Assembly (NCBI GenBank): GCA_963727455.1
Contig: CAVSGG010000007.1
Span: 115,478 to 179,477, forward strand
DNA length: 64,000 nucleotides
Source: Candidatus Krumholzibacteriota bacterium
GTDB lineage: Bacteria > Krumholzibacteriota > Krumholzibacteriia > JAJRXK01
Direction of reading: 5' to 3'
In this document: positions 1-64,000 of the stretch, in pieces
Numbering within the stretch: position 1 is the stretch's first letter
How the letters are laid out: the number at the start of each line of letters is the position of its first letter
Position numbers and translations under genes: made by a program
The notes under the pieces: model-generated
The model's input: only the letters and a program-made list of their open reading frames with translations
Told to the model about the DNA's origin: nothing
Database searches by the model: none

Positions 1-753
1 GTGAAGGAGCTGGTACGGCGCAAACGCCTCGTATTCTTGGGCATGGCCGTGGTCTTTCCCCTCGTGCTCACCATCATCTGGCGCTTCTACGGAACCGAAG
101 AGATCTCGCCCACGGAGTTCTTCGCCAACATCGGCGGCCTGGTCTATCTCAAAGCACTGGTCTATCTGGTGAGCCTTTTCTTCGGAGTTCCCACCATCCA
201 CGACGAGGTGGAGGGAAGGACCATCACCTATCTCTTTACCCGCCCGCTCTCCCGTGGCGCAGTGTACGCCGGTCGCCTGCTCGCAGTGCAGAGTATCTCG
301 GCCTTGGTGCTGACCGCCTCCTTGGCCGTATGTTTTCTGTTGATGGTGGTGGGCAATGCGCAGGCCATCAATCTCGACTTCATCGAGGTCTATACCAATT
401 ACTTCCTGGTGATCCTCTTGGCCGTATTCTGCTACACGGCTATCTTCGCGTTCATGGGTACCGTCTTCAAACGGCCGCTCATCTGGGGAATCCTTTACAT
501 CTTCGCGTGGGAAAGCACGGTTAGCGTGGCTCCGATGCGCTTGCAGATGTGGACCCTCGAGTGGCACCTGCGCAATCTCATCGTGAGCCGGCAGGACGTG
601 CAGGCGTCGCTGACCGATTTCGTCCGGGGCCTGCTCTCCGTGGAATACAGTCTGCCCCTCTGGGGTTCTCTGTTCATCCTTCTGGGCGTGGTGACTCTCT
701 TCACATTCCTCGGGGGGATGGTGTTCGGGCGCAAGGAATACGTGATCAACTGA
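1..753 (+). CDS. ABC-2 type transporter permease (5' end may lie outside window)
   Basis: Multiple hydrophobic segments; motif EVEGRTITYLFTRPLSR typical of ABC-2 permeases. Confidence 0.8.
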   Translation: MKELVRRKRLVFLGMAVVFPLVLTIIWRFYGTEEISPTEFFANIGGLVYLKALVYLVSLFFGVPTIHDEVEGRTITYLFTRPLSRGAVYAGRLLAVQSISALVLTASLAVCFLLMVVGNAQAINLDFIEVYTNYFLVILLAVFCYTAIFAFMGTVFKRPLIWGILYIFAWESTVSVAPMRLQMWTLEWHLRNLIVSRQDVQASLTDFVRGLLSVEYSLPLWGSLFILLGVVTLFTFLGGMVFGRKEYVIN

Positions 754-1355
754 TGGTGCGCGGCGGGTTTCCCGCGTACCGGCGTTTGGGCCGGCGATTC
801 TTCGCGCGGAGCGCCGAGGAACTCGCGCCAGATCTTCTGGGCTGCGCTTTGGTTCTCCGCGTCGGTGGGCTGACCCTGGCCATCAAGCTGGTCGAGGTGG
901 AGGCCTATCTGGGGCAGGGAGAGGATCCCGCGAGCCACGCGTTTCGGGGTAAGACAGCCCGCAATCAGCAGATGTTCGCAACCCCGGGCCACCTTTACGT
1001 GTATTTCACCTACGGCATGCACTACTGCTCGAACGTGGTGGCAGAGAAGAAGGGTGTGGCAGGAGCGGTTCTGCTACGCGCCGGTGAAGTGTTGCAGGGG
1101 GCCGAGCTGATGGGTGCGCGCCGTGGGCGCAAGGGCGTGGAAATCGCGAACGGTCCGGCCAAGCTCTGCCAGGCCCTGGGCCTCGACTTGCGTCACAACG
1201 GTTTGGATCTCACTCGGGACGAGTTGGGAATTTGGCCCTTTGCCGCGCCGAAGCGCGTGGCTCGATCCAGCCGCATTGGAGTAAGAGAAGGAAGGGAGCT
1301 CCGTCTGCGTTTCTTCGACCCTGGGTCCCCCTTTATCTCCGGGAAACGAGGATGA
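753..1355 (+). CDS. DNA-3-methyladenine glycosylase (MPG/AAG family)
   Basis: VEVEAYLG, YVYFTYGMHYC, GAVLLRA, NGPAKLCQAL, RIG motifs; ATG overlaps upstream TGA. Confidence 0.92.
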   Translation: MVRGGFPAYRRLGRRFFARSAEELAPDLLGCALVLRVGGLTLAIKLVEVEAYLGQGEDPASHAFRGKTARNQQMFATPGHLYVYFTYGMHYCSNVVAEKKGVAGAVLLRAGEVLQGAELMGARRGRKGVEIANGPAKLCQALGLDLRHNGLDLTRDELGIWPFAAPKRVARSSRIGVREGRELRLRFFDPGSPFISGKRG

Positions 1356-1494
1356 ATCTACCTTTGACCCCCGGTGGGAAGGGTTGGTACCCTACTTTGC
1401 TTCCGGACGTGACCGGCGAGAGAAATTTGCATCTCGCGCTCACGTCTCCACTTTTTCTTCGACCCCGTGAAAGTTTCAACCCAGAGGAGGGCAG

Positions 1495-3009
1495 ATGCGA
1501 CGCGCACTCCTGACTTCGCTTCTTCTTTTGACGATGCTCGTGCTCGGTGCCATTGCGGCGCCGGCCCAGGACATCGCCAAGCTGGAGAAGAACATCAGCA
1601 CATTCACGCTGGACAACGGTCTCAAATTCATCGTGGTCGAACGCCACGATTCTCCGGTGTTCAGCTACGTGTCCATGTGCAAAGTCGGATCAGTGAACGA
1701 AGTTCCCGGCATCACCGGCTTGGCGCACATGTTCGAACACATGGCCTTCAAAGGCACCGATGTCATCGGTACCAAGGATTACTCCAAGGAGAAGAAGGCG
1801 CTCGACGCAGTGGACGAGGCGCAGGCTGCTTGGTGGCAGACCAAGCTGAAGGGCGCCTCCGACGAAGAGGTCGCGAAGGCCAAAGAGGCGATGCAGAAGG
1901 CCGAGCAGGCCGCCGACGAGTACGTGGTCAAGAACGAGTTCGGCAGCATCGTGGAGCAGGCGGGTGGCACTGGCCTCAACGCGTCTACCCAGTCGGACGT
2001 CACGACCTACTTCTACAATCTTCCCAGCAACAAGCTACAGCTGTGGGCCTATCTCGAGTCGCAGCGCTACATCCACCCGGTCCTCCGCGAGTTCTACAAG
2101 GAACGGGACGTGGTGGAAGAAGAGCGTCGTATGCGCACCGAGTCCAGCTCCTTCGGCCGCTTGCTCGAGGAGTTCATCACCACGGCCTACAAGGCGCATC
2201 CCTACGGGCAACCCACGGTCGGACACATGAGCGATCTCGAGGCCTTCACGCGCAAGGACGCGCTCAAGTTCCATGCGAAGTACTACGTGCCTGGCAACGT
2301 GGTCATGTGTTTGGTGGGCGACATCGACCCCAAGGAAGTGCAGTCGCTCGCGAAGAAGTACTTCGGACCGTGGAAAGCGGGTCCCGTTCCCGAGCCAGTC
2401 CGGACCGTCGAGCCTCCGCAAATTGCCGAGCGCACCGTGACTTTGAAAGATCCCGGTCAGCCTCTGTTGGTCATGGGCTATCACAAGCCCGCGGCCTCGA
2501 GCCCCGATGACGCGGCCTTCGACGTCTTGACCGAAGTTATGGCCAACGGGCGCAGCAGCCGCCTCTACAAGAAGCTCGTGAAGGAGGACCAGTCGGCCGT
2601 GAGCGTCGGCGCCTTCACCGGCTTCCCCGGACAGCTTTACCCTGGGCTCTTTCTCACCTTCGCCGTGCCCGCGAAGGGCTTCACCGCGGCCCAGTGCGAG
2701 AGCAGCATTCTGAAGGAATTCGAGAAGGCGAAGTCCGGCGACATCACCGCCGAAGAGCTCGAGGGAGCGAAAACGCGCCTGAAGGCCAACTGGATTCGCC
2801 AGGTGCGTTCCGACACCGGCATGGCGCGCACCCTGTGCAGCGCCCAGGTCATTCTGGGGGACTGGCAGAAGGCTCTGAGTTATCCCAGCGAGGTCGACGC
2901 GGTGACCCTGGACGACCTCCAGCGTCTGTGTAAGACCTACCTGATCGAGAAGAATCTGACCGTCGGAACCATCGTGACCGAGGAGAAGGGAGCCGAAGAT
3001 GCGAGCTAG
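1495..3009 (+). CDS. M16 (insulinase-family) zinc peptidase, active subunit, secreted
   Basis: Signal peptide; LDNGL; inverted zinc motif HMFEH; NAST; VEEERRMR; GGAGG RBS. Confidence 0.93.
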   Translation: MRRALLTSLLLLTMLVLGAIAAPAQDIAKLEKNISTFTLDNGLKFIVVERHDSPVFSYVSMCKVGSVNEVPGITGLAHMFEHMAFKGTDVIGTKDYSKEKKALDAVDEAQAAWWQTKLKGASDEEVAKAKEAMQKAEQAADEYVVKNEFGSIVEQAGGTGLNASTQSDVTTYFYNLPSNKLQLWAYLESQRYIHPVLREFYKERDVVEEERRMRTESSSFGRLLEEFITTAYKAHPYGQPTVGHMSDLEAFTRKDALKFHAKYYVPGNVVMCLVGDIDPKEVQSLAKKYFGPWKAGPVPEPVRTVEPPQIAERTVTLKDPGQPLLVMGYHKPAASSPDDAAFDVLTEVMANGRSSRLYKKLVKEDQSAVSVGAFTGFPGQLYPGLFLTFAVPAKGFTAAQCESSILKEFEKAKSGDITAEELEGAKTRLKANWIRQVRSDTGMARTLCSAQVILGDWQKALSYPSEVDAVTLDDLQRLCKTYLIEKNLTVGTIVTEEKGAEDAS

Positions 3010-5155
3010 AGTAAGCCGGAGCCTATCGGCCGCGCTTGCCGTGGCCGTCCTCTTTCCCCTTTTGCTCGTTTCGAGCGCCACCGACGCCAGCGCGGCCAAT
3101 CGGCCGTGGGAGAATTTCCACTACCCCGAATTGGGGAAAGTCCAGGTGCCGGATTACCAGCGACACGAGTTGGACAACGGCATGGTGATCTACCTCATGG
3201 AAGATCATGATTGGCCGCTGGTCGAAGGCCGGGTCCTGATTCGCACCGGATCGGTCTACGAGCCGGCCGCCAAAGTCGGTCTGGCCGAGATCGAAGGTGA
3301 GGTGCTGCGCACCGGCGGTACCGAGACCATCAGCGGAGACGATCTCGACGATTTGCTCGCGGGCATGGGAGCCTCGATCGAGAGTTCAGTGGAGGACACA
3401 CGGGGCACCGTGAGCTTCTCCTTCCTGCGCAAGGATGCCAAGCGCGGGCTGGAGCTGGTGGGAGACATCCTGCAGCATCCCGCCTTCGAGGACGCCAAGA
3501 TCGATCTGGCCAAGACCTCACAGCGCGCGGCCATCGCGCGCCGCAACGACGAGCTCATGTCGATCTTGCGCCGTGAAATTCCCAAGGCGATCTGGGGTCC
3601 CGATCACCCCTATGCGCGCAATACCGAGTACGCGACCATCGACGCGATCACGCGCGACGACCTGGTCGATTTCTACCAGTACTTCTACCACCCCGAGAAC
3701 ATGATGCTCGCGGTGTGGGGCGACTTCGATTCGAAGGAGATGCTTGCTCAGCTGAAGGACCAGTTCGGTGGATGGAAGAGGGTGGACAATCCCATTCCCG
3801 CCTTGCCCAAGGCCCCCAAGGAGGAGACACGCCGCGTACTGGTGGCGAACAAGGACGACGTAACCCAGAGCTGGTTCGCGGCGGGGCAAGTAGGCATGAA
3901 GATGGACGATCCCGATTACTATTCGATGATCGTGATGAATCGGATTCTGGGCGGAGGTTTCTCCTCGCGTCTGTTCAACGAGGTCCGAAGCAATCTGGGC
4001 CTGGCCTATACCGTGGGCAGCTCCGCCGGAGTTGGGATGGCGCACAAGGGTACATTCATGACCTACTGCGGAACCAAGAACTCCTCGGTGGACAAGGCCC
4101 TGGGAGCGGTGCTCAAGCAGGTGGACAAGATCCGTGAGTCCGAGGTGGATCAGGACGAGCTGACCAAGGCCAAGGAAGCCATGCTCAATTCGTACGTCTT
4201 CAACTTCGTGCGCAAGAGCCAGACTCTGACCCGCCTGCAGACCTACGAGTTCCTGGGCTACCCCAGCGACTTCCTGCAGCAGTATCCTGACAAAATCCGC
4301 GCGGTCACCGCGAAGGACGTGCAGGACGTGGCACAGAGCCGCATTCATCCCGAAGACTTCGCCATCGTCGCGGTGGGCAAGAAATCGGAATGGGACGGAG
4401 ATCTCACCGAATTCGGCCCGGTAGAGGACCTGGACATCAGTATCCCCGAACCTGAGGGGCCCCAGTTCCCCGAGGCCACGGCGGAGACGATCGAGAAGGG
4501 CCACGCCATCATGGCTGCGGCACAGAAAGCGCTCGGAGGCGAAAAGCTCAGCAAGCTTTCCAGCCTCCATCGCCAGGACAAGGCCAACCTGAGCGTGCAG
4601 GGGATGAGCATCAACATCGGCCTGAATTCCTGGACGCTCTATCCCAGCAGTGCGCGCGTGGAGATCAGCATGCCCATGGGGAACATGGTGCAGGCGGTGT
4701 CCGCCGACGGGGCGTGGGCCAAGGGTCCGCAGGGTATGCAGGATTTGGGAGAGGAGCAGGCCGCGAAGCAACGGGAAGGAATCATCGAGGATGTCCACTA
4801 TCTCGCGGGACACTTCGACTCCTTCCAGCTCCAAGCGCTTCCCTCCGAAATGGTGGGTGATACGAAAGCGGACGTCGTGCTGGTGTGGCTGAGCGACAAG
4901 AAATGGGTCAAGTTCTACTTCGATCCCAGCACGCACATGCCACTCAAGCAGGCGGACATGGCGAAGAACATGATCACGCAGGCGATGGGTCTGCAGGAAT
5001 CGACTTTCAGCGATTGGAAGGATTACGGGGGAATTCTCTTCCCGCAGAAGGTGAACGTCACGCACGGTGGCGATCCGCTCATGAACGTCGAGACGCAGAG
5101 CATCGAGATCAACCCGAAGATCGATCCCTCGATCTTCGAAAAACCGCAGAGTTAA
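2999..5155 (+). CDS. M16 peptidase, inactive partner subunit with C-terminal extension
   Basis: Signal peptide; LDNGM; no HXXEH; GGGFSSRLFNEVRSNLGLAY motif; ~240 aa extra C-terminal domain. Confidence 0.88.
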   Translation: MRARVSRSLSAALAVAVLFPLLLVSSATDASAANRPWENFHYPELGKVQVPDYQRHELDNGMVIYLMEDHDWPLVEGRVLIRTGSVYEPAAKVGLAEIEGEVLRTGGTETISGDDLDDLLAGMGASIESSVEDTRGTVSFSFLRKDAKRGLELVGDILQHPAFEDAKIDLAKTSQRAAIARRNDELMSILRREIPKAIWGPDHPYARNTEYATIDAITRDDLVDFYQYFYHPENMMLAVWGDFDSKEMLAQLKDQFGGWKRVDNPIPALPKAPKEETRRVLVANKDDVTQSWFAAGQVGMKMDDPDYYSMIVMNRILGGGFSSRLFNEVRSNLGLAYTVGSSAGVGMAHKGTFMTYCGTKNSSVDKALGAVLKQVDKIRESEVDQDELTKAKEAMLNSYVFNFVRKSQTLTRLQTYEFLGYPSDFLQQYPDKIRAVTAKDVQDVAQSRIHPEDFAIVAVGKKSEWDGDLTEFGPVEDLDISIPEPEGPQFPEATAETIEKGHAIMAAAQKALGGEKLSKLSSLHRQDKANLSVQGMSINIGLNSWTLYPSSARVEISMPMGNMVQAVSADGAWAKGPQGMQDLGEEQAAKQREGIIEDVHYLAGHFDSFQLQALPSEMVGDTKADVVLVWLSDKKWVKFYFDPSTHMPLKQADMAKNMITQAMGLQESTFSDWKDYGGILFPQKVNVTHGGDPLMNVETQSIEINPKIDPSIFEKPQS

Positions 5156-5175
5156 GAGTCTGCGCGCGTCGCATG

Positions 5176-5210
5176 AAAAAAGGCCCGGGACAATCGTCCC
5201 GGGCCTTTTT
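5176..5210. terminator. Bidirectional rho-independent terminator
   Basis: A6-GGCCCGGGAC-aatc-GTCCCGGGCC-T5 between convergent transcription units. Confidence 0.9.
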
Positions 5211-5525
5211 CGATCTTTAGTGCGAGCCGCCTCGAAGGCTGTCCCGGATTTTAAACGTGGTTAGCCGAACCGAGTGGCCAATAGGAGGCAGCCCGCAAGT
5301 TAGAGCATAGTTTACCCGCCTAGAGCTGGCTAGAAGAAATCGAGGCTTTCCCTGCGGCGCAATTGCAATCGCGGAACGCGCTTCCCGGCGGGAGCTTGCG
5401 GGGGAAGGTCGGCGAACTCAGCAACTTCTTTACTAGCAACATTTTGAGTAGAGCTGCCAAAGTGTCAGACGCTTGGCAGGCCGAAAAACTGTGAGAATTC
5501 GCGAAGGGGAAGGGCCTCGGCCCGT

Positions 5526-6380
5526 TCAGAGGGCGAACGGCCGGTCCGCGTAGCCCGCCGTCGTGCGCCCCAGGTAGGCGGCCAGGCTGGGGGCGAGCCG
5601 CAGTGCGTGGAGTTTGCTGGGCCAGGCCCCCGGCGCGCGGCAGCCCAGCCCCAAGAGAATCCCCTCTTCCTGCGGCTGGCACACCAAGCTTCCCACCGAC
5701 GCCCTCTCCGCTTCGAAGCTGAAGCCCTCGCGGGCCAGGGCCAGCAGCTGCTCTCCGTTCTCGCTGCGAACGCCGAGGACCTCGAGCGTCTCTCCCTGGA
5801 GCACGCGCTCCACACCACGAAGGCGCAAGAGCGCCTCGCGCACCTCGTCGCGCCGCGCGACTTGCGCGCAGCGGAAGCGCAGGATCGCACTCTCGACCTC
5901 GACTTCTCCCGCGGTCGCGTGGGGAAGTCGTTCCCATTGGATGCACTCAGCTGCCGCGCGAGCGCACGCGACACCGGCCAGAAGCAGCAGTTCCCCGTCC
6001 TCGCGGGTCTCAAAGAGTGTGCGCAACTCGTCGTCCAGCTCCGCGGCTACCCTAGAGCGGGCCAGGGAATCCAGTCCTTCGGCGCGAGCGTGTTCGAGCA
6101 GGCGCCCGTCCACGCGCACGCGCAGTTGAGGCGCGAACTCCGTCACCGAAGGGGCGCGGATCGACGAATCCACCGTGTCCCGCGAGAGTACGCGGCCATG
6201 CACGGCCGGGCTCTGTCCGCACAGGGCCGAGTGGATGACCACATCGGGCAAGCAGGGAAAGGGCGGAACCAATTCGGACACGTGTCCTGGATCCCGCGCG
6301 GAACTGAGCCACGGCAACGCTTCTTCCCGCAGGAGGCGTTGGCTGAGTCCCGGTAGGAAAATGAGGAGCACCCGGCTCAT
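5526..6380 (-). CDS. Alkaline phosphatase superfamily (type I phosphodiesterase-like) protein, apparently degenerate
   Basis: Start ATG 6380 overlaps upstream stop (ATGA); RVLLIFLPGL...PPFPCLP...SALCGQSPAVHG resembles NPP N-terminus, but the usual Asp ligand and Thr nucleophile appear replaced. Confidence 0.55.
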   Translation of the reverse strand: MSRVLLIFLPGLSQRLLREEALPWLSSARDPGHVSELVPPFPCLPDVVIHSALCGQSPAVHGRVLSRDTVDSSIRAPSVTEFAPQLRVRVDGRLLEHARAEGLDSLARSRVAAELDDELRTLFETREDGELLLLAGVACARAAAECIQWERLPHATAGEVEVESAILRFRCAQVARRDEVREALLRLRGVERVLQGETLEVLGVRSENGEQLLALAREGFSFEAERASVGSLVCQPQEEGILLGLGCRAPGAWPSKLHALRLAPSLAAYLGRTTAGYADRPFAL

Positions 6381-8443
6381 GGCTTGCGGGCTTTCTCTGG
6401 CTTTTCGCGCAGGAAGTAGCGGTAGTGCCACGCCTCGGGGTGGTAGCCCTTGCTCTCGGCGGTTTCGGGGGGATAGCTCAGATCGAAGCCGTAGGTTTTT
6501 GCATGAACCTTCAGCCAGTGTCCCTCTTCGGTTTGCGCGAAGGAGGGATCGACTGCGTGTTTCAGGGCGACGTCGGCGAAGTCGACGGTGGTGCCGAGTT
6601 GGTGTTCGCTGGTGCCGGGAGCCGCCACCCAACGCTGATTCTCTCCGTAGCGTTCTTGGGCACGCCGGAAGAGCTCCTGCTGACGTTCGTAGGAACGGTA
6701 CGCGCTCACCACGCGCAGCTGCACCCCGTCCTCTTTGGCCGCGTCGACCATCCGCAAGAGAGCCACGAGCGCTTCGCGGCGCAATCGCAAACCACGCCGG
6801 GAGGCTGGTGGCACCGGAATTTCCTGAAGCTCGTCGGGGACGAAATTCGCAGGGAGTGGGTGGCTCTGATCCACCGTGATCCGCGCCCCGGTGGAATCTG
6901 CGCTCGGCGTGCTTTTCTTCGACACTGCGCTGCTGTCGGGCGCCGTACGAGTTTGCAGAATCAACGCGCCCTGAAATTCCTCTGCCAGTACGCGGCAGCT
7001 GTCCAAGAACGCACTCCACTCTGGCCCCTTCGCCCAGCGCGAAGCTCTTCCCTCGCCGAGGGCGATGATCCGCGCCTCGCGCAACGGTTCCCGTTGCTGC
7101 AGCTGGCGCAGGACATCGGGAGTCTCGGGCAGGAAGACACAGGTGCGGCGCGCTTCAAAGGCGAGCACCGAGCTGTCGCAAAAGAACGGCGAGCCCGGCA
7201 CGCCCGCATCCTGAAGCTCGCGTACGATCTTCGCGTCGGGATGGCGCACGGTGAGCGGCCAGATGCGCGCGTCGGTAAACAGGGTGGCGCTGGCTCGAGG
7301 GGGCACGAGCCAGGGGCCGAAGATCGCGAGCAGGCCGACGCAGAGGACGACCGCCGCCTGGAAGCTCTGCGCGAGCCGCGCCATGCCGCGGCCCACCCAC
7401 AGGCACGCTACCGGAAGCAAAGGGAGCAGAGGACGGAATTCGGAGCTCCAGGGGGCGAGGATCGCAAAGACCGCGATTCCCAGGCATGCGTCCCACAGAG
7501 CGAGGCGAATGTGTTGCTTCGCTCCCCAGAGGGCCAGGACCACCAGAGGCCAGCTCAGCCAATGATTGAACTGCAAGAGGTGCATCTTGAGATGATGCAG
7601 GCCCAGCCGCAGCACCTCGCCGCCTCGTTCGGCGAGAACCTGTCCGGTGGGAATGGGAACGAGCCCGCGATAGGCGCCCAGCCCCCCCGGCGCGTCCAGA
7701 TTGCGCGCTAGCTCCGCATAGGACTGTATGAGTCCCAGGGGGTTACCGGTCGTCAACCAAACGTGAAGGTACCAGGGTCCAGCGCTGAGGGCGGCGCCGG
7801 TAAGGACGAGAAGACCACCGCGATCGTAACGACCCCCTCGCGCGAAGAAGGCCGCGGCGGCCATGAGCCAACCCGTGGGGTGCAAGAGCGGCAAGAGTCC
7901 GTACAAGCACCCGCAGGCAAGATGGGCCCACGCCCCCCTGCCCTTGGGCTTGAAATTCCACAGGATGAGGACGATCAGGCCCATCGCGATTTCGGGTCCT
8001 GCTTCGGCGACGATTCTCCAGGTGGTGAACGAAGACATGAATGCGAGCGCGGCGAAGCCGCCGGCCAGTTTCCCGAAAGGATCGAGCGCCGCGCCGAAGA
8101 ACCACAGGAGGAGCGCGGTGAGGATGGCGGAAACGAGCACCCCACTTTGCGCTCCCAATCCGAAATGAACTCCCGGGATCAAAAGGATGGGCCACAGCGG
8201 CGGGCGCGTGAGATTCGAAGGCGGCCAAGTTTCGTGGCCGGGAAAGCTCATTCTCAAGGGATAGACGATGAGCGTGGAGAGCTGGTGCCCTTGGGTGAAT
8301 TGATAGGCTCTTCCCGCGTAGTCGTAGCGGTCGGAATTTGGGGCGCGCCAAACCATCAGCGCGTAAATGCTGGAGAAGATCAGCAGCGCGACCGCCAGGC
8401 CCCAGAAGAGCTGTGCGAGGCGATCGGTGCGTTCAGGCGTCAT
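6377..8443 (-). CDS. Polytopic GT-C/ArnT-like membrane protein fused to M15B (VanY-like) D,D-carboxypeptidase
   Basis: N-terminal multi-TM region with early D-x-x-D-Y loop and RPPLWP; C-terminal SAYRSYERQ, PGTSEHQLGTTVD, EAWHYRY motifs of M15B. Confidence 0.75.
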   Translation of the reverse strand: MTPERTDRLAQLFWGLAVALLIFSSIYALMVWRAPNSDRYDYAGRAYQFTQGHQLSTLIVYPLRMSFPGHETWPPSNLTRPPLWPILLIPGVHFGLGAQSGVLVSAILTALLLWFFGAALDPFGKLAGGFAALAFMSSFTTWRIVAEAGPEIAMGLIVLILWNFKPKGRGAWAHLACGCLYGLLPLLHPTGWLMAAAAFFARGGRYDRGGLLVLTGAALSAGPWYLHVWLTTGNPLGLIQSYAELARNLDAPGGLGAYRGLVPIPTGQVLAERGGEVLRLGLHHLKMHLLQFNHWLSWPLVVLALWGAKQHIRLALWDACLGIAVFAILAPWSSEFRPLLPLLPVACLWVGRGMARLAQSFQAAVVLCVGLLAIFGPWLVPPRASATLFTDARIWPLTVRHPDAKIVRELQDAGVPGSPFFCDSSVLAFEARRTCVFLPETPDVLRQLQQREPLREARIIALGEGRASRWAKGPEWSAFLDSCRVLAEEFQGALILQTRTAPDSSAVSKKSTPSADSTGARITVDQSHPLPANFVPDELQEIPVPPASRRGLRLRREALVALLRMVDAAKEDGVQLRVVSAYRSYERQQELFRRAQERYGENQRWVAAPGTSEHQLGTTVDFADVALKHAVDPSFAQTEEGHWLKVHAKTYGFDLSYPPETAESKGYHPEAWHYRYFLREKPEKARKP

Positions 8444-9041
8444 GGCGGGAGCCCGGCGCCTCCAGAGCTTCACCGCTCTTGCAGAGGGGACACTGCTTCG
8501 CTTGGAAGGTACGAACCTCTTCTCTGAGCAGGCAGTGTACGGCGAGATCGAGTTTCACCGTCTCCTCGCGCCGGTCCACGATGACCGCGATGGACTTGAC
8601 GGTTCCCTCGCAACTCTCCACCAGGGTTCGCATCTCCTGTAGCGAAGTCCCGCGGGTGAGAACGTCGTCTACCAGCAGCGCGGATTCCCCTTTGCGCACG
8701 GTGAATCCTCGTCGCAGCTGCAGCTGTCCCTCTTTGCGCTCGCAAAAGACGTGTCGCCGACCCAGCGCGCGCGCCACTTCGTGACCAATGAGGATTCCTC
8801 CGACCGCCGGTGACAGAACCAAATCGATCTCCAACTCATTGCACTTCTCGGCCAGGAGTCTTCCGAGTTCCTTGGCCAGATCCGGATACTGAAGGACCTT
8901 GGCGCATTGGAAGTAGCGGTCGCTGTGCAGCCCGCTACTCAGCTTGAAGTGCCCCTGCAGGATCGCACCCAACTCGACCAGACGATCGTGCACCTCGTCT
9001 GGCTTGAGATGTTGCTGGAAGGCAGAAGTTTCCGCGCTCAC
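8433..9041 (-). CDS. pyrE: Orotate phosphoribosyltransferase
   Basis: GHFKLSSGLHSDRYFQC; PRPP-binding LVDDVLTRGTS; C-terminal CPLC...PGSR. Confidence 0.95.
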   Translation of the reverse strand: MSAETSAFQQHLKPDEVHDRLVELGAILQGHFKLSSGLHSDRYFQCAKVLQYPDLAKELGRLLAEKCNELEIDLVLSPAVGGILIGHEVARALGRRHVFCERKEGQLQLRRGFTVRKGESALLVDDVLTRGTSLQEMRTLVESCEGTVKSIAVIVDRREETVKLDLAVHCLLREEVRTFQAKQCPLCKSGEALEAPGSRHDA

Positions 9042-9104
9042 TCCCCATCCTCCTGAAGCTCGTGTCCGGATTCGAACTGGTGGGCCGAAGTGACTTTCCG
9101 CAGC

Positions 9105-9860
9105 CTACAACGCGCCGCGCATCTCGTCCAGAATGTCGAGCAGCGCGCGCTGCGGATCCTCAGAGCGCGTGATGGGACGACCGATCACCAGGAAGTCCGC
9201 ACCGCGTCGCAGCGCCTCGGCCGGAGTGGCCACGCGGCTCTGGTCTCCTCGTTCGCTTCCCCGGGGCCGGATACCGGGTATCACCAGCAGGGGCTCTTCT
9301 CCCAGTGCTTCGCGCAGGGGCTGGATCTCCTCGGCCGAGGCGACGAGTCCGGTCGCGCCGGCCCGCAAGGATTCGCGGGCCAGGCGCAGTACCAACTGGC
9401 TGCCGCTCTGCCGTGAGTCCAAGAGGAAGGGCAATTCGTCGGCGGCGAAACTGGTGAGGACGGTCACCGCAAGGACCGCAGGCGGAAGCGATCCCGCCGG
9501 CGCCCCGGGCAGCGCTTCGGATGCCGCCTCCACCGCGCTGCGTACTCCGGCGCCGGCGGAGGCGTGCACGGTACAAAAGCGAGCTCCCAGCTCGCGCGCA
9601 CTGCGGATGCCCCCGGCCATGGTGTTGGGAATGTCGTGAAACTTCAGGTCCAGGAACACGGCGAGCTCGCGCTCTACCAGTTCTCGAACCACACCGGGAC
9701 CGGCTGCGGTGAAGAGTTGCAAGCCCACTTTCACCCATTTGAGCCGGGGAGTGAGTTGCTCGACCAGGCGCAAGGCCTCCGAGCGGCTCGAGGTGTCCAG
9801 GGCCAGGATGAGCCGAGCCTCCGGCTCTTTTTCCCGATAAGCATTCGGATCGAGCCGCAT
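9105..9860 (-). CDS. pyrF: Orotidine-5'-phosphate decarboxylase
   Basis: LALD, KVG, FLDLKFHDIPNT, VTVLTS, PGIR, DQSR, VIGRPI motifs. Confidence 0.97.
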   Translation of the reverse strand: MRLDPNAYREKEPEARLILALDTSSRSEALRLVEQLTPRLKWVKVGLQLFTAAGPGVVRELVERELAVFLDLKFHDIPNTMAGGIRSARELGARFCTVHASAGAGVRSAVEAASEALPGAPAGSLPPAVLAVTVLTSFAADELPFLLDSRQSGSQLVLRLARESLRAGATGLVASAEEIQPLREALGEEPLLVIPGIRPRGSERGDQSRVATPAEALRRGADFLVIGRPITRSEDPQRALLDILDEMRGAL

Positions 9861-9990
9861 ACCTGAGCCCTTCTGTTCGATGATCCCTTGCTTGGGCGGG
9901 CCGCCCTCGGCTAGCTTGGTGCGCGAAGTGGATGCCAGGGGTTTTCATACCCCAGCTCCAAGCGCAACGCAAGCAATCGGGAGACTCATC

Positions 9991-11253
9991 GTGCTCGACC
10001 GCCGCTTCATCCGCGAACACGAAGCCGAAGTACGTCAGGGAATCATTGACAAGAATGAGTCCGCCAAGCTGGATGATTTCCTCTCCGCCGACCGCCGCCG
10101 GCGCGAGCTTCTGGTGGAAGTGGAGGCGCTGAGAGCCCGGCGCAACCAGGCCTCGCAGGAGATCGGAGAGGCCAAGAAGAGCGGGCAGGACGCCAGGGAG
10201 GCAATCGCCTCCATGAAGAAGGTCTCAGACGAGATCAAAGCGGGAGAGGGACGGCTCGTCGAACTCGACGAAGAACTCTCGAGGCTCGAGCTGAGCATTC
10301 CGAATCTTCCCGATCCCGACGTACCGCGCGGCACCGAAGAAGCGAACGAGGTAATTCGCAGTTGGGGAGAGCCGAAAGCTCTGGACTACGCCAAGCCGCA
10401 CTGGGAGACGGGGGAGCGTCTGGGCTTGCTGGATCTTGAGGCTGCGGCGCGCATGAGCGGCAGCGGATTTTTTCTTTTGAAGGGGGCCGGCGCCCGGCTT
10501 GAACGCGCGCTGATCAACTGGTTTCTCGACGTGCATCTGGAGCAGGGTTATCAGGAAATCAATGCGCCGTATCTGGTTCGCGACCACGCGGTGCGGGGCA
10601 CGGGCCAGCTGCCGAAGTTGGCCGACGACATGTACCAGACCACCGAGGACGGGCTGTGGCTCATTCCCACCGCCGAAGTTTCGGTGACTAACATCCATCG
10701 CGAGAGCATTCTCGCCCCCGACGACCTGCCGCGCCGCTATGTTTCGTTCAGCCCCTGCTTTCGCCGCGAGGCGGGCAGCGCGGGCAAGGACACTCGTGGC
10801 ATGTTGCGCGTCCATCAATTTCACAAGGTGGAGATGGTTCGTTTTTGCCGCCCGGAGGATAGCGAACGCGAACTGGAAGAGCTGGTCATCAACGCGACGG
10901 ATCTCCTGGAGGGTCTGCAGCTGCCCTATCGGGTGGTGAAGCTCGCCACCGCGGACCTCTCCTTCGCGGCCGCCAAGTGCTACGATCTCGAAGTCTACTC
11001 CCCGGGCGTGGACGCCTGGCTCGAGGTGAGCTCATGCAGCAATTTCCGCGATTTCCAGGCGCGGCGGGCGCAGATTCGCTGGCGGCGGGCGAAGGGGGAG
11101 AAGCCCATCTTCGTGCACACGCTGAACGGAAGCGGACTCGCGCTTCCTCGCGTTCTCGTCGCAATCATGGAGAACTATCTCACGGGCACGGGCAAGATCC
11201 GTGTCCCTGAGGTTCTGCGACCCTATATGGGGGGCGTGGAATACATCGGCTGA
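9991..11253 (+). CDS. serS: Serine--tRNA ligase
   Basis: GTG start with GGAGA RBS; N-terminal coiled coil; LIPTAE, FRREAG, HQFHKVE, EVSSCSN, HTLNGSGLA. Confidence 0.98.
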   Translation: MLDRRFIREHEAEVRQGIIDKNESAKLDDFLSADRRRRELLVEVEALRARRNQASQEIGEAKKSGQDAREAIASMKKVSDEIKAGEGRLVELDEELSRLELSIPNLPDPDVPRGTEEANEVIRSWGEPKALDYAKPHWETGERLGLLDLEAAARMSGSGFFLLKGAGARLERALINWFLDVHLEQGYQEINAPYLVRDHAVRGTGQLPKLADDMYQTTEDGLWLIPTAEVSVTNIHRESILAPDDLPRRYVSFSPCFRREAGSAGKDTRGMLRVHQFHKVEMVRFCRPEDSERELEELVINATDLLEGLQLPYRVVKLATADLSFAAAKCYDLEVYSPGVDAWLEVSSCSNFRDFQARRAQIRWRRAKGEKPIFVHTLNGSGLALPRVLVAIMENYLTGTGKIRVPEVLRPYMGGVEYIG

Positions 11254-11269
11254 ACGGGGCTTGAGAGCC

Positions 11270-12544
11270 ATGCCATCCGCGGTCTTGCGAGGTCCCACGG
11301 TGAGGGCGCTCCTCAAGAGCTACTTGCTCTTGGGTCTCGCGCTCATCGTCCTGGCGATCGTGGTCTTCTCCCTCAATCTCAACCGGGCAGTGGAGCGCCA
11401 GGCGGGACTGACGACGCGCCTGTTGGCGGACCTCGCCGCCGAGCGGCTGCTCTCGGAGAATCCCAATCAGCTCCGCGACCTGCGCGAGGCCATGGATGAG
11501 CTCTCCGTACCGGTCATCATGACCGACGCAGCCGGTCTGCCGGTGTTTTGGAACGCGAGCCAGGTCGGCATCGCGCTTCCGGACAACCCCGATGCCTTCA
11601 AGAACGAGAATCCTCAAAACCCCCATGACCCGGTTCTGAAGAAGTTGCTGGAGAAGGTGACGGAATTCGACCATCACCGTGCGCCGCTGAACGTGAGTGA
11701 TCCCGAGGGCGGAACCATCTTCTATCTGCACTACGGCGAGAACGAACTCACGCGACGACTCACGATCATGCCCCTGCTCGAAGCGGCTCTCATCGTGGCC
11801 TTCATGGGAGTGGCCTTGGTCGCCTTCCGCAATCTCAAACGCAGTGAGGAGCGCAGCCTCTGGGTGGGGATGGCCAAGGAGACCGCTCACCAGATGGGGA
11901 CGCCACTCACCAGTATGAGCGGGTGGCTCGCTCTCTTGAGCGAGGAGACGGCGGAGGGCAAGGAACACGCTGGCGAACCCGCTTCGAAGGTGGATCGCCA
12001 TCAGGTACTCAAGGAACTCGAGCGCGATCATGCGAGACTCGCCAAGGTCTCGGACCGCTTCTCCCAAATCGGCAGTCGCCCCAAGCTCGTGTCGGCGCGC
12101 GTAGATCAACTCGTGGAAAACGCGTGCGCGTATTTTCGCCGCCGATTGCCTCATCTCAAGAGTCACGTGGAGATCAGCAGTTCCATCGAGGAGACTCCGC
12201 TCGCGCCGGTCAATCCCGAGCTCTTGGAGTGGGCCCTGGAGAATCTCATCAAGAATGCTCTGGACGCCATCGACAAGGAACAGGGTCTGGTGAAGGTTGC
12301 CTGCCGTTACGACGCGGAGGACATGGAAGTGGTGATCTCGGTCACCGACAACGGGAAGGGCATGACACCGGCGGTGCAGCGCCGGGTCTTCGCGCCGGGA
12401 TTTTCGACGCGGGAAGGCGGTTGGGGTCTGGGGCTGGTGCTCGTGAAGCGAATTGTGGACGAGTATCACGGGGGCAGCGTCGACGTGGCCTGGACCGAGC
12501 CGGGCCAAGGCAGCACCCTGCGCATCCGGCTGAAGACTCGCTGA
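11270..12544 (+). CDS. Membrane sensor histidine kinase
   Basis: Two TM segments; H-box WVGMAKETAHQMGTP; ENLIKNALDA, DNGKG, GWGLGL. Confidence 0.92.
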   Translation: MPSAVLRGPTVRALLKSYLLLGLALIVLAIVVFSLNLNRAVERQAGLTTRLLADLAAERLLSENPNQLRDLREAMDELSVPVIMTDAAGLPVFWNASQVGIALPDNPDAFKNENPQNPHDPVLKKLLEKVTEFDHHRAPLNVSDPEGGTIFYLHYGENELTRRLTIMPLLEAALIVAFMGVALVAFRNLKRSEERSLWVGMAKETAHQMGTPLTSMSGWLALLSEETAEGKEHAGEPASKVDRHQVLKELERDHARLAKVSDRFSQIGSRPKLVSARVDQLVENACAYFRRRLPHLKSHVEISSSIEETPLAPVNPELLEWALENLIKNALDAIDKEQGLVKVACRYDAEDMEVVISVTDNGKGMTPAVQRRVFAPGFSTREGGWGLGLVLVKRIVDEYHGGSVDVAWTEPGQGSTLRIRLKTR

Positions 12545-12606
12545 AAGCTCGTGGATTGCGCCGAATTGACTTAGCTTCTTTTCCAGGGATCCAGCCGGGA
12601 GAAGCC

Positions 12607-14160
12607 ATGCCGACACGTACCGTTCTGTGGGTCGACGATCAAATCGAGGAGCTGCGCAGCCAGATTCTCTTCCTTCAGGCCAAGGGTTTCGAGGTCGAAG
12701 GAGTGAGCAACGGTGATGACGCCCTCGCCCTGCTCAAAGAGCGTCGCTTCGACGTGATCTTGCTCGACGAAATGATGCCCGGGCGCAATGGCATCGAGAC
12801 GCTCCAGGGAATTCGTCAGCTCAACGACAACGTCCCGGTAATCATGATCACCAAGAGCGACGAAGAGGAGCTCATGGACCGCGCCCTGGGCCGTCGCATC
12901 AACGACTTTCTGGTGAAGCCGGTCAATCCCAACCAGATCCTGCTCTCGCTGAAAAAGACCCTCGACGAGGAGGCCATCCAGGAACGCCAGGTGGCGCAGG
13001 ACTATCTGCGAGGCTTCAATCAACTCACGCGCGACCGCCTGGAAGCGCGCAGCCACGAAGACTGGTCGAGGATCTTCGAGAAACTCGTCAGCTGGGAGCT
13101 CAGGCTGGGGGAGCTGTCCGACACCTCCTTGGTGCAAACTCATCGCGAGCAGTTGCGCGATGCCAACAACAACTTTGGACGTTTCGTGGAGGACAATTAC
13201 AAGTCCTGGATGAGTTCTCATGAGCGCCCGGTCATGAGCACCGACGTGGTCCAAAAGTGGGTCGCACCGCACTTGCGGGCGGGCAAGAAGGTCTTTTTCT
13301 TCGTGATCGATTGCATGCGCCTGGACCAGTGGCGTCAACTCGCGAGTTTTCTCACTCCCATGTATCAGCTCGAGGAGAGCCTCTACTACAGCATGCTTCC
13401 CTCGGCGACCCCCTTCGCGCGCAACGCCATCTTCGCCGGCCTGAGTCCCCTGGAAATCTCTAAGCGTTATCCCAAGTGGTGGCGCGGTTCGGCGCGCGAG
13501 GAGCGCAGCAAGAACGCGTTCGAGCCGCAGCTGCTCCAGGCGCAGCTGGAGCGCATCGGCCTCGGCCAGATGGGCTTCAAGTACTTCAAGACCTTCAACA
13601 TCGACGAAACAGAGGCGATGGCGAAACAGATCCCCAGCTTGGGTGACGTACCTCTGGTCGTGGGGGTGATCAACTTCCTGGACATCCTCGCCCACGGACG
13701 GTCCACCAACGATTTGCTCATGGAGCTTGCACCCGATGAAGTCGCCTTCCGAAGCGTGATGCGCTCGTGGTTCCAACATTCGGCGATCTTCGATCTGCTG
13801 AAGTCGCTGGCGCAGACCAGCGGCAACGTGGTGGTCATTACGACCGATCACGGGTCGGTACAAGTGCGCAAGGCGGCCAAGGTGAAAGCCAAGAAAGAGG
13901 CCTCCAACAACGTGCGCTACAAATACGGCGACAATTTGAACGTCGATGCCCGCACTGCGTTCATCATGAAAAATCCGCCCGATTACGGTCTACCGAAGGA
14001 CTCTCCCATCCAGAACTACATCTGTGCCAAGGACTACAACTACTTCGTGTATCCCACGAACTATCACGAGTACGAACGGCAGTACCGCGGTTCGTTTCAG
14101 CACGGGGGGATTTCCCTGGAAGAGATGATCGTGCCCTGCTGCACTCTCACGGTGGAATGA
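12607..14160 (+). CDS. porX: PorX-like response regulator (REC + PglZ/alkaline phosphatase domain)
   Basis: LWVDD, LLDEMMPG receiver; IDCMRLDQW, LPSATPFARNAIF, TTDHG, FQHGGISLEEM; followed by tsaE as in Bacteroidota. Confidence 0.88.
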   Translation: MPTRTVLWVDDQIEELRSQILFLQAKGFEVEGVSNGDDALALLKERRFDVILLDEMMPGRNGIETLQGIRQLNDNVPVIMITKSDEEELMDRALGRRINDFLVKPVNPNQILLSLKKTLDEEAIQERQVAQDYLRGFNQLTRDRLEARSHEDWSRIFEKLVSWELRLGELSDTSLVQTHREQLRDANNNFGRFVEDNYKSWMSSHERPVMSTDVVQKWVAPHLRAGKKVFFFVIDCMRLDQWRQLASFLTPMYQLEESLYYSMLPSATPFARNAIFAGLSPLEISKRYPKWWRGSAREERSKNAFEPQLLQAQLERIGLGQMGFKYFKTFNIDETEAMAKQIPSLGDVPLVVGVINFLDILAHGRSTNDLLMELAPDEVAFRSVMRSWFQHSAIFDLLKSLAQTSGNVVVITTDHGSVQVRKAAKVKAKKEASNNVRYKYGDNLNVDARTAFIMKNPPDYGLPKDSPIQNYICAKDYNYFVYPTNYHEYERQYRGSFQHGGISLEEMIVPCCTLTVE

Positions 14161-14164
14161 GCCA

Positions 14165-14677
14165 ATGGGCGAGCGGCTGGTCGCCGAAACCCATAGCGTC
14201 TTGGAAACGACGCAGCTAGCCGCCGCCCTGGCGGCAGAGCTCCGCGCGGGAGATGCGGTCTGTCTCTTCGGAGATCTCGGCGCGGGGAAAACTACTTTCG
14301 TGAAGGGCGTGCTGTCCGCGCTGGGCGCCGATGAACGCATCGTGACTTCACCCACCTTCACTCTGGAAAATCGTTACCCTCTGAACGGGACGCATGGAAT
14401 CGCCGAGGCCGTTCACGCCGATCTCTACCGTATGGAGGGAAGGGTCGAAGAGGACCTCTGCGCGTCCCTCCTGGAGGCGAGGGAGGAGGGAGCCCTCATT
14501 CTGGTTGAGTGGGCGGAGGCGCTGAGCGAATACCTCGCGCCATGTTATATCCTGCGTCTCACTTTGGCACAGGGAGCGGCTGCGAGGAGCACGACCCGCA
14601 GCTTGGAGTTGTCGCATACGCGGGAGGAACTCGCGCCCGGCTTGAACTCGGCGTGGAAGGGAAAGAGGAGCGCATGA
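14165..14677 (+). CDS. tsaE: tRNA t6A biosynthesis ATPase TsaE
   Basis: GDLGAGKTT, SPTF, HADLYR, VEW. Confidence 0.95.
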   Translation: MGERLVAETHSVLETTQLAAALAAELRAGDAVCLFGDLGAGKTTFVKGVLSALGADERIVTSPTFTLENRYPLNGTHGIAEAVHADLYRMEGRVEEDLCASLLEAREEGALILVEWAEALSEYLAPCYILRLTLAQGAAARSTTRSLELSHTREELAPGLNSAWKGKRSA

Positions 14678-15468
14678 GCCTGATCTTGGCCCTCGATTCC
14701 TCCCGCCGTCGTGGCGGTTCCGTCGCTCTCGCCGAGGGTCAAAGACTCTTGGCTCTCATCGAGCACGATCCGGCCCAGGGCTACGCGGAGGCCTTCTTTG
14801 GACTCGCGGATCGCGCGCTGGAAACGGCGGGTCGCCGTCGCGAGGAGATCGAGCAACTGGCCGTGGTGACCGGGCCCGGTTCCTATACTGGTCTGCGTAT
14901 CGGGGTGATGACCGCCAAGAGTCTCGCGCACGCCGATTCGCTGGCGCTCTTTGGCTGTAGCAGTCTCGAGCTGATTGCCGGTCGAGCGCTCCTCGCGCCG
15001 AAGGACCCGCAAGCGGCTCCGGCGCCGGACGGGCCGACGACAGAAACGTCGGCACGCATTCTGGCGCTGATGGAGGCGGGACGGGAGGCAGTTTATGCCG
15101 CCGTGTACGATGCTCGGAGCACGGCTCTGCACCTCGTGCGTTCCCCGTGGCGGGCCCTCTTTTCGAGTTTGCAGGACGACTTGAAAGAGGAGTTTGGGCC
15201 CAATCTGATCTCCGCGGACGGCGAAGAGACCCTCGCGCTCGCGCGTGATGCAGCCCCCGAACTCTTCGGCGGAACCGAAATTCTGAAACCGGTCCCGCTA
15301 GCGGAAACCCTGGCTTTGACGGTGGCCGCAAAGTGTCCCTGGTGTGAAAGGGTGGATCCCGCTGCCCTGCTTCCGGTCTACCTTGGGCCCAGCCAGGCCG
15401 AACGCGCGGCTGGAATCAGGGTCAAAGCGGAGCATCTGAAATCCTTCGACAAGAAGCGCTCGCAATGA
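14674..15468 (+). CDS. tsaB: tRNA t6A biosynthesis protein TsaB
   Basis: ILALDSS, GPGSYTGLRIG; ATGA overlap with tsaE. Confidence 0.93.
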   Translation: MSLILALDSSRRRGGSVALAEGQRLLALIEHDPAQGYAEAFFGLADRALETAGRRREEIEQLAVVTGPGSYTGLRIGVMTAKSLAHADSLALFGCSSLELIAGRALLAPKDPQAAPAPDGPTTETSARILALMEAGREAVYAAVYDARSTALHLVRSPWRALFSSLQDDLKEEFGPNLISADGEETLALARDAAPELFGGTEILKPVPLAETLALTVAAKCPWCERVDPAALLPVYLGPSQAERAAGIRVKAEHLKSFDKKRSQ

Positions 15469-15950
15469 GCGATCTGGCGATTCGTCCAGCCACTCTCAGC
15501 GACTTGAACACGATCCGTGCCATGGAGGCGAGCATCTTCTCTAATCCCTGGAGCGAGGAAATGATCGCAGCCGAGCTCAGGGGCGATCCCCTCCGCATCG
15601 CGTTGCTCGCCCTGCAGGGGGAGACGCCCGTCGCTTACATCTTCTGCTGGGCCGTGGCCGACGAGCTGCACGTGGTCAATTTGGGGGTGATCGAAGCGAA
15701 GCGGCGCAAGGGCTACGGTCGGGCTCTCCTGGAGGCGGTGCTTAACCACCCGCGTGCCAGCGAAGCTTGCCTGGTCACCCTGGAGGTGCGAGCGGAGAAC
15801 GAATCGGCGCGGACTTTCTACCGCCAAAACGGCTTCAAAGAAATCGCCCTACGAAGGGGCTATTATCCGGATACTGGCGAAGATGCGGTAGTCATGCTCA
15901 AGAATCTGGCCTCAACGGGCAGTACTTCCCCCGATCCCGAGGCGCTCTAG
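15465..15950 (+). CDS. rimI: Ribosomal protein S18 alanine N-acetyltransferase
   Basis: GNAT RRKGYG, LEVRAEN, RRGYY, EDAVVM; follows tsaB. Confidence 0.92.
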   Translation: MSDLAIRPATLSDLNTIRAMEASIFSNPWSEEMIAAELRGDPLRIALLALQGETPVAYIFCWAVADELHVVNLGVIEAKRRKGYGRALLEAVLNHPRASEACLVTLEVRAENESARTFYRQNGFKEIALRRGYYPDTGEDAVVMLKNLASTGSTSPDPEAL

Positions 15951-16051
15951 GGCGGCGGCCGCTTCGGAAAGCAATTGTCGAAAGATGCAAAAGAGGCCTA
16001 GATTGAAGACCAGTTCCGTCCTTGAAGAGACCATCGGGAGAGGGTAGCCCC

Positions 16052-16966
16052 ATGCCATCCTGGCTGAAGCGCGCGCGCAAGGGAATCGAGCAGTTGCGGA
16101 AGGACGGCACCAAGGTGCGTCCGCATCTGGAGGTTCCGGAGAATCTCTGGACCAAGTGCTCGTCCTGCGGCGACCTCATCTATCACAAGGAGCTCGCGGC
16201 GAATCTCTGGGTTTGCTACCAATGCGGCCATCACATGGCCATCACCACCGAACAGTATCTGCATTTGCTGGTGGATGAGGGCTCCTTCGAAGAAACGCAC
16301 CGCGGACTGGTGAGCGGCGACCCTCTGAATTTCAAGGACTCCAAACGCTACCGCGATCGGATCAAGGACAACCGAAACAAGACGGGCAAGGAAGACGCCG
16401 TGCTCACTGGGTTTGCCGAGATCTACGGAGTCAAGACCGCCCTGAGCGTCATGGACTTCTCCTTTCTCGGAGGCAGCATGGGTTCGGTGGTGGGGGAGAA
16501 AATCGCTCGCTGCGTGAAGGACGGAATCACGAACGAACTCCCCGTCATCATTCTCAGCCGCAGCGGCGGCGCGCGTATGCAGGAGTCGATCCTGTCGCTC
16601 ATGCAAATGGCGAAGACGAGTGCGATGCTCGCGCGGCTCACGGAAGAAGGACTGCCCTTCATCTCCATTCTGACCAATCCTACCACCGGGGGCGTCACGG
16701 CCAGCTTCGCCATGCTCGGAGACGTCATCTTTGCCGAGCCAGGGGCGCTCATCGGTTTCGCCGGACCGAGGGTCATTCAACAGACGATCAATGCCGAGCT
16801 TCCACAGGGCTTCCAGCGAAGCGAATTCCTCCTCGAGCACGGGATGGTGGATCGCATCGTGGAGCGCAAGAATCTCAAGCACGAGGTGCACGAGGCTCTT
16901 CGTTTCTTTTGCGATGGTGTGAAGCCTTGGCGGGAGGAGTCCAATGGGGCCGGAGCCCATTCCTGA
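16052..16966 (+). CDS. accD: Acetyl-CoA carboxylase carboxyltransferase beta subunit
   Basis: WTKC..C zinc ribbon; GGSMGSVVGEK, SGGARMQE, PTTGGVTASF, GFAGPRVI. Confidence 0.97.
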   Translation: MPSWLKRARKGIEQLRKDGTKVRPHLEVPENLWTKCSSCGDLIYHKELAANLWVCYQCGHHMAITTEQYLHLLVDEGSFEETHRGLVSGDPLNFKDSKRYRDRIKDNRNKTGKEDAVLTGFAEIYGVKTALSVMDFSFLGGSMGSVVGEKIARCVKDGITNELPVIILSRSGGARMQESILSLMQMAKTSAMLARLTEEGLPFISILTNPTTGGVTASFAMLGDVIFAEPGALIGFAGPRVIQQTINAELPQGFQRSEFLLEHGMVDRIVERKNLKHEVHEALRFFCDGVKPWREESNGAGAHS

Positions 16967-18326
16967 GCAACTCGATCTCGACGCACTTCTCCCCCCTTTC
17001 CGCGCCACCGATGAAGCCGCCCGCTGGCTCTTTGGCTTGCAACGTTTGGGGATGCGTCTCGGTCTGTCCTCGATCAAAGCGCTCCTGGGCGACATGGGCC
17101 ATCCCGAGAGACAGATGCAGTGCATCGTGGTGGCGGGAACCAACGGCAAGGGTACTGCTTCCATCCTCTTCGACGCTTTGAGCCGGGCGGCCGAGAGAAG
17201 GACGGGTCTCTACACCAGTCCCCACATCTTGAAAATTCACGAGCGCGCTCTGGTGGATGGAGTGCCGATCTCCAGCGCCGAGCTTTCCGCGCTTCTGAGC
17301 GAATTCCGCGGGGCGATCATCGAAAGAGGTGCGACCTTTTTCGAGGCGATGACTGCACTCACCCTCTGTCACTTCGCGCGCAAGGGAGTGGAGCTGGCCG
17401 TGCTCGAAACCGGACTGGGGGGGCGCCTCGACGCGACGAACGCGGTGGATGCCTGTGGGGTGCTGTTGTGTTCGGTGGGCGCGGATCATCAGCACATCCT
17501 GGGTAACAGTCTGCGCGAGATCGCGACGGAAAAACTGAGCCTGGCCAAGCGGGGACGCCCCTTCTATCTGGGGCCGCTCCCGGCGCATCTCCGCGAGTAC
17601 GCCCTGGAGTTCCTGGCCGCACGCGGGGCGGAGGCGGTCGACATGAGCGGATGTCCTCCCTACCGGGGATCCATGCTCCAGAGAGGTCGGCACCAAGCGG
17701 CGCTGGCCTCGGTGGTGAGAGCGTGCTATGAGGATCTGAGCGCGCGTTATGACTGGCCCCAAGGCGATGCCGAGGCTGCTTTGGCCGAGCTGCGGTTTCC
17801 CTGCCGCTACGAGCTCGTCGGCTCGCGACCCGAACTGATCCTGGACACCGCGCACAACGCTCCGGCGTTGAAAAGTCTCTTGGACCAGTGGACCCGGGAG
17901 GGGAGGAAGGAGGACCGCATCTTGGTGTTGGGAGTAATGCGCGACAAGAAGTTGCGCAGAGTCCTGGCCAAGCTGCGCCTGAGCGCCGCACTGGTTCTCT
18001 GCACGGAGCCCACTTGGTATCGCTCGCTTCCCGCGGCGACGCTGCAGCGTTTGCTCCTGAACGCGCCCGAAGGGGGGGACTCACCGGTTCTCGAAGTGGG
18101 CGGAGTCCGAGAGAGCCTGCTCTATGCGCGCGCATGGGCGAAGCGCCGTCGCCAAGAAGGGGGACGTCCCTCCATTATGCTCACCGGCTCGAACTTCACG
18201 GTGGCGGAGGCGCTGGACCGGCTGGGCTTTGACGATATCCATGCGCCGGCCCGCCCGACACTCTGGGACGAAGGCGAGCCGCTACGCCGTCGTACCCGCA
18301 GGCAGAATCAGGAGGCATCGCGGTGA
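16944..18326 (+). CDS. folC: Dihydrofolate/folylpolyglutamate synthase
   Basis: VAGTNGKG, YTSPH, ETGLGGRLDATN, DTAHN; follows accD. Confidence 0.93.
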   Translation: MGPEPIPEQLDLDALLPPFRATDEAARWLFGLQRLGMRLGLSSIKALLGDMGHPERQMQCIVVAGTNGKGTASILFDALSRAAERRTGLYTSPHILKIHERALVDGVPISSAELSALLSEFRGAIIERGATFFEAMTALTLCHFARKGVELAVLETGLGGRLDATNAVDACGVLLCSVGADHQHILGNSLREIATEKLSLAKRGRPFYLGPLPAHLREYALEFLAARGAEAVDMSGCPPYRGSMLQRGRHQAALASVVRACYEDLSARYDWPQGDAEAALAELRFPCRYELVGSRPELILDTAHNAPALKSLLDQWTREGRKEDRILVLGVMRDKKLRRVLAKLRLSAALVLCTEPTWYRSLPAATLQRLLLNAPEGGDSPVLEVGGVRESLLYARAWAKRRRQEGGRPSIMLTGSNFTVAEALDRLGFDDIHAPARPTLWDEGEPLRRRTRRQNQEASR

Positions 18327-19300
18327 GCGCAGTTCTCGGCATCGATATCGGCGGGACCAGCTGCAAGCTGGTCTTGCTGGGTGATGACGACAAAATGAGC
18401 GAAGAAAGCAATTTCTCCACCCAAGATCTTTCCGGACCTTCGGATTTCCTGGAGCGCTTGCAAGAGGCGGTGATGCCCTGGTTGCGTTCGGCCGACGCAC
18501 CGCGCGCGGCCGGAGTGGCAGTGGCGGGACTCTTGACCAACGAGGGGATTTTGGAGGACGCGCCCAACCTGCAAGAGCTGCGCGGCTGGCGCGTGGCGGA
18601 CGAAGTCTCCGAGTGCCTTTTGGGTCTGCCCGTGGTGGCGGAGAACGACGTGAACGCGATGGCCTACGGAGAATTCGAGCTGGGTGCGGGCCGCGAGGCG
18701 CGGCATATGATTCTCCTCGCCTTGGGAACCGGCGTGGGTGGAGCCATTCTCATCGATGGGAAGCTTTACCGGGGAACTCGGGGGGTGGCTGGGGAGTTGG
18801 GACATATAACCCTCCAAGTCGACGGACCGGATTGCAGCTGTGGTGAGCCCGGCCATGTGGAGGCCTATCTGGGGAGTAAGGGGATCGCCGTCCTCGCGGG
18901 AAGCCGGCTCGACGCAGCGGATGACGAACAGAAGAAAGCACTGCTGGCGGCCTGTCGGGCCGAGGGCGAGCTTTCGACCCGCGCCATCGCGACGGCCGCA
19001 GAGAAGGGAGATCCCCTCAGCGCATCCATCTTGGCGGACGTCGGTCGTCTTCTGGGTTTGGTCTGCGCGAGTTACGTGAACATCTTCAACCCCGACGTCA
19101 TCGTGATCGGAGGGGGAGCTGCCCTGAGCGGAGACGCATTGTTGGGGCCGGCACGCAAGAGCATGAAAGAGCGGTCCATGCCCGCCGCCCGGAAGGGGGT
19201 GCGCATGGTGGCCGCCGAACTCGGGCTCCCCGCGGCGGCGATCGGAGCGGCCCTGCTCTCACGCCAAGCGCTCTCGGCGAATGGGGAGATGGAGTCCTGA
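18323..19300 (+). CDS. ROK family sugar kinase (glucokinase-like)
   Basis: GIDIGGT, ENDVNA, LGTGVGG, GELGH, CSCG. Confidence 0.92.
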   Translation: MSAVLGIDIGGTSCKLVLLGDDDKMSEESNFSTQDLSGPSDFLERLQEAVMPWLRSADAPRAAGVAVAGLLTNEGILEDAPNLQELRGWRVADEVSECLLGLPVVAENDVNAMAYGEFELGAGREARHMILLALGTGVGGAILIDGKLYRGTRGVAGELGHITLQVDGPDCSCGEPGHVEAYLGSKGIAVLAGSRLDAADDEQKKALLAACRAEGELSTRAIATAAEKGDPLSASILADVGRLLGLVCASYVNIFNPDVIVIGGGAALSGDALLGPARKSMKERSMPAARKGVRMVAAELGLPAAAIGAALLSRQALSANGEMES

Positions 19301-19301
19301 C

Positions 19302-22300
19302 TTGAGCCGTGTTCCGGCTTTCCTTCGCGCGCCACATCCCGCGGTCCCCTTCAAGCGGCTCGGGCAACGCTTCTTTGCGCTTTTGAGCATCTTTGCAGTG
19401 GCCGCACTTTTGGCCGCCAACGCGCCCTCGAGTAGCTCGTCGAACCAGCTGCAGGCCCAGGAGCGCATGCACTACAAAGCCGAGCACGGACGTCGCACGC
19501 TCACTCCACGAGGCCCTGTCTTCTTCGGGGAGGGCAATGCCGAGTTCAGGCAAGGCAATCTCCACGTGACGGCCGACCGGGTCCGCTACTACGAACGTGA
19601 CCGCTACATTTGGGTGGTGGGAGCCGTTCACGCAGTCACCGACTCCCTGCAACTGTGGGCCGATTCTCTACGGGTGGAGGAGACGAAGGGTGTGGGCTGG
19701 GCTTACGGCCACGTTCGTCTTCTGGGCAAGGACGGCTCGATGGGCAGCGGCGAGCGCGGGATCTACTGGCGCTATCGCAACGCCATGGCGCTGATGGGCT
19801 CGGCCAGGCTCGTCGACTCGACCACCACCGTCGACGGCGACAGTCTCTTCTACGATCGCTCCGCGCAACGGCTCGAGGCCTACGGTTCGGTAAAGCTCGT
19901 CGACGAGGAAGCCCACACTGTGGTCACGGGGGAGCACGGTGTGTTCGACCGTGGCACTGGCTACGCCTACGTCGATTCGCTCCCGACTCTGCGCAGCCGC
20001 CATCAGAAGGGGGCGACCGCGGCCGTAAAGAGCAACTGGATGAGCTTCGACACGCAAAAGGAACACAGCAGGGCGATCGGGGATGTCCATTTTCAACAGG
20101 GACAGACCGTCGCCGACGCGGATACGGCGGATTTCTACGGCGATGACCTGCTGATCTTGAGGGGTTCGCCCGAAGTAAAGCAGGAAGATCAGGTGATGAA
20201 CGGCTCGATCATTCGCTTCGGTTATATCGATGGAGAGCTGCGACATATCGCCATCATCGGCCAGGCCAGTTTGATCGACTCCAGTCCGGACACCCTGAAA
20301 TCACAGTTCGTGGGCATTCCATTGACCAACGAGCTGCACGGCGACAGCTTGAAAATCGAACTCCTCAATGGAGAAGTCCTGCGGACCAGCGTGAGTGGGC
20401 ATGCGCAGAGCGTCTATCTGCCCGAGGATCAGAGCGATGTGATCTCGGTCAACGAAGCTCAAGGAGACTCCATCGAGATCGCGTTTTCAAACGGCCGGGT
20501 GGACCGCGTCTCCATTACCGGTGACAGTGAGGGGAAATACCATTTCCTGGACCGCAGCCGCGTACTCCGGATTCGGGCCGAGCGGGACTCCCTCTTCCAG
20601 ATGCATCGGGCGCAGCTGGACAGCTTGGCCCGGGTGGAAGGGGTGTCTTTGGACAGCTTGAAGGTGTCTTCGGAGGCGCCGGGCGGAGAAACCGAGGAGG
20701 GTTTGGTGGATTTTTCGAAGCTGGCGGACACCGTCGGTTACTCGGGAGATTCGACCACCTTCAGGGTGCCCAAGGGGCGCATCAACATCCAGGGCACCGC
20801 GCTCGTCAGCCACCAGGATCTCACGCTGACCGCCAAGAACATCGACTTCGATACCAACGAGAGGGAGCTGATCGCCGAGGGAGAACCCATGATCATCGAC
20901 ACGAGCAGCAAACTCGTGGGCGACGAGATGGGCTACCTCTTCGATTACAAGACGGGCGCGGTGAAGAATGGGATCACGCGTTATGACGATGGTTTCTACT
21001 ACGGCCGTCATGTGCGCCGGGTGAACGACGAAACACTCTTGGTGCGCGGAGGGATGTTTACTTCGTGCGATCTTGAACATCCCCATTATCACTTCTCGGC
21101 CAAGAAGATGAAGGTGAAGATCGGCAAGAGCGTGGTGGCGCGGCAGGTCACCTTCTACGTCAGCGACCTGCCTGTCTTCGCCTTTCCCTTCTTCTTCAAG
21201 AAGATCGACAAGGGCCGTCACTCCGGAATCATGTTTCCCAACGTGAACCTGGGAGTGAGTGGCCGCGAAGGCCGTTACATTCGGGACCTTGGCTACTACT
21301 GGGCTACCAACGAGTACACCGACTTTACCTTCAAGGGTGCCTTCAACGAACGGCAGGATCTGTCGCTTCAGATCCGAAATCGTTACAACGTGCGCTACAA
21401 GTTCAGCGGGGACGTGGAATTCACCTGGACGACGACTTTGAAGGAGAACCAGAAGGGCAAGGAATGGAAATTCCTCGCCAACCATCGTCAACCCGAACTC
21501 TTCGACGCCTGGAGTTTGACGACGAACGTAAACCTCACCTCCAACACCATCACGAACATCGATCCCATCACCGGCAATTCGGCCGATCTCTTGCCCACCG
21601 AGCTGCGCAGCAATTTGAGCATGAGCCGCGGTTTCGAGTCCGGGGCACGGCTGAACCTCTCCGGTACGCGCACCCAATACGTGAACGCAGAGGACAGCGA
21701 TCTCACCACCGACCACCTTATCTATCGCCAGACCCTTCCCAGCGTCAGCCTGAGCTTCAAGAGCCGACCGCTCTTGGGGCCGGCGAAACGACGCGGCGAG
21801 GGAAGCGCCCCGGCCCAAGTCCTGAGGGACATGACCTTCAGCCAGAGCTATCGCGGCGACCTTCAGCGCGAGCGGCGCGAGATCGGCCGCGTGGACGAGA
21901 TCAATGCCTCGGGGAATTGGGGACTGAGCTACAATCCGCAGTACCGTCTGGGGCCGTTCAACTTCACCTCCTCGGGCAGCTTCGCGGAGAGCTACCAACG
22001 GCGCAAAACTTTCTCGCAGAGTTACGTGGCGCGCGCGGACACTCTCAAAGACAGCAATGGCAATCCCATTCTGGACGGCAATGGCAACGTGCAGGTCCAA
22101 GAGCTCTACGATCTCGTCTCCGAAACGGACAAGATCGATGAGGGCAGCACGCCGAGTTTATCCTGGCGCAACTCCCTGAGCACGAATCTCTACGGAATTT
22201 TCAATACCCACATCGGCGCGCTGCGCGGAATCAAGCACAAGCTCTCGCTCGCTTTCAGCCACTCCTGGCGCCCGCAACTCGGAGATCAACAGAGCGCGAG

Positions 22301-23171
22301 TCAGAGCATCGGGATTCGCGTGGGGAACGAACTCAGTTTCAAGTACGCGGCGGGTTCCAGCTCTTCTTCGAAAAGCGCGGGAACGAGCAGGGCCAGCGCC
22401 GACACGCTCGATTCCGAGAGTGCTTCCCGCGAGGAAGACGGTACGGAAAAGGAGGAGATTCGTAAGCTTGAGCGATTGCTCACCTGGGATCTCTCGACCA
22501 ACTACCGACCCGACGATCCCGCCGGTCAGAACTGGGACAACATCGGTTCCACCGTGCGTCTCAGTCCGGGCTTCACCCGCGCCATCGACTTCACCATGAA
22601 CCAGTCCCTCGACCCCTATCGCTTCCAAGTGCTCTCCACCACCGTGAGCACAAATCTGCGTCTCGATGGCAAGATGGATTTCGGCGGCTTGTTTCTGGAG
22701 CGAAAGGAACCCAAGAACGCGGTGGTCGAGCGCATCGGAGAGCCGGCGGATACTCTGGCAACCACGCAGGAAGATGAGGCGAGTTGGTACGGGCAAATTG
22801 GAGGCAACCAGCTCCAACGAAGCAGCAACGACAACACGATGCCGTGGAACTTCAACGCGCGCGCCAGCATCACCAACGGCAAGGACAGTCCCACTCGCGC
22901 CACCATCTCCACCCGGATGAGCGCCATTCTTCCCATTTCCTGGAATCTGGATTACTCGGCCAACTTCGACGTCGAGACGGGGAACTTCACCAACCAGAGC
23001 TACAGCCTCAGCCGTGACATCCACCAGTGGCGAATCGAATTCCGTCGCTCGCTCACCAATTCCTCCGACTTCTCCTTCCGGATCTACCTCAAGAGCATTC
23101 CCGATTTGAAGATCCAGCGGGGCAACCAAAGTCTCGGGGGCTACTTCGGGCGGCAGCTGGGGGCCTTCTAG
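19302..23171 (+). CDS. lptD: LPS assembly protein LptD-like with extended OstA/LptA repeats
   Basis: Repeated OstA-like beta-jellyroll segments, FTSCDLEHPHY motif, C-terminal beta-barrel ending RDIHQW...IPDLK; start uncertain (19281 or 19302). Confidence 0.82.
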   Translation: MSRVPAFLRAPHPAVPFKRLGQRFFALLSIFAVAALLAANAPSSSSSNQLQAQERMHYKAEHGRRTLTPRGPVFFGEGNAEFRQGNLHVTADRVRYYERDRYIWVVGAVHAVTDSLQLWADSLRVEETKGVGWAYGHVRLLGKDGSMGSGERGIYWRYRNAMALMGSARLVDSTTTVDGDSLFYDRSAQRLEAYGSVKLVDEEAHTVVTGEHGVFDRGTGYAYVDSLPTLRSRHQKGATAAVKSNWMSFDTQKEHSRAIGDVHFQQGQTVADADTADFYGDDLLILRGSPEVKQEDQVMNGSIIRFGYIDGELRHIAIIGQASLIDSSPDTLKSQFVGIPLTNELHGDSLKIELLNGEVLRTSVSGHAQSVYLPEDQSDVISVNEAQGDSIEIAFSNGRVDRVSITGDSEGKYHFLDRSRVLRIRAERDSLFQMHRAQLDSLARVEGVSLDSLKVSSEAPGGETEEGLVDFSKLADTVGYSGDSTTFRVPKGRINIQGTALVSHQDLTLTAKNIDFDTNERELIAEGEPMIIDTSSKLVGDEMGYLFDYKTGAVKNGITRYDDGFYYGRHVRRVNDETLLVRGGMFTSCDLEHPHYHFSAKKMKVKIGKSVVARQVTFYVSDLPVFAFPFFFKKIDKGRHSGIMFPNVNLGVSGREGRYIRDLGYYWATNEYTDFTFKGAFNERQDLSLQIRNRYNVRYKFSGDVEFTWTTTLKENQKGKEWKFLANHRQPELFDAWSLTTNVNLTSNTITNIDPITGNSADLLPTELRSNLSMSRGFESGARLNLSGTRTQYVNAEDSDLTTDHLIYRQTLPSVSLSFKSRPLLGPAKRRGEGSAPAQVLRDMTFSQSYRGDLQRERREIGRVDEINASGNWGLSYNPQYRLGPFNFTSSGSFAESYQRRKTFSQSYVARADTLKDSNGNPILDGNGNVQVQELYDLVSETDKIDEGSTPSLSWRNSLSTNLYGIFNTHIGALRGIKHKLSLAFSHSWRPQLGDQQSASQSIGIRVGNELSFKYAAGSSSSSKSAGTSRASADTLDSESASREEDGTEKEEIRKLERLLTWDLSTNYRPDDPAGQNWDNIGSTVRLSPGFTRAIDFTMNQSLDPYRFQVLSTTVSTNLRLDGKMDFGGLFLERKEPKNAVVERIGEPADTLATTQEDEASWYGQIGGNQLQRSSNDNTMPWNFNARASITNGKDSPTRATISTRMSAILPISWNLDYSANFDVETGNFTNQSYSLSRDIHQWRIEFRRSLTNSSDFSFRIYLKSIPDLKIQRGNQSLGGYFGRQLGAF

Positions 23172-23360
23172 CAGCCGAGCCGTCGGCTGCGGCCCGCCAC
23201 TCAGACGCAAGCTCTTAGGCTGACCGGTGGGTATCGCCGCTCTGGTTCGGAGCGTTCGCCCGATTCGAGAGCCGCGGAAAATCGGCACATTTTCGACATT
23301 TTGCGTTGACAGGACGCCTGGATAGGGTCTATTGGGAACTCAAGAAAGGAGGTCTGTCCC

Positions 23361-23660
23361 ATGAACAAGACCGAATTGACCGCAAAACTCGCGACGAGGT
23401 CCGATCTCTCCGGCCGTCAGGCCAAGGCGATCATCGACATGATTTTCGATACCGATCCCAAGAAGGGGATCATCGCCTCTGAGCTGACTCGGGGCCGCAA
23501 GGTCCAGATCACGGGTTTTGGCACCTTCGAGAGCCGCAAGCGGAAGAAGAGAATGGGCCGCAACCCGCAGACGGGTGACACCATCTCCATTCCCGCGAGC
23601 CGGGTACCCGCTTTCAGCGCGGGTCGTGCTCTGAAGGACCACGTGAACAAGAGGAAGTAA
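23361..23660 (+). CDS. hup: HU family DNA-binding protein
   Basis: MNKTEL, GFGTF, GRNPQTG, PAFSAGRALK; AAGGAGG RBS. Confidence 0.96.
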   Translation: MNKTELTAKLATRSDLSGRQAKAIIDMIFDTDPKKGIIASELTRGRKVQITGFGTFESRKRKKRMGRNPQTGDTISIPASRVPAFSAGRALKDHVNKRK

Positions 23661-23709
23661 TCCATCACGCGGTCTTGGATCGGCCCTTTCTGCCCCAGGT
23701 CCAATTCCT

Positions 23710-23748
23710 GACGGAGCCCCCGCTGTCGGTGGGGGCTCCGTCCGTTTT
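23710..23748 (+). terminator. Rho-independent terminator after hup
   Basis: GACGGAGCCCCCGC...GTGGGGGCTCCGTC stem followed by cgtttt. Confidence 0.75.
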
Positions 23749-23909
23749 GGAACCACAGCTCCTTCTCGCGCATTGAACCAGGGGGCGCCTGTCTCCTCAC
23801 TGGAAGGGCGATTTCAGGCCAAGATTGCGGCATCCACGCAACTCTTGGTATTATAGTGCTTCGTCTGCCGGAAACCGGGCCAATTCGTCGATCCGTTTGG
23901 AGGTCGAAG

Positions 23910-25268
23910 ATGCATCGAGTCACCCTGCGAGCAACGAGTTTCCTCGTTGCACTCGCCGCGGCTCTCGGACTGTGGACGCGCATGCCCGCGTCGCAGGCCG
24001 AGGATCTGGTCGATCTGACCATTACTTTCGAAGGGGCGGTCCATGGTGAAATCGCCCCTTGTGGGTGAAAACACAAGCCGCTAGGTGGGTTGGCCCGGAG
24101 GGCCGCCATATTTCAGGACATCGCCAAGAACCACAAGAACGTGCTCCATCTCGACGCGGGGAACATGTACGGCCGCCGTACGGACGCCGCACGGGCCCAG
24201 ACCGAGTTCCTACTGCAGCACGTGGCCAAGCTGGATTATCCGGTGCTCCCGGTGGGACAGTGGGATTTGAACTACGGTCTCGACTTTCTGAAGGAGCAGG
24301 CCGCCAAATACAATTTCCACTACATCTCGGCCAACTTGAAGGGTGGGGAGAATGGAAAGCTCCTCTTCGATCCCTATGCGGTGGTGAAGAGAGGCGGACT
24401 GCGAATCGGCGTCATCTCGGTGATCGGGCCGAGCTACGTCATCACCACCATGTCGGCCAAGGTGGACAAGTTCGTAATCGACTCTCCTCGCGACGCTCTC
24501 GAGAAGTATCTACCCGAGCTGCGGAAGAAGAGCGATCTCATCGTCTTGCTCTCCGGGGCGACCACCCGGGACACGCGCGAACTGTTGACCGATCTGGGCA
24601 CTGACTCCGGGATCGACATCTGTGTAGAGGGTGCCGATCTGCGCCAATACCGTCGTCTGAATCGGGTGGGAGACGTCTATCTCGTGTCCGCCAATCCGCA
24701 GGGCAAGTACCTGGGTCAGCTCGACCTGCAGGTCACTCCCAAAGGGGACATCCAGGACGCGGTTCTGACCCTGCACGAACTGGGCAAGCAGGCGCCGGAG
24801 ATCGCTGAAATCCAGACCGAAGTCGACAAGTTCCTCAAGGACAACGAGAAGTTGGCCAAGCATTCGCAGCTGAAGCCCAGTCCCGACAAGGGTCTCAAGG
24901 ACGAGAAGTACTTGGGGACCACGCGCTGCAGCAACTGCCACAAGGAAATCTTCACCAAGTACCAGGAAACCGCGCACGCCAAGGCCTGGCAGACCCTGGT
25001 GGCGAAGGGACAGACCAGCAATCCCGATTGCGTGGGCTGTCACGTAACGGGCTGGGACTACTATAACGGCTTCGATCCGACGGTATCGACCAACGGGCAG
25101 AACATTCTTTTCAACGTGCAGTGCGAGGCCTGCCACGGTTACGGAACCATGCATGCGCGCGATGGAGAGTGGGCCGCACAGGCCAAGAAGTCCTGTACCC
25201 ACTGTCATACTCCTGAGTTCGATCCCGATTTTGACTACGACACCTATTGGGCCCGTATCGCCCACTAG
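23910..25268 (+). CDS. UshA-like (seleno)protein fused to tetraheme c-type cytochrome; in-frame UGA at 24066-24068 read as Sec
   Basis: GGAGG RBS, signal peptide, HGEIAPCG-UGA-KHKPLGGLARR continuous in frame across two ORF-track entries; four CxxCH (CSNCH, CVGCH, CEACH, CTHCH). Confidence 0.85.
24084..24108 (+). promoter_or_regulatory. Candidate bacterial SECIS hairpin
   Basis: GGCCC-GGA-GGGCC stem-loop (24092-24104); G-containing loop 28 nt after the UGA. Confidence 0.55.
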
Positions 25269-25338
25269 GAGTCGTTTGCTCGTTCCCCATGCTGCGCCCG
25301 GAGGCTCTACCCTCCGGGCGTTCGCGTAGACTGCAAGG

Positions 25339-26109
25339 TTGAAGATGTTGCGCTGGCTCCTCTTGGCTCTCTTCGTCTTGGTCGGTCCCGTCAGCTCACG
25401 GGCACAGGAGGTCTTTTCTTGGTGGCATCGCGGGCTGCTCGAATTCGATCTCACCGCGGGTTCGTGGGCGGAGTTTTCGCGCACCGAGACATCCGAGGGT
25501 CAACAGACGAAAGAGAAACTGCGTTGCGAGGTCCTCGCGCGCACCGAGCAAGGAGAGCACTGGATCAAACTGAGATTTCTGGATGAAGAGGAGTCTTACG
25601 TTCTACTCGTAGCCCCTTTGGATTCCTTGCGGCAGGGAGATCTGCTGCAGGGGCTGCATCGCGTGTTCAAACTCTTGCCCGCCGGCGCGGTCGAGGAGGA
25701 AGACCTGGAACGGGTGCGCAACAACCGCCTCTTGAGCCGCCATTTCAAGGACCTCTTCGAGAACCCCAGCGTGGAACGTGAGGCTTTGCCCGACACCACC
25801 ATCGGCGAACAGACGATTTCCCGCGAGCGAGTGCGGCTCGACGAAGTGCGGGAGGTGAAGGTGAAGATGGGACGCAGCGACATGATCTATCGCAACGAGG
25901 CGGTGGCGGTCGCCCAGATTTCGCCCGCCGTTCCGATCTTCGGCCTCCTGCGCTCGAAGGTGAACACTTCGCTCGCTCCCGCGAATCCGCAAAGGAACAG
26001 CCCTCCGCCGCTTCTGACCGAGGAGGAGCTGGTGTGTGTGGCCTTCGGAAGAAAGTCCACGCCCAGCGGCCTTCCCCCCGAGGTCCAAGAACTCCTGCAT
26101 TCTCGCTAG
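25339..26109 (+). CDS. Hypothetical secreted protein
   Basis: Signal-peptide-like N-terminus (MKMLRWLLLALFVLVGPVSSRA); fills the gap between known genes. Confidence 0.65.
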   Translation: MKMLRWLLLALFVLVGPVSSRAQEVFSWWHRGLLEFDLTAGSWAEFSRTETSEGQQTKEKLRCEVLARTEQGEHWIKLRFLDEEESYVLLVAPLDSLRQGDLLQGLHRVFKLLPAGAVEEEDLERVRNNRLLSRHFKDLFENPSVEREALPDTTIGEQTISRERVRLDEVREVKVKMGRSDMIYRNEAVAVAQISPAVPIFGLLRSKVNTSLAPANPQRNSPPPLLTEEELVCVAFGRKSTPSGLPPEVQELLHSR

Positions 26110-26213
26110 CATCGCCACCGAATGGCACCCGCCAAGCCGGAGACCACCTGATGGCCGGTTTGTGCTAAAATCAAGCGAGATATCGCCCCATTTGGACTGC
26201 ATCGGAGCCTTCG

Positions 26214-27041
26214 GTGGACACTCACACCCCACTGCGCGAGGAGAACTTGGAGAGTCTCAGAAGTCGCGCGCACGAGTACTTCATGACGGTCAACCGCCCG
26301 GTCGGCAGCGAGGAATTGGCCAAGGTCCTGTTCAAGCCGCAGATGGACGAGTCTGTCTCACCGCTCTTGGTGCGCACCCTCCTTTCCCGCGACCGCCGTT
26401 TCAGTGAATCTTCACGCGGACTCTGGGAACTCAGCTCCTCACCCTACCGCCATCTTCGTCTGCAGGACGCGGCGTTCGCGGTGGTCGATCTCGAGGCCAC
26501 CGGTAGCCGACTGGGAGTCGACCGCATCATCGAAGTGGCGGTGGTACGAGTCGACCACGGCTGTGTGCGTCGCAGCTTCAACACGCTGGTGAATCCCCTG
26601 CAGCCGGTGCCGCACTGGATCCAGGGCTTGACTGGCATCAAGGACTCGATGTTGCAGGACGCGCCTCGTTTTCATCAGGTCGCGCCAAGGGTTTTGGAGT
26701 TGCTCAAAGGTAGCGTGTTCGTCGCACACAACGTCGACTTCGATTATCCCTTCCTGAGACGACAGGTGAGGGAGTCCGGACACCGACCACATCCCTGGCC
26801 ACAGCTCTGCACGGTTCGGCTCTCGCGCAGGATGCATCCTGAATGGGGCGCCTTTCGCTTGGGCGCGGTGGCGCGACGTCTGGAGGTCCCCCTCAAGCGG
26901 CATCACCGCGCCATCGCCGACGCCACCGCGACGGCCCAGGTCCTTTTGCGGGAGCTGAAGGAGCTCCAGCACCAGGGCATCGGCACGGTGGGGGAGGTCC
27001 TGGCCTTCGCGCGCTCGGCGCCCGCTCCAGCCGAAGACTGA
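26214..27041 (+). CDS. DEDDh 3'-5' exonuclease (DnaQ/PolC-like) with N-terminal extension
   Basis: VVDLEATG, VAHNVDFD, HHRAIADA motifs. Confidence 0.9.
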   Translation: MDTHTPLREENLESLRSRAHEYFMTVNRPVGSEELAKVLFKPQMDESVSPLLVRTLLSRDRRFSESSRGLWELSSSPYRHLRLQDAAFAVVDLEATGSRLGVDRIIEVAVVRVDHGCVRRSFNTLVNPLQPVPHWIQGLTGIKDSMLQDAPRFHQVAPRVLELLKGSVFVAHNVDFDYPFLRRQVRESGHRPHPWPQLCTVRLSRRMHPEWGAFRLGAVARRLEVPLKRHHRAIADATATAQVLLRELKELQHQGIGTVGEVLAFARSAPAPAED

Positions 27042-27089
27042 AGTTCTTTTGTTCGAACAGATTAGCGCTGCATTTCGGGCCGGGCTGGC

Positions 27090-27119
27090 TTGACGGAGAT
27101 AGGCCTCAAGTGGTAGCTT
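27090..27119 (+). promoter_or_regulatory. Putative sigma-70 promoter for CBS-CGL operon
   Basis: TTGACG-N18-TAGCTT; same hexamers as promoter at 50408. Confidence 0.5.
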
Positions 27120-27226
27120 CCCGCGGATTCATTCGACTAAGCCTTGGGCTCTACAGGATTCCATCGGCCATTCCCTGGCGCGGATTCCCTGCTCGAAAGG
27201 AGGCGAGGGCAGCCTGCCCCAAGCCC

Positions 27227-28624
27227 ATGAATGTTCCTAAGGACGCTTTCATTCCCCCGGTCCTCGAAGACGTCACCGAGGCCATCGGGAACACCCCCCT
27301 GGTGCGGCTGCGCAAGATGCCCGACCCCAAGGGCGCGCGGGTGTACGCGAAGATGGAAATGCTCAATCCCGGCGGAAGCGTGAAAGACCGCATCGGGGCC
27401 TCGATGCTGGACGCAGCAGAGGAGCAGGGTCTTCTGCGTCCCGGCGGTACGGTCGTCGAATGTACCAGCGGCAACACAGGGATGGGTCTGGCGCTCTCCT
27501 GCGCGGTGCGCGGTTATCGCCTCATCTGTACCATGCCCGACAAGATGAGCAAGGAGAAGATCAGCCTGCTGCGCGCGATGGGCGCCGAAGTCATCGTCAC
27601 CCCCAGTAACGTGGCTCCCGACCATCCCGAAAGCTATTACTCCATCGCCCGAAGCATCGCCGAGAGTACGGACAACTGTGTGTGGACCAATCAGTATTTC
27701 AACGACGCGAATCCTCGTGCCCACTACAGCAGCACGGGGCCGGAGCTGTGGGCGCAGACCGAGGGCAAGATCTCCGCGTTCGTGGCCGGGATGGGCACCT
27801 GCGGCACGATCAGTGGCACGGGACGATACCTCAAGGAACAGAACCCGCAGGTACGCATCGTCGGTGTCGATCCCGAGGGGAGCATTCTCAAGCATTGGTT
27901 CGACACGGGCGAGACCGGCGAGGCGCAGCCCTACAAGGTCGAGGGGATCGGCGAGGACATCGTCCCCAGCGTCTTCTATCGCGATGCGGTGGATGAAGTG
28001 CGTAGTGTGAACGACGAAACCTCGTTTCTCATCACCCGGCGCTTGGTCAAGGAGGAAGGGATCTTCGCCGGAGGTTCCTGCGGTTCGGCGGTCGCAATCG
28101 CCCTGGACGTGGCGCGCGAGATGAAGCCCGATCAGATGGTGGTCGTCCTTCTGCCCGATTCGGGTTCGAAGTATGTGTCGAAGATTTTCAACGACGACTG
28201 GATGCGGGAGAACCGCTTCCTCTCACCTTCCCTGGCCACGGTGAGCGACGTACTGCACCGCGGGGGGAGACCGCTGAAGACCCTTCTCACCGTCGAGTGG
28301 GATGCCACCGTGCGAGATGCCATCGATCTAATGCGGCTGAACGAAGTGAGTCAACTGCCCGTCATGAGGCATGGCGAGCCGGTGGGGCGCGTTACCGACA
28401 GCCGGCTCATGGCCGCGGTCCTGGACGATCCGTCGTGCATGGACCAAGGCCTCGGCAAGCTGCAAGAGCCGCCGCTACTGCGTGTGGAAGGCGCGCGACG
28501 CATGAGCGAAATCCTCGCCACTCTCAGCGGGAAGGACGCCGCGGTTCTGGTGGAAGAACACGGCCACGTGGCGGGGATCATCACCCGCTACGATCTCATC
28601 GACTTCGTCCAGGAGGGACACTAG
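27227..28624 (+). CDS. cbs: Cystathionine beta-synthase with C-terminal CBS domains
   Basis: IGNTPLV, NPGGSVKDR, TSGNTG, GTCGT, YKVEGIGED, SKIFNDDWM, C-terminal CBS pair. Confidence 0.93.
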   Translation: MNVPKDAFIPPVLEDVTEAIGNTPLVRLRKMPDPKGARVYAKMEMLNPGGSVKDRIGASMLDAAEEQGLLRPGGTVVECTSGNTGMGLALSCAVRGYRLICTMPDKMSKEKISLLRAMGAEVIVTPSNVAPDHPESYYSIARSIAESTDNCVWTNQYFNDANPRAHYSSTGPELWAQTEGKISAFVAGMGTCGTISGTGRYLKEQNPQVRIVGVDPEGSILKHWFDTGETGEAQPYKVEGIGEDIVPSVFYRDAVDEVRSVNDETSFLITRRLVKEEGIFAGGSCGSAVAIALDVAREMKPDQMVVVLLPDSGSKYVSKIFNDDWMRENRFLSPSLATVSDVLHRGGRPLKTLLTVEWDATVRDAIDLMRLNEVSQLPVMRHGEPVGRVTDSRLMAAVLDDPSCMDQGLGKLQEPPLLRVEGARRMSEILATLSGKDAAVLVEEHGHVAGIITRYDLIDFVQEGH

Positions 28625-28627
28625 AAC

Positions 28628-29767
28628 ATGGGCTTCTCCACCAAAGCGATCCACGCGGGACAAAAGCCGGAACCGGTCACCGGAGCGGTGATGACCCCCG
28701 TGTTTCAGACGTCCACCTACGCGCAGGACGGAATCGGAGAACACCGCGGCTACGAGTACGCGCGCACGCAGAATCCCACGCGCGAGGCCCTGGAGGGCTG
28801 CATTGCCGCCCTGGAGGGCGCGAGTCACGGAGTGGCTTTCGGCAGCGGAACCGCCGCGATCCACGCCATCCTCCAGACCCTGAACGGCGGCGACGAGATC
28901 ATCTGTACCTCCAACGTCTATGGGGGCACCTACCGGCTCTTCGAGATGGTGCTTCGGCGATTTGGTCAGCGCTTTCACTTTGTCGACACCAGCGATCTCG
29001 CCGCGGTGGAAGAAGCTCTCAGCGAGAAGACGAAGTTGCTGTTCGTAGAGACGCCGACCAATCCGGTCTTGACGCTCAGCGACATCAAAGCGTGCGCCGA
29101 GCTGGCCCACGACAAGGGCGCGAAGCTGGCCGTCGACAACACCTTCATGAGCCCCTATTTCCAAAACCCCTTGGCCCTGGGCGCCGACGTCTGTGTGCAC
29201 TCTACCACCAAGTATCTCAACGGACACAGCGACATGGTTGGCGGCATCGTGCTCACCAATGACGACGATCTCTTCGCGAGCTTGAAATTTCTGCAGAATG
29301 CCGCGGGCGCGGTACCCGGTCCTTGGGATTGTTGGCTCGCGCTGCGTGGAGTGAAGACTCTGGCGGTGCGCATGCGGCAACACGATGCTAACGCGCGGCA
29401 GCTCGCGGCGTGGCTCGCGGAGCGGAAGGACGTGAAGAAAATTTACTATCCCGGCCTGGTTGCGCATCCCGGGCACGCGCTCGCGCAACGGCAAATGCGG
29501 GGTTTCGGGGGCATGATCTCCTTCGATCTGGGCTCGTTCGCTGCGGCGCAGAAAGTCGTAAAAGCGGTGCAAATCTTCACTCTGGCGGAGAGTCTCGGTG
29601 GGGTGGAGAGCCTGATCTCACATCCAGCAATGATGACGCACGGCACCGTACCCAAAGAAATTCGCGAAGAATTGGGAATCACCGATGGCCTCGTGCGTAT
29701 CAGCGTGGGCATCGAGGACGTAGAGGATCTGCAGAACGATTTGGAGCAAGCGTTGGATTCGATTTGA
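28628..29767 (+). CDS. Cystathionine gamma-lyase/synthase
   Basis: YEYARTQNPTR, ETPTNP, DNTF, HSTTKYLNGHSD, AESLGGVESL. Confidence 0.94.
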   Translation: MGFSTKAIHAGQKPEPVTGAVMTPVFQTSTYAQDGIGEHRGYEYARTQNPTREALEGCIAALEGASHGVAFGSGTAAIHAILQTLNGGDEIICTSNVYGGTYRLFEMVLRRFGQRFHFVDTSDLAAVEEALSEKTKLLFVETPTNPVLTLSDIKACAELAHDKGAKLAVDNTFMSPYFQNPLALGADVCVHSTTKYLNGHSDMVGGIVLTNDDDLFASLKFLQNAAGAVPGPWDCWLALRGVKTLAVRMRQHDANARQLAAWLAERKDVKKIYYPGLVAHPGHALAQRQMRGFGGMISFDLGSFAAAQKVVKAVQIFTLAESLGGVESLISHPAMMTHGTVPKEIREELGITDGLVRISVGIEDVEDLQNDLEQALDSI

Positions 29768-29912
29768 TGCGCATGGGAATTTGCGACTTGCTTGACGCTC
29801 GCATTCCCAATTCGTATGATCGCGCCACCGTTGATACGCTTCTTAGATGGGCAGCTTCCTGAGTAACGGTGTGGTCGATGTGAATGATGGTATTTGGTCT
29901 CAGGGAGGAAAA

Positions 29913-30098
29913 ATGACCAAGTCCGAAGACTCGTCCCTGGTGAAGGAAAAACATTTCGTGCGTTACGATCAACTCATCGAAAAAGCGGAACGAGAGGGAC
30001 GGTTGAACGGTTCCTACCGTTGCCTGGTGTGCGGAATGCGATACAACCTGAAAGAGGAAGCAGAGGACTGCTGCAAGGTCGTCGCGTCCCGAAGGTAA
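29913..30098 (+). CDS. Small Cys-rich zinc-finger-like protein (61 aa)
   Basis: GGAGG RBS; YRCLVCGMRY...EAEDCC. Confidence 0.65.
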   Translation: MTKSEDSSLVKEKHFVRYDQLIEKAEREGRLNGSYRCLVCGMRYNLKEEAEDCCKVVASRR

Positions 30099-30127
30099 GC
30101 GAAACCCCACGGGAAAGATTATTCACC

Positions 30128-30511
30128 ATGCCACAGCAGGGCACTGCTATGCGCCAGTACTGTTCGGTTTGCAAGGATCACCTCGAGATGACGGTGGTCA
30201 GCGATACCAGCGAAGACGGAGTCATCTGGCTGAAGTGTCCGCGCTGCAAGGGCATCCTTCCCCACATGGAGGAGACGGGGGAAGAAAGCGCTCAGCCTGC
30301 CCCGGAAGATCCCCTCGAGGAAATCGACATCAGCAAGGCGGTGCCCTACGATTCCACGCGGGTGTATGAGGTGGGGGATATCGTCCACCATCGCAGTTGG
30401 AACGACTATGGTGTGGTGTTGGAGATCGTCGATCTTCCCGGAAACCGGCGCACGGCCCGGATTCGTTTCAGCGAGCACGGCGAGATCCAACTCATCATGG
30501 GTGAGCGCTGA
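30128..30511 (+). CDS. Zinc-ribbon plus Tudor/SH3-like (PcrA/UvrD C-terminal-like) protein
   Basis: CSVC...CPRC; YEVGDIVHHRSWNDYGVV...ARIRF. Confidence 0.65.
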   Translation: MPQQGTAMRQYCSVCKDHLEMTVVSDTSEDGVIWLKCPRCKGILPHMEETGEESAQPAPEDPLEEIDISKAVPYDSTRVYEVGDIVHHRSWNDYGVVLEIVDLPGNRRTARIRFSEHGEIQLIMGER

Positions 30512-30554
30512 TCTCTTCGCGCACTACGGTCGCACCTTTCAGCCGGGATGCAGG

Positions 30555-31390
30555 ATGAAGCTGGTGCCGCGGGTCCTGTTTCTACTTGTGGTTCTCTTGG
30601 CACTGTCGGTGCGGGTGGCGACTGCCTCCCCACCGCGGCAGCAACTTCTGCCGCCGGTCCCCCTGGATAACCTCGACTTTCCGCAGCAGTCCACTCCGAT
30701 GGATTTGCAGTTGCAGGTCTACACCCTGGTAGATCGGTCCCGTGTCGAGTGGTATCGCCTGCAGGGTTGGAGAAAGCTGGCGGGTCGGGTGGCCGTCGGA
30801 GGCGGCGTGAGCTACGCCGGGGTGGCGCGCCAGCAGAGGGCGGAGTATGGGGGTGGCCCGGCCTGGGTCGCCCTATCCACCCATTTGGGAGGGGAGGGGG
30901 CGCTGGGCTTTTCGATCGACGTGGACGGGACCTTGCCCCTGGGCGACGAAAACCTCTTCCCCGTGGCGAGCGATGCCTCTTCCATCGGACTTCGATTGCG
31001 GGGCTCGGCGGGCCGCTTCGCCGGCGGGCGGGCTTGGCTGGGCTGGACCGCGCGGAGGGTCTCGCCCCCCCCCAGAACGAGCCCGCACTGGACCGCCCTG
31101 ACAGCTCCTGGCCCTCCGCCAGCTCCTTGATGGCAGCCTGGCACGCACTGGGGCCGCGCCTGGGCGGTGCGGTCTCCGTCCGCTACGACCTGGCGGGAGC
31201 CCCCGAGAGCTTCTGGTTCGAGGGTGAGCTGAGCTGGTTTCCCGTGGCGGATCTGGGACTGAAAGTAGGGGCCAGCGCCTCCACCGGCCCCGCCGAGAAC
31301 CGCCCCATGGACTGGGCCTGGCTCTTCGGGGTGCGTTGGCGTCCCCGCCCTGCGGCGGCCACGACCGGTATCGATTCTTCCGGAAAATAA
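30555..31390 (+). pseudogene. Putative outer-membrane beta-barrel protein split by a frameshift at a C9 tract (31065-31073)
   Basis: Signal peptide and amphipathic strands in ORF 30366..31130 continue after the C run in ORF 30749..31390 (ending WLFGVRWRP...); one added C joins them. Confidence 0.6.
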
Positions 31391-31489
31391 TATTACCGGG
31401 GTGGCTTGTAGGCCGGCCCGCGCTTGGGGTAGAGTGAGAAGTGCCTCCTCTTCCCTTGGATTCCTCGAGCAAGGCAGACGGGTGCGCCC

Positions 31490-34400
31490 GTGAACGAAAA
31501 TCTCATTGCCCAACGCTTTCAACGCCTCCTGCCGCTGCACGAAGACGAGACCCTCGCTTTGGACCTGGCGCGTGACCTCGCCTCCGATTCCCTGGGCTCG
31601 CTCCTGAGTGTTCGCGCCCGCGCAGATTGTCATCACGAACTCGCCATGAGAGTGCGGCTGGCCAGTTTCGCGCCGGGGAAGCTGTTCCGTGAGCTTCCGC
31701 CGCTGGCGGTGGTCGGGTCGCACGACAGTCTGCACTTCTTCTTGCCGCCAATCGAAGCTCATCCCTGGGAAATCCAGCTTTTGGCCTTCGAGGGCAGCCG
31801 GGCCATTCAGGATCTGCGCGTCGTCCTTCAGGGACTCGACGAACTGCTGAAGAAGGGATGCCCTGGGGGGCGGCTCGCTCTCCCCGCGCTCTATCGCGAC
31901 GAGGAGGGTCCCTTCTTCTTGCCCAGTTCCTACGTGCTGCCGCCGGCGCAAATGCACTCCCATCACGATCCCAATTCCTGCCGGCAGGAAGTGTGGAACT
32001 TGCGGGAAGAGCTTTCGGCTCTGTGCCGTCGCTATCTGAAAATGGCGGGCGGACGACTCCAGGCGCTCGAGCGCGAGGAGATCAGCGAACTGCAGCGGAA
32101 GCTAGTGGCCGAGGACAGCGACGCGCCGATGTCCGCGGCACTCTCTCCTCTGGCGCAGGCTCTGGAGTCTTCGCGCGAGGAAGGCGGATGTCTGATTCTC
32201 TCCGGCAGCGATCGGGCTCAGGAAGAGGCTGAGCACCTTGCGCTGCGCTGGGCGCAAACCTCCGAACGCAGGCAAGCCGTTCTCCGGCCGCACGTTTCCT
32301 CCCCTCTGAGCCGCGCGGGTCGTGGCAGCGAGGAGAGTGGGGGGCCGGTCGTGATCTTGCGCGATTTCGCTAGCTATCCCGCGTTCGCCGAGAGCTTGCA
32401 GCGACTCAAGACTGCGGGCTACTGGGGAGGGACCGAGATCCTGCTGGTTCTCATTCCCAAAGGCCACAAGGAGGAAGCGGCACGGCTCTACCTGGATGAT
32501 TTGAGGAGAGGACGCGAAGGCAAGACCTTCGAGTGGATCCTGCCCGAGCCTCCCAAGGAAGTGCTTACGGTCGAAAAGAGCGCGAGCCTGCAGGGGAGAA
32601 TTCTCGAAGCACTACAAGAAGCCGGTCGACCGCTGGCCGCCTCCATGCTCCTGCTCACCCTCTCGGTATCCGAGGAGGAATTCGCCGCGGCCACGACTCG
32701 ACTCTTCGCACAGGATCGGGTGGAGTTCTCCTACGGCTTCGTCGACGAAGTGGGAGCGGTACAGGAACTCGTTCTCGCGCTTCCCCCCCAAGAGACAGTG
32801 GAGTGCACGGCAGAGCGTGCAGCCGAAGTCAACAAATTGCTCGCCGCCTCCCTGGAGAAACTCTCAGGACGCAGCGGTCCGGGTTGTCTCTGGCTCCGGC
32901 TGCGTCACGCCCTCGCCACCGAATCGCCGAGGGTCGGGGCCCTGGCCCGACAACTCGGCGGACTCGCCGAACGCATGGGCGATCCCTTCCTGCAGTACGC
33001 GGTCTACGAGCGCATGCTGGCCGACGGGTACAGCTCGCATCTCAAGAGTGAAGACCGAGCCAAGGCTGCTCTGGTCATGGGAGGTCTGCACCGCCGAGCG
33101 GGTGAATTGACGCGCGCCGAGGAACTGCTCAAGAGCGGACTGAAAGGCATCGCCGACGAGGAGGATCAGAGTGGCCGGCCGCTGGTTCCGATGGCGGCGG
33201 AGCTCACGCTGGAGCTGGGCGCAATCACGCGCGACCGCAACCGGCATACCGAAACCCAAACCCTCATTGCGGAGGCGCTGGAACGTTACGGAGAGGACCT
33301 CCCGACCCATCTTCGCGCCAGGCTCTATCTCGACATTTCCTGGGCGCTTCTGAAGCTGGGTCGCACGCGCGAAGCCGCCAACTACTGCGAGCTCGTGCTG
33401 AAGATCCTGGACGGGGAGAGCTATCCGCACGAAGTCGCCCGAGCGTACAACCAACTCGGCGTGGTCCAGTACGAGGAGAGCAACTACGCGCAGAGCCTGA
33501 TCAACTTGCAGCGCGCTCTCGTGCTTCGCGAGCAGGCGGGGGACGCGATGGGAGTCGCGCGCAGCTACAACAACCTTTCGCTCACCTATCGCAGTTTGGG
33601 CCGACTGGCCGAGGCGGAGCGCTGTCTCAAGCGCAGCCTCGAAGCCAAGGTGAAGGCGGGCGACTCTCTCGGGGTCGCGGTCACCCAACTCAATCTCGGT
33701 CTGCTCGCGATCGATCAACACGAATACCAGCGCGCGCGAGCCTATGCCGCGGAGTGCCTCCACGTCGCCCGCCGCTACCGTCACCGGCAAATGGAAGCCG
33801 AAGCCCACGGCTTACTCGGAGAGGCGGCCATGGGCGAGGGCCACTACCAGGAGGCGCGGGATCTTCTCCTGCGGGATTTGGAACTTTGTCGGGCCCAGAA
33901 CTACGAGACCGAGAGACTGGCCACTCTCAGGCGTATCGTCGGCCTGATGCTGAAACTGAAGAACTTGAAGGAGGCCAAACAGCGGCTCGAAGAGGCGCGC
34001 GAGCTCTTGACCACGGTTCCCTCGCTCTACGAGGCGTCGATGCTCCAGGTCTTCCAGTCCGAGATCCTCCGTCACGATGGCGTGCACCAGCAAGCTCGTG
34101 ATGTCCTGAACAAGGCGGCGCGAAGCTTCGGTGGCATGCGGCGCTACGACTTGCAACTCGACTGTCTGGCGCGCCGCGCGGAGCTCGAATGGGAATTGGG
34201 TCACAAGTCCGAAGCGAGGTTGACCTTCCAGGAGGCACGGGAGCTGGCGATGCGCCACGAGATCCATCGCCTGCCCACCTTCCTTCACGAACTGGAGGGA
34301 CGTTTGGAAGGGAGCCTGATTGGGAGTCCGGCGCCCGCCGCCACGGACCACAAGCTGGAGACGCTCGCCGAACTCTTGGGGCCGGGAGGCGATCTCGAAG

Positions 34401-35812
34401 CCGGACGGCCCGGAGCGGTGCTTCGCATGGTGGCGGCCGTCCTGGCCGCCCCGGAGGTGTATTGGATGCGTACTCCACGCCAGCGCTCACTCGCTCTGGT
34501 GCGCGGAAAAGTCACCGAGCAAGCGGCACCCAACAAGCTGCAGGAACTCGTGTCGAAGACGAAGGCGGGACGGACGACCCCGAGTTTCCAGGAGCGACCC
34601 TTTACCGGGGTGCGCGTACGCGGCGCGGATGTCGGCTGGCTCTGCGTGAAGCGCGATCGTCGGCTCGATGAGGGCGAGCTCGCATTCCTGCTCACGGTGG
34701 CGGGTATCCTGAGTTTGGCGGGACGGCAAGCCACGACCCAAGTCCCCGAGGAATCGTTCGTCACCGAAGAGAAGGAACAGCCTGGCGCCACCTACGGCAT
34801 CATCGGGAACAGTTCCGAGATCCGAGAAGTGTTGCGCATGATCGAAATGGTCAAGGGCAACGACGTAACCATCCTGATTCTCGGAGAAAACGGGACCGGG
34901 AAAGACCTCGTGGCGCGCGCCATCCACAACGCGGGGCCCAGAGCGAAAAGGGAAATGGTGGCGGTCAACTGCGCCTCGATTCCTCCCACTCTCCTGGAGA
35001 GCGAGCTCTTCGGACACGAGAAGGGCGCCTTCACCTCGGCCGTCGACCGCCGCATCGGTCTCTTCGAGCGAGCTCATGGTGGCAGTGTGTTTCTCGACGA
35101 GATCGCTGAGATGCCTTTGGCCATGCAGGCAAAGCTGTTGCGTGTGTTGCAGGACAAGACCTTCACCCGCGTGGGTGGAAGCAAGAACATCAGTTCCGAT
35201 GTGCGGGTCATCGCGGCCACCAACCGGGATCTGACAGAGGAAGTGGAGCAGGGACGCTTCCGGATGGATCTCTTTTACCGGCTCAACGTCATCTCCATTC
35301 GGCTTCCCCCTCTTCGCGAACGGCGAGAGGACATCCGGCCGCTGGTACATCACTTCCTGCTCTCGTTTTCCAGCGAGTTCCGGCGCCCGGTGCGGGGAAT
35401 CACCGAGGAGGCGATCGACCGGCTCATGAACTACGACTGGCCGGGCAACATCCGGGAACTGGAAAACGTCATCAAAAAGGCGATCGTATTCGCGAGCCGC
35501 GACCTCCTGCGGGTAGAGGATTTACCCAGAATGGGTACGAAGGGACTGCGGATGCACCGTCGTCCCAAGCTCGAGGACACCGTGCGGAGCCTCATCGAGA
35601 GCGAGGACTACTCCGCCCAGAGGCCGCTGATGCCGCGTCTCGAGCTGCAAATCGCCTGGGAACTCGTGCAGTCCGTCGGAAACAAGACAAAAGCCGCGCG
35701 CCTGCTGGGGATCACCAAACCCACGCTCTACAGCCGTTTGCGCCGTTATGCCGCCCTCAGTGGCGAAGGCGAAGAAGGAGTGATTTTGCGGCAAAAAAGT
35801 GGGCGAGCCTAG
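31490..35812 (+). CDS. Large sigma-54-dependent transcriptional activator (TPR array + AAA+ bEBP + Fis HTH)
   Basis: GENGTGKD, ESELFGHEKGAFTSA, LDEI, WPGNIRELEN, C-terminal HTH; central TPR repeats (ARAYNQLG, ARSYNNLS). Confidence 0.92.
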   Translation: MNENLIAQRFQRLLPLHEDETLALDLARDLASDSLGSLLSVRARADCHHELAMRVRLASFAPGKLFRELPPLAVVGSHDSLHFFLPPIEAHPWEIQLLAFEGSRAIQDLRVVLQGLDELLKKGCPGGRLALPALYRDEEGPFFLPSSYVLPPAQMHSHHDPNSCRQEVWNLREELSALCRRYLKMAGGRLQALEREEISELQRKLVAEDSDAPMSAALSPLAQALESSREEGGCLILSGSDRAQEEAEHLALRWAQTSERRQAVLRPHVSSPLSRAGRGSEESGGPVVILRDFASYPAFAESLQRLKTAGYWGGTEILLVLIPKGHKEEAARLYLDDLRRGREGKTFEWILPEPPKEVLTVEKSASLQGRILEALQEAGRPLAASMLLLTLSVSEEEFAAATTRLFAQDRVEFSYGFVDEVGAVQELVLALPPQETVECTAERAAEVNKLLAASLEKLSGRSGPGCLWLRLRHALATESPRVGALARQLGGLAERMGDPFLQYAVYERMLADGYSSHLKSEDRAKAALVMGGLHRRAGELTRAEELLKSGLKGIADEEDQSGRPLVPMAAELTLELGAITRDRNRHTETQTLIAEALERYGEDLPTHLRARLYLDISWALLKLGRTREAANYCELVLKILDGESYPHEVARAYNQLGVVQYEESNYAQSLINLQRALVLREQAGDAMGVARSYNNLSLTYRSLGRLAEAERCLKRSLEAKVKAGDSLGVAVTQLNLGLLAIDQHEYQRARAYAAECLHVARRYRHRQMEAEAHGLLGEAAMGEGHYQEARDLLLRDLELCRAQNYETERLATLRRIVGLMLKLKNLKEAKQRLEEARELLTTVPSLYEASMLQVFQSEILRHDGVHQQARDVLNKAARSFGGMRRYDLQLDCLARRAELEWELGHKSEARLTFQEARELAMRHEIHRLPTFLHELEGRLEGSLIGSPAPAATDHKLETLAELLGPGGDLEAGRPGAVLRMVAAVLAAPEVYWMRTPRQRSLALVRGKVTEQAAPNKLQELVSKTKAGRTTPSFQERPFTGVRVRGADVGWLCVKRDRRLDEGELAFLLTVAGILSLAGRQATTQVPEESFVTEEKEQPGATYGIIGNSSEIREVLRMIEMVKGNDVTILILGENGTGKDLVARAIHNAGPRAKREMVAVNCASIPPTLLESELFGHEKGAFTSAVDRRIGLFERAHGGSVFLDEIAEMPLAMQAKLLRVLQDKTFTRVGGSKNISSDVRVIAATNRDLTEEVEQGRFRMDLFYRLNVISIRLPPLRERREDIRPLVHHFLLSFSSEFRRPVRGITEEAIDRLMNYDWPGNIRELENVIKKAIVFASRDLLRVEDLPRMGTKGLRMHRRPKLEDTVRSLIESEDYSAQRPLMPRLELQIAWELVQSVGNKTKAARLLGITKPTLYSRLRRYAALSGEGEEGVILRQKSGRA

Positions 35813-35930
35813 CGCTCCAGCGAGCCATCGGCCCGAAACGAACCAGAAAGTGGTTCCCTCAGCGCACAAAGATCTGTATCATACCAAAAGCTGGCAGTAC
35901 CCTGCCAACGAGCCCAGGAGGAGGGTTTCC

Positions 35931-36293
35931 ATGTTCCGCACTGGCACCATTGCCGTACTTCTCCTCTTCGTCGCACTCTTCACTGCTGTCGCGTTAACGC
36001 CGGCTCACGCCAAATGGGCCGTAAAGGCCACCTTCGATGCGGGGACGCACGAACTCAATCTCGGCACGCAAGTGCTGGAAGTGACCAACAGCAAGCCCAT
36101 CGTCATCACGGTGCAGTCGGGGACGGACCTCATCGCGGGCATCATCGACGCGCTCCAGAAGAACGAGTCCACCCGCGTCCGGATCATCCTCAAGCGTGAA
36201 GAGGATACGCTGCTCTTCGATGGTGAGGTGGCCGACACCGTAGAGTTCAAATCGGCCACCAGCACGGATGAAACCGGGCACTCCGAACTCTAG
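35931..36293 (+). CDS. Small secreted protein (120 aa)
   Basis: AGGAGG RBS; Sec signal peptide ending AHA. Confidence 0.8.
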   Translation: MFRTGTIAVLLLFVALFTAVALTPAHAKWAVKATFDAGTHELNLGTQVLEVTNSKPIVITVQSGTDLIAGIIDALQKNESTRVRIILKREEDTLLFDGEVADTVEFKSATSTDETGHSEL

Positions 36294-36448
36294 GTTTTGT
36301 CCCCAATTCGTTAAAATATTTGCTGAAATATAAAATTCCTTGATGGTGTAGTTTTTTGAACCGTGGACCGGGTCGCAACGGGAATTTTCAACTTCAAATT
36401 TGCCAAGGACTTAGCGCTGCGTTCCCGCGTCGAAAATGAGCGAACAGC

Positions 36449-36463
36449 TGGCACGCGATATGC
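36449..36463 (+). promoter_or_regulatory. Sigma-54 (-24/-12) promoter
   Basis: TGGCACGCGATATGC, exact GG-N10-GC spacing; IHF-like CAAGGACTTA ~40 bp upstream and AT-rich tract 36300-36360. Confidence 0.8.
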
Positions 36464-36475
36464 CATGTATCAAGC

Positions 36476-36650
36476 TCGGATAGGCAAACGAGCCTACTTA
36501 CTGGCGAGGGCGGCTGGAGGTGTGTCAGGAATACGAGGGGCTTTCACCGCTTCGCCAGTAAGGATATCGTGCGAGTGCCATCCGTTGGATCGCGATAATC
36601 GTTGTGCTACCGTGCGCCGGGTCTCTCTTGGAGGCCCGGCGTTCGTGTCT
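36476..36650 (+). ncRNA. Candidate sigma-54-dependent small RNA (~175 nt)
   Basis: Four consecutive hairpins after the sigma-54 promoter, the last an 11-bp GC stem followed by TTCGTGTCTT. Confidence 0.5.
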
Positions 36651-36759
36651 TCCTGGGGAATCGCGGGGAGAATCGCGTCGACACCCCACGGCTTCTGAGC
36701 TAGCGTGTGCCTGATCCAGCTCGAACCCCCTCCTTTTTCCATCGAGGTCAGAACCCGTC

Positions 36760-37536
36760 GTGAAGCCCTGGTGTACGCGGATTCTCGCGAGCGGGTGCTG
36801 GCTCCTCTTGGGCCTACTCGGTACCGCCCACGCGGTAGACTTGCAGTCCTTGCCGGAAATCGGTGCGGTGGTGGACGCCCGGGTTCCCCTGCCCACCGAC
36901 GGTGTGCGGGGCTTTCTCTTCGAGAACGACTCCGTGGTGCTCTTGGCCACCGCCAATAGGGGGCTCTCTGCTCCTGATTCCACCTTTCAGGTCAGTTTGA
37001 TGCGGTGGCAGGCATCGACCGGGAACCTGCGCATCCTGAGCACGCAAACCGACGAGTTCGAAACCGGCTTAAGCTCCGATGGAGAAAACTGGTGGAGCAG
37101 TGGCAGCCTCTTGGGGACGAGCAGCGGGATCTATCAGATTTCCCCGGGCAGCGGCAAAGTCCTGACGACCCTCCCTGCACCAGGTCATCACCCGGGAGGG
37201 ATCGCGTACGACGGGCTGTACCTGTGGGTCGTCGACTGCGACGCGCGGAACATTCTGAGGGTAGATACCGAGGAGGGCCGCGTATCCAAGAAGGTTGCGG
37301 CGCCCGCGTTCTATCCCACGGGCTTGGCCTACGACGGTTACCACTTCTGGTCCGCCGACGCCAGTACGGGCAGGCTCTACCGGCTCTCGGGAACCACCGG
37401 CCGGCGCGATGCCGTGATCGCCAAGGACGCGTTCTACCGACCCGGAGAGTTCGTGAGCCTCAGCTGGGACGGCAAGGGTCTGTGGACCGTGGCCGCCAGT
37501 GACTCCGAGGCTGCCCGCCTGCAGATTCTGCGCTGA
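36760..37536 (+). CDS. Secreted beta-propeller protein (YncE/glutaminyl-cyclase-like repeats)
   Basis: Signal peptide; repeated G[IL]A[YW]DG..[LF]W..D blades. Confidence 0.7.
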   Translation: MKPWCTRILASGCWLLLGLLGTAHAVDLQSLPEIGAVVDARVPLPTDGVRGFLFENDSVVLLATANRGLSAPDSTFQVSLMRWQASTGNLRILSTQTDEFETGLSSDGENWWSSGSLLGTSSGIYQISPGSGKVLTTLPAPGHHPGGIAYDGLYLWVVDCDARNILRVDTEEGRVSKKVAAPAFYPTGLAYDGYHFWSADASTGRLYRLSGTTGRRDAVIAKDAFYRPGEFVSLSWDGKGLWTVAASDSEAARLQILR

Positions 37537-37768
37537 TCTTGGCCCCCTTTTTGCCCCTTGTGGCGCACTGTGGTTTGCTTGACGCCCCCCGTATACCATG
37601 GCTAAGTTGAAGATGTCAGCGGCGAGTTCCTCTCCATGCCGTTGCAAGCGTGCAATCGCAACGGCCTGCTATCACATCAGTTGACACGACCTCCTAGCTT
37701 GGTATGGAGATTGCAGCTCATGCTGTACACGATCTTCCAGCCAAGAGCCCCAATTGCGGGAGAGCACG

Positions 37769-39832
37769 ATGGCAGCGCCAAGCGGTCCATGGACCGATTA
37801 CATCGAGAGTCTTCAGAATACTCAGGCCTATCGCGAGCAACACTGGGAAGGATCCTTCGAGGACTACCTTGCCATAGTTCACAAGGATCCCAAGGTCATG
37901 CGTTCCGCCTATCAGCGGCTCTACGACATGATCATCAGCTACGGGAGTGACGAGTACACCGAGTACAAGAAAAAGATCACCCACTACAACTTCTTCAACG
38001 ATCCCTTCCAGGGCGGACAGGATGCGGTCTTCGGGATCGACATCACGCTCATGAAGCTGGTGAACGTCTTCAAGTCTGCTGCCTACCGTTACGGCACCGA
38101 GAAGCGCGTGATTCTTCTGCACGGACCGGTGGGCTCGGCGAAGAGCACGATCGTGAGGCTCTTGAAGCGCGGAGTCGAAGACTACAGCCGCAGACCCGAG
38201 GGAATGATCTTCTCCTTCTACTGGGATCTCAAGGACGTGCCTGGCATGGAGGAACAGGGTTTCGCCTGCCCGATGCACGAGGAGCCGCTGCATCTCATTC
38301 CCGTGCACGATCGCGAAGAGGTCATGCACAAGCTCATCGGCGATTCTCCCGAACCCTATCCGCTGCGTTGCGAGGGGGAACTCTGTCCTGCCTGCCGCCA
38401 CACTTTCTCACTCCTGATGGAGCACCATGCGGGCGACTGGACCAAAGTGGTGCAGCACGCGCGGGTGAAGCGTCTCATCCTGAGTGAGCAGGATCGTATC
38501 GGCATTGGCACCTTCCAGCCCAAGGACGAAAAAAACCAGGATTCGACCGAACTCACCGGAGACATCAACTACCGCAAGATCGCGATTTACGGCAGCGACT
38601 CGGACCCGCGCGCCTTCAACTTCGACGGGGAATTCAACATCGCCAACCGAGGCATCGTCGAGTTCATCGAGGTCCTCAAGCTCGATGTCGCGTTCCTCTA
38701 TGACTTGCTGGGCGCCAGCCAAGAGCACAAGGTCAAACCCAAAAAGTTCGCCCAGACCGACATCGACGAGGTCATCATCGGTCATACCAACGAGCCCGAG
38801 TACCGCAAGCTCCAGAACAACGAGTTCATGGAGGCGCTGCGTGACCGCACGGTGAAGATCGACGTGCCGTACATCACCAAGCTCGACAAAGAAGTGCTGA
38901 TCTATCGCAAGGACTATTCGGACGAAAAGGTACGCGGCAAACACGTGGCGCCGCACACCCTGGACATGGCGGCGATGTGGGCCGTTCTGACTCGACTCGA
39001 GGAGCCGAAGAAGGCGAAGCTCTCCCTCCTGCAGAAACTCAAGCTCTACAACGGGCATTCGGTTCCAGGTTACACGGACGACAACGTGAAAGAGCTGCGC
39101 AAAGAGGCCACCCGCGAGGGCATGGAAGGGGTCAGCCCCCGTTACGTGCAGGACAAGCTCTCCAATGGTCTGGTGAGCGAGGACATCGAGGGTTGCCTCA
39201 ATCCCTTCATGGTGTTGAACGAACTCGAGTCGGGCTTGAAGCACTCGACCCTCATCACCAACGAAGATCAGAGGAAGCGCTACGCGGACATGTTCATTCA
39301 GGTGCGCGAGGAATACGAGAACGTCGTCAAGAGCGAGGTGCAACGCTCGATCTCGGCTGACGAAGAGGCGATCGGACGACTCTGTTCCAACTACATCGAC
39401 AACGTGAAGGCTTACACGCAGCGCGAGAAGGTGCGCAACCGCTACACCGGCCAGGATGAAGAGCCCGACGAGCGTCTGATGCGGGCCATCGAGGAAAAGA
39501 TCGAGATTCCCGAGAGCCGTAAGGAGGACTTCCGTCGCGAGATCATGAATTACATCGGTGCTCTCGCGCTGGAAGGCAAAGTCTTCAACTACAAGACGAA
39601 CGCGAGATTGCAGAGGGCGCTCGAGCTCAAGCTCTTCGAGGACCAGAAGGACAGCATCAAGCTGAGTACGCTGGTGACCAACGTCGTGGACAAGGAAACT
39701 CAGGAGAAGATCGACGTGGTCAAGGAGAGGCTGAAGCGCAACTACGGCTACTGCGACATCTGCGCCAGCGACGTGCTCAACTTCGTTTCGTCGATCTTCG
39801 CACGTGGTGACGTCCAGGAAGAGTCCCAATAG
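37769..39832 (+). CDS. prkA: PrkA/YeaG family serine protein kinase (AAA)
   Basis: [47 protein letters not shown]. Confidence 0.95.
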
Positions 39833-39846
39833 CGAAGGCGGCCGGG

Positions 39847-40953
39847 ATGCAGATCAGCCGCATCGATCGTGATCTTCACCGTTTCCAGGACATCGTCCGC
39901 GGGCGGATCAAGGAGAATCTGCGCCGCTACATCTCGCACGGCGAGATGATTGGACGCAAGGGTAAGGACCTCGTCTCCATCCCCGTTCCCAGTATCGACA
40001 TTCCACGCTTCCGCTTCGGCCCCAAGGACCAGGCGGGAATCGGTTTCGGCGACGGAGCCGAAGGCCAGCCGGTGCCCGGTCAGGAGGGAGAGGGCCAGGG
40101 CCCCGCCGGCGACGCGCCGGGAGAGCACGTTCTGGAAGTCGAACTCACTATCGACGAACTGGCCAAACTCATGGGTGAGGAACTGGAACTCCCCAAAATC
40201 GAGCCCAGGGGAAAGCAACAGATCAACTCGGCCCGATCCCGCTACAGCAGCATTCAAATGGTCGGACCGCAGGGCTTGCGCCATTTCAAGCGCAGCTACC
40301 GCGAAGCCCTCAAACGCCAGCTTCAGACCGGCGCCTACGACCCGCTCAATCCCATGGTCATTCCCATCCGGCGTGACATGCGCTACCGCGCTCCGGTAAA
40401 AGTACAACAGCCCGCTTCCAATGCGGTCATCATCTACATGATGGACGTGTCAGGATCGATGGGAGACGAGCAGAAGGAGACGGTCCGGATCGAAGCGTTC
40501 TGGATCGACACTTGGCTCAATAGCCAGTACCAGAACTTGCAGACGCGCTTTCTCGTTCACGATGCCGTGGCACACGAAGTGGACCGTCACACCTTTTTCC
40601 ACACTCGCGAGAGTGGCGGAACGAAGATCAGCAGCGCCTATACCATGTGCGCGGAGATCATCGAGAACGAATATCCGCCGAGCGAGTGGAACATCTATCC
40701 CTTTCATTTTTCCGATGGAGACAACTGGGGCGGCGGCGATACCGAAAAATGTCTCGCTCTCTTGAAGGACACCCTGCTTCCCGCGGTCAATCAGTTCAGC
40801 TACGGCCAGGTAACCTCGACCTACGGCTCGGGTCAGTTCAAGCGTGAGCTCGACAAGCAGCTCGAAGAAGCGGAGAACCTGGTCACGAGCCAGATCGACA
40901 CCAAGGATGACATTCCGGACAGCATCAAGGTTTTCCTCGGGAAGGGAAGGTAG
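39847..40953 (+). CDS. YeaH/YhbH (DUF444) vWA-like protein
   Basis: [32 protein letters not shown]; between prkA and spoVR. Confidence 0.93.
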
Positions 40954-40956
40954 GGC

Positions 40957-42468
40957 ATGGCGGGCTTGAGCGAAGATCTCCAGGGATGGAAAGGCAAGAT
41001 CGAGAAGTACGCGCGCGAGTACGGACTCGACTTCTTCGAATTGAACTTCGAGGTAATCGACTATCGGCAGTTGAATGAAGTGGCCAGCTACGGTGGTTTC
41101 CCCGTTCGCTATCCGCACTGGACGCACGGCATGAGCTTCGACCAGCTCAGCAAGGGATATACCTACGGACTCAGCAAGATCTACGAGATGGTCATCAACA
41201 ATGACCCTTGTTATGCCTACCTGATGAAGGAGAACCATCTCGTCGACCAGAAGCTCGTGATGTGCCACGTCTACGGCCACTGCGACTTCTTCAAGAACAA
41301 TGTCTGGTTCTCGCGAACCGACCGTCAGATGATCGACACCATGGCAAACCATGCTTCGCGGATCCGCCGCTACATTGGTCGCTACGGGCTGGAGGAAGTC
41401 GAGGAGTTTCTCGACCGGTGCGTCTCGCTCGAGAGACTGATCGACGTTCATTCTGCGTTCTTGAGCAAGAAGCGGATGTCGAACGATGAGACAGCTGCGC
41501 CCCAACCGAAACAGGCTCCGCGTGTGCGTTTCGAAGCCAAGTCCTACATGGAGAGCTTCATCAACGCGAGCGCCGGAATGCAGGAGGAAAGGCAGAGGCG
41601 CGAACAGGAGGAAAGGGAGCGACGCCCCAAGAAGTTCCCGGAGTCTCCCGAGCGAGACGTGCTGCTCTTCCTCTTGCACCACGCTCCCCTGACCCGCTGG
41701 CAGCGCGACATCCTGGGGATGATTCGCGACGAGTCCTACTACTTCGCTCCGCAATGGCAGACGAAGATCATGAACGAGGGATGGGCCAGCTATTGGCACT
41801 CCAAGCTCATGACGGAAAGAGTGCTCAACGATTCGGAGATCGTGGATTTCGCCGACCACCACAGCGGCACCATGGGAGGAAACGACTCCCTGAATCCCTA
41901 CAAATTGGGTCTCTATCTCTATCGCGACATCGAGGAGCGTTGGAACAAGGGCCGTTTCGGTAGCGAGTACGAGGACTGCGAAAATTACAAGGAACGCAGG
42001 AATTGGGATACAGGAGCCGGGAAGGGGAGGCAGAAGATCTTCGAAGTGCGCACGGTGCACAACGACGTCACCTTCATCGACACTTTCCTTACCGAGGAGT
42101 TCGCCCAAGAGAATCGCATGTTCCTCTACCGCTACGACCTGGAGAAGGACCAGTACGTCGTCGCGAGCCGCGAATTCGCCAAGATCAAACGGCAGCTCCT
42201 GGCACAGCTCACCAACGGGGGACACCCCCTCATCTCGATCGTGGACGCCGATTACAGGGGCCACGGCATCTTGTACCTCAAGCACACCTACGAGGGCATC
42301 CCACTGGACATCGAGTACGCCAAGGCTACCCTGGCCAACCTCTTCTCCCTGTGGGGCAAGCCGGTTTGCATCGAGAGCGTCTACCAGGACAAGCCCGTTC
42401 TCCTCGAGCACGACGGGAAGGAAGCCCAGCTCAACAGCCTCGATACCTCGAGTTCCGCCACTGCTTGA
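40957..42468 (+). CDS. spoVR: SpoVR/YcgB family protein
   Basis: RYPHW, IYEMVIN, HVYGHCDFFKNN, TKIMNEGWASYWH, NPYKLG. Confidence 0.95.
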   Translation: MAGLSEDLQGWKGKIEKYAREYGLDFFELNFEVIDYRQLNEVASYGGFPVRYPHWTHGMSFDQLSKGYTYGLSKIYEMVINNDPCYAYLMKENHLVDQKLVMCHVYGHCDFFKNNVWFSRTDRQMIDTMANHASRIRRYIGRYGLEEVEEFLDRCVSLERLIDVHSAFLSKKRMSNDETAAPQPKQAPRVRFEAKSYMESFINASAGMQEERQRREQEERERRPKKFPESPERDVLLFLLHHAPLTRWQRDILGMIRDESYYFAPQWQTKIMNEGWASYWHSKLMTERVLNDSEIVDFADHHSGTMGGNDSLNPYKLGLYLYRDIEERWNKGRFGSEYEDCENYKERRNWDTGAGKGRQKIFEVRTVHNDVTFIDTFLTEEFAQENRMFLYRYDLEKDQYVVASREFAKIKRQLLAQLTNGGHPLISIVDADYRGHGILYLKHTYEGIPLDIEYAKATLANLFSLWGKPVCIESVYQDKPVLLEHDGKEAQLNSLDTSSSATA

Positions 42469-42497
42469 CAGCCCCCTACGCCTCACCTAGCTTCGGC

Positions 42498-42516
42498 ATT
42501 GATTGTCATTTTCAAT
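42498..42516. promoter_or_regulatory. Fur-box-like operator upstream of tandem fur
   Basis: ATTGA-TTGTCATTT-TCAAT 19-bp imperfect palindrome; 16/19 identical to site upstream of feoA. Confidence 0.75.
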
Positions 42517-42561
42517 TCGCGAGGGAACCCTCTGATTTTCCCCTTCGGGGGAGGCTTGGTC

Positions 42562-43554
42562 ATGAACGATACAAAGTCCTCTCCCGCGCGGAATTCCTCC
42601 ACACTGATCGACGAGTTCCGCGCCTACCTCTTGCGCGAGAACCTGAAGAGTACGCGTCAACGCGAAGCCATCGTGAATGTCTTTGCGCGCATGGAGGGTC
42701 ACGCCAGCGTCGAGGACTTGCTGAAGGCGGTGAGCCGGACGGAGAAGGGCATCGGCTACGCCACGGTGTACCGCACGCTCAAGCTCCTCGTCGATTCGGG
42801 TCTGGCGAGCGTGCGGCACTTCGGGGATGGCGAGAGCCGCTACGAAGTTCGCAGCCCGGAGCACCACGACCACTTGATCTGTACCGAATGTGGTCTGGTC
42901 ATCGAATTCAAATTACCCGAGGTCGAGAAGCTGCAGGAGGAGGTGGCGAAGAGGGCCGGGTTTCACCTGGAGAGCCACTGCCACGAACTCTACGGGATCT
43001 GCCAAGAAGTCGCGGCTGGCCAACCGTGCCGCTTTAACCCGGAGGCGGGAAAGGACACGATTGGTGGACGCCCCTTCAGCGATCAGGGTTCCGTTCCCGC
43101 TTCTTTCGAACGCCGTTCGGCCGAGAGCCTTCCCAGCGCCTTCCGCAAGTACCTCGCGCGCGAGCAACTGAAATCCACCCGGCAGCGTGACCTCATCGCG
43201 GAGGTCTTCTCCAAGCTGGAGGGCCACGTCAGTGTCGACGACTTGCTCGCGGAAGTGAAACGCCGGGATCCGCAGATTGGCTATGCCACGGTCTACCGTA
43301 CTCTGAAACTCCTGGTCGATTCCGGGCTCGCCGCCAGCCGGAGCTTCGAGGGCGGGCGCACGCGCTATGAGACTCGCGGCCTGGAGCATCACGATCACAT
43401 GATCTGTCAAAAAACCGGCAAGATCATCGAATTCCGCAACGATGAGATCGAACAGCTGCAGGAGAACCTTGCCAAGAGCTTGGGCTTCAAACTTCTCCGG
43501 CATCGCCACGAGCTCTACGGCTATCTCGAAGCTGCGGCCCCCCCGGAAAACTGA
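42562..43554 (+). CDS. fur: Tandem double-domain Fur family regulator
   Basis: Two full Fur units, each with LKSTRQR, GYATVYRTLKLL, HHDH.IC and HELYG. Confidence 0.92.
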   Translation: MNDTKSSPARNSSTLIDEFRAYLLRENLKSTRQREAIVNVFARMEGHASVEDLLKAVSRTEKGIGYATVYRTLKLLVDSGLASVRHFGDGESRYEVRSPEHHDHLICTECGLVIEFKLPEVEKLQEEVAKRAGFHLESHCHELYGICQEVAAGQPCRFNPEAGKDTIGGRPFSDQGSVPASFERRSAESLPSAFRKYLAREQLKSTRQRDLIAEVFSKLEGHVSVDDLLAEVKRRDPQIGYATVYRTLKLLVDSGLAASRSFEGGRTRYETRGLEHHDHMICQKTGKIIEFRNDEIEQLQENLAKSLGFKLLRHRHELYGYLEAAAPPEN

Positions 43555-43580
43555 AGCGGCGCAGGGGCGAGGAGACACGA

Positions 43581-44732
43581 ATGTCCGCGAGCAGGGGTTT
43601 GCAGTGGGTCGAGGTCGAGACGGAAGTTCTGACGCGAAATTTGCGCGCCTTCGCCAAACACCTTCCGGCAACTACCGCGCTGGCTCCGGTGGTGAAGAGC
43701 AATGCCTATGGACACGACCTCGAACTCGCGGCGCGCGCGTTCGCTGCGGGAGGAGCGTCCTGGTTCTGCGTCCATTCCTTCGATGAAGCCACCCGGCTGG
43801 CCAATCTTGCCCTCGGCCAGCGCATCCTGATTTTGGGACCTTTGAGCGATCAGGAACTCGTGGAGGCGATCGAAGCCGGTTTCAACCTGACGGTCTATGA
43901 CGCACAGCGTCTGCGGGATCTCGCCGCGGCGTCGGCGAAGAGCGGCTATCCAGCCAAACTTCACCTCAAAGTGGAAACAGGAACCTGGCGGCAGGGGGTG
44001 ACGCGCGGAGAACTGGCGGACTGTCTCGCGGTGATCAAACGTGAAGCCGGACTCGAACTCGCCGGTGTTCACAGTCACTACGCCAACATCGAAGACACTA
44101 CCGATCACAGTTACGCGGAGGAACAATCACGCGTTTTCGAGGAGATCTTGGCTGAAATCGAGCGCGCCGGACTCCATCCCCAGTCGATTCACATGAGCTG
44201 CAGCGCGGCCGCGATTCTCTTCCCCGCGCGCTACATGGATCTCGCGCGCATCGGAATCTCGGCCTACGGCTATTGGCCCAGCTCGCCCACGCTGGTCTCA
44301 GCTCGCAGGGGATCCTCGACAGAGGAGCTTGCCATCAGGCCCGCCCTCAGCTGGAAAGTCAGAGTGGCGCAGCTCAAGACGGTGCCGGCGGGTTCCTACA
44401 TCGGCTACGGATGCACGGACAAGGCCGAGGTCGATACCCGATTGGCCCTGCTTCCCGTCGGATACGCGGATGGCTATTCGCGGAACATGTCGGGGCGCGC
44501 CCACGTGCTATTGCAGGGCAAACGCTGTTCCGTGCGCGGTCGAATCTGCATGAATTTGATGATGGTCGACGTCACCCACCTCTCCGCCGTTCGGCTCGGC
44601 GAGGAGGCGGTTCTCTTGGGCAGCCAAATGGGGGAGACGATCGCAGCCGAAACTCTGGCCGAATGGGCGGGCACGATCCACTACGAGATCTTGGCGCGGA
44701 TCTCTCCCGCCCTAGCTCGAGTGCCCGTGTGA
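43581..44732 (+). CDS. alr: Alanine racemase
   Basis: VVKSNAYGH, HLKVETG, GYADG, GRICM, GTIHYE. Confidence 0.95.
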   Translation: MSASRGLQWVEVETEVLTRNLRAFAKHLPATTALAPVVKSNAYGHDLELAARAFAAGGASWFCVHSFDEATRLANLALGQRILILGPLSDQELVEAIEAGFNLTVYDAQRLRDLAAASAKSGYPAKLHLKVETGTWRQGVTRGELADCLAVIKREAGLELAGVHSHYANIEDTTDHSYAEEQSRVFEEILAEIERAGLHPQSIHMSCSAAAILFPARYMDLARIGISAYGYWPSSPTLVSARRGSSTEELAIRPALSWKVRVAQLKTVPAGSYIGYGCTDKAEVDTRLALLPVGYADGYSRNMSGRAHVLLQGKRCSVRGRICMNLMMVDVTHLSAVRLGEEAVLLGSQMGETIAAETLAEWAGTIHYEILARISPALARVPV

Positions 44733-44909
44733 GGGATGGCTGCTCTTCCTCTTGCGTGAGATTGGATTCGCGGCGCAGTTCGAGCATGCGCCGCCGCTCT
44801 CGCTGAAATCCTGATCAGAGACGAAGAACTGGCGCAGCACGTGACGCCCGGCGTAGAGAACGGCCAGGATCACCAGTGGGATCACTATGAGGTATTGGAG
44901 AAGGCTCAT
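44712..44909 (-). CDS. FeoB-associated Cys-rich small membrane protein
   Basis: Single N-terminal TM then GGACSNC, immediately after feoB. Confidence 0.75.
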   Translation of the reverse strand: MSLLQYLIVIPLVILAVLYAGRHVLRQFFVSDQDFSESGGACSNCAANPISRKRKSSHPSHGHSS

Positions 44910-44914
44910 CCAGT

Positions 44915-47065
44915 TCACCCCCATCCCAAGAGAAGTCCGCCCTGATAGACCACGAAGGAGGCAATCCAGGCCAGGGCGAACATGTAGGTCCACATGAAGA
45001 TCGGCCAGCGCCAGCTATTCGTCTCCCGCTTCACCACGGCAAGGGTTGACATACACTGGCAGGCGAGCACGAAGAACATCAGCAGGCTGGCCGCGACCAG
45101 GGGAGACCACACGCGCGTGCCGTCGGGATAGGTGTCTTCTTTCAGGCGTTTCTCCAAAGACGAGACGTCGTTCGAAGTGTCTCCCACGCTGTAAATGGTG
45201 CCCAGAGCGCTGACCACCACCTCGCGCGCGGCAAAGGAGGAAAGCAAGGCGACGCCGATCTTCCAGTCGAAGCCGAGCGGCTTCAGCATGGGCTCCCAGA
45301 GATGGCCGGCGCGGCCCATGTAGGAATTTGCGAGCTGGGTGCTGGAATCGAGCTGCCCGGTCTGCCCGTCGTTCCCCGTCTGCGGGAACGCGGCCAGGAA
45401 CCAGAGAATGATGCTCATGGCCAGGATGATGGTTCCCGCGCGAGTGAGGAAGATTTTGGCGCGTTCGGACATCCGCCATGCAACGTCGCGGAACCGGGGC
45501 CGATGATAGGAGGGCAGCTCCATGACGAAAGTGGAGGAGGAGCCCTTGATGACCCGGTTGCGCAGAAACGCGGCGGCGAGCACGGCCATTCCCGTTCCCA
45601 AGAGATACAGGGTCATCAGAGTGAGGGCCTGGTAGCTGAGAAAGCCGAAGTGTCCGGCCGCGGGGACGAAGGCGGAAATGACCAGGGCATAGACCGGCAG
45701 GCGCGCCGAACAGGTCATGAACGGAGCGACCATCATGGTGACCAGGCGATCGCGCTGGCTGTCCATGGTGCGCGTAGCCATGATGCCTGGCACCGCGCAG
45801 GCGTAGGAGGAGATCAAAGGCACCACCGAGCGGCCGCTGAGTCCCACCTTCCGCATGGGACGGTCCATGATGAAGGCGACGCGGGCCATGTATCCGGTGT
45901 CTTCCAAGAGGCCGAGGAAGAAGAAGAGCAGAAGAATCTGCGGCAAGAAAACCAGCACGCCCCCCACTCCCGAGAGCACTCCGTCGACTACCAGGCCGCG
46001 CACGAGACCCGCAGGCAAATGGGTGGTGGCAAGTGTGGACAGCCAGCCCATCCCGCTCTCGATCCAATTCATGAAGGGCGCGGCCCAGCTGAACACCGCC
46101 TGGAAGACCACGAGGAGAACCGTCAAGAAGAACGCGGGTCCGAGGAAGCGGTGTGTCAGGATGGAATCGATCCTCTCGCTCGCACTGCGGTGACCCACTT
46201 GCCGCCGGATCTGCACCACGCGCTCGGCCAGGGGAGTGATCCACTGGTAGCGCGCGATGATCTCTTCCTGTTCGTAGAGCGTACCCTGTGCTCTGAGGCG
46301 CTCCCGCGCGGCATCGACTTCCTGCCAGAACTCGGCGGAATGGTGGGTTTCGAAGCGGGGCGCGGTGGTGTTGGCCAACGCCCTCAGGGCATCCGCGAAG
46401 CGCATCGAGGTGGAGAGCTGTGGTACGTCGGCCGAAAGGCACTGGGCCAGGTGGTCCACTTCCCTTTGCAGCGCGTCGGGCGTCTTCCAGCGCCGCGGCG
46501 GAACCTTGGGAAGTTCGCCGCAGAGCCCTTGCTTGAGGGCCTCGATTCCCTTGCCGCTGCTCGCGGCGAGAGGATAGACGGGCACGCCGAGCTCGCGCGA
46601 AAGTGCCTGGTCGTCGACGAAGACTCCTTCGCGCTCGGAGGCATCGGTCATGTTGAGGGCGATGATGGTGGGGATCCCCAGATCCAAAACCTGGCTGGTC
46701 AAATACAGATTGCGCTCGAGGTTTCCCGCGTCCACCACGCAGACGACCAAGTCGGGGCGATCCTGTCCCTGCATTTCGCCCACCAACACCCGGTAGGCGA
46801 TTTCCTCGTCCAAGGAGCGTGGGTTCAAACTGTAAGTGCCGGGGACGTCGACGATCTGGACCGCGTGCGAGTTCCCGGTCACGACCTGACCGACTTTGCG
46901 CTCCACCGTGACGCCGGGATAATTGCCGACCTTCTGGCGCAGACCCGTCAGCTGGTTGAAGACCGTGGTCTTCCCCACGTTGGGATTGCCGGCCAGGGCG
47001 ACGAGGCGTGCGGCCTTGGCTGGTTCAGAAAGGGTGGGGGCGGTACCGCCAGCCGTCCAACGCAT
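44915..47065 (-). CDS. feoB: Ferrous iron transport protein B
   Basis: GNPNVGKT, GNYPGVTVE, DVPGTYSL; TM domain with CSARLPVY, FVMELP, AREVVV. Confidence 0.97.
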   Translation of the reverse strand: MRWTAGGTAPTLSEPAKAARLVALAGNPNVGKTTVFNQLTGLRQKVGNYPGVTVERKVGQVVTGNSHAVQIVDVPGTYSLNPRSLDEEIAYRVLVGEMQGQDRPDLVVCVVDAGNLERNLYLTSQVLDLGIPTIIALNMTDASEREGVFVDDQALSRELGVPVYPLAASSGKGIEALKQGLCGELPKVPPRRWKTPDALQREVDHLAQCLSADVPQLSTSMRFADALRALANTTAPRFETHHSAEFWQEVDAARERLRAQGTLYEQEEIIARYQWITPLAERVVQIRRQVGHRSASERIDSILTHRFLGPAFFLTVLLVVFQAVFSWAAPFMNWIESGMGWLSTLATTHLPAGLVRGLVVDGVLSGVGGVLVFLPQILLLFFFLGLLEDTGYMARVAFIMDRPMRKVGLSGRSVVPLISSYACAVPGIMATRTMDSQRDRLVTMMVAPFMTCSARLPVYALVISAFVPAAGHFGFLSYQALTLMTLYLLGTGMAVLAAAFLRNRVIKGSSSTFVMELPSYHRPRFRDVAWRMSERAKIFLTRAGTIILAMSIILWFLAAFPQTGNDGQTGQLDSSTQLANSYMGRAGHLWEPMLKPLGFDWKIGVALLSSFAAREVVVSALGTIYSVGDTSNDVSSLEKRLKEDTYPDGTRVWSPLVAASLLMFFVLACQCMSTLAVVKRETNSWRWPIFMWTYMFALAWIASFVVYQGGLLLGWG

Positions 47066-47072
47066 GGAAATC

Positions 47073-47294
47073 TCAAACAGGTTGCACTTCGACGAGTCCG
47101 GCCTCGTGTTTGCGCAGAGATAGGTGGTAACCACGAATACGAATGTCGATGGGGTCGCCGAGGGGGGCGAGGCGGATGATCTCCAGCAGGGTGCCTTGCA
47201 GCAGACCCATCTCCAGGAGCCGACTCGGGGGTTCTTCCCGCGTCCAGCCCGTCACGACGCCGCGTTCTCCTGGTTTGAGTTGGTCGAGGGTCAT
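47073..47294 (-). CDS. feoA: Ferrous iron transport protein A
   Basis: RLLEMGL...APLGDPI...LSLRK.EA. Confidence 0.95.
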   Translation of the reverse strand: MTLDQLKPGERGVVTGWTREEPPSRLLEMGLLQGTLLEIIRLAPLGDPIDIRIRGYHLSLRKHEAGLVEVQPV

Positions 47295-47374
47295 GGTGCC
47301 GCCAATCCTCCGCGTAAGGGCAAGGGGACGCCGAAGGTCCGTGCCGTCTCCTCTGAGCGATCCCAAGCTAGCCT

Positions 47375-47404
47375 AGTATAATTGAAATTGCAAATCAATA
47401 TCAA
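47375..47404 (-). promoter_or_regulatory. feo promoter with embedded Fur-box (47381-47399)
   Basis: Minus strand TTGATA-N18-TATACT with ATTGA-N9-TCAAT palindrome lying across the spacer. Confidence 0.8.
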
Positions 47405-47578
47405 CAAAAGGCGAGCCCAAGACCTCATTCTCCACGCCTGCTTTCAGTCTAAGCAAGCGGCGCACCGAGATCAAGCCAGAATGCGCTCGATGGCCTATAG
47501 TGGAGCCTGAAGCCGCGATGGGGGGCCTTGCTCCGCCACGCGCCCGGGAGCGGTTTCGAGGGAAAGGATGCAAGCTCG

Positions 47579-48796
47579 ATGACCGAACGACTCTATTACC
47601 GCGATTCCTACCGCTGCCGCTTCGAGGCCACGGTGACCGGCTTCGAATCCCGTGAGGAAGGGCAATCCCGGGTTCGCCTGGACCGCAGCTGTTTCTATCC
47701 GGAGAGCGGGGGCCAGATGGCCGATCGGGGCACCCTAGCCGGCGTGGAAGTGGTGGACGTGCAGGAGGAGGACGGGGAGGTCCTTCACTTCGTCGCGGGC
47801 CATCCCGAATGGAGGGCGGGAATGCGGGTGGAGGGGGAAGTGGACCAGGAACGAAGGGCGCTGCACCGCCAGCAGCACACGGGACAGCACGTTCTCTCGC
47901 GCACTCTGGAGGACAAGCTGGGGCTGTCCACCGTGAGTTCGCGCCTGGGAGAAAGTGGAAACACCCTGGATCTCGAACTGGAAGAGGATCTGGACTTCGA
48001 CACCCTCGACGAGGTAGAGGACGCGGCGAACCGGGTGGTCCAGGAGGCGCGAGCGGTACACGTGCGCTTTTGTGATCCGGCCGACGCCAGCAGCATCGAC
48101 CGCGGCAAGATCCCCCCGGGTCAGAGCGAGTTGCGTGTGATCGAGATCGAGGGTTTCGATCGCAACGCCTGTGGCGGAACCCACTGCGCGAACACGGCGG
48201 AGATCGGTCTCATCGCGATCACCGGAAAGGAAAAAGTGCGCGGTGGAATTCGCCTTCACTTCCTCTGCGGACGACGCGCGCAGAATTACCGGCGTTCGCG
48301 CGACCGTCTGGTAGGGCGTCTGGGGAGGCTTCTGACTACCGGTGATGCCGAATTGGAGGCGGTGGTCGCTGGTCTGCGTGAGGAAGCCAAGTCCCAGGCC
48401 AAACAGGCCGCGGAATTGGCGGCTCAGCTGGCGGCTCTCAGCGCGCGAAGCTGGCTGGCCGAAGCCGAGGAGCGCCAGCTCGAGTCTTCCTCCGCGCGCG
48501 TCCTCGCGCGCGTTCTCCCGCCATCCCTCGCCGGCGCACTCAGCGAGCTTGCCAACGCCCTGCGCGAGGAACACGATTTGCTTCTGCTCTTGGCCGCGCC
48601 CCAGGGCGATCGCACGCGCGTGCTGCTCTCGCGCGGAGAGGGGCTGCCCTTCCTGCACTGCGGAAAGCTCCTGAGCCAGGGACTCAAGGCTTTGGGCGGC
48701 AAGGGCGGAGGACAGGCGCAGCGCGCGCAGGGCAGCTTCGAAGGTCCGGCCGAAATAGGGCTCGAGCAGTTGCGCGAGTACTTGGGCGTGGCCTGA
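47579..48796 (+). CDS. Alanyl-tRNA editing protein (AlaX-L type with DHHA1)
   Basis: TERLYY, FYPESGGQ, QHTGQH, CGGTH, GGKGGG. Confidence 0.92.
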   Translation: MTERLYYRDSYRCRFEATVTGFESREEGQSRVRLDRSCFYPESGGQMADRGTLAGVEVVDVQEEDGEVLHFVAGHPEWRAGMRVEGEVDQERRALHRQQHTGQHVLSRTLEDKLGLSTVSSRLGESGNTLDLELEEDLDFDTLDEVEDAANRVVQEARAVHVRFCDPADASSIDRGKIPPGQSELRVIEIEGFDRNACGGTHCANTAEIGLIAITGKEKVRGGIRLHFLCGRRAQNYRRSRDRLVGRLGRLLTTGDAELEAVVAGLREEAKSQAKQAAELAAQLAALSARSWLAEAEERQLESSSARVLARVLPPSLAGALSELANALREEHDLLLLLAAPQGDRTRVLLSRGEGLPFLHCGKLLSQGLKALGGKGGGQAQRAQGSFEGPAEIGLEQLREYLGVA

Positions 48797-48806
48797 TTGG
48801 GCGCTC

Positions 48807-49487
48807 TCAGCCCACGAGCTCCAGGAGGCGCCGAAATTCGTTGAAGAGGTGGTCGGCGTCCTTCAGCTCATCTCCTTGAGCAAAGCCGTAGCTCAAGCCG
48901 ACCGTCTTACACCCCAGCTCTCGGCCGGCCGTGATGTCCTCGCGGCGATCGCCAACCATCACGCACTTCGCCGCTTGGACTTGGAGTGCTTGCAGCGCGC
49001 GTCGCAAGAGCACCGGTTTGCCGCCCTCGATTCCGGCCGGGAGCTCTTCGTGACACTCGGTGTGTTCGACGAGAGCGGAGAGACCCAGGTAACGCAGGCA
49101 GGCGCGAAAGTAGGGCTCTTGCGCGTTGCTCACGATCGCGAGCCGGACGCCGCGCGCGCGCAGCTCCTTCAGGGTATCCGAGATACCGGGATACAGCTTG
49201 CCCTCACCTTTGGCCAGGACTTCGACCTCGGCCGCGGTGGCGCTTTCCTTGACCTCTTTCGCTAAATGCGCAAGCTCTGGGGGGAGGATGCGGCGGTAGT
49301 ATTCGGCGGGAGGAAGCCCCATGGCATCCATGATGGCATGCTCGTCGGGCACCTGGTTCGCGATCTTTCGCCGCTGAAGTACCGCATGCACTCCCTGGGC
49401 CACCGCGCGAACGATGGCGCGGCGGGAATCCACCAGGGTTCCATCCAGATCGAAGACCATGGCCTCAGGCGCTGCATTCGAGAGCAT
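48807..49487 (-). CDS. HAD family hydrolase (phosphoglycolate phosphatase-like)
   Basis: FDLDGTL, IVSN, K-P, MVGDR..DI motifs. Confidence 0.9.
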   Translation of the reverse strand: MLSNAAPEAMVFDLDGTLVDSRRAIVRAVAQGVHAVLQRRKIANQVPDEHAIMDAMGLPPAEYYRRILPPELAHLAKEVKESATAAEVEVLAKGEGKLYPGISDTLKELRARGVRLAIVSNAQEPYFRACLRYLGLSALVEHTECHEELPAGIEGGKPVLLRRALQALQVQAAKCVMVGDRREDITAGRELGCKTVGLSYGFAQGDELKDADHLFNEFRRLLELVG

Positions 49488-49544
49488 CGAGCAACTTTCG
49501 TAGGGAAACCGAGGGGATCGCGAATCGGCGAAAGGATGGTAGGA

Positions 49545-50393
49545 ATGAAGCTGAAGGAGAGCCAGCACGAACTGCGGACCAGGGAAGGGCTGCCGTTGCG
49601 CGTGGATTTGAGGGTACCGGCCGAAGCGGAGCCTCAAGGCATCGTCGTCATCGTGCACGGCTTCAAGGGCTTCAAGGATTGGGGCTTTTTCCCGCACACC
49701 GGGCGAGCGCTCGCGGCCGATGGATTCGCCAGCGCCTGCTTCGACTTCTCCCTCAACGGCATTGGCGAACGTCCGGGAGAGTTCGATCGCCTGGACCTCT
49801 TCGAACGCAACACTTACGCGCACGAGATCGAGGATCTGCAGGCGGTGGTGGCCTGGCTGCGCGCGGATGCACCGCTCTCTGCGGCCACGCGGCAATCCAA
49901 ACTGGGTCTGCTCGCGCACAGTCGGGGGGCGCTGAGCGCCATCGTGGTTGCCAGCGAGGATCCCTCCATCCTGGCTCTCGTCAGCTGGAACGGTATCTCG
50001 AGCGCGCTGCACTATGGCGAACGACAGCTGAAGGAATGGGAAGAGAAAGGGAGGATGGAGTTCGTGAATTCCAGAACCCATCAGCGTATGGCGGTCGGAT
50101 TCGCCCTGGTAGAGGACGCCCGCGCCAACGCCCAGCGCTACGATTTGCCAAGAGCGGTGAAGTCGATGCGGGCCGCCCATCTCATCGTGCAGGCGGAGAA
50201 CGACCTCGCCGTCGATCCAAGCAACGCGGAAGTGCTGCGCGCGGGGCGGCCCGAGAGCGAGGACTGCCACTTGGTGAAAATCGAAGGCGCCGGTCACACC
50301 TTCAATGCCGTCCACCCCTTCGCAGGAACCACGCCGCCCCTCGAGACGGCCTTGCAGTTGAGTTCCAATTGGTTCGCCAAGCACCTCCGCTAG
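49545..50393 (+). CDS. Alpha/beta hydrolase
   Basis: HGFKGFKDWGFF, AHSRG nucleophile elbow, GAGHTF. Confidence 0.9.
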   Translation: MKLKESQHELRTREGLPLRVDLRVPAEAEPQGIVVIVHGFKGFKDWGFFPHTGRALAADGFASACFDFSLNGIGERPGEFDRLDLFERNTYAHEIEDLQAVVAWLRADAPLSAATRQSKLGLLAHSRGALSAIVVASEDPSILALVSWNGISSALHYGERQLKEWEEKGRMEFVNSRTHQRMAVGFALVEDARANAQRYDLPRAVKSMRAAHLIVQAENDLAVDPSNAEVLRAGRPESEDCHLVKIEGAGHTFNAVHPFAGTTPPLETALQLSSNWFAKHLR

Positions 50394-50407
50394 AATGGGG
50401 TGGGGGG

Positions 50408-50436
50408 TTGACGCACCCGAGGGCCCTACGTAGCTT
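50408..50436 (+). promoter_or_regulatory. Sigma-70-type promoter into non-coding region
   Basis: TTGACG-N17-TAGCTT. Confidence 0.65.
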
Positions 50437-50442
50437 GCCAGT

Positions 50443-51175
50443 AGGAGTGCGTGGGTAAGTAGACTCGTCTGTCTATCCAACGACTCGTCTGCGAAACCAT
50501 TCTCTCCACGGAGACGAGGGGACTCCAAGCCCCGCGTTTGCAACACTCGCCACACTTCCAAGCGGACCTGGAGCTTTCCCCACCCGAGTCACCGGCGACG
50601 TCTTTGTCCATCGAAGCGAGTCTGGTCTCTTGCGAGGCCGGGAGTTTCAAGTGGCGCGATGTCGCGAGATTGCTCGGTTGACCAGGTGCCTTGCGTCTCG
50701 CCCCAGGCCCGAAATTTCCCTAGAGACTCGCGAACTCTGAAGAGTGGGTCCGTGTGTGTGCCTGTTGTGAGGCTGACACGCTACTTGTCGCGCAGCTCTT
50801 CAGTGTTGGAATGCTTGGGCTCCGCGCGGGCTCTGCTCCCTTGCGCCGGTTCTCGTTGAAGTCGTTTGCATGATCCGGCCCTCGGCGTGATCCCTTCGCA
50901 CGGTCCCAGGTGGGGTTCTGGGAGGCGAACGGGAGGGGCGACCCTCTCAGGGACCGCTCGTCTCCACAGTTCCCTCTGCTGTGTTCGGGTTGGATTGGGT
51001 GCGGGTCCGGCTGACGTGCACGGACAGGCTTCAGGGTCGATCCCTGTCATAGCGCCAGGCGGAAGGGGGCCCTCGTTCGACGGACACCTCGAGTGTTCAG
51101 CCGGCACCCCCCAAGTCGGGTCATTGGTCGAGTCCACTGGGGCATGAACTCGACACAGTCGGCCGGCCCGCTCCT
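50443..51175 (+). ncRNA. Candidate large structured non-coding RNA (~730 nt), family not recognised
   Basis: No credible ORF; 5'/3' ends pair; at least ten mostly nested helices identifiable by eye; own promoter. Confidence 0.6.
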
Positions 51176-51202
51176 CATCCCGATGCAGAGAGTCGGTTCT
51201 GC

Positions 51203-53242
51203 CTACTTGACCAGAGTGATTCTCTGGGCCGCGGATTGCTCCGATCCCTGCAACACTACGGTATAGACTCCCGAAGCCACCGGGTTCCCTCGGTCATCGC
51301 GCCCGTGCCAGAGAAGTTCGTGCTCGCCCTGTGCCATCGTCTCCGTATCGAAGCTCCGCACGACCCGGCCGCGCGCGTCCACGATCCGCAGTTGAACCGG
51401 CAGCTGTCCCGGGACGGTGAAGCGCAGGCGCGTGGTGGGATTGAAGGGGTTGGGGACGTTGGGCAGGAGCGACAGGCGGGTCGCCGCGAGCTGCGGGACC
51501 GCGGTGGCGGCGTCGGGACTTTGGTTCCAGCGCAGGACCCAATCCTTGGGATCGAGTTCGACATTCGTTGGCTGGGCGGAGACGATGAAGGACGCAACTT
51601 GGTACGCGCCGTCGTTCCACACCGTAAACGTTTGCGAGCCCGCTGCTGTGTCCACCACGAAATCCAGCGGCATGCGGTAGGTGTCACCCTCCTGCACCTG
51701 CTCGATGGTGACTACCACCTTATAGCTCTCTCCCAGATTCTCGGCCCTCCAGGAGATGTCGTAATCGGGACGGCCCACGCGGTAGAGCCACTCATCGAAG
51801 AACCAGGACAACTCGGTGCCGGAAACCGACTCAGCGATGGAGATGAAGTCGGAGATGTGCGCCGCACCATAGTGCAGGTTGGGCGAAGCGGCGTAGGTTT
51901 TGAGCACCTGGAAGAAGTCGTTGTCGCCGATCATGTGGCGCAGCATGTGCAGAATCCAAGCTCCTTTCTGGTACACGGTGCCCCCGAAGAGCGGAGTGGG
52001 GGGGCTCACCGGTCCGTAGAAGCCGATCTCGTAGGCGGAGTGCGAGCGCATGAAGCTACGGTACTGATCGAAACCGTACTTGTACTCGACCCAAAGCGCT
52101 TCGGCGTAGGTTGCGAAGCCTTCGTGCAGCCATACTTCGTTCCAGTCCTTGACGGTGACGAGATTTCCGAACCACTGATGCGAGAGTTCGTGGCCCACCA
52201 GAGTTTCGAAGTAGTTGTCACCGGTAATGAGAGTTTGGCCGTAGCTCGTCATGGTCTGATGTTCCATGGCTCCATCGAAGATGAACTCGGCCATGCCATA
52301 CTTGTCGTCGACGAAGGGGTACTCGCCGAAGAGGTTCGAGTAGAGGTCGAGCATTTCCTTGGTGGACGCGAAATCGACGAGGGCCTTGTTGAGGTCCTCG
52401 GGGAAGACCTTGTACTCCAGCGTCATCTCCTTTCCGCTCGGGCTTGTCCAGTTCTCGGTCCAGCCCACGTAGTTGGTCACCGCGATCGACACGTTGTAAG
52501 AGCTGATGGGGTAGTTCTCTTCCCAGGTGAAGAGCGTGCCCCCGTTGTTGGGGAGCACTTCCTCCGAGTTCAGGACCCCGTTGCCCGCGCAGTAGTATCC
52601 CGGCGGCGCCAGCAGGGTGAGACTGACGGTGGCCTTGTCGTCAGGGAGGTCCTTGCACGGCCACCAAGAGCGCGAATAGTAGGGCTCGCTGAGGGTGGCG
52701 AGGATCGGCGTGCCGTCGTGCAGGAGGTATTGCATCCCCAAGAAACCGACCGGCTCCGGGGAGCCCTCGTAGTCGATGGTGATGCTCGTGGAGTCCCCCA
52801 GGGCCAGGGGCGTTTGGAGCTGGACGGTCAAAAGATCGTTCTCATGCGTGAAACTCAGCGGATTGCCCTGGCTGTCGTGAGCGCCGGTGCCTTGCAGATT
52901 CTGGAAGAGATCGAATTCCAGGTCGGTGAGTCCATCGACCAGGCTCTTCAGGTCGATGCGTACCGTGCCCTGAATGGTCTGATCGTCGAACGACGGCTGG
53001 AGATAGAGATCGTAGTGCAGAACGTCGTAATGCGTCTGGTTGACGGTGGCGAGCTTGCCCGTCCCCGTCATCCCGGTGGTTCCCATCTTGGTCGAAAATT
53101 GAGAGGGGAACTCACCGCGCACTCCGCCCGGAATGGTGCACAGTTCCACCGCGAGAGCTGGGGAAGCCGCAACAACAAGACAAAGGAAAACCGGCGCAAG
53201 GGCGGTGAGGCATCGCCTGCGCGAGGTGGATGCGTGGTGCAT
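51203..53242 (-). CDS. M1 family aminopeptidase with C-terminal FlgD-Ig/T9SS-like domain
   Basis: Signal peptide; GAMEH, HELSH...WLHEG; tail PNPFNPTT...WHGRDDRG..VASGVY. Confidence 0.92.
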   Translation of the reverse strand: MHHASTSRRRCLTALAPVFLCLVVAASPALAVELCTIPGGVRGEFPSQFSTKMGTTGMTGTGKLATVNQTHYDVLHYDLYLQPSFDDQTIQGTVRIDLKSLVDGLTDLEFDLFQNLQGTGAHDSQGNPLSFTHENDLLTVQLQTPLALGDSTSITIDYEGSPEPVGFLGMQYLLHDGTPILATLSEPYYSRSWWPCKDLPDDKATVSLTLLAPPGYYCAGNGVLNSEEVLPNNGGTLFTWEENYPISSYNVSIAVTNYVGWTENWTSPSGKEMTLEYKVFPEDLNKALVDFASTKEMLDLYSNLFGEYPFVDDKYGMAEFIFDGAMEHQTMTSYGQTLITGDNYFETLVGHELSHQWFGNLVTVKDWNEVWLHEGFATYAEALWVEYKYGFDQYRSFMRSHSAYEIGFYGPVSPPTPLFGGTVYQKGAWILHMLRHMIGDNDFFQVLKTYAASPNLHYGAAHISDFISIAESVSGTELSWFFDEWLYRVGRPDYDISWRAENLGESYKVVVTIEQVQEGDTYRMPLDFVVDTAAGSQTFTVWNDGAYQVASFIVSAQPTNVELDPKDWVLRWNQSPDAATAVPQLAATRLSLLPNVPNPFNPTTRLRFTVPGQLPVQLRIVDARGRVVRSFDTETMAQGEHELLWHGRDDRGNPVASGVYTVVLQGSEQSAAQRITLVK

Positions 53243-53613
53243 GATGTCGGATCTAGTTCGTTCTCAATGCCCCATGAAGCTCCTCATGCGGAAAGAGTGC
53301 TCTGTGGGGAACCCGGTCTCTAAGGCTTCCATAATGACAGTGCCCGCCGACGCGGTCAAGCCAGCGCGCCCTACGGCGGCTGCCAAAGGAAGTCACTTTC
53401 GGTACGATAGGGGAGGCCCAAGGTGTACGCGCAGCGCCACGGTGTACGCCCACGTACGTACTTTGGTCCGATCGGACACGGAGTTTCCGTTGTAACTAAC
53501 TGAAAGCTAGCTAGTTGCGAGCTTGGCTCCCGCCGGGCCCCAGCTTTGCTGCCCAGGGGGGAGAACCCCAAAATGGTCGAGACTCCTCGGCCCGATTCAC
53601 CAGGAGGATGACG

Positions 53614-54768
53614 ATGACCACCCGTGCCTTTGCTCGTCTGGGGATTTTGACCCTGGTCCTGGCCTTACTCGCGCCGGGATGTTCCAAGAACGACAATCCT
53701 CTCTCGAGTCCCGATACTACGAGCATCGGAGGCTCGAATTCGATCGATCAGGTCGACCTGAACCAGCCCTACGGGGGGCTGGCCTACACCAACGAAGCAC
53801 CGGCCTTCGACGACCCCCAGCTGCAGAACGAGACTCGGGCCATGGATCAGAACCTCATGGCGGAAGACGATGAGGACACCATGCTCGCGCACGATCCCGC
53901 TTTCCGCGACAGCCCGCGACTCAAGCGCACATTCCTGCGCATTCTCTGGGGCCAACTCGATAGCCAGCCCACGACGGATGCGGCGGCCCCGGTGGCCGCG
54001 CTCGACTGGAGCGGCTCGCTGAAAGTCAGCGGCGGCGTACTCGCCGTCAAACGCACGATTCTCTTCGAGTGGCCGGCCGACCACCTTCTGCCGCGCACGG
54101 ACCGGCAGAGCCTGTCGTGGGTGAGCCACACTGGGCCGCGTTTCGATGGTCTGCTGCTGTGCGTGCTGCAGCGTCCGGACACGAACGGAACCTATCCGGA
54201 AGGCAGCATCAGCTTCGACAGCGGACCCTACAGCACCACCATCAAGCTCGCGGATCTGGACGGCCTGGATCGCACGGAGAGCGTGGACGACCAGGGCAAC
54301 GCGATCTCCTTCGAGGGCAAGACTCTCAGCGACTGTCCCGCGGGCTTCATGCGCGGCTACTGGGTGCGCGTTCCCGGGGCGAACGGAGGGTTCTTCCGGG
54401 GCCACTGGCTGAGCCAACTTGGTAGCGTGAAGGGTCACTTGCGGGGACGCTGGGGCACGAACGAAGCGGGCGAGCGGGTCTTTGCCGGCAAGATCATCGA
54501 CCGCGCCGGAAACGTGCGCGGCCTGATAGAAGGAAGCTGGTCGCCGGGTCAGGACGGTATGGGGGACTTCTCCGGTCACTGGGCCTTCCGCTCCGGCCAG
54601 ATCGAAGGCGAATTCAGCGGTAAGTTTATGACGCGAAGCGACCTTGGCCTAGGCTTCTTCCGGGCAAGCTGGAGCGCCGAGTGTCCCTCACCGGCGGTGG
54701 ATGCGCCGCCGGACACCCTTCCCGACACGCCACCTGAACCGCCGACGACCGGAGACTCCGGGCGCTGA
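53614..54768 (+). CDS. Hypothetical lipoprotein with Gly/aromatic beta repeats
   Basis: AGGAGG RBS; lipobox-like LAPGC; repeats G.[FML].G.W; Pro-rich tail. Confidence 0.7.
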   Translation: MTTRAFARLGILTLVLALLAPGCSKNDNPLSSPDTTSIGGSNSIDQVDLNQPYGGLAYTNEAPAFDDPQLQNETRAMDQNLMAEDDEDTMLAHDPAFRDSPRLKRTFLRILWGQLDSQPTTDAAAPVAALDWSGSLKVSGGVLAVKRTILFEWPADHLLPRTDRQSLSWVSHTGPRFDGLLLCVLQRPDTNGTYPEGSISFDSGPYSTTIKLADLDGLDRTESVDDQGNAISFEGKTLSDCPAGFMRGYWVRVPGANGGFFRGHWLSQLGSVKGHLRGRWGTNEAGERVFAGKIIDRAGNVRGLIEGSWSPGQDGMGDFSGHWAFRSGQIEGEFSGKFMTRSDLGLGFFRASWSAECPSPAVDAPPDTLPDTPPEPPTTGDSGR

Positions 54769-54905
54769 GTTCGGCTCCCGAGATAGAGGCGCCAAGGGTC
54801 TCTCCAGCATGGTTCGGACGGGAAGAGGGCGGTTCCAATGGGAGCCGCCCTAAGCCTATCCGCTCGGAAGTGGAGAGAGTTCGATCAATCGTTTATATTC
54901 GCTGC

Positions 54906-55532
54906 ATGTCTTCCATTGCCAAGATCATGGTCTCCTTGCGCGTCAACGGAGCCGTCCACGAGCTAGCAATCCGCCCGGCAGCCACCCTTCTCGACGTGCT
55001 ACGCGAGGAGCTCCACCTCACGGGCAGCCACCGCGGCTGCGATATGGGGACGTGCGGCTGCTGCACGGTTCTCGTCGACGACAAGCCCCTTCTCTCCTGC
55101 CTCACCCTGGCCGCCGAGGCCGAGGGTAAGGAAATCACCACCATCGAAGGCCTGCACGAGGCGGAGAAACTCCATCCGGTGCAGGAGGCCTTCCTGAGCA
55201 GCGGCGGGAGTCAATGCGGCTTTTGCACGCCCGGATTCATCATGACCTCCGTGGCGCTCCTGCGCGAACACCCCGATCCCAGCGAGCAGGAAATTCGCGA
55301 GGCGATCAGCGGCAACATGTGCCGTTGTACCGGCTATGTGAAGATCGTCGATGCGGTCCAGAAGGCCGCAGCCGAGCTACGGGGCACGCGCGGAAGCGTC
55401 GACGTGCCGGTGGGAACCGGAATCCGCGGCCGGCGCAACGACGACGGAGGCGATTCGGTGCTCGGAGCGTTCAAGGGCAGAAGGCCGCAGCGGCCCGCCA
55501 AGAAATCCGACAGCGGGGAGGTGAGCAAGTGA
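54906..55532 (+). CDS. (2Fe-2S)-binding subunit of xanthine-oxidase-family enzyme (HcrC/CoxS-like)
   Basis: [28 protein letters not shown]. Confidence 0.95.
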
Positions 55533-57856
55533 GGAAGAGGAAAGCTTACAACATCATCGGCCAGCCCATTCCCCTGGTGGATGGCGCCAAGAAGGTGGCC
55601 GGGGAAGGCGAGTACGCCGAGGACATTCGTCTGCCGGGCATGCTTTACGCGCGCATTCTACACAGCCCTCACTCCCACGCGCGCATCCTCTCCATCTCCA
55701 CCGAAAAAGCGGCCGCGATCCCCGGGGTACGCGCCGTCGTCACCGGAAAAGAGGCGCCAGCCCAGTTCGGAGTCCTGCCCATCACCAAGGATGAGACCGC
55801 GATGGCGACAGATCGCGCGCGCTTCGTCGGCGACTACGTGGCGGCAGTGGCCGCCGACGACGAAGAGACCGCCGATCGAGCGGTTTCGGCGATCACGGTG
55901 GAGTACGAAGAACTGAAGTCCGTTAAGAAGATGACGGACGCGTTGGGGGATGAGGTCGAAGCTCTGCACCGTAAGACGGTGGAGGGCACCAACATCATGA
56001 AGCAGGTCGAGCAGGACTTCGGCGACGTGGACAAAGCCTTCGAGGCCGCCGATGCCCTGGTGGAGCAGCGCTACGAGTTTCCTGGAGTGAATCACGCCTT
56101 CACCGAACCCCATGCAGTGTGCGCACATTTTGAGGCCGACGGACGGCTCACCCTGTGGTCGCCCACCCAGGTGCCGCATTACGTGCATCGCGCGTTGGCC
56201 GAGGTGATGGATCTACCCATGCACCAAATCCGCGTGTTCCGCACCATGATCGGTGGCGGCTTCGGCGGGAAGAGCGATCCGTTCCCGCACGAAATGATCG
56301 TCTGTCTGCTTGCCCGCAAGACCGGTCGTCCCGTCAAGCTGGTAATGACCCGTGAGGAGACCTTCCTCGTCAACCACGGACGGCATCCCACCCAGACCAC
56401 GATCAAGATGTCGGCCAAGAAGGAGGACGGAGTCACCGCTCTGCAGCTCGATGCACTCATCGACGGCGGCGCTTTCTCCAGTTTCGGCGTGGTTACTACC
56501 TACTACAACGGTGTGCTGAGCCAAGGTCCCTACCGCATTCCCAACTTTCGCTACCGCGGCCGGCGTGTGTATTCCAATCGTCCGCCCAGCGGGGCGATGC
56601 GCGGACACGGCAGCGTCAATACCCGCTATCTCATCGAGACCACGGTGGATGAACTGGCCGAGCAGCTGGGAGAGGATCCCTGCGAGTTTCGTCTGCGCAG
56701 TTTTCTGCCCGAGAATACCCTCACCACGAACCACTTCCGCATCACCAGCAACGGGATTCGCGAGGGGCTCGCCGAAGCCATGTTGCGCAGCGAGTGGCGC
56801 GAGCGTTGGGGGAAGTTGCCCTTCGGTCACGGACTGGGGGTGGGCTGCGGCTTCTACATCAGCGGGAGCAACTTGCCCATTCACTGGACGCGTTTCCCGC
56901 ACTGCACGGTTCACCTGAAGGTCGACGGCGACGGCGGGGTTACCATCCACAACATGGCGGCCGAAATCGGACAGGGCTCGGACACGGTCATGGCGCAGGT
57001 GGTGGCCGAGGAGTTGGGTCTGCCGATCTCGATGATGCGGGTGCGCAGCCAGGACACCGATACCGCTCCACTGGATCTGGGAAGCTACAGCAGCCGCGTG
57101 ACCTTCATGCTGGGCAATGCCACTCGCGATGCGGCGCGGATCATCACGGAGAAACTCTCGGCTGCGGCGTGTCGCCTCGCAGGCCGGCCGCGCGCGCAGT
57201 GGGAGTTCACAGGCGGCAAGCTCATCGACCTGATCGAGCCCGAGATCGAGGTTTCGTATTTCGACGCCTTGGAGGAAGCGATGGCCGAAGGTGGCGCTCT
57301 CATCGCGCGGGGTTGGTACCAATCGCCCAAACTCGGCGGCAACTTCAAGGGCGCGGCGGCGGGCCTCTCGCCGAGCTATTCCTTCGGCGCCTTCATCGCC
57401 GAAGTGAAAGTAGATCCGGAAACGGGCTTCGTGAAAGTGGTGAAGGTGTGGGCCGCGCACGACTGCGGATTCGCACTCAATCCACTGGCGGTGGCGGGGC
57501 AGATCGAAGGCAGCGTTCACATGGGCCTGGGGCAGACCCTGATGGAGGAGATGCGTTACAAGAAGGACAACCTGCTCATGAACGCCAATTTCCTCGATTA
57601 CAAGGTTCCCACCAGCGTCGATACCCCCGAGATCGAAGCCATCATCATCGAGAGCAACGACCCCGAGGGTCCCTACGGGGCCAAGGAGTGCGGCGAGGGC
57701 GCACTCTCGCCGGTCATACCCGCCGTCGGCAACGCTATCTACGATGCGGTCGGCATTCGTCTGCGTAAGCTGCCGTTCACTCCCGAGCGCGTTTTGAGCG
57801 CCCTGGAAGCAAAGGCCAAGCGTTCCAGGAGCAAGAACGGCGTCGCCTCTCTTTAG
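55529..57856 (+). CDS. Molybdopterin-binding subunit, 4-hydroxybenzoyl-CoA reductase alpha (HcrA)-like
   Basis: GTG start overlapping upstream stop; GGGFGGK, GAMRGHG, EIGQG, SSRVT, GQIEG, GAKECGEG. Confidence 0.85.
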   Translation: MRKRKAYNIIGQPIPLVDGAKKVAGEGEYAEDIRLPGMLYARILHSPHSHARILSISTEKAAAIPGVRAVVTGKEAPAQFGVLPITKDETAMATDRARFVGDYVAAVAADDEETADRAVSAITVEYEELKSVKKMTDALGDEVEALHRKTVEGTNIMKQVEQDFGDVDKAFEAADALVEQRYEFPGVNHAFTEPHAVCAHFEADGRLTLWSPTQVPHYVHRALAEVMDLPMHQIRVFRTMIGGGFGGKSDPFPHEMIVCLLARKTGRPVKLVMTREETFLVNHGRHPTQTTIKMSAKKEDGVTALQLDALIDGGAFSSFGVVTTYYNGVLSQGPYRIPNFRYRGRRVYSNRPPSGAMRGHGSVNTRYLIETTVDELAEQLGEDPCEFRLRSFLPENTLTTNHFRITSNGIREGLAEAMLRSEWRERWGKLPFGHGLGVGCGFYISGSNLPIHWTRFPHCTVHLKVDGDGGVTIHNMAAEIGQGSDTVMAQVVAEELGLPISMMRVRSQDTDTAPLDLGSYSSRVTFMLGNATRDAARIITEKLSAAACRLAGRPRAQWEFTGGKLIDLIEPEIEVSYFDALEEAMAEGGALIARGWYQSPKLGGNFKGAAAGLSPSYSFGAFIAEVKVDPETGFVKVVKVWAAHDCGFALNPLAVAGQIEGSVHMGLGQTLMEEMRYKKDNLLMNANFLDYKVPTSVDTPEIEAIIIESNDPEGPYGAKECGEGALSPVIPAVGNAIYDAVGIRLRKLPFTPERVLSALEAKAKRSRSKNGVASL

Positions 57857-57879
57857 TAGCCAAGAGGAATCCCCAAGTC

Positions 57880-58893
57880 ATGACCATGTACGTTCCGAGC
57901 TTCCGGCTGCACCGGCCCAACTCTCTGAAGGAAGCGCTCGCTCTGACTCGTGAGCTGAAGGATTTCGATTTCCTCGGTGGCGGCACCGACCTTCTGTGCA
58001 ACTACAAGAACAAACTGAATGCCAAGGACGAAGTCATCAGTCTCACCCACATCGAAGAGCTGAAGGAGATCTCTCCCACCCGTATCGGCGGCGGGGTGAC
58101 GCTCAACGACTTACTCGACGACGCGGCCATCGCGGCCACCCATCCCGTGATCTCTCAGACCGTGCGCAAGATCGCCAGTCCGCTCATCCGGCAGACGGCG
58201 ACGGTGGGAGGCAACCTGCTGGTGGACACACGCTGCTATTGGTTCAATCAGTCCCCGGAATTTCGCAACGCCCTGGGCTCGTGTCTCAAGGCGGAATCGG
58301 ACGAGTGCCGCGTGGTACCTAACCCCTCGATCTGTTACGCCACCTACAGCGGCGATCTGGGTCCGGTGTTGTGGGCGCTGGATGCCCGCGTGCATCTGAT
58401 GGGACCAGACGGCGATCGCCGCGTCTCGATGCAGGAGTTCTTTTTGCCCGCGGGCTCTTCCAAGAACACCATGGATGAGGGCGCTCACCTGGATGGTATC
58501 GGTCGCAATACCAAGAAGCCGGACGAGATCATCGTGGCGGTCGAGATTCCCGTGGAGAGTCAGGAACTCCAAGCCGGCTACATGAAGCTGCGCGCCCGCG
58601 ACGCGCTCGACTTTCCCGATGCGGGGGTGGCGATTGCGCTGCGCCGCGGCAAGAAAGGCGCCATCGAATCACTGCGCGTAGTGGTGGGTGCAGTGGCGCC
58701 GACGCCGTTGGAGTACTCCGAAACCGCAAAGGCCCTCGTGGGCACGGTGCCCGACGAGGATGCCCTGGCCGCCTTCGGCGAACGGCTCTCCGCTGCGATC
58801 ACTCCCTACAAGAACACCTGGTTCGGTCCCAAGTACCGGCGCAAGATCGTCGGTGTCTACGGCAAGCGCATTCTGCGCGAGCTGCTGTTCTAG
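57880..58893 (+). CDS. FAD-binding subunit with [4Fe-4S] insertion (HcrB-like)
   Basis: GGGTDL, ATVGGNL, insert RCYWFNQS...CLK....C.......C, KLRARDALDFP. Confidence 0.88.
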   Translation: MTMYVPSFRLHRPNSLKEALALTRELKDFDFLGGGTDLLCNYKNKLNAKDEVISLTHIEELKEISPTRIGGGVTLNDLLDDAAIAATHPVISQTVRKIASPLIRQTATVGGNLLVDTRCYWFNQSPEFRNALGSCLKAESDECRVVPNPSICYATYSGDLGPVLWALDARVHLMGPDGDRRVSMQEFFLPAGSSKNTMDEGAHLDGIGRNTKKPDEIIVAVEIPVESQELQAGYMKLRARDALDFPDAGVAIALRRGKKGAIESLRVVVGAVAPTPLEYSETAKALVGTVPDEDALAAFGERLSAAITPYKNTWFGPKYRRKIVGVYGKRILRELLF

Positions 58894-59627
58894 TAGAAGT
58901 TGCTTTTGAGCGCGCCCCACGAACGTTTTTCGGTGGCGACCTCTGTGCAATCCGCGCTGGTCACCCGCAGGTTGTCGAAGGCGACGGTGTAGTCGTCGAC
59001 ACCAGCGAACTCGAGCGAAATGATCCGCAATCCATCGGGGCCCCACCCAAAGAAAGCCAGATTCTGCCCACCAGGATCTGGTACGCCGTCAATCGATATG
59101 CTCATGGTGTCTTTCTTGAAGTCCAACTGCACTTCGAAGTTCTGGACCGTCATGGGGTTGTACGTCGACTGCAAGACGACGTTCCTATCATTGGTCGTCA
59201 TCAGCCCTTCCGGACGAAACTCCACCGTGCCGATGAGCCGAGCGTTGGGGCTTCCGAAGGCGAGGTAGAAGTCCTCGGAATGGCGATCGAGAACCGAACT
59301 CCAGCTGATGGTATAGGTCTGGCAGTTCTGTAGGTCGGGATCCACGACGAACGCCAAGTAGAATTCGTCGATCAATTGCCGCGTGAGCACGACGGGCTGC
59401 TCGTTCAGGCTCGAGAACGAACTCTCGACGGAAATGGCCCCTCCCGAGACGCTGGAGATGAGAAAGTCACCGTCAGGGGCGCCGGCCAGATCGGTCGCCG
59501 GCATCTCTCCGATCGTGTCATGGTCGAAATCAGCCTGCAGAACCACGGTTTGGGCGGAAGCATCACTACGAGCGAAAAGGAGAAGGAGGGCAAGAATACC
59601 GAGAAGCGGGCGTGGGCAAGAGTTCAC
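58890..59627 (-). CDS. Secreted hypothetical protein with C-terminal SWGALK motif
   Basis: GTG start with purine-rich RBS; signal peptide ending ASA; C-terminus VATEKRSWGALKSNFY; ORF track fuses it to the RND gene. Confidence 0.7.
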   Translation of the reverse strand: MNSCPRPLLGILALLLLFARSDASAQTVVLQADFDHDTIGEMPATDLAGAPDGDFLISSVSGGAISVESSFSSLNEQPVVLTRQLIDEFYLAFVVDPDLQNCQTYTISWSSVLDRHSEDFYLAFGSPNARLIGTVEFRPEGLMTTNDRNVVLQSTYNPMTVQNFEVQLDFKKDTMSISIDGVPDPGGQNLAFFGWGPDGLRIISLEFAGVDDYTVAFDNLRVTSADCTEVATEKRSWGALKSNFY

Positions 59628-59784
59628 TTGAGATTTCCCTTCGACAAGGGATGGGCTTGAGACTGGATGACTCGATTGTCGGAAATCTGACCTTGGACTG
59701 TCAAGCGGACGGCCGGTTCGGCGCAGTCGCGCCGCGGCAGGATGGGGAAGGATCGAATCGTCAGAAGAGGTCCAAAGCGATTCT

Positions 59785-62700
59785 TCAGCTTCTGGTTGTG
59801 CCCAGATTCCCTTGGGATCGAGCCAGCGGTAGAGTCCGGGCAACAGAAAGAGCACGATCGGACCCGACAGGGTGAAGCCGCCGATCACCGCGATCGCCAG
59901 AGGCTGGATGAGCTGCGCACCTTGTCCCATGGCCAGAGCCAAGGGCGCCAGGGCGAAGCCGGTGGCGAAGATCGTCATGGCCATGGGGCGCAATCGTCGG
60001 CGAGCAGACCTGTGCCAGGCCTCTTTCGACGAGAGTCCCTCCTGCAGTCCCAGTCTGGCTTCGTTGATCGCGAACATCACGTTGTCGCCCACCAATCCCA
60101 CCATCATGATGGCCCCGACGTAGCTGGAGACGTTGAGGGTCTGCCCGGTCAAGCGGAGCGCGCCCAGTGCGCCGGCCAGGGAGGTGACGGCAGCCAAGGA
60201 GCTGACCAGTGGTGCGCGCCAGTCCCCGAAAGAAAACAGGATGACCAGGGATACCAGAACCAGCCCGGCGAGCAAAAGGTAGAGCAAGTCGCGAAAGGAC
60301 TTCTGCTGTTGCTCGTACTGTCCTCCATAGCGAATGGACATCCCGACTCCCAGCTCCAGTTCCCGGTCGATTCGACGGCGGATTTCGGCAATCGTGCTGC
60401 CCAAATCACGACCGGAGATGCGGGCAGTCACTCCGACGTAGGTCTTGAGATTCTCACGATCGATCTCGGTTTCGGGCAATCCTGTACGAATGCTGGCCAC
60501 TTCGTGGAGAGGGAGGAGCGCGGTTCCGGCTCGGATGCTCAGATCGCTCAGGGGTCCATCGTGCGGCATGAGCACCCGGACATCGTGCATCCGGTCGCCC
60601 ACCTGGATCTCCCCGGCCACCGTTCCCAAAATGGCAGGTTCGACTTCCGCATGAAGATCTTGCGTCGTGATGCCGTAGCGCGCGGCCGCCTCCGGTTTCA
60701 CCCTGATCTCCAAAGCTGGTCCGGCGATGACGATACCGTCGAAAGTGTCCTCGGTACCACGCACGTCGGCCACGATCTCCGCGACCTTTTTCGCTTTCTG
60801 CTCCAGGAGAACGGGGTCCTCCCCGAAAATCTTGATGTCGATGGGCTGGGGCTCTCCGCCTGTCAAATCGCCGATGTCATCTTCCAGAATCTGGCCGAAG
60901 TCCGTGTGGACCGCGGGCTCTACCCGGGCAATGCGGCCGCGGAGATCGTCGACCACGTCGTCCAAGGATCGGCGTTGTCCACGCGGCTTGAGGTTGATCA
61001 CGTAATCTCCGGAATTTGGCTCGGTGATGAAGAAGCCGAGCTGAGTTCCGGTGCGCCGTGAGTAACTCTCGACGTCGGGAGTGGCGAGAATGACTTTTTC
61101 CACTTGCTGGAGCATCTCGTCCGTGTCGGTGAGAGATGTCCCCGGCGGCGTCCAGTAGTCCAAAATGATCGAGCCCTCGTCCATCGCCGGCAAAAAATCG
61201 GTTCCAATGTGACGGTAGAGCAATACGGTTCCCATCAAGAGCGCAATCAATGTGAAGGCCGCGACCCAACCGTGTTCGATAAACAATCCCGCGACTCGCG
61301 AGTAAGCAGACTCTAGCTTCTGACCCAGCCTCCGCTTCGAGTCCGATCCGTGATCATCCTCCAGCTGATCTTCGAGAGGATGCGAAACCGGAGGAGAGCT
61401 GCCATCTCGTTCCAGGATCTGAAGGCCCAGTGGCGCCGCGACCGCTGCGATGAAAAAAGAGATGGTCAGAGCGAGGGCCATGGTCATGGCCAGCGGCTTG
61501 AAGAAGGCGCCGGTGATTCCGGGCAAGAGAGCAAAGGGAACGAAAATGATGACGGTGGCCACGCTGGAACCGATGAGGGCGGGCAACAACTCGTGAAGGG
61601 AAGTTCCCACCGGGTCAAAATGCCCTGCATCCCGGTGCCTTTCGACGTCCTCCAGCACGACGATGGCATCGTCCGCGATCAAACCGAGCGCGGCGGCGAT
61701 GCCGGCCAGCGTCATCAGGTTGATGGTTTGATGGAAACCACCGAGTGCGAGACCCATGATGGCGACGGTGACCGGGATGGCCGCGGAGGCCACCAGGGTA
61801 CTGCGCCAGCGCCGGAGAAAGACAAAGAGCACTACCGCCGCGAGCAGGACTCCGATGAGAATCGCGGACTCCGTGCCCGCGACCGAGTCGGACACGAAGC
61901 GGGCCTGGTCGTAGAAGGGGGTCCAGCTTACTCCATTCGGCAGAAGCTCGGGATGATCGTGCAGGAGCTGACGAATGCTCTTCTCGATGGCGACGGTGTT
62001 GGCGGATGGTTGCCGGATCACGTTCAAGAGAACCGCGGGCTTCCCGTCGGCCGTGGTGCGAATGTAGGAGATCTCGTTGGCGACCGAGAGTTCGCCCAAT
62101 TCGGCAAGTGTCACCGGCGGACCGTCCGCAATGGGAATCGAAATGCGAGAAAGGGCCTCGAGGTCGTGCACTCGACCATTCACCAGAGCCAGATACAGTT
62201 CGTGGTTCTGTTCGACGAGACCAGCTGAAAGCACATCGTTGTTCTCGCGCACCGCGTTCACTACTTCGGCGGCCGAGAGGCCCCTTCCCTCAAGAGCGGC
62301 TTCGTTCAGGCGAACTTGAAATTCACGGCGGCGACCGCCCTGAACCTCGATACGAGAGACCCCTTCGATGTCCAGCAAGGCCGGCTTGAGAGAGTATTCG
62401 GCCAGGTTCCAGAGCTGAGACTGGGTCAGGCTATCGGAGGTGATTGCATAGCCCAGAATCGGGAAGATGGCGGTATTCATCCACTCGACTTCGACGCGAG
62501 TATCCGGCGGAAGATCGGGTTTGATGCGTTCGGTCTCACCCCGCATGCGCTCGATGGCGGCTCGCATGTTCGTGCCCCACTTGAATTCCGCGGACAATTC
62601 CGAGGACCCGCGGGAGGTGATGGACCGCACGCGGATGACCCCGGGCACGCGCCGCGCGGCTTCTTCCAGGGGGCGAGTGACGGTGGGCATCATTCGAGCG

Positions 62701-62867
62701 GCAGGCTCTTCCCCGGCATCCGCGATGATCTTCACCAGAGGAAATGTCACCGAGGGGAAGATTGCCGAGGGGAGCCGCGTCAGCATGAAGACGCCCGCCG
62801 CGGCCAGAACCAGCAGTAGCCCGAATACCGCCGCGGGACGGCGTCGCAAGCTTCCGTAGGCGTTCAA
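59785..62867 (-). CDS. RND efflux permease (AcrB/CzcA family); probable single-base indel near 3' end removes its stop
   Basis: TTG start overlapping MFP stop; IADDAIVVLE, FFKPLA, RRLRPMAMT, QPLAIAVIGG; adding one base near 59805 gives ...LGTTRS* at 59785. Confidence 0.85.
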
Positions 62868-63891
62868 TGCGTCACCTGCACGTGCGCACCCTCGGGAAGC
62901 CCCACCTGTCCCTTGGTGATGACCTGATCTCCCGGATTCAGAGGAGGACTCAGGATCTCCACCAAATCGCTCCGAACGATGCCCGTCGAAACGGAGACCC
63001 AATGGGCGGTCCCCTGGTGCACCAGAGCGATCTGGTCCTGTCCACTGATATCGTCGCGTAGTAAGGCTGACAGGGGGACGACGGTGGCATTTTCGTGGCG
63101 ATCGACCACGATGCTGGCGGTCCCAAACAATCCGACGGCGAGCTCGAGCTGAGAGGAATCGAAATCCAATCGTACTGAAGCACTGAGGTCGCTGCTCGAG
63201 GCGGTGGGAAGGACACCGTGAACGGTGGCATCCAAGGGTTTTCCAGCCGCGGGTATGTCCACCTTGCAGGGCTCCTCGGGTTTGATCAGGGCCAAGTCAC
63301 CCTGAGATACCCGAGCCTCGAAGAAGACGGCTCCCTTCTCGGCAATCCTGAGCAGCACTTCGCCTTCCTCTACGTAGTCTCCGGGCACAGCCGAATGCGA
63401 CAACACGATTCCGGCGGCCGGTGCGGTCAGCTCCTGACGAACTTCACCCTGTTGCGCCAGCGCGATGGCACGCCGCGCGTCGATGGAATCTGCCGAGCTG
63501 ATTGCTTCCGCGAGCATACCCTTCGCTCCACGGAGCGCCGCCTCGCTGTTCTTCGAGTAGAACTTCCGCGGCACGACTTGCCCCGCTTGAACGCGGTCAC
63601 CGTCCAAGGTTTTCAGCGAAACCAAGCGCCCGGCAAAGGGCGAACGTACGCGATCCTGCCGCAGAGCTTCCGTGCGACCGGGAGCTTTCACGAGCACATC
63701 GAGATCGATGCTGGCCACGGGCTGGCTCCGGACCGTAATCCGGCGGTTGGCGCTGGGGTCTGGGATGCGCCGTCCGCGTTTGCTGGGTCTTTCGCTCTGT
63801 CCGAGCAGGCCATCAAAGTCGCCAAGAAGCCCAGAAGGAGCTCCAACACCTTCAGTTCGCTTAAAAAAGTCCTTTGCGTAGCTCGACTCAC
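62864..63891 (-). CDS. RND periplasmic adaptor (MFP) lipoprotein, apparent frameshift near 63745
   Basis: Lipoprotein-like N-terminus (ORF 63688..63891, LMAC) in a different frame from the MFP body (VRSPFAG, APAAG..GDYVEEG, VVPLSAL, GDQVIT). Confidence 0.8.
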
Positions 63892-64000
63892 GGTTTCCCC
63901 CGAAACGCTGAAGTTCTGCCTGCGCGAGGCGATAGGCGTAGATCACGTCCAGTCGGTCTTGTCTCGGGCCGGATCCATGCGTCGTAGGCGTCCAGGACCT
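63888..64000 (-). CDS. 3' end of TolC-family outer membrane protein (partial, frameshifted)
   Basis: VLDAYDAW followed in another frame by QDRLDVIYAYRLAQAELQRFGG; upstream of MFP-RND. Confidence 0.6.
   Translation of the reverse strand, partial: VLDAYDAWIRPETRPTGRDLRLSPRAGRTSAFRGKP

Follow-up and report, generated by a model that had tools for sequence, protein, structure and literature searches.

A predicted selenoprotein of the UshA-like family NF041198 in Candidatus Krumholzibacteriota that joins an emptied nucleotidase fold to a c554-like tetraheme domain

We analyzed a stretch of 64,000 nucleotides from a Candidatus Krumholzibacteriota bacterium (hereafter the window) and identified a gene for an UshA-like (seleno)protein, the features of which are listed in Table 1. 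With the standard bacterial code (table 11) the region is split into two open reading frames, 23856-24068 and 24090-25268, which lie in a common frame. Translation of 23910-25268 with TGA read as selenocysteine (Sec, U) gave one open frame that ends at a TAG stop, as the initial annotation had proposed, and places U53 in the context HGEIAPCG-U-KHKPLGGLARR. Of 72 sequences, the window among them, 27 have the TGnTAnnnT pattern of the -10-like element upstream of the gene, and one has it inside the coding sequence. No call was made at this element in a strict sigma-70 scan; it is likely the gene's own promoter.

Table 1. Coordinates of features at the UshA-like (seleno)protein locus (positions in the window).
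Feature	Position	Strand	Remarks
12-bp perfect hairpin, 3' of upstream HU gene	23710..23742	+	likely terminator of the HU gene
Extended -10-like element TGGTATTAT	23846..23854	+	pattern TGnTAnnnT
Shine-Dalgarno GGAGGT	23899..23904	+	5 nt 5' of ATG 23910
UshA-like (seleno)protein, NF041198 family	23910..25268	+	452 aa, one TGA read through
Probable signal peptide, Sec-type, residues 1-30	23910..23999	+	from inspection of the sequence; low pLDDT in residues 1-24
5'-nucleotidase-type metallophosphoesterase fold and linker helix, residues 31-318	24000..24863	+	
Cys51-Gly52-Sec53	24060..24068	+	TGA 24066-24068
Bacterial SECIS hairpin	24091..24105	+	within L-A-R-R-A codons
c554-like tetraheme domain, residues 328-452	24891..25265	+	PF13435
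Heme 2 motif CVGCH	25029..25043	+	predicted to have no distal His, from His count and c554/OcwA mapping
10-bp perfect hairpin, 3' of stop codon	25295..25320	+	possible terminator; no U-tail called

The genes surrounding the selenoprotein gene in the window are housekeeping genes (accD, folC, ROK, lptD, HU, DEDD exonuclease, CBS and cystathionine lyase). In Krumholzibacteriota-like genomes, the gene is part of a conserved housekeeping block; of 81 sequences, 50 have lptD, 40 HU and 31 accD near the gene, and cystathionine lyase and CBS were found there in 15 and 11, respectively. Such a block suggests that the gene is inherited vertically, but offers no clue to the substrate. The nearest relatives (94% and 85%) carry the label Candidatus Krumholzibacteriota.

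To compare the site of the TGA among relatives, the best 120 of 195 protein matches and a set of genomic loci were used. Cys was found at position 53 in all 43 of these 120 database proteins that span the site. The remaining 77 begin 3' of position 53, so that truncation is frequent, in agreement with the earlier expectation that standard annotation would truncate the gene. A scan of GTDB confirmed at least 501 relatives among at least 605 stretches, and the best 80 were kept as loci. As the scan pattern was a heme motif, these 80 loci are selected for the heme-fused form. The site codon was TGA in 64 and Cys in 14 of the best 80 of the at least 501 loci, and two loci were cut by contig ends. 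Position 53 was Cys or Sec in all 77 read-through loci, so that the alignment of homologs at the UGA, suggested in the initial annotation as a check, returned Cys in the proteins and Cys or Sec in the loci. Position 53, G59, G60 and R63 were invariant in 78 of 78 rows, and the spacer was five residues long in all 64 TGA loci. In seven of the 64 TGA loci, a clade of six (starred in the tree) and L077, Ala or Val stands in place of Cys51. Because Cys51 can be replaced while position 53 is invariant, Sec and not the CxU pair is the essential residue. The CxU unit described earlier is therefore present as CGU in the window protein, but it is not an invariant of the family. The AGU and VGU forms without the first Cys (L041, L042, L051, L059, L065, L071 and L077) retain both the TGA and the SECIS hairpin. 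The tree used here is a quick tree from which L010 and the two cut loci were left out. In L010 (8166-9369), a TGA form, the frame shifts some 60 codons downstream of the site, which is probably an assembly error. A close Cys-form relative, L030, lies on a contig labelled Bathyarchaeota and is nested among bacterial sequences, indicating either misbinning or transfer.

The G-loop hairpin noted downstream of the TGA in the initial annotation was confirmed. It has a 6-bp stem (24091-96/24100-05) and a GGA loop (24097-99), starts 28 nt 3' of the TGA, and the region 24080-24115 folds with -13.4 kcal/mol. These values agree with the bacterial SECIS consensus of a 3-9 nt loop with an early G, a stem of 4-16 bp, a spacing of 16-37 nt and a minimum free energy of at most -7.5 (PMC13188914). 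The stability of the hairpin was not in excess of that of shuffled sequences (z -0.65 to +0.71), and an Rfam gathering scan of the window gave no matches. Of the 64 TGA loci, 55 contain the core GCCCGG[A/C]GGG[C/T], compared to none of the ten tested Cys loci (Fisher p 1.3e-7, with rows that are related); four further Cys loci, in which Leu takes the place of the second Arg and which the pattern does not match, stood outside this comparison. The codon for the second Arg was AGG in 31 of the 64 TGA loci, compared to 56 of 783 Arg codons in the window genes. The pair formed by two third-codon positions was kept in 61 of the 64 TGA loci by way of GC, TG, CG, GT and AT. The Cys forms L030 and L035, which fall within starred Sec clades in the quick tree, have both lost the core. 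The hairpin thus stands above chance, as it is conserved in TGA-bearing relatives and lost in Cys-bearing ones.

The exchange between TGA and Cys in relatives and a SECIS hairpin that tracks the TGA support the Sec recoding claimed earlier, and the window gene almost certainly encodes a selenoprotein. It is hardly credible that the TGA instead represents a genuine stop codon, an error of sequencing or a genome-wide reassignment. This explanation could draw on the searches for Sec machinery, as ARAGORN found no tRNA-Sec in the 64-kb window or in 60 of the 80 loci, and a scan with SelA, SelB and SelD motifs found none over 1.16 Mb of sequence; the ordinary stability of the hairpin compared to shuffles also fits it. 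Set against it are the recurrence of the same TGA in separate genomes, the Cys codon in the other loci that span the site, and the behaviour of the hairpin. A global code change is contradicted by the window genes themselves, as TGA is the stop of 12 of the 23 annotated genes, in which TGG is used 122 times.

With 305.3 bits, the window protein exceeds the cut-off (275) of NCBIfam NF041198, named 'UshA-like (seleno)protein', and is a member of this family; its residues 18-282 align to model positions 6-274. The C-terminal 162 amino acids alone align to positions 364-518 of 519 (E 4.3e-35), which indicates that the curated model already includes the cytochrome. The score with NF049981, UshA-like (seleno)protein family 2, was 48 bits and remained below the cut-off of 140. 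NF041198 (UshA_like_PCGU; the COG0737 CxU family) shares the PCGU..PLGGLxR motif with the dataset of 2008. Compared to the family, the window protein has a shorter linker and lacks the remnant metal ligands that about half of the family keeps. According to the accessible part of the GOS paper of Zhang and Gladyshev, in which 76 CxU UshA-like selenoproteins were reported, the family has been a predicted selenoprotein since 2008 and an exception to the thiol-redox folds (PMC2398784). The supplement contains 74 occurrences of PCGU with the same motif (PMC2398784), in line with the statement in the initial annotation that UshA-like selenoproteins with CGU followed by GGxARR are known. The family is also present in a table in the accessible parts of reviews from 2022 and 2026, the latter of which gives a RefSeq representative. 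The description of the fusion as hidden therefore does not hold, since the curated model covers both domains and the 2026 review lists that representative: the window gene is a further member of an already catalogued family. The value for annotation lies in rescuing a gene that is usually cut short in databases.

The accessible parts of the 2008 paper and of the 2022 and 2026 reviews make no mention of the heme domain. In the literature searched, no functional study of the NF041198 family was found, nor any work joining selenocysteine, multiheme and nucleotidase. The term 'UshA' is absent from the main text of PMC13326102, PMC5029168 and PMC12013277, and 'usha' from the accessible part of the bioRxiv version of the 2023 Haft paper. 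The family is large: with E up to 1e-30, a family search gave 6036 representatives, true nucleotidases among them, and the Atlas clusters of the family are spread over many phyla. In a plasmid search, none of the 26 matches covers the window protein.

An AlphaFold model of the window protein (pLDDT 90.4, pTM 0.85) was used for fold comparison. The N-domain resembles 3ivd (VIA Z 33.1, rmsd 2.6, 287 aligned), UshA (1ush; Z 32.3, rmsd 2.6, 287 aligned) and SoxB (Z 30.9). The N-terminal fold and the linker helix are like those of UshA/CD73 and SoxB, whereas the catalytic His and the dimetal ligands are lost and a cytochrome stands in place of the C-terminal substrate domain. In the alignment to the 5'-nucleotidase of T. 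thermophilus (2z1a), NDTH is changed to GAVH, DAGD to DAGN, GNHE to GQWD and SH to SG, which confirms the degenerate metallophosphoesterase motifs described earlier. The catalytic His was present in 0 of the 307 rows that have a residue there, and of the seven metal ligands of the dimetal site (anchored on the 2z1a alignment) the window protein keeps only His45. The N-domain is, by these computations, a 5'-nucleotidase fold without the hydrolase residues, and the earlier claim that nucleotidase chemistry has been lost stands. It is very improbable that the protein is a residual hydrolase (a nucleotidase or a SoxB-like thiosulfohydrolase) with an attached cytochrome. The resemblance of the fold to 5'-nucleotidases and SoxB would favour such an activity, but the catalytic His and all but one of the metal ligands are gone, the substrate-binding C-domain is replaced, and the SoxB model TIGR04486 scored 75.9 bits with a cut-off of 550.

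Four positions of the N-domain, D85, E/N117, H216 and H242, covary strongly in a coevolution analysis. The distribution of this remnant set is bimodal, as all four residues are present in 126 of 289 rows and none in 68 of 289. The fold is dead, as the initial annotation had called it, in the window protein, which has N, Q, G and A at these positions, but a D-E/N-H-H remnant metal site is kept in the 126 relatives. The covariation and the complete tetrad in the 126 rows, among them five of five AGU forms, favour the possibility that the Sec or Cys is a metal ligand and not a nucleophile, either completing a remnant mononuclear site in the old active centre or holding a soft metal beside heme 2, with metal or oxyanion redox or sensing as function. 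In MccA, two Cys residues hold Cu, which offers an analogy. Since all four ligands are missing from the window protein, which nevertheless keeps CGU, and likewise from a further group of relatives, we consider this role rather improbable.

The four CxxCH motifs in the C-terminus reported earlier start at residues 340, 374, 405 and 429, and the domain matches Pfam PF13435 (56.7 bits, gathering threshold 20.8). The model of the heme domain resembles cytochrome c554 (1bvb) with a VIA Z of 11.3 and rmsd 2.6 over 120 aligned residues, in which model residues 1-125 lie on residues 1-179 of 1bvb. The tetraheme fold and the order of motifs are like those of c554 of Nitrosomonas europaea and of hemes 1-4 of OcwA (6i5b), whereas the window domain is fused to a Sec domain and is about 55 residues shorter, its 125 residues being aligned with 179 of c554. 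The score with the Nitrosomonas c554 model, CycA NF043010, was 43.5 bits, far from its cut-off of 400. The C-domain is, as computed from profile and fold, a c554-type tetraheme unit at the place of the nucleotidase substrate domain.

Among rows filtered for four CxxCH motifs, His356 and His415 were present in 314 of 314 and His452 in 289 of 303. Outside the motifs, every remaining His, Met, Cys or Lys position of the heme domain was conserved at 50% or less. With three conserved distal His residues for four hemes, one heme would be open. By a residue-by-residue mapping to the ligands of c554, heme 2 of the window protein is probably open. The accessible text of the OcwA study places the open active site of both c554 and OcwA at heme 2, and the open hemes of OcwA reduce nitrite and hydroxylamine (bioRxiv 10.1101/641308).

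The arrangement of the two domains appears to be fixed, as suggested by the pTM of the model and by Atlas models of relatives, which superimpose over 402-427 residues that span both domains. In a mean-field coevolution analysis of 314 rows (Meff 273), only two inter-domain pairs, V212-T362 and L258-Y334, exceeded shuffled noise, and neither of them touches the Sec loop or heme 2. The pairs Q264-P390, K266-T380 and D119-F388 had been considered as contacts to the loop following heme 2 and were rejected, as their z of 4-5.5 lay within the shuffled noise, which had maxima of 5.4 and 6.1. Heme-less forms, which end after the linker helix, make up 15 of the best 120 of 195 protein matches, and in two loci (TGA at L043:6871 and L045:6952) the heme-fused gene has, directly upstream, a CGU paralogue that is heme-less but shares the SECIS core, resulting in tandem selenoprotein genes. 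The domain can thus exist without fused hemes. The earlier description of a site wired to four hemes is correct as to the four CxxCH motifs; the wiring itself is an inference, with no coevolution link between site and heme and with heme-less forms in existence.

The heme-less forms, c554 as the closest solved fold and the chemistry of the open hemes of OcwA would be in keeping with domains that work largely independently, with a small N/O ligand (NO, hydroxylamine or nitrite) bound by heme 2 as in c554 and OcwA, and with thiol-redox or regulatory functions of the Sec loop as a site of its own. We regard this as decidedly unlikely, as the invariant Sec/Cys sits on the cleft loop, the fusion recurs in many phyla, and the distal His-His pair of OcwA has no conserved counterpart in the NF041198 rows.

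With a confidence a little short of even, we propose that the window protein is a periplasmic Sec/heme oxidoreductase for S-S substrates, comparable to MccSep on an unrelated fold. The periplasmic redox protein envisaged in the initial annotation is supported; the protein would be exported and its hemes attached in the periplasm. Sec53 would be located on the loop after the DxH motif, lining the old active-site cleft, and the free distal position of heme 2 would face this cleft, so that Sec53 may ligate or adjoin heme 2. Sec53 could then attack an S-S or Se-O bond, with polysulfide, persulfide or a protein disulfide as candidate substrate, while Cys51 would be an accessory resolving or ligating residue and the invariant Arg63 and near-invariant Arg64 may grip an anionic substrate. 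The three bis-His hemes would form an electron path to or from an outside partner. Redox genes and domains that recur with relatives, described below, also favour this reading, and the housekeeping surroundings of the window gene, the heme-less forms and the coevolution result speak against it.

The model for this arrangement is MccSep/ExtKL of Geobacter sulfurreducens (NF040886), in which, as described in the accessible part of the paper, a Sec beside heme 2, whose ligands are His and Cys, reduces polysulfide (PMC13510729). The window protein is similar to it in size and would likewise be a periplasmic multiheme c-type cytochrome. In MccSep/ExtKL one Sec is brought towards heme 2 from a separate domain (PMC13510729), and the His count of the window protein is compatible with a Sec/Cys on the distal side of heme 2. 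MccSep/ExtKL has five hemes and an Ig-like C-terminal Sec domain (PMC13510729), whereas the window protein has four c554-type hemes and an N-terminal metallophosphoesterase Sec domain. NF040886 was not among the 20 families matched in a family profile comparison at E up to 1, MccSep was absent from the fold-search matches, which does not argue against a similarity, and UshA is not mentioned in the accessible text of the MccSep paper (PMC13510729). More tentatively, and with distinctly less than even confidence, NF041198 could represent a second type of Sec-heme enzyme that is widespread and has evolved independently. An emptied nucleotidase fold would bring Sec or Cys directly onto, or next to, heme 2 as the open heme in a c554 module, and a His/Sec-ligated c-type heme would couple periplasmic S-S chemistry (of polysulfide or DsbA-type protein disulfides) to a cytochrome wire, in phyla that are largely uncultured. 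The value of the analysis lies in the mechanism, as the count of three His for four hemes, a Sec that is invariant while the Cys can be lost, and the MccSep structure of 2026 together give a specific model that can be tested. Relatives with a natural Cys, P0011 (52% identical) among them, allow expression that does not depend on Sec machinery.

A different partner is suggested by genes and domains associated with relatives of the window protein. The protein might be a soluble, heme-based partner of periplasmic DsbA/thioredoxin proteins, DsbB- or DsbD-like, in which the CGU or CGC exchanges disulfides with the CxxC of DsbA and the hemes sink or supply electrons. A CGC shuttle disulfide is present in Erv2p and provides an analogy. 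A DsbA-like gene lies directly downstream in seven of the 80 best loci, all of one Cys-type clade and in one case together with a TlpA/AhpC-like gene, and DsbA-like domains are fused in P0123, P0126, P0247, P0264 and P0268, with an intact CPHC in P0126 and CIHC in P0128. DsbA-like matches were found in four, and DUF1573 fusions in two, of eight long representatives that had been picked by length from 150. In a separate search, however, PF01323 was detected in only one of 22 family-like long proteins, which makes the DsbA link a minority signal. Furthermore, a CPYG motif, which contains a single Cys, is found in three of the four fusions, two of the DSBA scores are below the Pfam cut-off, a DsbA-like neighbour is absent in the clade of the window protein, and the AGU/VGU forms are unable to form an internal selenenylsulfide. 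We consider partnership with DsbA unlikely.

Several other arrangements were observed among relatives. The Cys clade with the downstream DsbA-like CxxC protein consists of L056, L061, L068, L069, L072, L075 and L080 and belongs to Nitrospirota/Thermodesulfobacteriota. In proteins P0123, P0126, P0128 and P0268, of about 1200 amino acids, two CxC UshA-like domains flank the DsbA-like region and one tetraheme domain is present. The Cys forms P0269-P0289 are 915-962 amino acids long and have an N-terminal extension of about 450 amino acids without Pfam label. A DsbA domain was considered for the extension of these forms of about 930 amino acids and was rejected. L067 carries a pair of paralogues (L067:3938 and L067:8139), of which one is a Cys form and the other a TGA form of 948 amino acids that has a long extension at its C-terminus. 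In L066 (5959-10269) and L076 (5897-10385), the genes for DUF1573, rhodanese-like and MauE/DoxX proteins, the UshA-like protein and a Fer4_5 (NapH/MauN-like) 4Fe-4S ferredoxin follow each other, and this gene order is a candidate for a complete membrane-to-periplasm redox module.

In the window, a pair of cystathionine beta-synthase-like and cystathionine gamma-lyase/synthase-like genes (27230-29767) lies 2 kb downstream of the selenoprotein gene, which could be a link to sulfide or persulfide or mere synteny. Three conserved neighbours (25339-26109, 29847-30098 and 30119-30511) have no Pfam or NCBIfam match and belong to clusters found in 32, 20 and 40 of the 81 sequences, respectively; the product of the last one has a zinc-ribbon-like start (CxxC...CxxC). 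Near feoB, on the opposite strand, a gene (42499-43554) encodes a single protein with two tandem Fur domains. Further downstream, an operon of the xanthine dehydrogenase family (54870-58893), with best matches to subunits of 4-hydroxybenzoyl-CoA reductase that score below cut-off, hints at an anaerobic or facultative host.

Follow-up and report, generated by a model that had tools for sequence, protein, structure and literature searches.

A probable new gene for a large structured non-coding RNA in one family of Krumholzibacteriia

An 809-nt gap (50394–51202) in the 64-kb window, by which we mean the whole stretch of 64,000 nucleotides that was analysed, most probably contains a new gene for a structured non-coding RNA (ncRNA), and we put the probability of this reading at about 0.9. 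The features by which a stand-alone gene of this kind is generally recognised were found here, namely a promoter, RNA-library contigs of ~700 nt, substitutions of a non-coding type, and covariation in three domains. The RNA, which comes from an uncultured wetland bacterium, encodes no protein, lies outside every Rfam family and is retained in relatives, and it would therefore seem to be a large bacterial RNA of a new kind. Our explanation as a whole, a stand-alone gene for a stable ncRNA of ~733 nt on the plus strand with its own sigma-70-like promoter, taken together with the mechanism proposed below, stands at even odds in our estimate. The original prediction had proposed a large structured ncRNA with its own promoter, in the size class of OLE, ROOL and GOLLD and possibly new, and this outline is upheld by the signs of selection, the promoter, the contigs, the covariation and the absence of an Rfam family.

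Genomic context, conservation and ends of the gene

The gap is bounded by two convergent genes, one for an alpha/beta-hydrolase on the plus strand (49266–50393) and the other for an M1 peptidase on the minus strand (51203–53242). It had been described as a space of ~800 bp without a credible ORF, and this was confirmed, its four longest ORFs (66–118 aa) belonging to no Pfam family. The identity of the RNA is 91.8% to G003 and 80.8% to G001, compared with 83–87% and 69–80%, respectively, for the flanking genes. Its mismatches are distributed over the three positions modulo 3 as 21/16/23 for G003 (p = 0.52) and 47/43/49 for G001 (p = 0.82); the codon periodicity of the flanking genes has p values from 1e-9 to 1e-30. 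Moreover, the comparison with G003 has four indels of 1 nt, while that with G001 has eleven indels of this length and a single one of 8 nt. The six-frame peptides match those of the relatives in several frames simultaneously with no consistent ORF. These patterns show a region that encodes no protein but is subject to purifying selection. The opposite reading, that there is no functional RNA and that the region is a decayed gene, a mobile-element remnant or a missed protein-coding gene, would agree with the chance ORFs in the gap and with the ordinary folding energy of the whole molecule, but it is contradicted by a conservation above that of the flanking genes without codon periodicity, by the many 1-nt indels, by the lack of a consistent ORF and of Pfam matches, and by the single-copy state, the ordinary chromosomal neighbours and the absence of the pattern from the viral contigs scanned. 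It is already largely refuted and we regard it as extremely improbable.

The RNA is single-copy and chromosomal in the genome of the window (G000), and the locus is syntenic, among housekeeping genes. The upstream neighbour varies by species (alpha/beta hydrolase, HAD hydrolase or SDR), and the M1 peptidase gene is either adjacent or found at a distance of 2.5 kb (G005) or 7 kb (G006). No neighbour gene is conserved across the carriers, and hence none points to a partner protein. Because the upstream neighbour and the distance to the peptidase gene vary and the order of the blocks is constant in every copy, the RNA appears to be an independent gene.

For the promoter, the predicted TTGACG and TAGCTT motifs with their 17-nt spacer are present, and the form TTGAC(G/T)-N17/18-TA(A/C/G)(C/G)(C/G/T)T is found at a constant distance to the 5' box in all seven carriers, but a simple sigma-70 scanner did not call the site, which agrees with the consensus at 8 of 12 positions; the case for the promoter rests on its conservation. 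The pattern derived from the homologues has 3 sites in the 64-kb window, against 0.13 ± 0.37 expected. One of the two further sites lies upstream of a protein gene. The 5' end of the RNA is placed at ~50443 because of the position of the promoter and of the first covarying pair (50444/50507). The 3' end is placed at ~51175 since the last pairs of the 3' domain reach this position and the identity then drops, to 66.7% (G003) and 40.7% (G001) in 51176–51202. No terminator was found for the RNA gene. The features are collected in Table 1.

Table 1. Coordinates in the window of the proposed RNA gene, its putative promoter and its predicted structural parts.
Feature	Position	Strand	Description
RNA gene, ~733 nt	50443..51175, ends approximate	+	placed by promoter, first and last pairs, identity drop
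Promoter	50408..50436	+	-35 TTGACG 50408-13, 17-nt spacer, -10 TAGCTT 50431-36; kept in 7/7 homologues
5' stem-loop	50444..50507	+	pairs 50444-47/50504-07, 50449/50502, 50451-54/50497-500, 50459-64/50487-92, 50467-69/50482-84
Apical loop box of 5' stem-loop	50470-81	+	UGUCUAUCCAAC, 12 nt, almost invariant
Second hairpin	50518..50581	+	GGGG 50518-21/CCCC 50578-81; CUCCA 50523-27/UGGAG 50569-73
Second-hairpin loop box	50540-51	+	GCAACACUCGCC; near-invariant in 5 own-genus sequences, looser in G005, G006
Variable hairpin	50622..50641	+	50622-29/50634-41, loop UUGC
Hairpin	50664..50701	+	GCGAGAU 50664-70/GUCUCGC 50695-701
Variable long hairpin	50737..50803	+	closed by CUGAAGAG/CUCUUCAG
Hairpin domain	50813..50911	+	closed by 50813-30/50893-911; evidence within genus only
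Middle GNRA domain	50921..50965	+	outer 50921-30/50956-65, inner 50932-37/50942-47, tetraloop GCGA 50938-41
Bulge in GNRA domain	50948-55	+	CAGGGACC, 8 nt, invariant in the five long forms
3' domain	50997..51175	+	best conserved part; 61 nested consensus pairs, no branch points

Presence in RNA libraries and strand

Four contigs of 698, 700, 471 and 316 nt from RNA libraries (four wetland runs of three studies) fall on 50452–51142. They start at 50452–50462 and end at 51134–51142, ~35 nt short of the proposed 3' end, and three of the ends run into adapter letters rather than the flanking genome; we take these letters to be Illumina adapters, whose orientation fits the plus strand. A discrete transcript, which the original prediction had named as a check, is represented by contigs of ~700 nt in four RNA libraries, with ends that are approximate. 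The contig depth is 26.7–31.5 in two of the runs, and such contigs carry no information on level or strand. In the flanks (49000–50440 and 51160–53300) only a 38-nt piece (49656–93) is covered, and the uncovered parts are not counted as evidence. Among the contigs there is also a variant strain of ~93% identity, in which 50769–50842 is replaced by 70 other letters.

The RNA is assigned to the plus strand because of the many invariant G-U pairs in the 3' domain and the direction of the promoter. This bears on the possibility that the region is no gene of its own but a cis-acting element of the convergent M1 peptidase gene, serving for instance as antisense RNA, 3' UTR or termination structure. 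The end of the RNA lies 0–27 nt from the peptidase stop codon in the five species of the genus, and the peptidase gene is still nearby and convergent in G005 and G006. However, to judge by the G-U pairs and the promoter, the RNA and the peptidase mRNA are read from opposite strands, the RNA is intact in the two other genera despite the separation of 2.5 and 7 kb, the library contigs run into adapter letters and not into peptidase sequence, and no other gene follows on the strand of the RNA. A cis-acting role is therefore very unlikely. A role as leader of a downstream gene in G005 and G006 was also considered and rejected: the downstream ORFs (598 and 420 aa) are probably spurious, because they are unrelated to each other, rich in Arg, Ala and Pro, and without any family.

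Structure of the RNA

The original prediction drew nine long-range helices, almost all nested. All of them are perfectly complementary in the window (7/7, 7/7, 9/9, 6/6, 7/7, 6/6, 7/7, 8/8 and 7/7 pairs for helices 1–9), but this complementarity is no more than chance in a sequence of 62% G+C, and the nested fold is mostly not kept in homologues and is mostly wrong. Folding of 50443–51175 was no better than that of shuffled sequences, an outcome that the original prediction had listed as counting against it: the minimum free energy is −315.6 kcal/mol, whereas 20 shuffles average −313.0 ± 7.6 and 8 of them fold as well (z = −0.34; for the minus strand, z = −0.83). When the helices were checked in G003 and G001, the two relatives with a reliable alignment, uncompensated losses were found in helix 1 (50443-49/51169-75; 5/7 pairs in each), helix 5 (50541-47/50802-08; 4/7 in each), helix 6 (50548-53/50651-56; 5/6 in each) and helix 9 (50901-07/50950-56; 6/7 and 5/7, respectively). 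In the variant strain, helix 2 (50475-81/50989-95) falls from 7 pairs to 4 and helix 7 (50662-68/50727-33) from 7 to 5, the latter also competing with the hairpin at 50664. The strands of helices 1, 3, 4, 7 and 9 are taken by better-supported local helices; for example, the hairpin domain at 50813 takes one strand from helix 4 (3') and one from helix 9 (5'). Helix 3 (50510-18/50957-65) can still pair, although a local alternative is better. Two elements survived, namely helix 8 (50737-44/50796-803), with 8/8 pairs in G003 and G001 and 7/8 with other letters in G005, and the hairpin 50621–42. Covariation in homologues, which the original prediction had named as a check, is found for three domains.

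Instead, as read from the alignments, the anatomy is a row of mostly local hairpin domains, with variable stems and a few strongly conserved unpaired boxes, and at least three of the domains are held by compensatory base changes. These are the 5' stem-loop, the GNRA-capped middle hairpin and the 184-nt 3' domain, and the counts given for them rest on seven homologous genomes, or ~6 independent sequences. In the 5' stem-loop, 92.1% of the cells are paired and both sides have changed in 8 of 18 pairs (alignment A3), against 3.4 ± 1.3 in shuffles and 0–5 in slid controls. Its folding z is −3.29, none of 200 shuffles being equally stable, and in 50482–50508 the variant strain has six substitutions, each of them at one of the 9 positions that are unpaired (P = 2.8e-4). 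In G005 it scores 34.4 bits to model R3 with different stem letters. The apical loop box is identical in five of the seven genomes, and its AUCCA core is present in all seven. In the 3' domain, both sides have changed in 11 of 61 pairs in an unfitted five-sequence alignment (A1). In the eight-sequence alignment A2, 90.9% of the cells are paired and the count is 24 of 61, which is itself fitted to the model because A2 was, against 9.4 ± 2.3 expected (reached by 0 of 500 shuffles) and 3–5 in slid controls; the folding z of this domain alone is −1.77. In the GNRA domain, 91.3% of the cells are paired and both sides have changed in 5 of 16 pairs (alignment A5), where 2.0 ± 1.0 are expected (4 of 500 shuffles reach 5) and slid controls give 0–2. 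The inner helix of G005 is scored as broken in A5 owing to a one-column shift of a strand by MAFFT. The genus has three long forms, in which the tetraloop reads GCGA, GUGA or GAAA, and the three changes of the variant strain, whose loop is GUGA, keep or create pairs.

The other hairpins are supported to different degrees. The second hairpin forms 9/9 pairs in both the window and the variant strain, and the loop GCAACNCUCGCC is near-invariant within the window's genus. The short forms of the RNA have an equivalent helix with one compensatory change read by eye (CCCC/GGGG to CCUC/GAGG). Across genera, the alignment of this hairpin and of 50600–50920 is too poor for pair counts because MAFFT shifts the strands by one column. 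In the variable hairpin at 50622, which corresponds to the predicted hairpin 50621–42, a comparison of G000, G003 and G001 shows compensatory changes in four of the six central pairs and no broken pair; its loop is UUCG in G003. In G005 and G006, the hairpin at 50664 has kept the sequence of its strands as well as their order (GCGAGAU...AUCUCGC) around different interiors, and it lacks covariation because its stems do not vary. The interior of the long hairpin at 50737 differs between species, and at the aligned place of its closing helix G005 has GCGGAGC/GCUCCGC. Among the 15 closing pairs of the hairpin domain at 50813, 5 are invariant, 6 have one-side changes, 3 are compensatory and 1 is broken.

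Distribution and natural forms

The RNA was found in 7 of 151 class-sampled and 7 of 151 phylum-sampled genomes, both samples being scored with strict filters, and all seven carriers belong to one family of Krumholzibacteriia; the order-level sample consists of the same 10 genomes as that of the family. Five of them (G000–G004) represent the window's genus, and G005 and G006 two further genera, which were found by a model built from the one genus (R1; 38.5 and 40.1 bits, respectively). The RNA is colinear and modular in the seven genomes. Its long forms measure 0.73–0.92 kb, while two species have only a form of ~420 nt, the type present in G004, consisting of the 5' and 3' parts, so that the middle ~340 nt can evidently be lost; the GNRA domain is missing from both short forms. 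In a fourth genus of the family, model R2 found no copy in three genomes at E ≤ 1, and nothing above 17 bits lies within 1.5 kb of the M1 peptidase orthologues. Matches to R3 of 13–17 bits in this genus were rejected, the loop box being absent and two of them sitting in a coding region. Since these three genomes have no detectable copy, the RNA would not be essential to the family. Exact-pattern scans gave 12 genome records, 6 of which reached a score with the model, and 7 metagenome contigs, of which one reached a score and is a near-duplicate of G003; the scan of viral contigs gave no match.

Possible function

We suppose that the RNA may act in trans as an abundant structural RNA and that it might bind one or more proteins through its conserved unpaired boxes. 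It would then be a ribonucleoprotein (RNP) scaffold comparable to OLE, and neither a regulator that works by base pairing nor a cis element. The points that speak for such a scaffold are the conserved unpaired boxes on variable stems, the GNRA and UUCG loops, and a search that found no complementary targets for the loop box; our confidence in it is low. Put more broadly, the RNA could represent a new class of large tertiary-structured bacterial RNA that works as an RNA machine (RNP core, ribozyme or self-assembling particle) and not as a base-pairing regulator, with the 5' hairpin and the 184-nt 3' domain as its core and the ~340-nt GNRA middle as an optional part. We give this proposal slightly less than an even chance. 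The [G/U]AUCC motif was tried as a protein site and rejected: it is enriched only in G006 (5 vs 1.3), G005 (7 vs 1.6) and G000 (4 vs 1.0), weakly and in a way confounded by homology, and is not enriched in G001, G002, G003 and G004.

Alternatively, the machine could consist of RNA only, as a ribozyme or as an ornate RNA that assembles by itself, and the conserved loops would then make tertiary or intermolecular contacts instead of binding protein. The size of 0.4–0.9 kb, the GNRA tetraloops on a covarying helix beside an invariant bulge, the strongly conserved unpaired boxes and the contig depth in two RNA runs are in keeping with it, as is the formation of homo-oligomers reported for three large ornate RNAs, GOLLD, ROOL and OLE (PMC12286853). 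The 5' loop can moreover pair with 50989–95 in the window (7/7). Against this, that pairing (helix 2) was examined as a conserved loop–linker contact and is not supported: it ranks first or second among the duplexes only in G000, G004 and G002, with a neighbouring site in G006, it is missing from the best duplexes of G003, G001 and G005, and the variant strain breaks it. In addition, neither a tetraloop receptor nor the core of a known ribozyme was recognised, no Rfam ribozyme matched, and the middle third including the GNRA domain is dispensable in two species. We hold this possibility to be rather unlikely.

A long sRNA-like regulator in trans, with the 12-nt apical loop as a seed for mRNAs, would be in accord with a loop that is identical in most of the carriers and presented on a stable stem, which is the usual way of presenting a seed, and with the RNA having its own promoter. 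But the complement of the loop box with at most one mismatch occurs at one other place only in the 3.46-Mb genome, and 9-mers of the box occur 5–9 times, about chance by a rough estimate; complementary sites are thus not enriched, and seed pairing by this loop was rejected, although some targets could be missing because the genome is 88.85% complete. Furthermore, the RNA is 5–10 times as long as a typical sRNA and is best conserved in the 3' domain, which is paired. Such a regulator is unlikely, and the protein-binding scaffold remains the reading that we favour.

To our knowledge, Krumholzibacteriota is a phylum without cultured members, and only very few bacterial ncRNAs exceed ~400 nt and have an intricate fold that is conserved: we know of rRNAs, RNase P RNA, tmRNA, group I and II introns, OLE, GOLLD, ROOL, HEARO and raiA. 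At the level of titles and abstracts, the literature searched mentions no ncRNA from this phylum, and the supplements of discovery papers could contain an overlapping unnamed candidate. Each of the earlier large ncRNAs has led to biology that had not been foreseen; RNA-guided nucleases, membrane RNPs and RNA-only cages are examples. For the present RNA, the natural long and short (0.42 kb) forms already delimit a core, the small size of the 184-nt 3' domain and of the 65-nt 5' hairpin permits structural work on them directly, and its visibility in wetland metatranscriptomes means that ends, abundance and expression conditions are measurable from existing samples. Should it turn out to be just a stable RNA of this lineage with a modest role, it would still close a gap in the annotation of these genomes.

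Comparison with known RNAs

Rfam 15, including OLE, ROOL, GOLLD, HEARO, raiA and the group I and II introns, gave no match in the 64-kb window at the gathering score. At E ≤ 10, the region 50300–51300 had only four matches, of 12–13.5 bits against gathering scores of 43–145, and four homologous loci had none at E ≤ 0.1. The original prediction, which saw no signature of RNase P RNA, tmRNA, SRP RNA or group II domain V and named Rfam as a check, agrees with these searches. tmRNA, SRP RNA and 6S RNA (RF00013) were each set aside, as the genome has its copies elsewhere (C18, 166.6 bits; C5, 78.4 bits; and a canonical one on C5, 60.2 bits, respectively), and ARAGORN finds nothing in the window. 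RNase P RNA (RF00010) had come under suspicion from its absence in G000 and from GC-rich strands reminiscent of the P4 helix. It is over the cut-off in 40 of 41 genomes, G000 being the exception, which we ascribe to the incomplete assembly (88.85% complete), since the same-genus genomes have both RNAs; all four of these have a normal copy (286–302 bits) at other loci, and RNase P RNA was rejected. The type A RNA resembles the ~420-nt short form in size, but the region has no match to RF00010 at E ≤ 10.

The 3' domain, a long imperfect hairpin, comes close to 6S RNA in size with its 184 nt, but its consensus lacks the large central bubble and it is part of a 0.7-kb RNA. Group II domain V is a hairpin with an AGC triad and a 2-nt bulge, and the intron has GUGYG at its 5' end; the bulge of the GNRA hairpin has 8 nt, its 5' strand (GGAGGCGAAC, GGAGCGAAC, GGGGCGGGC) has no conserved AGC, the GUGCG at 50447 is not kept in G003 and G001, and RF00029 does not match, so that a group II intron was rejected. 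The sponges of the CsrB/RsmZ type are likewise multi-hairpin RNAs that act in trans, by sequestering a protein. A CsrA sponge was rejected: GGA and A-N-GGA motifs are not enriched in any of eight sequences (GGA in G000, 14 vs 15.1 ± 3.0), and CsrA occurs in none of the three own-genus carriers searched, yet is present in the non-carrier G007.

The closest parallels are the large ornate RNAs. Phages or prophages are frequent carriers of GOLLD and ROOL. The present RNA shares the size class and the ornate multi-hairpin build of GOLLD (RF01998) and ROOL (RF03087), but it has no Rfam match to them, sits in a syntenic chromosomal locus, and its signature was not found in the viral contigs scanned. 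The OLE gene adjoins the genes of its partner proteins, whereas the present RNA has no conserved neighbour gene. It also differs from OLE RNA (RF01071, Firmicutes) in showing no match of sequence or structure at E ≤ 10 and in belonging to another phylum. What the two have in common, as far as OLE RNA is described in the sources cited, is a chromosomal multi-hairpin ncRNA with interspersed highly conserved nucleotides, OLE RNA being large (~600 nt), highly expressed and part of an RNP (PMC3413148, PMC9723947).

Genomic context and coding potential

Only chance-sized ORFs (66–118 aa) occur in the gap between the two convergent genes (Table), and a Pfam search of four of them matched no family, in agreement with the original prediction of a gap without a credible ORF. 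The stretch is single-copy in the genome of the window (G000), and BLASTN found it in 4/4 same-genus genomes and 0/36 other relatives, over the full length in G003 (91%) and G001 (79%) and over the last ~170–190 nt only in G004 and G002; the locus is syntenic. In a three-way alignment the RNA region shows 91.8% (G003) and 80.8% (G001) identity, the two flanking genes 83.2–87.3% and 69.0–80.4%, and the 27 nt beyond position 51175 drop to 66.7% and 40.7%. Mismatches by codon position are 21/16/23 (p 0.52) and 47/43/49 (p 0.82), that is, without periodicity, while the flanking genes give p 1e-9 to 1e-30. Furthermore, there are four 1-nt indels in G003, and eleven of 1 nt and one of 8 nt in G001, and six-frame peptides match the relatives in several frames simultaneously. 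Conserved above its neighbours, with no codon periodicity, with 1-nt indels and with multi-frame peptide matches, the region is non-coding sequence under purifying selection.

The surrounding genes are ordinary chromosomal ones (Fur, alanine racemase, FeoB, AlaX-like protein, xanthine-dehydrogenase-type enzyme and AcrB) and the neighbouring genes indicate no partner for the RNA. The gene upstream encodes an alpha/beta hydrolase, a HAD hydrolase or an SDR depending on the species, and the M1 peptidase gene either adjoins the RNA or lies 2.5 kb or 7 kb away. Thus, the RNA is its own transcription unit, and a cis-acting role on the peptidase gene, to which adjacency in the window might point, is highly improbable considering these distances.

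Three further observations were made in the window. The FlgD_ig-type C-terminus of the M1 peptidase (51203–51520, last ~100 residues) recurs at the C-terminal end of numerous large proteins in genomes G006–G009 that are otherwise unrelated, and residues ~560–679 alone have >10 matches in related genomes; this suggests a sorting or secretion domain common to these C-termini. A 351-aa ORF (42499–43554, + strand) adjoining feoB (44915–47134, - strand) has two stretches of Fur-family similarity, and represents a tandem Fur fusion or else a pair of adjacent fur-type genes taken for a single ORF. Moreover, at positions 50650–51100, spanning the 3' two-thirds of the RNA, T strongly outnumbers A on the + strand (AT skew about -0.30), in which the flanking genes differ.

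Features of the RNA locus, further promoter-pattern sites and RNA-library contigs (window positions)
Feature	Position	Strand	Description
Alpha/beta-hydrolase gene	49266–50393	+	5' neighbour of gap
Gap	50394–51202		809 nt, between convergent genes
M1 aminopeptidase gene	51203–53242	-	convergent neighbour of gap; FlgD_ig domain C-terminal
Promoter	50408–13 and 50431–36	+	-35 TTGACG, 17-nt spacer, -10 TAGCTT
5' stem-loop	50444–50507	+	18 pairs, 92.1% of cells paired; apical loop box UGUCUAUCCAAC
Variable hairpin	50622–41	+	4/6 pairs compensatory within genus
Hairpin GCGAGAU/(A or G)UCUCGC	50664–70/50695–701	+	sequence kept in all long forms
Domain-closing helix	50813–30/50893–911	+	15 pairs: 3 compensatory, 6 one-sided, 1 broken, within genus
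Middle domain	50921–50965	+	outer 10-bp helix, inner 6-bp helix, cap GCGA/GUGA/GAAA, invariant bulge CAGGGACC
3' domain	50997–51175	+	61 nested pairs, 11 compensatory (RNAalifold, unfitted 5-sequence alignment)
Further promoter-pattern site	37579–37608	+	intergenic, ~160 nt upstream of protein-coding gene
Further promoter-pattern site	27090–27119	+	directly after ORF 26214–27041
Contig, run X8	50459–51134		698 nt, depth 31.5
Contig, run X12	50462–51142		700 nt, depth 26.7
Contig, run X21	50452–50899		471 nt, depth 3.65
Contig, run X23	50454–50764		316 nt, depth 3.84

Promoter and expression

Both hexamers of the promoter proposed originally are present, and a like promoter accompanies all seven copies of the RNA, although a generic scanner calls neither a promoter (8/12 consensus positions) nor an intrinsic terminator at the locus. 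TTGACG-N17-TA(A/G)(C/G)(G/T)T stands at the equivalent site in 5/5 species of the genus, at 455 nt (G004), 463 nt (G002) or, in the other members, 792–796 nt from the peptidase stop codon; TTGACT-N18-TAAGTT and TTGACG-N17-TACCTT precede the copies of G006 and G005, which belong to other genera of the family. The pattern common to the seven copies, TTGACK-N17/18-TAVSBT, has 3 sites in the window versus 0.13 ± 0.37 expected, one of them upstream of a gene whose product we take to be a PrkA-type kinase. It therefore looks like the ordinary promoter type of the organism and may be a common housekeeping form of the lineage; the tmRNA gene of G000 is preceded by TTGCGC-N16-TAGAAT.

Twenty-four public runs contain part of the stretch, five being RNA libraries from wetland or rhizosphere. 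When four RNA runs from three studies were aligned to 49000–53300 at ≥88% likeness, all four gave contigs of a variant strain (~93% identity) on the RNA, which are not informative on level, strand or exact ends. The flanking genes had no cover but for a 38-nt piece at 49656–93, and no weight is placed on this. With approximate ends, the ~700-nt contigs of X8 and X12 are in keeping with the transcript that had been predicted. At three contig ends (upstream of 50459 in X8 and of 50452 in X21, beyond 51142 in X12) the genome sequence gives way to Illumina adapter letters, whose orientation we take in each case to put the read-2 primer on the 5' side of the + strand. In a dUTP-stranded library this arrangement denotes + strand RNA, as would then apply here if the libraries were of that kind. 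As pairs 50444–47/50504–07 covary, the 5' end is expected no further downstream than 50444; the 3' end is expected near 51175.

Secondary structure

The original prediction was of mostly nested long-range helices, and its nine pairs are each perfectly complementary in the window. However, the RNA folds no better than dinucleotide shuffles (MFE -315.6 kcal/mol versus -313.0 ± 7.6 for 20 shuffles, z -0.34; opposite strand z -0.83), and at 62% G+C complementary pairs of 6–9 nt are thus not evidence alone. The alignments indicate instead hairpin domains that are local and follow one another in colinear order.

Compensatory pairs exceed shuffles in three of these domains, so that the expected covariation was found. 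In an 8-sequence alignment fitted to the model, and so biased towards it, the 3' domain has 90.9% of cells paired and 24/61 pairs changed on both sides (shuffles 9.4 ± 2.3, reached in 0/500; slid partners 3–5). Its many invariant G-U pairs would be A-C mismatches on the other strand, which argues that the + strand is functional. The single-sequence MFE favours a three-hairpin version including the hairpin 51127–54 of the original prediction, whereas compensatory changes in G004 and G002 (consensus pairs 29/152, 32/149, 39/141 and 40/140) favour long-range pairing of this domain. The 5' stem-loop has 8 pairs changed on both sides (3.4 ± 1.3 in shuffles, 0–5 in slid controls) and a folding z of -3.29, and its fold is kept in G005 with other stem letters. 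In the middle domain, 91.3% of cells are paired and 5/16 pairs changed on both sides versus 2.0 ± 1.0; a seeming break in G005 stems from the alignment, which is shifted there by one column. The variant strain, used in no model, provides an independent test: at 50482–50508 only unpaired positions, of which there are 9, carry its substitutions (6/6, P = 2.8e-4), pairs are preserved or gained at each of its 3 middle-domain changes, and it breaks no helix of the revised fold.

Among the helices proposed originally, 50737–44/50796–803 holds (8/8 and 8/8 pairs; 7/8 in G005 with other letters), as does the hairpin 50621–42, by its compensatory pairs. The closing helix 50443–49/51169–75 keeps 5/7 pairs in each of G003 and G001, and the 5' stem-loop takes up its 5' strand; 50541–47/50802–08 keeps 4/7 and 4/7, 50548–53/50651–56 keeps 5/6 in three lineages, and the variant strain retains 5 of the 7 pairs of 50662–68/50727–33, with a rival hairpin intact. 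Both strands of 50525–30/50813–18 are taken by better-supported local helices. Helix 50475–81/50989–95 is kept in G001 via G-U, but has 4 of its 7 pairs left in the variant strain and was not recovered in G003, G001 and G005; 50510–18/50957–65 pairs 9/9 and 7/9, but the covarying middle domain engages its 3' strand in local pairing (9/9 in G001, by eye); 50901–07/50950–56 pairs 6/7 and 5/7 and, as it would cross the helix of the middle domain, is conceivable only as a pseudoknot, on which covariation cannot decide because the invariant bulge forms its 3' strand.

In the variant strain, a 72-nt segment (50769–50842), which takes in the apex of the variable hairpin and the first part of the domain after it, is exchanged for 70 unrelated letters, and looks like a hypervariable module within an otherwise conserved RNA. 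A pentamer [G/U]AUCC occurs in 2–7 copies per RNA (window 50474, 50872, 50889, 51039 and equivalents), above shuffles in G006, G005 and G000 and not in the other four; the 3'-domain copy in G005 reads CGAUCCAAC, similar to the 5' loop box CUAUCCAAC. Either a repeated recognition site or mere shared ancestry could explain the recurrence of the pentamer.

Distribution and novelty

R1, a covariance model made solely from 3'-domain sequences of the genus, had a single match each in two further genera of the family (G006, 40.1 bits; G005, 38.5 bits), upstream of which sequence blocks follow in the same order as in the genus copies, giving RNAs of about 780 and 920 nt. The improved model R2 found the RNA under strict filters in 7/151 class-sample and likewise 7/151 phylum-sample genomes, with all carriers in one family (by genus 4/4, 1/1, 1/1 and 0/3); in the three genomes of the fourth genus it was not found at E ≤ 1, nor near M1 peptidase orthologues. 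A signature-pattern scan matched 12 genome records, of which 6 score with the model (five Candidatus Krumholzibacteriota/Krumholzibacteriia and one 'uncultured bacterium'); the other 6, and 6/7 metagenome matches, have no model score and are chance matches, and no match was found in viral contigs. Two species have a short form of ~420 nt (L004 1246–1700 in G004, L005 1215–1677 in G002), which retains the promoter, 5' stem-loop, second hairpin and 3' domain and is without the middle ~340 nt (window ~50600–50950), including the GNRA domain and GCGAGAU hairpin.

No known family was matched by Rfam 15 at gathering score in the whole window, or at E ≤ 0.1 in four homologous loci; 50300–51300 gave just four matches of 12–13.5 bits at E ≤ 10, and ARAGORN found no tRNA or tmRNA. 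A divergent RNase P RNA was rejected, as 4/4 same-genus genomes have a normal one (286–302 bits) at other loci; RF00010 was found in 40/41 genomes searched, and its absence from G000 (completeness 88.85%, contamination 6.68%) is most probably due to a gap in the assembly. tmRNA, SRP RNA and 6S RNA are ruled out by G000 copies of all three at other loci. By title and abstract, no literature tying Krumholzibacteriota to non-coding RNA was found, and that naming Krumholzibacteria is, among the matches listed, ecological. We rate the RNA as a putative new class, outside every family tested, with a small family of 7 genomes and ~6 independent sequences.

Possible function

The conserved letters lie in unpaired loops and bulges, while the stems vary but still pair; GNRA and UUCG caps occur, and the core persists without the middle. 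Together with the well-covered RNA-library contigs, these features best fit a stable RNA recognised by proteins or by itself. Self-recognition in the form of an RNA-only machine seems unlikely. A base-pairing regulator is quite unlikely, and seed pairing by the loop box was rejected, because the box has a single other near-complement in 3.46 Mb. A CsrA sponge was also rejected: GGA is not enriched in 8/8 sequences, and CsrA is absent in 3/3 same-genus carriers searched. The reading that we tentatively prefer, at a probability of roughly 40%, is that the RNA would act as a protein-binding scaffold of the OLE type.
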